From Escherichia coli (GTDB lineage: Bacteria; Pseudomonadota; Gammaproteobacteria; Enterobacterales; Enterobacteriaceae), in assembly GCF_046105845.1 (NCBI RefSeq), contig NZ_CP151004.1: a stretch of DNA of 64,000 nucleotides; one strand, given 5' to 3'. Within the stretch, counting starts at the first letter, position 1; each line of letters starts with the position of its first letter. The notes below the pieces were generated by a model. That model searched no databases. It saw only the letters and a list, made by a program, of their open reading frames with translations, and was not told the origin of the DNA. The translations under genes were made by a program, and so were the position numbers. Positions 1 through 64,000 of the stretch are shown here, piece after piece.

Positions 1-20875: not shown

Positions 20876-20963
20876 ATATTACCGGAGATATGACAGAGTG
20901 AAGATCAATATCACTCCCCTGTTAAAAGATTCTTGTCGTCTCAGGTAAAATACATGATTAATA

Positions 20964-21848
20964 TCAATCATGTATTTTTACAGCAAGACAACCACGAACA
21001 AATTCAGGATTAAAATGTTTTACCGACTCCCCAACATAACCCAAATCAAGCGAACTAATTTGTGCCATTTCTTTCTCTGTCAGTGAGAAATCCCAGATAG
21101 CAAAATTTTCTTCGATACGCTGTTGATGTGTCGATTTCGGAATAACGACCACTCCCCGTTGAATATTCCAACGCAGAATGACCTGAGAAATCGATTTTTG
21201 ATGGGCATCTGCAATACTCTGAAGCAGATTATTTTCAAAGGGTTTATGTCGTCCACCACCTAACGGAGCCCATGCTTCAGGCTGCACGTTATAATACTTC
21301 ATGGTTGCCAGCGCCTCTGGTTGGGCAAAATAGGGATGCAACTCGACCTGGTTGACCATCGGTTTAACTCTTACCGTTTCACAAAAGTTCGCCAGAACAT
21401 GAGGGTAGAAATTGGAAACCCCAATCGCTTTTAATTTGCCCTCTTCATAGGCATCTTCGAGTGCACGCCACGCACTGAAATAATCGCGCATGGCCTGGTG
21501 CAATAAAAAGAGATCGAAGTATTCCAGTCCCGATTTTTTTAATGATTCTTCAATACCTGCTGCTGCAATATCCTGATTCAACATATCCTGCACCCACAAT
21601 TTAGACGTTATAAATAACTCTTCTCGGGTACATAAACCTTCAGATATGGCTTCACGAACGGCTTCACCGACGGCATCTTCATTACCGTATACCGCTGCAG
21701 TGTCGATGAGTCGATAACCCGTGCGGATAGCATTCAACACTGACTGTTTGCACACGTTTTTATCGGTAACCTGAAAAACACCAAATCCCATCATCGGCAT
21801 TTTCAGATTGTTACTTAATACGGAAAATTCCACTGTCAGTCCCTCCAT
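20964..21848 (-). CDS. Aldo-keto reductase (intact)
   Basis: 294 aa; AKR motifs ([23 protein letters not shown]); paralogous to the AKR at 27879-28730. Confidence 0.85.
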   Translation of the reverse strand: MEGLTVEFSVLSNNLKMPMMGFGVFQVTDKNVCKQSVLNAIRTGYRLIDTAAVYGNEDAVGEAVREAISEGLCTREELFITSKLWVQDMLNQDIAAAGIEESLKKSGLEYFDLFLLHQAMRDYFSAWRALEDAYEEGKLKAIGVSNFYPHVLANFCETVRVKPMVNQVELHPYFAQPEALATMKYYNVQPEAWAPLGGGRHKPFENNLLQSIADAHQKSISQVILRWNIQRGVVVIPKSTHQQRIEENFAIWDFSLTEKEMAQISSLDLGYVGESVKHFNPEFVRGCLAVKIHD

Positions 21849-22048
21849 TAGGCATGAACAATGAGTCTACGTTAAAACATAACCTCAAATTAGTATGTGG
21901 ATTTTGATATCACTTATGCAAAAAATTCATTAATAATGTAGGACTGAAACCTCTCTATTTTCGGGGACAACGAAGCAGACGCTACCAGTGCTTTTGCCTT
22001 GGGCCTTGCTGTTTTTGATACACTTAGGGCCCAGGGCATAACGAAAAT

Positions 22049-22939
22049 GTGCGATATGACAAAGAATTAATGGAGAATGTGATGATCAGGCAGAAGATTC
22101 TACAGCAGCTCCTGGAGTGGATTGAGTGCAATCTCGAGCACCCTATTTCAATCGAAGATATCGCACAGAAATCTGGCTACAGCAGACGCAACATCCAGCT
22201 TCTGTTCCGAAATTTCATGCATGTGCCTTTGGGAGAATACATTCGCAAACGAAGGCTTTGTCGCGCCGCCATTCTTGTCCGGCTCACCGCGAAATCTATG
22301 CTTGATATTGCACTCTCTTTGCATTTTGACTCACAGCAGTCATTCAGCCGCGAATTTAAAAAGTTATTCGGCTGCTCTCCCCGTGAATACCGCCACCGTG
22401 ATTATTGGGATCTCGCAAATATCTTCCCTTCTTTTTTAATACGTCAACAGCAAAAGACGGAGTGTAAATTAGTCAACTTTCCTGAGACACCTATTTTTGG
22501 CGATTCATTTAAATATGACATTGAAGTGTCGAATAAATCACCGGATGAAGAAGTCAAACTGCGACGTCATCATTTAGCCAGATGTATGAAGAGTTTTAAG
22601 ACGGATATCTATTTCGTCTCCACATTCGAACCGTCAACAAAATCGGTCGATTTGCTCACAGTTGAAACTTTTGCCGGTACGGTATGCAAACAAACCGATT
22701 CAGAGATGTCGAAAGAGTGGACAATTAACCGAGGACTGTATGCCTCTTTCCGCTATGAAGGTGAGTGGGAGCACTACCCTGAATGGACGCGAAACCTCTA
22801 TCTGATGGAATTACCTGCCAGGGGGTTAGCCAGAGTGAACGGCAGTGATATTGAGCGATTTTATTACAATGAAAACTTCGTCGAAATTGATAGCAATAAC
22901 ATTGTTTGCGAAATTTTTATCCCCGTTCGCCCGGTTTAG
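22049..22939 (+). CDS. AraC-family transcriptional regulator (ykgA-like), N-terminal HTH
   Basis: 296-aa ORF; N-terminal AraC-type HTH (ISIEDIAQKSGYSRRNIQLLFRN...FKKLFGCSPREYR); true start may be M8 or M12. Confidence 0.75.
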   Translation: MRYDKELMENVMIRQKILQQLLEWIECNLEHPISIEDIAQKSGYSRRNIQLLFRNFMHVPLGEYIRKRRLCRAAILVRLTAKSMLDIALSLHFDSQQSFSREFKKLFGCSPREYRHRDYWDLANIFPSFLIRQQQKTECKLVNFPETPIFGDSFKYDIEVSNKSPDEEVKLRRHHLARCMKSFKTDIYFVSTFEPSTKSVDLLTVETFAGTVCKQTDSEMSKEWTINRGLYASFRYEGEWEHYPEWTRNLYLMELPARGLARVNGSDIERFYYNENFVEIDSNNIVCEIFIPVRPV

Positions 22940-22993
22940 CTGTAGCGATGTTTACATGAATTTATAACGAGACTACTGTCAGGCAATTCAATA

Positions 22994-23026
22994 AATAATG
23001 GCGTTGAAGATGTCAACGCCATTATT
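22994..23026. terminator. 14-bp perfect stem hairpin (aataatggcgttga-agatg-tcaacgccattatt) followed by T-rich tract; bidirectional terminator between AraC gene and eaeH
   Basis: Seen directly between convergent gene ends. Confidence 0.6.
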
Positions 23027-23059
23027 GTTTATTAGAATGTTACTTTCATATTCTTAATA

Positions 23060-26000
23060 TTATTTCATCGCCTCCTCGCCCTTTGCCGTATCGGCATCCA
23101 CCGCGGTTATGGTCACCGTCACTGGCTTCATTTCGTACCCGCCATACGTCAGGGCGTTAAATGTAAACGTATAGACACCTGGCTTGTTGGTACTAAATTT
23201 ACGCGTGATTTTTCCGCTCACGAAATGGTCATTTTTCGACGGCAGGAATTGATAATCCTTCTCCGTCACTCCTTCCGGAGCCTCAATGTCGACCCACACA
23301 TTCCCCCCAACAGGGTTATTTGCCGAGAACAGGGTAACCGTCATTGTTGCGGTCTGTACCCCATCCGCCACCAGAGAAGTCACATCAGATGATGCGGCGA
23401 GCACCGCGTTTTTATCATCCGCGACGAATTTAGATTCAGCAGTTTTCGTCGATTCCTGACCGTTGGCCTGTTCCACTTTCGCCGTGAGTGTATATTTCGC
23501 TGCGACAGTGGTCGTGGCGGTGAAAATAGCCTGCCCTTGCTCATTAGTTTTCGCCGTCCCATCGGGATCCAGAGCTAAATTTGCCGGGCTGGCAGTCAGC
23601 GTCACCTCGCTATCTTTCAACAGGTTGTTATTGGCATCAGTCACCGTAACTTTATACGTCTGTTTGGCTTTGCCGTCCGCCAGTGCATAGTTGCCAATCA
23701 CCTCAATACTGGAAACGGTTGCGGTAGCCTTATCGGCTACAAACGTTATAGTCTGCGTATTCGAAGGCTGGCTATTCCCTGCCGATGCCGTGATCTCATA
23801 CGTTCCGGCAGTCACTGAAACCACCTGCAACTCTGCTTTCCCCTCATCGTTGGCTTTCACCCAGACATTATCGCCTGTAAGCGGCTTGACACCCCGGGGC
23901 AGATTAAAGGTCACCAGAGTTCCTGGAACAGGGTTACCGTTTTTATCCTCAACGGTCGCCGTCAGCGTAAAGGCATCTTTGCCGTTTGCCACTTTTTGAA
24001 CGGCGGTGTTAACCTGCAGGTTTGCCTGACCGGTGCTGGCATCCGCGTTGAATTTCACCGTGACCGTCTTCTGAGAGTTTTTCACCACGGCCGCGATTTC
24101 AAGTTCCCCTGCAACGGTTGATATCAACTCAATATCCGCTTTACCTGCCGCATTGGTTGTTACTGTATTCCCCGTATTGCTAGTCACACCCTGCGGTAAA
24201 GTCAGCGTAACTTCTTGCCCCTGCAACGGGTTACCATAGCTGTCCACGACGGTCAGGGTTATCTGGTTAGCAGACTGTCCATTAGCCAGTTGGTTATTAA
24301 CCTTCACTGTCATATCACGAATCTCAGCCTGAGAAGCGTCACCTGCAACGTTCAGCACCAGTGGCTGAGCAACGGCATTTTGGCCGTTCACTCGCGGCAT
24401 CACAGACAACTGACCCGCAGCCGATCCCAGCGTTAAGGTCGCAACATAGATGCCGTTACTTTGCTCTGTCCAGCTTCCTGCTGAAGGACGCTCACTCCCC
24501 GTGCTGGCGGCACCGCTAAACACTGGTGCATCTGGCTTCAGCCCGGTGACCGGGTTCCCGTACGCATCCTTCACGGTGAAGGTGAGTTCCGTCGTCGTTT
24601 TAACCGTTGGAGTCTTATTGTCCGCAACAAGCGTAGAGTTCGCTGATGACATCTCCCCGGCGATGACCGTCAACTGCGCGGCTTCGGTGGCTGCTGGCTG
24701 GCCGTTGAAGAGAGGCATGACACGAAGCTCGCCCGTCTTTCCGCCTGTGGTCAACGTAGCAACATAGGAACCGTCACCTTTTTCGGTCCAACTGGAAATA
24801 GTCGCCCCTTCAGAGGCGGTCCCCGTCAAACTTGCCGACAACGAAAGACCACTGATAGCGTTGCCATGCGCATCTTTCGCCACCAGCGTCACGGTTGTGC
24901 TTTCACCGGCTTTTACGTGATCTTCTGCGACAGAGACTTTCGACTGGTTTGAAGATAACGCATCAGCCACCACGGTTACTTTTGCCGCGTTTGCTGCCGC
25001 ATCCTGTCCATTTAGCTTCGGCATAACTTCTAATTCACCCGCCGTAGAGCCGAGAGTAATCTGCGCAGTCCACGTTCCATCACCATTATTTGTCCAGCCA
25101 GATGCTGTAGAACCTACAGCCGCAGCACCCGCTAATGACGGCGCTTCCGGCGTGAGGCTGGTCACAGGGTTGTCATAGGCATCTTTTGCCGTCCAGATTG
25201 CCGTAACTGTACCGCCAACCACCGGTTTATCAGGATTCAGTGTGATGGACGAATGTGCTGCATCAAGCGGCCCGGCAACAAACTTCAGCGTTTGTTGTAA
25301 TGTGCCCAGCTGATACTGCTCGCTGAAGGCACGCACAACAACGTTTCCGGCACGGGTCGAAGAAACCGTGGCGCTGTAAACCCCAGGTTTTATTTCCGAA
25401 ATGGCACCAACGGTAACACCATTAGTGTCTTGCGGAACAAGTCGCAGGCGGCTGGCTTCTCCCGTCACCGGATTACCCTCGGAGTCCACCGCAGTCAGCG
25501 TCAGCGTGTAGGCTTGCTGACCATCAGCAACCACGTCACCTGACAGCTCGTTAGCGCTCAGGGTGGAGTTTGCCACATCCATCATCGTGGCCCGCAGTTC
25601 TGCAGTGACGGTTTTGCTCATGCCATCAACGCTAACAGTAATCGTTGCCTCACCTGACTGCGTTCCGGTCGTAAAGACAGACTGGTACACCCCTGCTTCA
25701 GTTTCGGTGAACTCACCCAGTGTGGGCTGTGCCTGTGATTTAGTGGCCTTCAGGGTACGAGTCACAATATTTCCAGCCGGTTTGAAGGTTAGTTCAGTCT
25801 TGATCTGATCTTTCATGCCCGTGACTGGCTGGCCCTCGGCGTCGCGCAGAGACAGCACCAGCGGCTTTTGCTCATTACCGTTAGCAAGCATTTGAATACG
25901 GCTCTGACCGTCAAGCGTTAACGCCGTACGATCGGCGCTCATACCAGCTCCGCTAATAACCACTTCTGTCTGCACACGTTTCGAGGCATTGCCTTTGTTA

Positions 26001-27313
26001 TCGTAGGCAATCGCTGAAATCGCATAATAATTGTCTTTGCCTGGACGATAAGCCGGGAGCGTTACTTGCCACTGACTACCCTGACCGGTAATTTTGCCAC
26101 CTTCAGCCAGTAATGACGGCGCTTCCCACTGCACATTTTTCAGTCCGTGAGTTGCTTTGCTGACCACAAGCCCCAGGGAAACCGTCTGACCGCCCTTACC
26201 TTCAATCCGCTCAGGCAGAGCAATACGGATCACTTCAGATTTGCGGTACTCAAGAACGATGTTGTTATTACGCTCAACCAGGTCATAGCGGCTGCCTGCC
26301 AGCATTCGACGCTCGCGAATGCTGTCTGTATCGAGTTGTTTTTGCAGAGGTTCGCCAATCCGATAATTAACTTCCAGGCCAAAGCGAGTGTCATTCTCAC
26401 CACTCTTGCCCTGCTTATGCCCGGCGCTCAGTGTCAGAAGAGGCACTGGTGTATAGGTTACCTCGGCAGAAATAGCATGCGGGTCTTTCTGGCGTTTATC
26501 TTTACCAAACAGCCCGACTTCATCACCATAATACTGCTCATACATCAGGCTTGCGCCAAGCTGCGGCCAGGCAGGTAAATAGCCCTCAGCACGAATATCC
26601 CAGCCATTCGCCGGGCGTTCCTGATAATCCTCAACATCCGGCGATTTTTTCCAGCCAGAAGCCCGAATATAACCATTGGCGCTCAGTTTCAAATAATCGC
26701 GCCAGTATTCCGCACCAACACCAATCCGGGTATGACTACGGGATAAATCATGATCGATAAAAGTATTCACCCCCGCCATCCAGTCATTTCCTGAAAAATG
26801 ACGCCAGCCAAAACCAATATTTGACTGAGTACGATCGTCGGTACGATGTATTGCCCCCTGAGTGAACAACATATTTGTCGGCGTATCATAAATAGGATAA
26901 AGCATTTCCAGCGAAGAATCCTTCAGCGAGAAATCTTTATCGACATTCAGTTTGACGCGCGCAGTACCGTATTTCCCGAGCCACTCCTGAATTTCCTGGT
27001 TAGCTTTAGCGGTGGCCATTCCGGTAATAAAGTTACGTGTCGCATCGCTATCTGGCTGACTGCTTAAAAATGTCCCGGCATTTGCGGCAAACGACGCGAC
27101 ATTTTTCTCCACATTATTATCAGCAGCTACTGTGGTATTTTCCATGCTCAAACGTGGCTGAACCGTATGCTGCGCACGTGCTGCCATTACTGGCGTAAAG
27201 GTGACAGCGAGTGGAAAAAGAACCTGAACAGAGATATTTGCCCACGCCACGCAGCGGGCCAGAACTGAATAACGAAATCGTGGTTGTTTATGACCTGTTT
27301 TATAACGTGACAT
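23060..27313 (-). CDS. eaeH: Full-length inverse autotransporter (intimin/invasin family) adhesin EaeH/FdeC
   Basis: 1417 aa; N-terminus MSRYKTGHKQPRFRYSVLARCVAWANISVQVLFPLAVTF and repetitive Big-domain passenger match recalled FdeC. Confidence 0.92.
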   Translation of the reverse strand: MSRYKTGHKQPRFRYSVLARCVAWANISVQVLFPLAVTFTPVMAARAQHTVQPRLSMENTTVAADNNVEKNVASFAANAGTFLSSQPDSDATRNFITGMATAKANQEIQEWLGKYGTARVKLNVDKDFSLKDSSLEMLYPIYDTPTNMLFTQGAIHRTDDRTQSNIGFGWRHFSGNDWMAGVNTFIDHDLSRSHTRIGVGAEYWRDYLKLSANGYIRASGWKKSPDVEDYQERPANGWDIRAEGYLPAWPQLGASLMYEQYYGDEVGLFGKDKRQKDPHAISAEVTYTPVPLLTLSAGHKQGKSGENDTRFGLEVNYRIGEPLQKQLDTDSIRERRMLAGSRYDLVERNNNIVLEYRKSEVIRIALPERIEGKGGQTVSLGLVVSKATHGLKNVQWEAPSLLAEGGKITGQGSQWQVTLPAYRPGKDNYYAISAIAYDNKGNASKRVQTEVVISGAGMSADRTALTLDGQSRIQMLANGNEQKPLVLSLRDAEGQPVTGMKDQIKTELTFKPAGNIVTRTLKATKSQAQPTLGEFTETEAGVYQSVFTTGTQSGEATITVSVDGMSKTVTAELRATMMDVANSTLSANELSGDVVADGQQAYTLTLTAVDSEGNPVTGEASRLRLVPQDTNGVTVGAISEIKPGVYSATVSSTRAGNVVVRAFSEQYQLGTLQQTLKFVAGPLDAAHSSITLNPDKPVVGGTVTAIWTAKDAYDNPVTSLTPEAPSLAGAAAVGSTASGWTNNGDGTWTAQITLGSTAGELEVMPKLNGQDAAANAAKVTVVADALSSNQSKVSVAEDHVKAGESTTVTLVAKDAHGNAISGLSLSASLTGTASEGATISSWTEKGDGSYVATLTTGGKTGELRVMPLFNGQPAATEAAQLTVIAGEMSSANSTLVADNKTPTVKTTTELTFTVKDAYGNPVTGLKPDAPVFSGAASTGSERPSAGSWTEQSNGIYVATLTLGSAAGQLSVMPRVNGQNAVAQPLVLNVAGDASQAEIRDMTVKVNNQLANGQSANQITLTVVDSYGNPLQGQEVTLTLPQGVTSNTGNTVTTNAAGKADIELISTVAGELEIAAVVKNSQKTVTVKFNADASTGQANLQVNTAVQKVANGKDAFTLTATVEDKNGNPVPGTLVTFNLPRGVKPLTGDNVWVKANDEGKAELQVVSVTAGTYEITASAGNSQPSNTQTITFVADKATATVSSIEVIGNYALADGKAKQTYKVTVTDANNNLLKDSEVTLTASPANLALDPDGTAKTNEQGQAIFTATTTVAAKYTLTAKVEQANGQESTKTAESKFVADDKNAVLAASSDVTSLVADGVQTATMTVTLFSANNPVGGNVWVDIEAPEGVTEKDYQFLPSKNDHFVSGKITRKFSTNKPGVYTFTFNALTYGGYEMKPVTVTITAVDADTAKGEEAMK

Positions 27314-27863
27314 TGAGATAATTTCCTGATGAACGAATTAACGAACATAGGCAGACACAAATAATGGCGTCTGCTTGTCAGAAAAACCGGGGATTTCCCG
27401 GTTTCCTTTTCCGCAGAAAAGGAAATACCTTTATGTAAGAAAGTACACCGCCACCTAATATATCCAGTGTCTGTAGCCACTCATCAGGTGGTTGGGCGCG
27501 GGATTATATTTTTATTTATGGGTAAAAATTTAGCTTTTTGTGCAAGTTATTAAATAGATACTTAAGTTATATTTCTTACTCTGCGGGCAGTGAATAATTC
27601 ATTATTAAGAGTGAATAATAATGACCTGTCTTTAATTAATCGCTATTGGGAATACGTCGAAGTAGGTATATACACCAGGATAAACCAATATATTTTTTAT
27701 GGATATTCATTTTCCTTCATCAGACTGTGAATTGCAGGGATATCGAACTTGCACGACTCATCGCAACACTCAAACAGATTTATGAATTTCGTTCATAACC
27801 CCTGACAAATCCTGCCGTCTAATCGAGCTTTTCCCTTTACGTTATGCTTCTCATGAACGATAA

Positions 27864-30730
<2,867 letters not shown>

Positions 30731-30870
30731 CTATTATTTTAGCCACATTATTAGTAACAATGATAATCTGGCTGTATCGAAAATAATTCTAAACTTTCAG
30801 GAGATTTATTATGAATAAACGTATCCTCACGATTGCGCCATTCTTCTTACCGATATTCTGACACATATCA

Positions 30871-31797
30871 TCAATTTTCGAGTTTTACTCTTTTCTCCAC
30901 CATAAAATCAATAAAAGCACGAACTTTAGAGGGCATTCTCACCCGTGATGAAACATATATATAAAATCCAGGAAATGAAACGGCCCAATCCTCAAGAATC
31001 GGCTGTAACTTGCCCGCATTAATATGTTCAGCGATTGCAAAATCCAGATGTTGAATGATACCCGTTCCATTCAGCGCCATTCGTATCATGCTTTCGTCAT
31101 CATTAGAAATATACTTACCTGACACCTCTATTTCGAACTCTTCATTACCCCCCACAACATTCGAAAACTCCCATGCAGAGAGTGCACCGCTACTTTTATG
31201 CCGCAACCGAAGACAATTATGGTTACTCAATTCCTGAGGCGTTTCAGGAATACCGTGTTCTTTTAAATAATCTGGCGATGCCACAGTAACCAGTTTAATA
31301 AGCGGAGAAACAGGAACGGCAGTCATATGCTCATCCAGTCCTTGCTCAAGACGTATGCCCACATCACAGCCGTCCGCAATAATGTTAGATAAACCGTCAT
31401 CCATAATGAGTTCTATCTTTGTTTTGGGGTAACGAGTAAGAAACTCGCCAATATGAGGCTCAACAAGCATCCGTGCTGCAACACGGGAGGAATTTATTCT
31501 CAACAGGCCTGTAGGTTCAAGTTGGGTATCACCAACATCTTTCAAAGCATCATCAATTTGTCCCAAAGCCGACACCAGCACTTCATACAGACGCTGTCCT
31601 TCCTCAGTAAGCGACATATTGCGGGTCGTACGGTATATCAGCTTGGTGTTAAGACGTTCCTCAAGAGATTTTAAATTCTGGGACAATGCGGCCCGCGTAA
31701 TACCCATTTCAGAAGCGGCTCTGGAAAAACTGCCGGCACGAACAATAAGCGCAAACCAGGCAAGAGAAGGCAAAATTGAAGGCTCTATTTTCATCAT
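30871..31797 (-). CDS. LysR-family transcriptional regulator
   Basis: LysR HTH (LAWFALIVRAGSFSRAASEMGITRAALSQNLKSLE); start taken at MMKIEP. Confidence 0.8.
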   Translation of the reverse strand: MMKIEPSILPSLAWFALIVRAGSFSRAASEMGITRAALSQNLKSLEERLNTKLIYRTTRNMSLTEEGQRLYEVLVSALGQIDDALKDVGDTQLEPTGLLRINSSRVAARMLVEPHIGEFLTRYPKTKIELIMDDGLSNIIADGCDVGIRLEQGLDEHMTAVPVSPLIKLVTVASPDYLKEHGIPETPQELSNHNCLRLRHKSSGALSAWEFSNVVGGNEEFEIEVSGKYISNDDESMIRMALNGTGIIQHLDFAIAEHINAGKLQPILEDWAVSFPGFYIYVSSRVRMPSKVRAFIDFMVEKRVKLEN

Positions 31798-31953
31798 TGT
31801 AAACCTTAACTTAACACTGTGATAGATATTAGACCATTGATGATAACCAATACAAGTCATACTATTACGCCGTTCTCGATATGAACACAAATGCCAGTTG
31901 CGGATAATAGAAATGATATTTAAATCTGTTTAGGCAAATCCCCGGAGCTTGAA

Positions 31954-32874
31954 ATGAAAACTGTTTCGATAAAACACACTTACTGGGATATAGCTGCTGA
32001 TATCTATTTCCCTGACGATTTTAATAGTAAAAAAAAGTATCCTGCCATTATCAGCGCCCATCCAATTGGAAGCTGCAAAGAACAGACATCGGGTAGTGTG
32101 TATGGTGCCGCCCTGGCAAAAGCTGGCTTTATCGTCATTGCTTTTGATGCCAGTTTTCAGGGAAGCAGCGGTGGGGAACCGCGTTATCTGGAAGATCCAA
32201 CAATGCGAGTAAAAGACTTCAGCATTGTCGTTGATTACCTTACCAGCTTACCTTACGTTGATGCCGGGCGTATTGGTGTACTGGGTATTTGTGGTGGAGG
32301 TGGATATGCCATTAATGCCGCAATGACAGAACGTCGAATTAAAGCTATTGGTACTGTCACGGGTGCAAACTACGGGCGTCTTATGCGTGAGGGATTTACA
32401 GCGTTTAATCCTATCGGAGCACTCGAAGCAATGGCGCAACAAAGAACAGACGAAGCTAACGGCGCAAAACTTCGCGTAGATGATTTACTCCCCTCTTCTC
32501 CAGATGCAGCTCTTGAAGCGGGATTAACAGAAATAGACCTTTTTGAAGCCACAGAATATTATCGTTCGCCACGAGGCTGTGCACCTAATGGGGTAAATCG
32601 TTCGCTATTCTCACATCAGACTGTTGCCGTGGGTTGGGATGCATTTCATCTTGCAGAAGTCCTGTTAACTCAACCAATAATGGTTGTGGTGGGCGATAGA
32701 GTGGGCGCATTTGGTGCCTACCGTGACGGCTGCGAAATTATTGGCCGCGCTGCCTCAAAACATAAAGAGCTGGTCGTGGTTGAAGGTTATTCACATTACG
32801 ACCTGTATGATAAGCCAGAACCTGTGAAACAGGCGCTCGATAAATTAATTCCTTTTTATAAAACACATTTGTAA
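31954..32874 (+). CDS. Alpha/beta hydrolase, dienelactone-hydrolase-like (GxCxG nucleophile elbow)
   Basis: 306 aa; GICGGGGYAI motif; divergent from LysR gene. Confidence 0.7.
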   Translation: MKTVSIKHTYWDIAADIYFPDDFNSKKKYPAIISAHPIGSCKEQTSGSVYGAALAKAGFIVIAFDASFQGSSGGEPRYLEDPTMRVKDFSIVVDYLTSLPYVDAGRIGVLGICGGGGYAINAAMTERRIKAIGTVTGANYGRLMREGFTAFNPIGALEAMAQQRTDEANGAKLRVDDLLPSSPDAALEAGLTEIDLFEATEYYRSPRGCAPNGVNRSLFSHQTVAVGWDAFHLAEVLLTQPIMVVVGDRVGAFGAYRDGCEIIGRAASKHKELVVVEGYSHYDLYDKPEPVKQALDKLIPFYKTHL

Positions 32875-33118
32875 TAATCTTACAGGGAGATTCCTTATCT
32901 CCCTGACATTTATCCTTTATTGACTACACAACAATAATGAAATTACTCAAAAAGAAATTTCATTAAAGAAACAAAAAAGCAGTAACTCAATCATTAAGAT
33001 TATTAGAAACCCTTTGAAGGGATTATAAATAAAGCCAGAAATCTTGGTTCCAAAGCTGGCAACAACTAACCAGTTAAAACATACGCATCAAAATCAGATA
33101 AACATTTGAGGTATTGTT

Positions 33119-34261
33119 ATGACAAATAAACACCCATCATTGTTTTCTCCTTTTATGCTGACAGAAAAAATAAAGCTACGTAATCGTATCGTTATGGCTC
33201 CTATGACGACCTGGTCAGCGAATCCTGATGGAACCATCTCTGAGCAAGAACTCGAATTTTATAAACGCCGCTCACAAAATGTTGGTTTAGTAATAACAGG
33301 ATGCACCTATGTCACGCCAAGCGGCATTGGGTTTACTCATGAATTTGCCGCGTATGACGACCGTTTCATTAACAGCCTTGAAAAGTTAGCAGCTGCAGCC
33401 AAAAGTGGCGGTGCTCCGGCTATTTTGCAGATTTTCCACGCCGGTAATAAAGCCATCCCGGAGCTTGTGCCAAATAACGATGTTATTAGTGCCAGCGCAT
33501 CAAGCGTAAAATCTGGTGATTTTATGAAGAGAGTGGTACAAAGCAGGGAAATGACTGAAAACGAAATTCAGGAAACCATTAGAGCATTCGGAGATGTCAC
33601 AAAAAGGGCGATTAAAGCAGGTTTTGATGGCGTTGAACTTCATGGTGCGCACGGATTCCTTCTGCAGAATTTCTTCTCCCCTCTATTTAACCAGCGTAAT
33701 GACCGATGGGGAGGAGATCTTGAAGGACGTATGCGCTTCCCGCTGGCCGTATTACAGGAAGTAAAAAATGTAGTCTATGAATATGCGACAAAGCCCTTTG
33801 CTATCGGTTACAGAATATCTCCTGAAGAATCTGTAACAGGGGGGCTGCGGATAGAGGATACTTATAAACTCCTTGATCGACTCATTTCATCCGGTATTTC
33901 GTATATACATACCTCGCTGGTCAGTATTAACGATAGCTACCCTGTTGAGTCGCCAAATGGCCCCCGAACTATTGAATTGATTTTAAATCATATTGCAGGC
34001 AGAGTGCCGGTAATCGCTGCAGGTAAAATACGCACACCGTCTCAGGCTCAAGAAGCAATTTCCGCTGGCCTGCCACTTGTTGCGATCGGTAAAGGGCTGG
34101 TGATAAATCCAGAATGGGTGACTTTAGCTGAATCAGGTAGAGGCCATGAAATTCAAACAACCCTTAATCCACAACTTGTTCCTGAATTAACCATTCCGGA
34201 TAAACTATGGGATCAAATTCAGGCATCGAAAGGAACTGGCTGGTTTCCGTTAATGGATTAA
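33119..34261 (+). CDS. NADH:flavin oxidoreductase, Old Yellow Enzyme family
   Basis: 380 aa; OYE-like N-terminus (RNRIVMAPMTT...QIFHAGNKA...ELHGAHGFLLQNFFSP). Confidence 0.8.
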   Translation: MTNKHPSLFSPFMLTEKIKLRNRIVMAPMTTWSANPDGTISEQELEFYKRRSQNVGLVITGCTYVTPSGIGFTHEFAAYDDRFINSLEKLAAAAKSGGAPAILQIFHAGNKAIPELVPNNDVISASASSVKSGDFMKRVVQSREMTENEIQETIRAFGDVTKRAIKAGFDGVELHGAHGFLLQNFFSPLFNQRNDRWGGDLEGRMRFPLAVLQEVKNVVYEYATKPFAIGYRISPEESVTGGLRIEDTYKLLDRLISSGISYIHTSLVSINDSYPVESPNGPRTIELILNHIAGRVPVIAAGKIRTPSQAQEAISAGLPLVAIGKGLVINPEWVTLAESGRGHEIQTTLNPQLVPELTIPDKLWDQIQASKGTGWFPLMD

Positions 34262-34733
34262 ATATCTATTACTCTCCCGAGAGTAAAACTATCAAATCAA
34301 TGAGTAACCGATACAGCCTCACAAATTCTTTCAGATAATTAACCCGTCACTGCGGCACGTTCTCTCGTAAGGCGTGCCTGCAGTGTAATCCAGTATGTAT
34401 CTGGCATAGTTGACGGTTTAATAGAACTCAATTCCTCTCCCAGGTCACCAACAACGATATCTTGTATAACACCCCAGGAGATACGACATTATGATGAGAT
34501 GAGGTATGCTCCTCAGCGCCAATCAACGCCAGGGCTGGGCCAGTTTTGAGATCAGACTCATTCCCGGACTGACTTCAGGCGACATATATCAATGACGTTG
34601 GGGCAATAAAAGATAGCCGATGTAATACATCTATTCAAATTTGTGATACATGTCAAAAAATTGGTTGACCAAACTCGTTATTTATATAAGGGCACTTACG
34701 AAGTGCACTCTTTTTTAAAGCGAGGAAGTACCA

Positions 34734-34835
34734 ATGAAAGAGAATAAAGTACAGCAAATCAGTCATAAACTGATTAATATCGTTGTTTTTATCGCAATTG
34801 TAGAATACGCCTATTTATTTCTCCATTTCTATTAA
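34734..34835 (+). CDS. ykgR: Small membrane protein YkgR (33 aa)
   Basis: ORF MKENKVQQISHKLINIVVFIAIVEYAYLFLHFY; matches recalled YkgR; hydrophobic C-terminal half. Confidence 0.7.
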   Translation: MKENKVQQISHKLINIVVFIAIVEYAYLFLHFY

Positions 34836-35157
34836 TAACGGCAGTAAACTGTTCACTTCAGTGATATTTAAAATATGCATCCTCTCCCTTTTTGTAAGTA
34901 ATTATTATATCCGTGGGAGAGGAATACACGCTGTCAGGTAATCAATCATACTGCGATAAATCATCGGCCAGTAAAGTGGAGATAACCTCCATTCTCGAAA
35001 AAGCGAAACTATCATCAATCACTCATCCAGGCGTTTATGGGAGCGTCGCCAACGGCTGCTAACAATGCCAGACTTCCCCGTTGGGGAAATTCCACATACC
35101 ACAAATAGTCACAGGGATTGGGTGTTGAAATGATCCGGATGAGCATGTATCTTTATG

Positions 35158-35175
35158 GTTATGTTATAACATAAC
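35158..35175. promoter_or_regulatory. Zur box: perfect 18-bp palindrome GTTATGTTATAACATAAC upstream of ykgM
   Basis: Perfect palindrome read directly 9 bp upstream of the ykgM start; matches Zur-box consensus. Confidence 0.85.
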
Positions 35176-35183
35176 AGGTAAAA

Positions 35184-35450
35184 ATGATGAAACCCAATAT
35201 CCATCCTGAGTATCGTACTGTGGTGTTCCATGACACCAGTGTTGATGAGTACTTTAAAATCGGCTCGACTATCAAAACAGACCGTGAGATTGAGCTGGAT
35301 GGCGTAACGTATCCGTACGTGACAATTGATGTCTCTTCGAAATCGCACCCGTTCTATACAGGGAAGCTGAGAACAGTAGCATCAGAAGGAAATGTTGCAC
35401 GGTTCACCCAACGTTTTGGTCGTTTTGTTAGCACGAAAAAGGGGGCGTGA
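35184..35450 (+). CDS. ykgM: Zinc-independent ribosomal protein L31 paralog (type B)
   Basis: 88 aa [18 protein letters not shown]...; lacks the Zn-ribbon Cys pairs; Zur box upstream. Confidence 0.92.
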
Positions 35451-35590
35451 TGAAAGTCCTTAACTCTCTGCGTACCGCAAAAGAACGCCATCCAGACTGT
35501 CAGATTGTGAAGCGAAAAGGACGGCTATATGTGATTTGTAAATCTAATCCACGTTTTAAGGCCGTTCAGGGTCGTAAGAAAAAACGTTGA
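35450..35590 (+). CDS. ykgO: Ribosomal protein L36 paralog
   Basis: 46 aa [46 protein letters not shown]; start overlaps ykgM stop (TGATG). Confidence 0.9.
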
Positions 35591-35996
35591 TTCAAAATTC
35601 GACGGATTAATGATATTTGTCTGATTAATAATCAGACCTGATTAATGTTGGTGTATTTATTACACCAGCATTAATTTTCTTGGGGATGTATCTTCCTGTT
35701 CATTTAAGGTCAACTGCCTGACGTTTCTCTCCGAATATTCCATTATATTAATGTTGACTTGTTAACCAGGTGCGCCCTGTATGCTGGCATCAACTCTCTT
35801 TTAGACTGAACACGCCACTCAGTTTCCTCCCTTTGCGACGCAGCCTGCATTTACACTCAAACGGTTAAGATGATAAATGTGGTAAATCTGTTGGTACTGA
35901 CATAAAAACGTTTACGTCACAGGAACGGCCTGATCCACCGGTAACCCCATCGCCGACGTTCGAGTGCCAGTTAGAGTAACGCGCACAGATGACTGA

Positions 35997-36221
35997 ATGC
36001 AGTGCCCTGGCAAAGAGGCCATCGTTCCTGTGACAACTGGCAGTCTTCGTTTAACTTCACTTAATTTGGCTCTTAGGGGGCTTACCGGACAGATGACGTA
36101 CTTACACCTGTTTAATTTTTCATCACTTATTGGGATGAACACCCATAACCATTTTGTGCGGCATGTTAATCCATTAAAACACCTTACTGATTGGCAAATC
36201 ATCTTTAATTATGACTCATGA
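35997..36221 (+). CDS. Hypothetical small protein (possibly ykgL-like)
   Basis: 74-aa ORF between ykgO and ecpR; overlaps an opposite-strand ORF; no recognisable motif. Confidence 0.2.
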   Translation: MQCPGKEAIVPVTTGSLRLTSLNLALRGLTGQMTYLHLFNFSSLIGMNTHNHFVRHVNPLKHLTDWQIIFNYDS

Positions 36222-36604
36222 TAGTTTTATATTCTATTTCTTATCATTTAAACTTGTTTTTTTACTAGTCCATCACACAACACATTAAGACTATTCCTAA
36301 CACCTCAGGGCAAAGTTCCTGGCTAATATAAAATGCAAGTAAGAATTGAACGTTATATTGCCAATAACCTTATGAAACTGAATGTCTTTTTCTTCTTATC
36401 AAAAAAGCAATATTTTCATTTTTTGTAAATATTGACTTAACCATGGAATTCCTTTTCTGTTCACATATTGACACTCATCAGGAAAAAAACATAAATTTAA
36501 ACCTAATCGAAATAATTAAAACTTAATCTCGTTTAACCTATATTGATATGTGCTACGTATCTTATTTACTTCCGATTTACTAAAGAAACTGAATGTACCT
36601 GTAA

Positions 36605-37216
<612 letters not shown>

Positions 37217-37290
37217 ACTCCAGGCAAGTTAGTTTTAAAAAATGACTCACAGGGACATCACGTCCTCAATTCAACTCGGGAAGAAAAGCA

Positions 37291-37878
37291 ATGAAAAAAA
37301 AGGTTCTGGCAATAGCTCTGGTAACGGTGTTTACCGGTACAGGTGTGGCGCAGGCTGCTGACGTAACAGCTCAGGCTGTAGCGACCTGGTCAGCAACAGC
37401 CAAAAAAGACACCACCAGTAAGCTGGTTGTGACGCCACTCGGTAGCCTGGCGTTCCAGTATGCCGAAGGCATTAAAGGTTTTAACTCACAGAAAGGTCTA
37501 TTTGACGTAGCTATCGAGGGTGACTCAACGGCTACCGCCTTTAAACTGACCTCACGTCTTATCACCAACACCTTAACCCAGTTGGATACCTCAGGTTCCA
37601 CACTGAATGTGGGCGTGGATTATAACGGCGCGGCAGTCGAAAAAACTGGCGATACCGTGATGATCGATACCGCCAACGGCGTACTGGGCGGCAACCTTAG
37701 CCCACTGGCTAACGGTTACAATGCCAGCAATCGTACCACCGCACAGGATGGTTTCACTTTCTCCATCATCAGCGGCACCACCAATGGTACCACCGCAGTA
37801 ACCGATTACAGCACTCTACCGGAAGGCATCTGGAGCGGCGACGTTAGCGTACAGTTCGACGCTACCTGGACCAGTTAA
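37291..37878 (+). CDS. ecpA: E. coli common pilus major subunit EcpA (MatB)
   Basis: 195 aa with signal peptide [22 protein letters not shown]; sequence matches recalled EcpA. Confidence 0.92.
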
Positions 37879-37933
37879 TCTCTCTGATGTACCAGCAGGG
37901 GTCCCCCCTGCTTTATTCCTGGACGGAATTGTT

Positions 37934-38602
37934 ATGAAAAAGCACCTTCTGCCTCTCACTCTGCTGTTTTCCGGAATATCTCCGGCCCAGGCGCTGGATG
38001 TCGGCGATATATCATCGTTTATGAACAGTGACAGCAGCACGCTGAGCAAAACGATCAAAAACAGTACCGACAGTGGTCGCCTCATCAATATCCGTCTCGA
38101 ACGGCTCTCTTCACCGCTTGACGACGGGCAGGTTATCGCAATGGACAAGCCGGATGAGTTGCTACTCACTCCCGCCAGCTTGCTGCTACCCGCCCAAGCC
38201 AGCGAAGTGATCCGCTTCTTCTATAAGGGACCCGCAGATGAAAAAGAGCGCTACTACCGCATTGTCTGGTTTGATCAGGCCCTCAGTGATGCGCAGCGCG
38301 ATAATGCCAACCGAAGCGCTGTAGCCACTGCTTCCGCCCGCATCGGCACCATTCTGGTCGTCGCCCCTCGCCAGGCGAACTACCACTTTCAGTACGCCAA
38401 CGGCTCCCTGACAAATACAGGAAATGCGACGCTGCGGATCCTCGCCTACGGCCCCTGCCTGAAAGCCGTCAATGGTAAGGAGTGTAAAGAGAATTACTAC
38501 CTGATGCCGGGCAAGTCGCGTCGTTTTACCCGCGTGGACACTGCGGATAACAAAGGACGGGTTGCACTTTGGCAGGGTGATAAGTTCATTCCCGTGAAAT
38601 AG
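37934..38602 (+). CDS. ecpB: ECP periplasmic chaperone EcpB
   Basis: 222 aa, signal peptide, position in operon. Confidence 0.85.
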
Positions 38603-38627
38603 ATAGCTGTGCAGATGGATAACGACA

Positions 38628-41153
38628 ATGCCTTTACGACGGTTCTCCCCAGGACTGAAAGCCCAGTTTGCCTTCGGCATGGTCTTTTTGTTCGTTCAGC
38701 CCGATGCCAGCGCTGCTGACATAAGTGCGCAGCAAATAGGTGGGGTGATTATTCCGCAGGCCTTCAGTCAGGCGCTTCAGGACGGCATGAGCGTCCCGCT
38801 CTATATTCATCTCGCCGGTAGCCAGGGTCGCCAGGACGATCAGCGAATCGGCAGCGCTTTTATCTGGCTGGATGATGGACAGCTACGCATCCGGAAAATA
38901 CAGCTTGAAGAGAGTGAAGATAACGCCAGTGTCAGCGAACAAACTCGACAACAGCTGATGGCTCTGGCGAACGCCCCGTTCAATGAGGCCCTTACCATCA
39001 CACTGACTGACAACGCGCAGCTGGATCTCAGCTTGCGCCAACTGCTGCTGCAGCTGGTGGTCAAGCGCGAAGCGCTTGGCACCGTACTACGCTCACGTAG
39101 CGAAGACATCGGGCAGTCCAGTGTTAACACCCTCAGCAGTAATCTGAGCTATAACTTCGGCATCTATAACAACCAGTTGCGTAACGGCGGGAGCAACACC
39201 TCCAGCTATCTGTCGCTGAATAACGTTACTGCGCTGCGCGAACATCACGTGGTGCTCGACGGCTCACTGTACGGGATTGGTAGCGGTCAACAGGACAGTG
39301 AATTATATAAAGCGATGTATGAACGCGATTTTGCCGGTCACCGATTTGCCGGTGGAATGCTCGACACCTGGAACTTGCAGTCCTTAGGGCCGATGACCGC
39401 CATTTCAGCAGGGAAGATTTACGGCCTTTCCTGGGGAAACCAGGCCAGCTCCACCATCTTCGACAGCAGCCAGTCGGCCACGCCAGTGATCGCCTTTTTA
39501 CCGGCGGCGGGCGAAGTACATCTCACCCGTGATGGCAGGCTACTAAGCGTTCAGAACTTCACCATGGGCAATCATGAAGTGGATACCCGGGGTCTACCGT
39601 ACGGTATTTACGATGTGGAAGTTGAGGTCATCGTTAACGGTCGCGTGATCAGCAAACGCACTCAACGGGTCAATAAGCTGTTTAGCCGGGGGCGCGGCGT
39701 CGGTGCACCACTGGCGTGGCAGATATGGGGCGGTAGCTTTCATATGGATCGCTGGTCGGAAAACGGGAAAAAGACGCGACCAGCCAAAGAGAGTTGGCTG
39801 GCAGGTGCCTCGACCTCCGGCTCACTGAGTACGCTTAGCTGGGCGGCAACGGGATATGGATACGATAATCAGGCCGTGGGTGAAACCCGTCTGACGCTGC
39901 CGCTTGGGGGGGCGATCAACGTTAACCTGCAAAATATGCTGGCCAGTGACAGCTCATGGAGCAGCATCGGCAGCATCAGCGCCACTCTACCGGGAGGCTT
40001 TAGTTCGCTGTGGGTTAATCAGGAAAAAACCCGCATTGGCAATCAATTGCGACGTAGCGATGCCGACAACCGTGCTATCGGCGGCACACTCAACCTGAAC
40101 TCACTGTGGTCGAAGCTGGGTACGTTCAGCATCAGCTACAATGATGACCGCCGCTACAACAGCCATTATTACACGGCAGATTACTATCAAAGTGTCTACA
40201 GCGGTACCTTTGGTTCGCTTGGCCTGCGGGCCGGTATTCAGCGCTATAACAACGGCGACAGCAGCGCCAATACAGGGAAATATATCGCTCTCGATCTCTC
40301 GCTACCACTGGGCAACTGGTTTAGCGCAGGGATGACCCATCAAAACGGCTACACCATGGCAAACCTGTCAGCACGCAAACAGTTTGATGAAGGAACCATT
40401 CGCACTGTTGGTGCCAATCTGTCACGAGCCATCTCCGGCGATACCGGTGATGACAAAACCCTCAGCGGTGGGGCGTATGCACAGTTCGACGCTCGTTACG
40501 CCAGCGGAACGCTGAACGTCAATAGCGCGGCGGACGGCTACATCAATACCAACTTGACCGCCAATGGCAGCGTCGGCTGGCAGGGTAAAAACATCGCTGC
40601 CAGCGGGCGGACTGATGGCAACGCTGGGGTGATATTCAACACCGGGCTGGAGGACGACGGTCAGATCAGCGCCAAAATCAACGGGCGGATTTTCCCGCTT
40701 AACGGCAAGCGTAACTATCTCCCGCTCTCTCCCTATGGAAGATATGAGGTGGAGTTACAGAACAGCAAAAACTCACTCGACAGCTACGATATCGTCAGCG
40801 GCCGCAAAAGCCATCTGACTCTCTATCCAGGCAATGTCGCTGTCATTGAGCCAGAGGTGAAGCAGATGGTTACCGTCTCCGGTCGTATCCGTGCGGAAGA
40901 CGGCACACTGCTGGCTAACGCACGGATTAACAACCATATCGACCGAACCCGAACCGATGAAAACGGCGAGTTTGTCATGGATGTGGACAAGAAATACCCC
41001 ACTATCGATTTTCGCTACAGTGGCAATAAAACCTGCGAAGTGGCACTGGAACTCAACCAGGCGCGCGGTGCCGTCTGGGTCGGTGATGTGGTCTGCAGCG
41101 GCCTCTCATCGTGGGCGGCGGTGACGCAGACAGGAGAAGAGAATGAGAGTTAA
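38628..41153 (+). CDS. ecpC: ECP outer-membrane usher EcpC
   Basis: 841 aa, signal peptide, usher-size beta-rich protein. Confidence 0.88.
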
Positions 41154-42786
41154 CCTACTGATAGCGATGATAATCTTTGCGCTAATCTGGCCTGCAACCG
41201 CGCTCAGAGCGGCAGTGAGCAAAACAACCTGGGCGGATGCTCCGGCACGCGAGTTTGTGTTTGTCGAAAACAACTCAGACGACAACTTTTTCGTCACGCC
41301 TGGCGGGGCGCTGGATCCGCGCCTGACCGGTGCCAACCGCTGGACCGGTTTAAAATACAATGGTTCAGGAACCATCTATCAGCAAAGTCTCGGCTACATT
41401 GATAACGGTTACAACACCGGCCTTTATACCAACTGGAAGTTTGATATGTGGCTGGAAAATTCACCAGTTTCATCTCCTTTAACTGGCTTGCGCTGCATCA
41501 ACTGGTACGCCGGGTGTAATATGACCACCAGTCTTATCCTGCCGCAAACCACCGACGCCAGTGGATTTTATGGCGCGACGGTGACCAGCGGCGGCGCGAA
41601 GTGGATGCACGGCATGTTGTCAGACGCGTTTTACCAGTATCTGCAACAAATGCCCGTCGGCAGCAGCTTTACAATGACCATCAATGCCTGCCAGACCTCT
41701 GTGAACTATGACGCCAGCAGCGGCGCACGCTGTAAGGATCAGGCCTCCGGCAACTGGTATGTTCGCAACGTCACCCATACGAAAGCAGCAAATCTACGGT
41801 TGATAAATACCCACTCGCTGGCGGAGGTGTTTATCAACAGCGACGGAGTACCGACTCTGGGCGAAGGGAACGCCGACTGCCGGACGCAAACCATCGGCAG
41901 CCGTTCAGGATTAAGTTGTAAGATGGTTAACTATACCCTGCAAACAAACGGACTCAGCAACACCTCAATCCATATCTTCCCGGCGATCGCCAACTCGTCG
42001 TTAGCCTCGGCCGTCGGGGCGTACGATATGCAGTTCAGTCTGAATGGCAGTTCATGGAAACCGGTGAGCAATACTGCCTATTACTACACCTTCAACGAGA
42101 TGAAGAGCGCAGACTCGATCTATGTTTTCTTCTCGAGCAACTTCTTTAAGCAGATGGTGAACCTCGGGATCAGCGATATCAACACCAAAGATCTATTCAA
42201 CTTTCGCTTTCAGAACACCACATCACCGGAGTCTGGCTGGTATGAATTTTCTACCTCCAACACGCTGATTATCAAACCCCGTGATTTCAGCATCAGTATT
42301 ATCTCCGATGAATATACTCAGACACCGTCGCGGGAGGGATATGTTGGCAGCGGCGAGTCGGCACTCGATTTCGGCTATATCGTAACCACCAGCGGTAAAA
42401 CAGCTGCCGACGAAGTGCTGATCAAGGTGACCGGACCCGCGCAGGTGATTGGCGGGCGCTCCTATTGTGTCTTCAGCTCCGATGATGGTAAGGCGAAAGT
42501 ACCGTTCCCGGCGACGCTTTCCTTTATTACCCGCAGCGGAGCTACAAAAACCTACGATGCCGGGTGCGATGATAGCTGGCGGGATATGACCGATGCGCTG
42601 TGGCTGACCACACCGTGGACTGATATCTCTGGCGAAGTGGGGCAGATGGATAAGACCACAGTCAAATTTTCGATTCCAATGGATAACGCCATTTCGCTGC
42701 GTACGGTAGATGATAACGGCTGGTTTGGCGAAGTCAGCGCTTCAGGAGAGATTCATGTTCAGGCGACGTGGCGTAACATTAACTAA
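41143..42786 (+). CDS. ecpD: ECP tip adhesin / polymerised minor subunit EcpD
   Basis: 547 aa, signal peptide; overlaps ecpC end by 11 bp. Confidence 0.88.
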
Positions 42787-43465
42787 GGCCCTGCTGACAG
42801 TGGTCTGTATGCTGGCGGCACCTTTGACACAGGCGATTTCGGTCGGCAATCTGACTTTTTCACTGCCGTCCGAGACTGACTTTGTCAGCAAACGTGTAGT
42901 GAATAACAACAAAAGCGCACGGATATACCGTATTGCCATCAGTGCTATTGATAGCCCGGGCAGCAGTGAATTGCGCACCCGACTGGTGGATGGTGAACTG
43001 CTTTTCGCCCCCCGCCAGCTGGCGTTGCAGGCTGGTGAGAGCGAGTATTTTAAATTTTACTATCATGGTCCACGGGATAACCGCGAGCGCTACTACCGGG
43101 TCTCATTTCGCGAGGTCCCCACTCGCAACCAGACAAGACGCAGCCCAACCGGCGGCGAGGTCAGCACGGAGCCGGTGGTGGTGATGGATACCATTCTGGT
43201 AGTACGACCTCGTCAGGTTCAGTTTAAATGGTCCTTCGACCAGGTGACAGGAACGGTAAGTAACACTGGCAACACATGGTTTAAGCTACTGATTAAGCCA
43301 GGATGTGATTCGACCGAAGAGGAAGGCGATGCCTGGTATCTACGTCCGGGAGACGTGGTTCATCAGCCTGAGTTACGTCAGCCGGGGAATCATTATCTGG
43401 TCTATAACGACAAATTCATTAAGATTAGCGATTCCTGTCCGGCTAAGCCCCCTTCGGCGGACTAA
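42755..43465 (+). CDS. ecpE: ECP second chaperone EcpE
   Basis: 236 aa from [14 protein letters not shown]; paralogous to EcpB (shared YYRxxF / RPRQ motifs); overlaps ecpD end. Confidence 0.85.
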
Positions 43466-43777
43466 GACTTATCCATCGGTCGAGGGAAGAATTCCACCTC
43501 AGAGCCCCAAAAATCGTTTAAATGATGTGGAAGCGATCGTCAATGTCACCTGTAATGATGGGCTTTCTCATATGCACACCATAGTGTTCAGGAGACACGG
43601 AAAGGTACCAGGCAGCCTGCTAACGAGTGGTTTATTCACGAATTAGTACGTAAAATCGGTAAAGGCTGGAAATCATTCAATACTCACACTATCGAAAGTT
43701 CCCCAGCCAACCGCGGTACGTTCTTACATACGATGTACCGCTGTTCTCTTTACGATTTATAGCTGTACTGGTGAATT

Positions 43778-44107
43778 ATGAGCAATCTGAATCCATGCAT
43801 GACGTGTGGTGCCTGTTGTGCATTTTTCCGCGTCTCTTTTTACTGGGCCGAAGCCGACGATGCTGGCGGTACCATTCCCGCCAGGCTCACTGAACAAATA
43901 TCCCCTTTTCACCGATGCATGAGCGGTACCAATCAGAAAAACCCCCGATGTATTGCCCTTGCAGGAACACCGGGCAAAAATGCCTGCTGCACGATATATA
44001 AAAATCGATCGTCCACGTGCAGAGAATTCGCCATGTCTGGTGAGAACGGAGTCGTCAATGAGGCTTGCAATCGTGCAAGAGCTAAATACGGGCTGACACC
44101 GTTATAA
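43778..44107 (+). CDS. ykgJ: Cys-rich putative Fe-S/zinc-binding protein YkgJ
   Basis: 109 aa; CxxCGxCC and further Cys motifs. Confidence 0.8.
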
Positions 44108-44355
44108 ATATGCAATAATTAATTGCACTGCCCCGCCAGCTATAATCGCGGGGCTTCGTTTTTCAGGGATAACAAAACCCGAAACTTCTTCCATCTGCCA
44201 GCAACAATGCCTCTTCCTCTATAGTGTTCTCCGGATCTACAGCATCCTGAAGTAGCGCGATGTACTCATTGGCTATCTGCGTCAGAAAGTTAAAAACAAT
44301 GTTTTTAACCTATAAAAATGGCGCTGTATTTGCGCCATTTTTATCATTCAATGCA

Positions 44356-44970
44356 TTATCTGTTTGAGCCTAAAGGGATCTCAGGGTCTGGCTCATGAGT
44401 AATTCTGTTTCGTAAATCTCTGCGAATAATTTCAATGGACCAGAACCAGACTAAATGTCCAAAAATTTCAGAAACATTCTCATACCACGGGAGATCAAAC
44501 AGAGGTGGCGTCAGTCCCATGAGAGGGAATGAAATCATATGAACAAAAAGTTGGGCTAAAGCACCTGCCAGTAAGCCCTGCCAGAGTTTAATTTTTGGAA
44601 ATACTTCAGCGACCACACAGTAACCAACGGCAAACACTATCGAAAAGATAATGTGCGTAACGCCAACCCAGTTAAAGACATGCCCGGCAAAGGTATAAAC
44701 AGCCGCATTGGGATCTGTCAGCCCTAGCCAGTCTCGAAGAAAAATATACGGAGGATTGAGAAAATTACGGGAGCAATCAATTTGCCCAGCAGCCCTGATT
44801 AATGATTCCGGGCCACACGCTGCATTAAACATATCCACCGGGCTACGTGGCGGCAATGGAACTTCAGCCCCCCACTTCACAAATGCGGAAACAACGCCAG
44901 CAATCAGCCCAATGAATGCAGCAAGACCATAACGTCTGCGGTTCGGTGGAGTTTGTTCAAATATATTCAT
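44356..44970 (-). CDS. yagU: Inner-membrane protein YagU (DUF1440)
   Basis: 204 aa, multi-TM; matches recalled YagU. Confidence 0.8.
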
Positions 44971-45376
44971 ATCTACCCTGCTTGTACCATTATGTTATAC
45001 ACCTCTTCAGGAGTATTCATAAAACAAGACAAATGTAAAGAACTGTATTGTTTTGTATAACAAAATAGTTTCCTAATCGCCAATGAATATAAGCACCATC
45101 ATTTCTCCCTATTTTTATGTTAGAAGTGACAAAGATTTGTAGGGTGATGCAGAGCTGACAATCACAGGTTTCCTTATCGGTTTTTGCATCGCACAACTAA
45201 AGCAATAAACGAGCTCCCGTCATCGGCGAATATGAATTAATTAGCCGGGCTCATAGCTGCATTCGCGTTTTAAGAATAATCCTCCTGCTCTCACCGACTA
45301 TGCTTAACATTTAAAAAAGCATCAGCACTCTCGCAACGCTCTCTTATTTTCCCCTTTAGAATACCGGAGGCCTGGT

Positions 45377-46066
45377 ATGAGCAACCAAGGCGAATACCCC
45401 GAAGATAATCGGGTTGGGAAGCACGAGCCGCACGATTTTAGTTTGACCCGTCGCGATCTGATTAAAGTCAGCGCCGCAACGGCGGCGACCGCCGTGGTTT
45501 ATCCTCATTCTACGCTTGCAGCAAGCGTTCCGGCAGCTACACCCGCGCCCGAGATAATGCCCCTGACACTTAAGGTGAACGGCAAAACCGAGCAGTTGGA
45601 CGTTGATACCCGAACCACGCTACTGGACGCTTTGCGTGAAAATCTGCATCTGATCGGTACCAAGAAAGGTTGCGATCACGGGCAGTGCGGAGCCTGTACC
45701 GTGCTGGTCAATGGTCGCAGGCTTAATGCCTGCCTGACGCTTGCAGTCATGCATCAGGGGGCCGAGATCACCACCATTGAAGGCCTGGGTTCACCAGAGA
45801 ATCTTCACCCCATGCAGGCGGCCTTTATCAAGCATGATGGCTTCCAGTGCGGCTACTGCACCTCCGGGCAAATTTGCTCATCAGTAGCGGTGCTAAAAGA
45901 GATTCAGGACGGCATTCCCAGTCACGTCACGGTCGATTTGGTTTCCCCTCCAGAAAGAACTGCCGATGAGATCCGTGAACGTATGAGCGGCAACATCTGT
46001 CGCTGTGGTGCATACGCTAACATCCTTGCCGCCATTGAAGATGCTGCGGGGGAGATAAAATCATGA
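45377..46066 (+). CDS. paoA: Periplasmic aldehyde oxidoreductase 2Fe-2S subunit PaoA (Tat signal)
   Basis: 229 aa; twin-arginine motif TRRDLIKV; 2Fe-2S Cys motifs [10 protein letters not shown] and CGYC...CRCG. Confidence 0.92.
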
Positions 46067-47019
46067 AGGCGTTTACCTATGAACGAGTGAACACCCCGGC
46101 CGAGGCGGCACTTAGCGCTCAGCGCGTACCCGGCGCAAAATTTATCGCTGGCGGGACCAATCTGCTGGACCTGATGAAGCTGGAAATTGAAACGCCCACC
46201 CACCTTATCGATGTGAACGGCCTCGGGCTCGATAAGATTGAAGTGACCGACGCGGGTGGGCTGCGCATCGGCGCACTGGTACGGAACACCGACCTGGCGG
46301 CTCACGAGCGCGTGCGTCGTGATTACGCGGTACTCTCCCGCGCCCTGCTCGCTGGCGCGTCTGGTCAGTTACGTAATCAGGCAACCACCGCAGGTAATCT
46401 GCTCCAGCGCACGCGCTGCCCCTATTTTTACGACACCAATCAGCCCTGCAATAAGCGCCTGCCCGGGAGCGGCTGCGCGGCACTTGAAGGCTTTAGCCGT
46501 CAGCACGCGGTGGTAGGCGTAAGCGAAGCCTGCATTGCCACCCATCCGAGCGATATGGCGGTCGCAATGCGGTTGCTGGATGCGGTAGTGGAAACCATCA
46601 CGCCGGAGGGAAAGACTCGCAGTATCACACTGGCTGATTTTTATCACCCACCGGGGAAAACGCCGCACATTGAAACCGCCCTGCTTCCCGGTGAGCTTAT
46701 CGTTGCGGTGACGTTACCTCCGCCGCTCGGCGGAAAACATATCTACCGCAAGGTGCGCGATCGCGCCTCCTACGCCTTTGCTCTGGTGTCGGTCGCGGCG
46801 ATTATCCAGCCAGACGGCAGCGGGCGCGTCGCACTGGGCGGAGTAGCTCATAAGCCCTGGCGCATTGAGGCTGCGGATGCTCAGCTATCCCAGGGGGCGC
46901 AGGCCGTGTATGACGCGCTGTTCGCCAGCGCCCATCCCACCGCTGAAAACACCTTTAAACTCCTGTTGGCGAAGCGAACGCTTGCCTCCGTACTGGCTGA
47001 AGCGAGGGCACAGGCATGA
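46063..47019 (+). CDS. paoB: Aldehyde oxidoreductase FAD-binding subunit PaoB
   Basis: 318 aa; CO-dehydrogenase flavoprotein-like; 4-bp overlap with paoA. Confidence 0.9.
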
Positions 47020-49214
47020 AATTTGATAAACCCGCAGGGGAAAACCCGATCGATCAGCTGAAGGTTGTCGGTCGTCCCCATGACCGCATCGACGGACCGC
47101 TGAAAACTACTGGCACGGCACGCTACGCCTACGAATGGTATGAAGAAGCTCCCAACGCCGCCTATGGTTATATCGTCGGTTCCGCCATTGCCAAAGGATC
47201 CCTCACCGCCCTCGATACGGACGCCGCGCAAAAAGCGCCGGGCGTACTGGCTGTCATTACCGCCAGTAACGCCGGGGCACTCGGCAAAGGCGACAAAAAC
47301 ACCGCCAGGCTGTTAGGCGGCCCCACTATTGAGCACTATCATCAGGCCATTGCGCTGGTAGTGGCTGAGACCTTCGAACAGGCGCGAGCGGCGGCCTCGC
47401 TGGTGCAGGCGCACTATCGCCGTAATAAAGGAGCTTACTCCCTGGCGGACGAGAAACAGGCCGTCAGTCAGCCGCCGGAAGACACGCCCGATAAAAATGT
47501 TGGTGACTTTGACGGGGCTTTCACCTCCGCTGCGGTGAAGATTGATGCTACCTACACGACCCCGGACCAGAGCCATATGGCGATGGAGCCGCATGCCTCG
47601 ATGGCCGTCTGGGATGGAAATAAGCTTACTCTCTGGACCTCAAATCAGATGATTGACTGGTGCCGCACCGATCTGGCAAAAACGCTGAAAGTGCCCGTGG
47701 AGAATGTGCGTATTATCTCCCCGTATATCGGCGGAGGGTTTGGCGGCAAGCTGTTCCTGAGAAGCGATGCGCTGCTGGCGGCCCTCGCCGCCCGTGCGGT
47801 GAAACGTCCGGTTAAAGTGATGCTCCCCCGCCCCACTATTCCCAATAACACCACGCACCGCCCCGCCACCCTTCAGCACTTGCGTATCGGTACTGACCAG
47901 AGCGGGAAAATCACCGCTATCTCACATGAAAGCTGGTCCGGAAACCTGCCCGGCGGCACGCCGGAAACGGCGGTACAGCAAAGCGAATTACTCTACGCCG
48001 GAGTGAGTCGTCATACCGGCCTGCGGCTCGCCACGCTTGATTTGCCGGAAGGGAACGCCATGCGTGCGCCCGGCGAAGCCCCCGGTCTGATGGCGCTCGA
48101 AATCGCGATCGATGAACTGGCGGAAAAAGCGGGCATCGATCCCGTCGAGTTTCGCATCCTGAATGACACTCAGGTTGACCCCGCCGACCCGACGCGCCGC
48201 TTCTCTCGCCGTCAGCTTATCGAGTGCTTGCGCACCGGAGCGGATAAATTTGGCTGGAAGCAGCGCAACGCCACACCCGGACAGGTGCGCGACGGGGAGT
48301 GGCTAGTCGGCCACGGCGTCGCAGCGGGCTTTCGCAATAATCTGCTGGAAAAATCGGGTGCGCGGGTTCATCTCGAACAAAACGGCACCGTTACCGTGGA
48401 AACGGACATGACCGATATTGGCACTGGCAGCTACACCATTCTGGCCCAGACGGCAGCGGAAATGCTTGGCGTACCGCTGGAGCAGGTTGCGGTTCACCTC
48501 GGCGATTCCAGTTTCCCGGTTTCTGCGGGGTCTGGTGGACAATGGGGCGCGAATACCTCCACCTCCGGCGTTTACGCCGCCTGTGTGAAGCTTCGCGAAA
48601 TGATTGCCTCGGCAGTCGGGTTTGATCCTGAGCAGTCGCAGTTTGCCGACGGCAAGATTACCAACGGTACCCGAAGCGCCATGCTACATGAGGCCACCGC
48701 AGGCGGCAGACTGACAGCGGAAGAAAGCATTGAATTCGGAACACTGAGCAAGGAGTACCAGCAGTCGACCTTTGCCGGGCATTTTGTGGAGGTCGGCGTG
48801 CATAGCGCGACGGGAGAAGTTCGGGTCCGGCGTATGCTCGCTGTGTGTGCTGCAGGACGCATCCTGAATCCGAAAACTGCACGCAGCCAGGTCATTGGCG
48901 CAATGACTATGGGCATGGGCGCGGCACTGATGGAGGAGCTGGCGGTGGATAACCGTTTGGGCTACTTCGTTAATCACGATATGGCGGGGTATGAGGTTCC
49001 GGTCCATGCGGATATCCCAAAACAGGAGGTGATTTTCCTGGATGATACCGACCCCATATCCTCCCCGATGAAGGCCAAAGGTGTCGGTGAGCTGGGCCTG
49101 TGCGGCGTGAGCGCGGCTATCGCCAACGCGGTGTATAACGCCACCGGTATTCGGGTACGGGATTATCCCATCACTCTGGATAAGCTGCTCGATAAGCTGC
49201 CGGATGTGGTTTAA
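47016..49214 (+). CDS. paoC: Aldehyde oxidoreductase molybdopterin-binding subunit PaoC
   Basis: 732 aa xanthine-dehydrogenase-family Mo subunit; 4-bp overlap with paoB. Confidence 0.9.
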
Positions 49215-49223
49215 GGAGGAACA

Positions 49224-50180
49224 ATGTCATACCCACTTTTTGACAAAGACGAGCACTGGCATAAGCCAGAGCAGGCGTTTCTCACCGATGACCACCAGGC
49301 CATTCTGCGCTTCGCCGTAGAGGCGCTAATGTCCGGTAAAGGAGCGGTGCTGGTGACGCTGGTGGAAATACGCGGCGGCGCGGCGCGCCCGCTCGGGGCG
49401 CAGATGGTGGTGCGCGAAGATGGCCGTTACTGCGGTTTTGTCTCTGGCGGCTGCGTGGAGGCCGCTGCCGCTTTTGAAGCGCTGGAGGTGATGGGCTCAG
49501 GCCGCGATCGCGAAGTTCGCTATGGCGAAGGTTCACCGTGGTTTGACATCGTTCTGCCCTGCGGCGGTGGGATCACGCTGACGCTCCATAAACTACGCTC
49601 GGCACAGCCTCTGCTCGCCGTGCTGAACCGCCTGGAACAGAGAAAACCGGCGGGTCTGCGCTACGATCCGCAAGCTCAATCGCTGGTGTGCCTGCCCACG
49701 CAAACCCGGACGGGCTGGAATCTCAATGGCTTTGAGGTGGGGTTCAGGCCATGCGTCAGGCTGATGATTTACGGACGTTCTCTTGAGGCGCAGGCAACCG
49801 CGAGTCTTGCAGCAGCCACAGGCTATGACAGCCATATCTTCGATCTTTTTCCGGCCTCAGCCAGCGCTCAGATCGATACCGATACGGCGGTCATTTTGCT
49901 GTGCCATGATCTCAACCGGGAGCTGCCAGTGTTGCAGGCCGCGCGAGAAGCAAAACCCTTTTATCTCGGCGCATTGGGCAGCTATCGAACCCACACGTTA
50001 CGTCTGCAAAAGCTCCACGAGCTGGGATGGTCCAGGGAGGAAACAACGCAAATCCGGGCACCCGTCGGGATATTCCCCAAAGCCCGGGATGCGCATACTC
50101 TGGCACTCTCCGTGCTGGCAGAAGTCGCCTCTGTACGTCTCCATCAGGAGGAGGATTCATGCCTGCCCCCGTCGTCCTGA
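49224..50180 (+). CDS. paoD: XdhC-like molybdenum cofactor insertion chaperone PaoD
   Basis: 318 aa; follows paoC. Confidence 0.88.
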   Translation: MSYPLFDKDEHWHKPEQAFLTDDHQAILRFAVEALMSGKGAVLVTLVEIRGGAARPLGAQMVVREDGRYCGFVSGGCVEAAAAFEALEVMGSGRDREVRYGEGSPWFDIVLPCGGGITLTLHKLRSAQPLLAVLNRLEQRKPAGLRYDPQAQSLVCLPTQTRTGWNLNGFEVGFRPCVRLMIYGRSLEAQATASLAAATGYDSHIFDLFPASASAQIDTDTAVILLCHDLNRELPVLQAAREAKPFYLGALGSYRTHTLRLQKLHELGWSREETTQIRAPVGIFPKARDAHTLALSVLAEVASVRLHQEEDSCLPPSS

Positions 50181-50240
50181 TCCTTGCGGCCGGGCGTGGA
50201 GAGCGCTTTCTCGCCTCCGGGGGAAATACCCATAAATTAA
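50160..50240 (+). pseudogene. N-terminal fragment of a MobA/MocA-like molybdopterin nucleotidyltransferase
   Basis: MPAPVVLILAAGRGERFLASGGNTHKL has the nucleotidyltransferase P-loop (L-x-x-AAG-x-G-x-R); homology ends after about 27 codons; ATG overlaps paoD 3' end. Confidence 0.4.
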
Positions 50241-50359
50241 GAGAAAAATCTGCAGTAGTCGTTTTAGAAAATCACCTAAATCGTTTAAAAGAGCGCCCAA
50301 CCCATAGTGGGCGCTCATCGCCTTGTGTGACTTATTCAGCAACGCGCACCCTCGCCGGA

Positions 50360-51553
50360 CTAAAGCGCACCGGCCTTCTGGCGTGCGGTAACAAAGGTCA
50401 GTACGCCAGCGCAAAGGAGCAGCACGCTACTCATAGCAAACGTGCTCTGCCAGCCAAGGCGGTCAAATACGATGCCTCCTGCTGTTGATCCAAGGGCGAT
50501 GGCGAGCTGAATCACCGCGACCATGAGCCCGCCTCCGGCTTCGGCGTTGTCAGGCAACGTACGCGCAATCCATGTCCACCATCCGGTTGGCGCGGCGGTG
50601 GCCAGCATGCCCCAGAGTCCTAACAGCAGCGAGACCGTCCAGACGTGATGCCCGGTCAGCATCAGACCGATAGCAATGACGGCCATCAGTCCGGGTATGG
50701 CCATCAGCGTGGGGTAGAATTTTCTGTTGAGAAATGCCGAAACAACCAGCGTGCCAATAAAACCGGCCACGCCGATAATCAGCAAAATCAACGACAAGCC
50801 TAAGGAATTAACCCGTGTCACCGACTCCAGAAACGGGCGCACATAGGTGAATAGTGCAAACTGCCCCATGAAAAACAGGCAGCAGGCTATCATGCCGACC
50901 ACAACCATGCGGCGGCTAAATAAGCGGAATACCGCGCCACATGAAGTGTGGCTTTTATTCGCATCCATGCTTGGCAGGCTGATGCACTGCCAGATAAAGG
51001 CGACAACCGCGATGGGCACCAGGCACAAGAAAGCGCCTCGCCATCCGACCGTAGCCCCCAGATAGCTTCCCAGCGGTGCGGCCACGACCGTCGCCAGCGC
51101 ATTACCGGCGTTGAAAATTGCCAGCGCACGCGTGACCTGATGCTGCGGCACCAGACGAATCGCCGTTGCCGCTGACATCGACCAGAATCCGCCAATAGCC
51201 ACACCAATCATCGCACGACCGACCATATACATCAGATAACTGGAAGCCAGCGCAATAATAAGCCCCGATACGGCCATCAGAACCGTCATCCCCAGCAGCA
51301 GGAACTTACGATTCATCTTTCCAGCTAGCGTTGAAAGCGTCAGGCTGGTCAGAACCGCCAGCGCGCCGGAGATAGCAATCCCCTGCCCTGCCAGCCCCTC
51401 CGTCACGCCTAAATCGCGGGTAATCGGCGTGAGCAGGCTGACGGGCATAAATTCAGAAGCAATCAGCACAAACACGCACAGGGTCATGGCAAAAATACCG
51501 CCCCAGTATGCGCGCTGATGATGAGGTGATAGTGTTTGGCTTAGTGTCGACAT
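50360..51553 (-). CDS. MFS transporter (12 TM, drug/metabolite efflux-like)
   Basis: 397-aa hydrophobic ORF with MFS-like repeated TM pattern. Confidence 0.8.
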   Translation of the reverse strand: MSTLSQTLSPHHQRAYWGGIFAMTLCVFVLIASEFMPVSLLTPITRDLGVTEGLAGQGIAISGALAVLTSLTLSTLAGKMNRKFLLLGMTVLMAVSGLIIALASSYLMYMVGRAMIGVAIGGFWSMSAATAIRLVPQHQVTRALAIFNAGNALATVVAAPLGSYLGATVGWRGAFLCLVPIAVVAFIWQCISLPSMDANKSHTSCGAVFRLFSRRMVVVGMIACCLFFMGQFALFTYVRPFLESVTRVNSLGLSLILLIIGVAGFIGTLVVSAFLNRKFYPTLMAIPGLMAVIAIGLMLTGHHVWTVSLLLGLWGMLATAAPTGWWTWIARTLPDNAEAGGGLMVAVIQLAIALGSTAGGIVFDRLGWQSTFAMSSVLLLCAGVLTFVTARQKAGAL

Positions 51554-51628
51554 AGTGAAATTTCACAAAGATCAGGATAAAAGCCACCAGCCTATGGCCG
51601 GTGGCTTTGCATCAATTCAGGAGAGGTT

Positions 51629-52786
51629 TTATTTCAGTTTGGTCTGGAAAAATTGTTCGAACTTCGCGAAAGGTATTTTTCCGGCCACGTTATCGTACAG
51701 GTCCACGTGATTTGCCCCTGGTACCACCACCAACTCTTTGTCTTTACTGCCAACCGCCTTGTAAGCATCTTCAGCAAAATAGCGTGAATGTGCTTTCTCA
51801 CCGGTCACAATCAGCGTCGGAATGGTGATTTCACTGGCGTAGCTCAACAGCGGCATATTCATAAATGACAGCGGCATCGTTGCCGTCCACGCCCCGGTAG
51901 AGTTAACGGAACGTTCGTGGAAGCCGCGCGGCATGCGATAGTAGTCAAAGAACTCTTTCAGTACCGGATGAGGATTTGCCGGCAGCGTTTCTGGCAGAAT
52001 GCGCTCGCCAGCACTGACCTTGCCGTTGCTATCGACATTAATATCATGACCACCGTGAGCGAACGTTCCGCTCTGCGCATCCTGCCAGCGCTGTTCATTC
52101 AGATATTGCAGAACGGCACGACGGTCGGCGGTAGAATAACGGTCTTTGCCATCCCCCACACCATGACCCATCGCCCGGCTCATGTCATACATCACGCTGG
52201 TAGCTACCGCTTTAACGCGGGTATCCATCGCCACGTCGTTCAGCGCCATGCCGCCCCAGCCACAAATACCGAGCAGCCCGATACGGTTGCGATCTACCTC
52301 TTTTTGCAGCCCTAAGAAATCCACCGCCGCGCTGAAATCTTCAGTGTTGATATCCGGTGAGGCGACGTTTCGCGGATAGCCGCCGCTTTCCCCGGTGTAA
52401 GAAGGATCGAACGCCAGGGTAACAAACCCTCGTTCCGCCAGCGTCTGCGCATACAGGCCGCTGGATTGCTCTTTCACCGCGCCAAATGGCCCACTGACCG
52501 CAATCGCCGCCAGCTTGCGATCGCCACGGTCTTTAGGCAGGTAAAGATCGCCCACTAAGGTGATGCCATATCGGTTCGGGAACGAGACTTTACGGTGATC
52601 GACTTTCTGGCTCTCGGCGAACGTTTTATCCCATTTATCTGTCATGGACACAGGGGCATTAGGATTGGTTGAATCAGCATAACTCATTGTCGTGACCCCA
52701 CTTAATGATGCGAAAAGCAGCATGGTCGGCATCGCGGTTTTTAGCGTTCGGGTGAAGGCTTTCATAAAAATCCCCATAAAAAACAA
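51629..52786 (-). CDS. Secreted alpha/beta hydrolase, dienelactone-hydrolase-like (GxCxG)
   Basis: 385 aa; signal peptide; GICGWGG nucleophile elbow; paralog of 31954-32874. Confidence 0.7.
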   Translation of the reverse strand: MFFMGIFMKAFTRTLKTAMPTMLLFASLSGVTTMSYADSTNPNAPVSMTDKWDKTFAESQKVDHRKVSFPNRYGITLVGDLYLPKDRGDRKLAAIAVSGPFGAVKEQSSGLYAQTLAERGFVTLAFDPSYTGESGGYPRNVASPDINTEDFSAAVDFLGLQKEVDRNRIGLLGICGWGGMALNDVAMDTRVKAVATSVMYDMSRAMGHGVGDGKDRYSTADRRAVLQYLNEQRWQDAQSGTFAHGGHDINVDSNGKVSAGERILPETLPANPHPVLKEFFDYYRMPRGFHERSVNSTGAWTATMPLSFMNMPLLSYASEITIPTLIVTGEKAHSRYFAEDAYKAVGSKDKELVVVPGANHVDLYDNVAGKIPFAKFEQFFQTKLK

Positions 52787-52951
52787 CAGAGAGATACAGG
52801 TTTCCGACGGACAACGCTGCGGTGCTTTACTTTGATGGGGTCATTATAGTGAGCAGAATTAGTGCTGATTAGGGGGCGATTAATGCTAAGATTAATACCA
52901 TATTGTTATAAATTAATGCGGAGATTGCCGGCATGAAGGGGGGATGTTTCA

Positions 52952-53836
52952 ATGGCGAAAAGGGAGAACTACAACGAGCTGTACCTGTTTATGCAGGTGG
53001 TGCGGGAAGGCAGCTTTACCGCAGCGGCTCAGCGGCTGGGTCTTGCTCAGTCAGGAGTCAGCCGTTCTGTTCGCGAGCTTGAAGAAAGGCTCGGCGTCCA
53101 GCTGCTAGTGCGCACCACGCGTAAACTGTCGCTGACACAAGCAGGCGAGCAGCTCTACCAGAAGACGGCATCTGGATTTGAAATGTTAGATCTTGGGCTT
53201 GCCACGCTGGCGCACTATCGAGAGACGCCCTCCGGCACGGTGCGTATCAATGCCAGCCAGCACGCGATTGATAAATGCCTGCTGCCAAAGCTGGCGGTAT
53301 TTAAACAGCGATATCCTGATATCCGGCTTGAACTGATAAATGAGAGCCGGTTCGTCGATATCATCGAGGAAAGATTCGATGCAGGTGTCCGCCTGGGGCC
53401 TGAAGTCGGCCAGGGTATGGTCGCGGTACGCATCACGCCCGATATGGAGATGGCAATTGTGGGGACTCCGGAACATTTTCGTCGCTATGGTTTTCCGCAA
53501 ACCCCGGCGGATTTAAAGGCGCATCCCTGTATCGCCTATCAGTTTGCCGACGGCAGCGTATACCAGTGGGAACTCAATCAGGATGATAAAAAAATCACTC
53601 ATCGCCCTGAAGGGCAATGGGCCTTATCCGACAGCTATATGGAAGCAGAAGCCGCCCGGCTGGGCCTCGGATTGGCCTATGTTCCTGTTGAACTGGTCGC
53701 GGATGATTTAGAACACGGTAAGCTTATCAGGGTGTTGCAGCGTTACAGCCTGCGAATGGAGGGATTGTTTCTCTATTACCCTCATCGCAACGTCTCCCCC
53801 GCCCTGCGGATGGTCATTGATACATTGAAAATCTGA
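52952..53836 (+). CDS. LysR-family transcriptional regulator
   Basis: 294 aa; LysR HTH (LYLFMQVVREGSFTAAAQRLGLAQSGVSRSVRELEERLG); divergent from hydrolase gene. Confidence 0.8.
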   Translation: MAKRENYNELYLFMQVVREGSFTAAAQRLGLAQSGVSRSVRELEERLGVQLLVRTTRKLSLTQAGEQLYQKTASGFEMLDLGLATLAHYRETPSGTVRINASQHAIDKCLLPKLAVFKQRYPDIRLELINESRFVDIIEERFDAGVRLGPEVGQGMVAVRITPDMEMAIVGTPEHFRRYGFPQTPADLKAHPCIAYQFADGSVYQWELNQDDKKITHRPEGQWALSDSYMEAEAARLGLGLAYVPVELVADDLEHGKLIRVLQRYSLRMEGLFLYYPHRNVSPALRMVIDTLKI

Positions 53837-54061
53837 ACGTTAATAACGACCGACTCTTCACTGTGCAACATTGTGTCAGGTAGTCCCTCTGCGTTCAATT
53901 CCAGGGTCTGCTTTGAGCGAGAAAGAGGGGACTATCCAGCAATGGAGATCACCCAAAAGAAAAAACCACCTGGCTCCCTCGACAACCTTCATCCAGGCAT
54001 TTAGCCTCAATCAACATTTTTATATCTGTCAGGTTACTTCATGATGAAAACTGATCATTAT

Positions 54062-54315
54062 CGTTGTTTTTGTTGCAATAGTAGAATACGCGTATTTATT
54101 CCTCCATCTCTATTAATAACGGCAATAAACTGTTCACTTCACTGATATTTAAAATATGTATCCTTTTCAAGCTGTTCAGCGGCGTAAGAAAAAGTATTAA
54201 TTATGAATTCGACGATTTAACCATATCTGTCTGATTGGTAATCATCCGTGATTAATGTTGGTCTATTGATTACGCCAGCATTAACCGCTTAGGGATGTAT
54301 TCTTCCTGTTGATAT
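54062..54315 (+). repeat. Degenerate paralogous copy of the ykgR 3' half fused to the ykgO 3' end plus downstream sequence
   Basis: About 90% identity over about 100 bp to 34776-34885 and about 75-80% over about 145 bp to 35561-35705, by eye; ykgM/ykgO and the Zur box are missing from this copy. Confidence 0.7.
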
Positions 54316-54607
54316 CCCCCCCTCGAAAAAGAGAGAAAATAAAACTGTGTCCAATATTACTCTACCACTCCAGACCGAAGCATCGGTGGGATTAGCAGGA
54401 CGACTGGTACAGAAGGATGGTATAGCGTCATTTGTCGGGCATTCCATTGCCATAATAATGACAATTTTGAATCAATAGACATGCTTCTTGATCATGTCTT
54501 AAAAATTAGACCATGAGCCTTACGAAGCATCATTTTTACTGACTGGTATTAACTTTGCTATCATATAAACTCTGTTCTTAAAAACGCGCCCAGAATTTAT
54601 ATGATTT

Positions 54608-54745
54608 TCATTGTTTTTCTGCCTGTAAAGAAATTTCTTTTTCAGTGCTGTCGATGGTTGAACCGACGGCAGTAATCGTTTTGGCGACGCTACTGAAGGA
54701 TATTAAAGACAGTGTAACCACAACAATTAAAGAATAGATAATATT
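54608..54745 (-). CDS. Hypothetical small hydrophobic protein (about 45 aa from MNIIYSLIVVVTLSLISF)
   Basis: ORF only; single predicted TM/signal-like segment; no homology recognised. Confidence 0.2.
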   Translation of the reverse strand, partial: NIIYSLIVVVTLSLISFSSVAKTITAVGSTIDSTEKEISLQAEKQ

Positions 54746-54963
54746 CATGCTAATTCTCCTGACAATTGAGAGGATGAGTTTTATATACAAAGGCATTAAA
54801 TATGAGTCATGTTTACTCCCTGTGAAAATAATCTTACTGTAATTAAACCTTCATCTCCTTCGGAGTGAGCAATGCATAATATAATGCATCTTGCTATTCA
54901 AAACAGTGGATATAAATTTTCCTCGCGACCTATTTAATAAAACGTGAATATAAAAGTTAGTCT

Positions 54964-55515
54964 TCAGTTTGCAGATGCAGTAGGTCTGATGGTAATTTCG
55001 GTTGTATCAACTGTTTCGGGAGATTCAATAATATGCCTTACAGCACGGGCAATATCCGCGGGTTGAAGTGCAACAGAACGGTAGGCGTCCATTGACTTCA
55101 TGGTTTCCACATGGGTAATGGTTGAAGCCAGTTCACTTTCTACAACCCCAGGATTTACGCAGGTCACACGGATTTTCGAGCTTTCCTGCCGTAAGCCATC
55201 CGAAATAGCCCGTACTGCAAATTTTGATGCACAATAGACTGCGCCTGTGGGCACAACAGAAAGGACACCAATAGAACCAAGATTGATTATCTGACCGGAA
55301 CCCTGTGCTTCCATCACCGGAAGTACAGCGCCAATTCCCCAAAGTACGCCTTTGATATTCACGTCAATAGTGAGTTCCCATTCATCTTGTTTTCCTGCTG
55401 CAAGCGGTGAAAGCGGCATAACGCCCGCATTATTGATAAGAACATCAACTCGCCCCCAGCTATCCAGCGCTGCTTGCACGAAATCGGCCATGGACTGCCG
55501 GTCTGTGACATCCAA
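54964..55515 (-). pseudogene. 5'-truncated short-chain dehydrogenase/reductase (SDR) gene
   Basis: Contains SDR catalytic region (NNAG, YCASK) but lacks the N-terminal Rossmann TGxxxGxG segment; reading frame terminates at the junction with the integrase fragment. Confidence 0.6.
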
Positions 55516-55686
55516 CTTGCATTTTCAGAAATGGGAGGCTGGGAGTCTATCGAAATGGTTCGTCGATATGCTCACCTCGCGCCTAATCACCTTACCGAAC
55601 ACGCACGGCAAATAGACTCAGTCCTGAACCCATCGGTCCCAAATTTGTCCCAGTCAAAAAATAAGAAAGGTACTAATGATGTGTAA
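55516..55686 (+). pseudogene. C-terminal fragment of a tyrosine (P4-type) integrase abutting thrW
   Basis: [20 protein letters not shown] is a typical integrase C-terminus including the catalytic Tyr region; ends 15 bp from the tRNA 3' end; no N-terminal or core domain present. Confidence 0.6.
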
Positions 55687-55700
55687 CTTATTGATTTAAA

Positions 55701-55776
55701 TGGTGCCGATAATAGGAGTCGAACCTACGACCTTCGCATTACGAATGCGCTGCTCTACCAACTGAGCTATATCGGC
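55701..55776 (-). tRNA. thrW: tRNA-Thr (anticodon CGU)
   Basis: 76-nt cloverleaf read on minus strand: GCCGATATAGCTCAGTTGGTAGAGCAGCGCATTCGTAATGCGAAGGTCGTAGGTTCGACTCCTATTATCGGCACCA; anticodon loop contains CGT. Confidence 0.93.
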
Positions 55777-55890
55777 CCTGAAAGGACATGTTCACGAACG
55801 TGAATCACGGTGGACAAGGTTAAAACTAACCGGGCGATGCGTCAATGGCCTTGTGAATCAAATGGCTACTTTTGCATCACCCGGTTTTAT

Positions 55891-57144
55891 TTACGCACGA
55901 ATGGTGTAATCACCAATGCCGATCCACTTGTAAGTGGTCAGTGCTTCCAGCCCCATTGGGCCACGCGCGTGGAGTTTTTGTGTGCTTACCGCCACTTCCG
56001 CACCCAGACCAAACTGGCCGCCGTCGGTAAAACGCGTAGAGGCGTTAACGTAAACAGCGGACGAATCCACTTCGTTAACAAAACGCTGGGCGTTGCGCAT
56101 ATCGCGGGTCAGGATCGCATCGGAGTGTTGTGTGCCGTGTTCACGAATATGGGTGATGGCATCGTCAAGATCGCTGACGATTTTGACGTTCAAATCTAAT
56201 GACAGAAACTCATCGTCATACTCTTCCGCTTTCACAGCCACCACCTTCGCGGGGCCTGTCTGCAACTGCGCCAGCGCAGCTGCATCTGCGTGTAATGTCA
56301 CGCCGCTTTCCGCCATTTGTTTGCTTAATGCGGGCAGGAAGCTGTCGGCGATGTTTTTATTCACCAGCAACGTTTCAACCGTATTACATGTGCTCGGACG
56401 CTGGGTTTTCGCGTTGACGATTACTTTCAGGGCTTCAGCGATCTCTGCACTTTCATCAACATAAATATGGCATACGCCTATACCACCTGTGATCACCGGG
56501 ATCGTCGACTGTTCGCGGCACAGTTTATGCAGGCCAGCGCCACCACGCGGGATCAGCATGTCGATGTATTTATCCATACGCAGCATTTCACTGACCAGCA
56601 CACGGTCAGGATTATCAATCGCCTGCACGGCACCCGCCGGTAAGCCGCAGGATTTCAGGGCGTCCTGAATCACCGCCACCGTTGCAGCGTTAGTGCGACA
56701 CGTTTCTTTGCCGCCGCGCAGGATCACCGCGTTACCTGTTTTCAGGCACAGCGAAGCGACATCTACCGTCACGTTCGGGCGCGCTTCATAAATCACGCCA
56801 ATCACCCCCAGCGGCACGCGACGGCGCTCCAGACGCAGACCACTGTCCAGTACGCCGCCATCGATTACCTGCCCCACCGGATCGGCGAGATTACACACCT
56901 GACGCACATCGTCGGCGATGTCTTTCAGCCGTGCGGGCGTCAGTGCCAGACGGTCAAGCATCGCTTCGCTAAGGCCATTGGCACGCGCGTCAGCAACATC
57001 CTGGGCGTTAGCGTTGAGGATGATTTCGCTTTGTGCTTCCAGTTCATCGGCGATTTTTTCCAGCACACGATTTTTTTCGCGGCTGGAGAGTTGCGCTAAT
57101 TTATACGAGGCTTGCTTTGCGGCAATGCCCATTTGTTCCAGCAT
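55891..57144 (-). CDS. proA: Gamma-glutamyl phosphate reductase ProA
   Basis: 417 aa; sequence matches recalled ProA. Confidence 0.93.
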
Positions 57145-57155
57145 CGGCCAGCTCC

Positions 57156-64000: not shown

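What the first reader, a model, noticed from the sequence alone, without database searches (positions are those of the whole stretch)
54964..55776. thrW attachment site carries only an integrase C-terminal remnant fused to a truncated SDR gene
tRNA-Thr (thrW) is the known integration site of the CP4-6 prophage in K-12. Here no prophage is present. Only about 57 codons of an integrase C-terminus ([20 protein letters not shown]) remain, ending 15 bp from the tRNA 3' end, and this fragment abuts a 5'-truncated SDR gene with a junction near 55515. This looks like a scar from integration and subsequent deletion, and it marks the boundary of the accessory block to the left.
Basis: partly seen in the sequence, partly recalled or inferred. 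Interest (0 to 1): 0.55.

Follow-up and report, generated by a model that had tools for sequence, protein, structure and literature searches.

The report
Dead prophage scar beside thrW tRNA
Next to the threonine tRNA gene thrW lie the last 56 codons of a Shigella-phage-type (SfII/P22-like) integrase, joined head-to-head to a dehydrogenase gene that has lost its first 57 codons; it is an ordinary, inactive deletion scar left by a decayed prophage, and it is already annotated as such in related E. coli genomes.

Summary
tRNA-Thr(CGU) lies at 55701-55776(-) beside proA and proB. An integrase 3' fragment (55516-55686, +) ends 14 nt from the tRNA 3' end. It abuts a 5'-truncated SDR gene (54964-55517, -). 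The junction is at 55516/55517 and shows 2 nt of microhomology (CT).

The interpretation needs correction. The fragment does not come from CP4-6: it shows no similarity to K-12 IntF. It is 97-98% identical in DNA to the int 3' end plus attP of Shigella serotype-converting phages SfII, SfV, SfI and SfIV (83% to P22). The match runs exactly through the published 46-bp att core inside thrW.

The two fragments meet at their truncated 5' ends on opposite strands, so no fusion protein is possible. The deletion removed the prophage, its attR, a LysR gene (the full-length form of K-12 yagP) and SDR codons 1-57.

The same junction occurs in 19 of 5,426 complete E. coli genomes, where PGAP already calls both pieces partial pseudogenes. 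A longer version of the same mosaic int remnant occurs in 803 genomes. In five of the 19 junction-bearing genomes thrW has been reused by another element.

The 5.4-kb block to the left is chromosomal flank that K-12 lost, not an inserted island. Verdict: real, ordinary and already known. Interest is low.

The parts
54964..55517 (-). 5'-truncated SDR-family oxidoreductase pseudogene. It keeps codons 58-240 plus the stop, and two bases of codon 57. It keeps the YxxxK active-site motif (YCASK) but lacks the N-terminal TGASSGIG NAD(P)-binding motif, the start codon and the promoter.
   Evidence: The full-length 240-aa gene is in L002. Homology ends at 55517. tblastn covers aa 57-240 at 97%. NCBIfam SDR profiles match only from about position 53-62. 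PGAP labels it 'SDR family oxidoreductase, incomplete, missing N-terminus' in L001, L003 and L006.
55516..55517 (.). Deletion junction: the dinucleotide CT is shared by both parental sequences (2-nt microhomology). There is no IS element and no repeat.
   Evidence: Alignments of the window with the full-length SDR (L002) and with the longer int remnant (L007).
55516..55686 (+). 3' remnant of a P22/SfII-type tyrosine integrase gene, 56 codons plus the stop. By alignment to full-length SfII Int, its YAHL motif (...RRYAHL) lies in the segment expected to carry the catalytic tyrosine, and the region upstream of it, including the HDLRH motif, is missing. It is a mosaic: 55516-55527 follows an older E. 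coli remnant allele, and 55528-55686 is SfII-like.
   Evidence: 97.3-97.7% DNA identity to int of SfII, SfV, SfI, SfIV and phi458, and 82.6% to P22. 50/54 aa identical to SfII Int residues 334-387. PGAP labels it 'integrase, incomplete, missing N-terminus'. No similarity to IntF.
55687..55700 (.). 14-nt spacer between the int stop codon and the thrW 3' end. It is shared by the phage attP flank, by the thrW 3' flank in K-12, and by the partial thrW copies of K-12 and L002.
   Evidence: BLAST of window 55683-55752 against L004 (two sites) and L002. The SfII match runs through it.
55701..55746 (-). 46-bp att core (the 3' part of thrW), intact.
   Evidence: It is the exact reverse complement of the 46-base attP/attL/attR core published for SfI, SfII, SfV, SfX and P22 (PMC3636060). 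The phage DNA match ends at 55746. It is the only copy in the window.
55701..55776 (-). thrW, an intact tRNA-Thr(CGU) gene.
   Evidence: ARAGORN. Rfam tRNA, 71.8 bits. Matches K-12 thrW with proA adjacent.

Best explanation
This is an inert scar of prophage decay at the thrW integration hotspot.

Shown:
- A lambdoid temperate phage with a P22/SfII-type integrase left its int 3' end directly next to the rebuilt tRNA, transcribed towards it. That is the arrangement these phages produce when they recombine through the 46-bp core at the 3' end of thrW.
- Only the last 171 nt of int remain. They are joined to codon 57/58 of a chromosomal SDR gene on the opposite strand.

Inferred:
- One or more illegitimate-recombination deletions made the joint. 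The final one used a 2-nt CT microhomology and no IS element.
- The deletions removed the rest of the prophage, its distal attR, the LysR regulator gene that flanks thrW in other strains (the full-length form of K-12 yagP), and the promoter and first 57 codons of the SDR gene.

Both fragments lack a start codon, a promoter and essential motifs, so neither encodes anything functional. thrW and its att core are intact, so the site can still accept new elements. The event is old and inherited: the identical junction is shared with a small clade of E. coli about 1-2% diverged from this genome.
For: 1. Int remnant. DNA identity is 97.3-97.7% to int plus attP of SfII, SfV, SfI, SfIV and phi458, stopping exactly 46 nt into thrW. 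The protein is 93% identical to the SfII Int C-terminus. The SfII gene order xis-int-attP-gtrA and the published 46-base core (PMC3636060) fit the geometry.
2. SDR gene. A full-length SDR followed by a LysR gene and a partial thrW copy lies in L002. Window homology stops at 55517.
3. Absences. No other Int, Xis or IntF piece and no second att core occur in the window.
4. Decay series at the same site. O157 has a 921-bp int partial with an IS-ridden lambdoid remnant. 803 genomes carry a 204-207-nt int remnant. The window has 171 nt.
5. Shared junction. 19 of 5,426 genomes match through the junction in a single aligned piece, and PGAP calls both pieces partial. The window is only 98.0-99.0% identical to them across the flanks.
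6. Site reuse. In sister genomes a P4-like satellite or a Trb-type conjugative element has integrated at thrW and displaced the scar together with a short thrW 3' piece.
7. Signals. No promoter-like or terminator-like sites were found in 54800-55900.
Against: The number and order of the deletion steps cannot be recovered.
- No full-length integrase carrying the 55516-55527 allele appeared among the listed matches. Every listed match that begins at 55516 is annotated as an integrase pseudogene fragment in the annotations inspected, and the matches annotated as full-length recombinase/integrase genes begin at 55528. The progenitor phage is therefore not identified.
- The window's remnant shares a mosaic breakpoint (55528) with the longer remnant of 803 genomes. 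The last deletion may therefore have started from an already decayed remnant, not from an intact prophage.
- Absence of expression or function was not tested experimentally.
Confidence: 0.88

Rival explanations
1. Two-stage origin. The ancestor already carried the widespread longer int remnant (204-207 nt, as in strain U1) next to thrW. A later, unrelated deletion trimmed 36 nt more of it and ran into the SDR gene. The remnant itself would be a chimera, made when an incoming SfII-like phage recombined homologously with an older resident int remnant.
For: The window and L007 are identical over 55516-55560 and share the breakpoint at 55528. To its left both resemble the older ST131-type remnant (9/12) and not SfII (3/12). 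To its right both equal SfII (33/33), while the ST131-type remnant scores 25/33. The longer remnant occurs in 803 genomes.
Against: In all 803 genomes the longer remnant is joined to a helix-turn-helix gene fragment. In the two loci inspected, L007 and L008, it sits in a satellite-like defence island and the SDR gene is absent. No direct intermediate (SDR-LysR ... long int remnant) was seen. Phage-population mosaicism would explain the chimera equally well. This is a refinement of the main explanation, not a contradiction of it.
Confidence: 0.45
2. The remnant is what is left of the CP4-6 cryptic prophage or of its integrase IntF.
For: thrW is the CP4-6 site in K-12 (annotation).
Against: There is no similarity between the fragment and IntF (E = 5.3), and tblastn of IntF and of the IntF-like protein finds nothing in the window. 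IntF lies at the distal end of its island beside the partial thrW copy and is transcribed inward. That is the opposite geometry. In L009 the int remnant lies outside the IntF-type island, beyond its distal partial thrW copy.
Confidence: 0.01
3. The scar reached this lineage by homologous recombination of a chromosomal segment from another E. coli lineage, not by vertical descent.
For: Genomes with the junction include diverse serotypes and hosts. For the proBA-phoE flank the best match (98.9%) is a genome that is not among the 19.
Against: For the left flank the 19 scar-bearing genomes are exactly the 19 best matches (98.0-99.0%), and the next best is 96.8%. Divergence between the window and L001 is uniform over 12.9 kb (98.4%), with no sharp recombination tract around the scar. 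No whole-genome phylogeny was available.
Confidence: 0.15
4. The int remnant is retained because it has a function, for example a small protein from ORF 55474-55686, a 3' processing or termination signal for thrW, or a homology patch that promotes loss of incoming SfII-type prophages.
For: An int 3' segment next to thrW is very common: at least 80% of the 201-nt query is covered in 2,035 genomes. The mosaic structure is compatible with recombination between remnants and incoming phages.
Against: K-12 and L002 have thrW or its copy with only 18 nt of this flank, so thrW does not need the remnant. No promoter-like or terminator-like sites were found. The upstream part of ORF 55474-55686 is antisense SDR sequence. 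The remnant lacks all of Int upstream of residue ~332, including the HDLRH motif. Its frequency is explained by phage prevalence and by deletions being unable to extend into thrW and proA.
Confidence: 0.04

Closest known systems
attL junction of Shigella flexneri serotype-converting phages (SfI, SfII, SfV, SfX, SfIV) and Salmonella phage P22 integrated at thrW
   Same: The 46-bp att core in the 3' end of thrW is the same. The int 3' end lies 14 nt from the tRNA and is transcribed towards it. DNA identity to the int 3' end is 97-98% for the Sf phages and 83% for P22.
   Different: Only the last 171 nt of the 1,164-nt int gene remain. xis, the gtr genes, the rest of the phage and the distal att copy are absent. 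The 12 nt at 55516-55527 follow a different int allele.
Integrase remnant next to thrW in 803 complete E. coli genomes (e.g. strains U1, 28Eco12, JJ1886)
   Same: The int allele and the mosaic point at 55528 are the same, and the sequence is identical from 55516 onward. The position beside thrW, or beside a displaced thrW 3' piece, is also the same.
   Different: Those remnants are 204-207 nt long and are joined on the left to a helix-turn-helix gene fragment (in L007 and L008, part of a satellite-like defence island), not to the SDR gene. The window's remnant is 36 nt shorter.
Degraded lambdoid prophage at thrW in E. coli O157:H7 (L011)
   Same: The site is the same, and so are the int orientation and the 3' sequence (97% identity from 55528).
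   Different: O157 keeps 921 bp of int plus cI/cro/cII-like genes and IS elements. It is an earlier stage of decay.
CP4-6 cryptic prophage of E. coli K-12 (thrW ... intF, partial thrW copy, yagP)
   Same: It uses the same tRNA gene. The neighbouring chromosomal flank also carries a deletion scar: yagP is a truncated LysR gene.
   Different: The integrase is unrelated, and it lies at the distal end of the island. No CP4-6 gene is present in the window.

Membership tests
P22/SfII-type lambdoid tyrosine integrase gene (remnant of) | Sequence homology to the int gene of thrW-integrating P22/Sf phages | tested here: met
   97.3-97.7% DNA identity over 219 nt, E = 4e-101. 50/54 aa identical, E = 9e-36.
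P22/SfII-type lambdoid tyrosine integrase gene (remnant of) | The int 3' end lies immediately next to the 46-bp att core in thrW | tested here: met
   The stop codon is at 55684-55686 and the core is at 55701-55746, identical to the published core.
P22/SfII-type lambdoid tyrosine integrase gene (remnant of) | A complete open reading frame (about 387 aa) containing the whole catalytic domain, including the conserved HDLRH motif | tested here: not met
   Only residues ~332-387 are present. The HDLRH motif and everything upstream are absent from the window. It is a pseudogene fragment, not a functional member.
CP4-6 / IntF-type integrase | Sequence similarity to K-12 IntF or to the IntF-like integrase of L002 | tested here: not met
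   BLASTP E = 5.3. tblastn finds no hit in the window.
Classical short-chain dehydrogenase/reductase (SDR) | N-terminal TGxxxGxG dinucleotide-binding motif | tested here: not met
   The motif TGASSGIG lies at residues 8-15 of the full-length protein. The window starts at residue 58. Profiles match only from position ~53-62.
Classical short-chain dehydrogenase/reductase (SDR) | YxxxK active-site motif and overall homology | tested here: met
   YCASK is present in the retained part. NCBIfam SDR models score E = 8e-42.
Integrated element bounded by attL and attR | A second, direct copy of the thrW 3' core marking the distal end | tested here: not met
   The 46-mer and the 18-mer of the core each occur once in the window, even allowing 3 mismatches. 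No bounded element remains.

The most novel reading that the evidence does not exclude
The int remnant beside thrW might not be purely passive. Its about 170 nt of near-identity to the int 3' end of incoming SfII-type phages, lying in direct orientation next to the att core, could act as a RecA-dependent 'exit ramp' that deletes newly integrated prophages. That would explain the chimeric allele with a sharp breakpoint at 55528 that the window shares with the longer remnant (803 genomes), and it would make such scars modulators of lysogen stability at tRNA hotspots.
Probability: 0.05. Interest if true: 0.4.

Novelty: already known. Interest (0 to 1): 0.1.

Why it matters
It matters little beyond correct annotation.
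- Both fragments should be labelled pseudogenes.
- The integrase piece should be attributed to an SfII/P22-type phage, not to CP4-6.
- thrW in this genome should be regarded as an empty, still usable attB.

The scar can serve as a lineage marker, because the identical junction occurs in only 19 of 5,426 complete genomes. It also illustrates how nested deletions erode a tRNA integration hotspot: the window and K-12 have overlapping but different deletions in the same flank.

Tried and rejected
1. I first read the 10 nt at 55518-55527 as untemplated filler, because SfII homology begins only at 55528. This was rejected: the same bases continue a longer int remnant in many E. coli genomes.
2. CP4-6/IntF origin was rejected by BLASTP and tblastn.
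3. A duplicated thrW 3' end (attR) was searched for in the window with up to 3 mismatches. None was found.
4. Translational fusion or a hidden full-length gene in another frame was rejected. The fragments lie on opposite strands, a stop codon lies two codons upstream of the SDR remnant, and no other Int or SDR pieces exist.
5. The scan for promoter-like and terminator-like signals around the scar found none. Rfam found only the tRNA there.
6. The junction 30-mer was searched in 100,044 GTDB species-representative genomes, with no hit. This shows only that the junction is absent from the representative genome of every species.
7. The source strain could not be identified. No complete E. coli genome exceeds 98.9-99.0% identity over the flanks.

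Full report
**What is at the coordinates**

The window carries a single tRNA gene, tRNA-Thr(CGT), at 55701-55776 on the minus strand (ARAGORN; Rfam). To its right lie proA and proB, then phoE, crl, frsA, gpt and pepD. This is the thrW locus of E. coli (K-12 annotation).

To its left are two short reading frames. One is 54964-55515 on the minus strand, 183 aa with a TTG start. The other is 55474-55686 on the plus strand and ends in ...[22 protein letters not shown]....

**The SDR piece**

In other E. coli genomes, for example strain 2020CK-00188 (L002), the same gene is 723 bp and encodes 240 aa. It starts MDKVILITGASSGIGEG....

- Window homology to it runs from the stop codon up to 55517 and then ends abruptly.
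- The window keeps codons 58-240, at 97% amino-acid identity.
- It lacks the first 57 codons, which include the TGASSGIG dinucleotide-binding motif. The YCASK active-site motif is retained.
- NCBIfam SDR profiles match the remnant only from about profile position 53-62.
- Reading the SDR frame beyond the junction meets a stop codon two codons upstream.

**The integrase piece**

Window 55528-55746 is 97.3-97.7% identical to the 3' end of int plus attP of Shigella phages SfII, SfV, SfI and SfIV and of E. coli phage phi458. It is 82.6% identical to P22. At the protein level 50 of 54 residues match SfII Int residues 334-387.

The DNA match continues through the stop codon (55684-55686) and a 14-nt spacer, and then exactly 46 nt into thrW. 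Those 46 bases are the reverse complement of the att core published for SfI, SfII, SfV, SfX and P22 (PMC3636060).

In SfII the gene order is xis-int-attP-gtrA, with the int 3' end next to attP. Integration at thrW therefore places the int 3' end against the rebuilt tRNA, as seen here.

The fragment has no detectable similarity to IntF, the CP4-6 integrase of K-12 (E = 5.3). Neither IntF nor the IntF-like protein of L002 finds anything in the window. In K-12 and in L002 the IntF-type gene lies at the far end of its island, next to a partial thrW copy, and is transcribed inward.

**The exact junction**

I first read the 10 nt at 55518-55527 (TGCATTTTCA) as filler, because SfII homology starts only at 55528. 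That was wrong.

Among the listed matches, a first group matches the window from 55516 onward. In these genomes the bases continue a longer integrase remnant of 204-207 nt, which reads [22 protein letters not shown].... This longer remnant, together with its left-hand neighbour, occurs in 803 of 5,426 genomes.

The window's int remnant is thus 55516-55686, that is 56 codons plus the stop. SDR homology ends at 55517 and int homology begins at 55516. The two parents share the dinucleotide CT at the joint. This microhomology is too short to be diagnostic but is compatible with illegitimate recombination. No IS end or repeat is present.

The two fragments are on opposite strands and meet at their truncated 5' ends. 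There is no fusion protein and neither has a start. No promoter-like or terminator-like sites were found in 54800-55900.

**What was lost**

In L002 the SDR gene is followed by:
- a 900-bp LysR gene;
- a 64-nt partial thrW copy (46 nt of tRNA plus 18 nt of flank);
- an IntF-type island.

The SDR and LysR genes are therefore chromosomal flank outside the att-bounded elements. K-12 yagP corresponds to the 3' part of that LysR gene. K-12 has its own deletion from the end of paoD into this gene. It removed the MFS transporter, the alpha/beta hydrolase, the first LysR gene, the small hypothetical gene and the SDR gene.

The window's deletion is different but overlaps it. It removed SDR codons 1-57, the LysR gene, the distal att copy and everything of the prophage except 171 nt. 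The window holds no second copy of the att core and no other fragment of Int or Xis.

Window 50236-55682 is absent from K-12. At least 80% of the 50300-54960 part of it is present in 907 genomes and part of it in 3,289. It is variable backbone, not an inserted island.

**Distribution and age**

The complete junction (54900-55800) is found in 19 of 5,426 complete E. coli genomes. Each matches in a single aligned piece across the joint, so the breakpoints are the same. In all of them PGAP annotates an 'SDR family oxidoreductase' and an 'integrase', and in the three loci inspected both are flagged 'incomplete, missing N-terminus'.

The window is only 98.0-99.0% identical to these genomes. Divergence is uniform over 12.9 kb. 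No complete E. coli genome exceeds 98.9% identity over proBA-phoE. For the left flank the 19 scar-bearing genomes are the 19 best matches, and the next best is 96.8%.

The most economical reading is one old deletion inherited by a small clade to which the window's strain is a somewhat distant relative. Transfer by homologous recombination is not excluded. The junction 30-mer is absent from 100,044 species-representative genomes.

**The site is still in use**

In five of the 19 genomes the match stops inside the tRNA 3' end.
- In strain Z1323HEC0462 it stops after 17-19 nt. An element of about 11.7 kb follows, which I interpret as a P4-like satellite: YoeB/YefM, ogr/delta-like, DUF927, an Icd-like gene, AlpA, and an integrase gene next to the intact thrW and transcribed away from it. 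It separates the scar from thrW-proA.
- In strain 19KM1776 it stops after 49 nt, followed by a site-specific integrase and Trb/Tra conjugation genes.

In strain p4A (L009), whose remnant is the same 89%-identity type found in other listed genomes, an older and more decayed int remnant plus a 45-nt thrW piece lie at the distal end of an IntF-type island. In that lineage the P22-type phage came and decayed before the IntF-type island arrived.

E. coli O157 shows an earlier stage of decay at the same site: 921 bp of int, cI/cro/cII-like genes and IS elements.

**A detail of the remnant**

The remnant is a mosaic.

| Segment | vs L007 | vs SfII | vs older p4A-type remnant (L009) |
|---|---|---|---|
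| 55516-55527 | 12/12 | 3/12 | 9/12 |
| 55528-55560 | 33/33 | 33/33 | 25/33 |

The shared breakpoint at 55528 ties the window's remnant to the widespread longer remnant. It suggests either mosaicism among phages or recombination between an old resident remnant and an incoming SfII-like phage. This is inference. No full-length integrase with the left-hand allele appeared among the listed matches.

**Verdict**

The scar interpretation is right in outline but wrong in attribution: the remnant comes from an SfII/P22-type phage, not from CP4-6. It is also imprecise about 'fused' and about the 'accessory block'.

This is a textbook product of prophage decay at a well-known tRNA hotspot. thrW is listed among the most frequently targeted tDNAs in E. 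coli (PMC7545054). The scar is already annotated as pseudogenes in RefSeq genomes. Nothing suggests function.

I rate it as already known, with low interest. The only mildly novel reading left open is that such remnants promote recombinational loss of incoming phages. I put that at about 5%.

Noticed in passing
window 54518-54796 (-): The small hypothetical gene just left of the SDR remnant is intact (92 aa) in strain 2012C-4221. In the window it has an in-frame stop after codon 62 and the downstream reading no longer matches. It is probably a pseudogene too. The region 54000-55000 is AT-rich (34-37% GC).
   Followed up: partly
window 54048-54164; L001 5149-5217: There is a 117-nt partial copy (about 91% identity) of the ykgR region. 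The intact gene lies about 20 kb to the left in related genomes. PGAP annotates the copy as 'small membrane protein YkgR, incomplete'. It looks like an old partial duplication in the thrW flank.
   Followed up: no
K-12 locus L004 38382-38792 (yagP) compared with L002 8887-9786: K-12 yagP is the 3' remnant of a full-length LysR gene. K-12 has a deletion of about 6.1 kb from the end of paoD into this gene, which removed the MFS, hydrolase, LysR and SDR genes that the window retains. It is a second, independent deletion scar in the same flank.
   Followed up: yes
L006 (NZ_CP151009.1) 6802-6913: PGAP annotates a 112-nt 'tRNA-Ser' over what is actually the displaced 49-nt 3' piece of thrW plus the end of an integrated Trb-type conjugative element. 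This is probably an annotation artefact or a chimeric pseudo-tRNA.
   Followed up: partly
L007/L008 791-6918 (strains U1, 28Eco12): In the two loci inspected with the longer int remnant, the space between the ykgR fragment and thrW holds a small island. It carries an AbiEi/AbiEii toxin-antitoxin pair, a 1,069-aa RNA-directed DNA polymerase (possibly a defence-associated reverse transcriptase), an ash-family gene and a broken helix-turn-helix gene.
   Followed up: no
window 44150-44350 (-): Rfam family IS009 (RF02111) matches at 190 bits between ykgJ and yagU. It is the only non-tRNA RNA family found in the window.
   Followed up: no
window 29495/29494 versus L010 22071-32472: Strain 2012C-4221 has a 10.4-kb insertion with filamentous-phage-like genes (replication endonuclease, Zot-domain protein, GspD-like secretin) plus an IS110-family transposase. 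It splits an aldo/keto reductase gene. The window lacks the insertion and is continuous there.
   Followed up: no
window 55777-59700 and 50300-54960: No complete E. coli genome among the 5,426 is more than 98.9-99.0% identical to the window over these segments, and K-12 is 97.7%. The source strain appears to belong to a lineage not represented among complete RefSeq E. coli genomes.
   Followed up: partly
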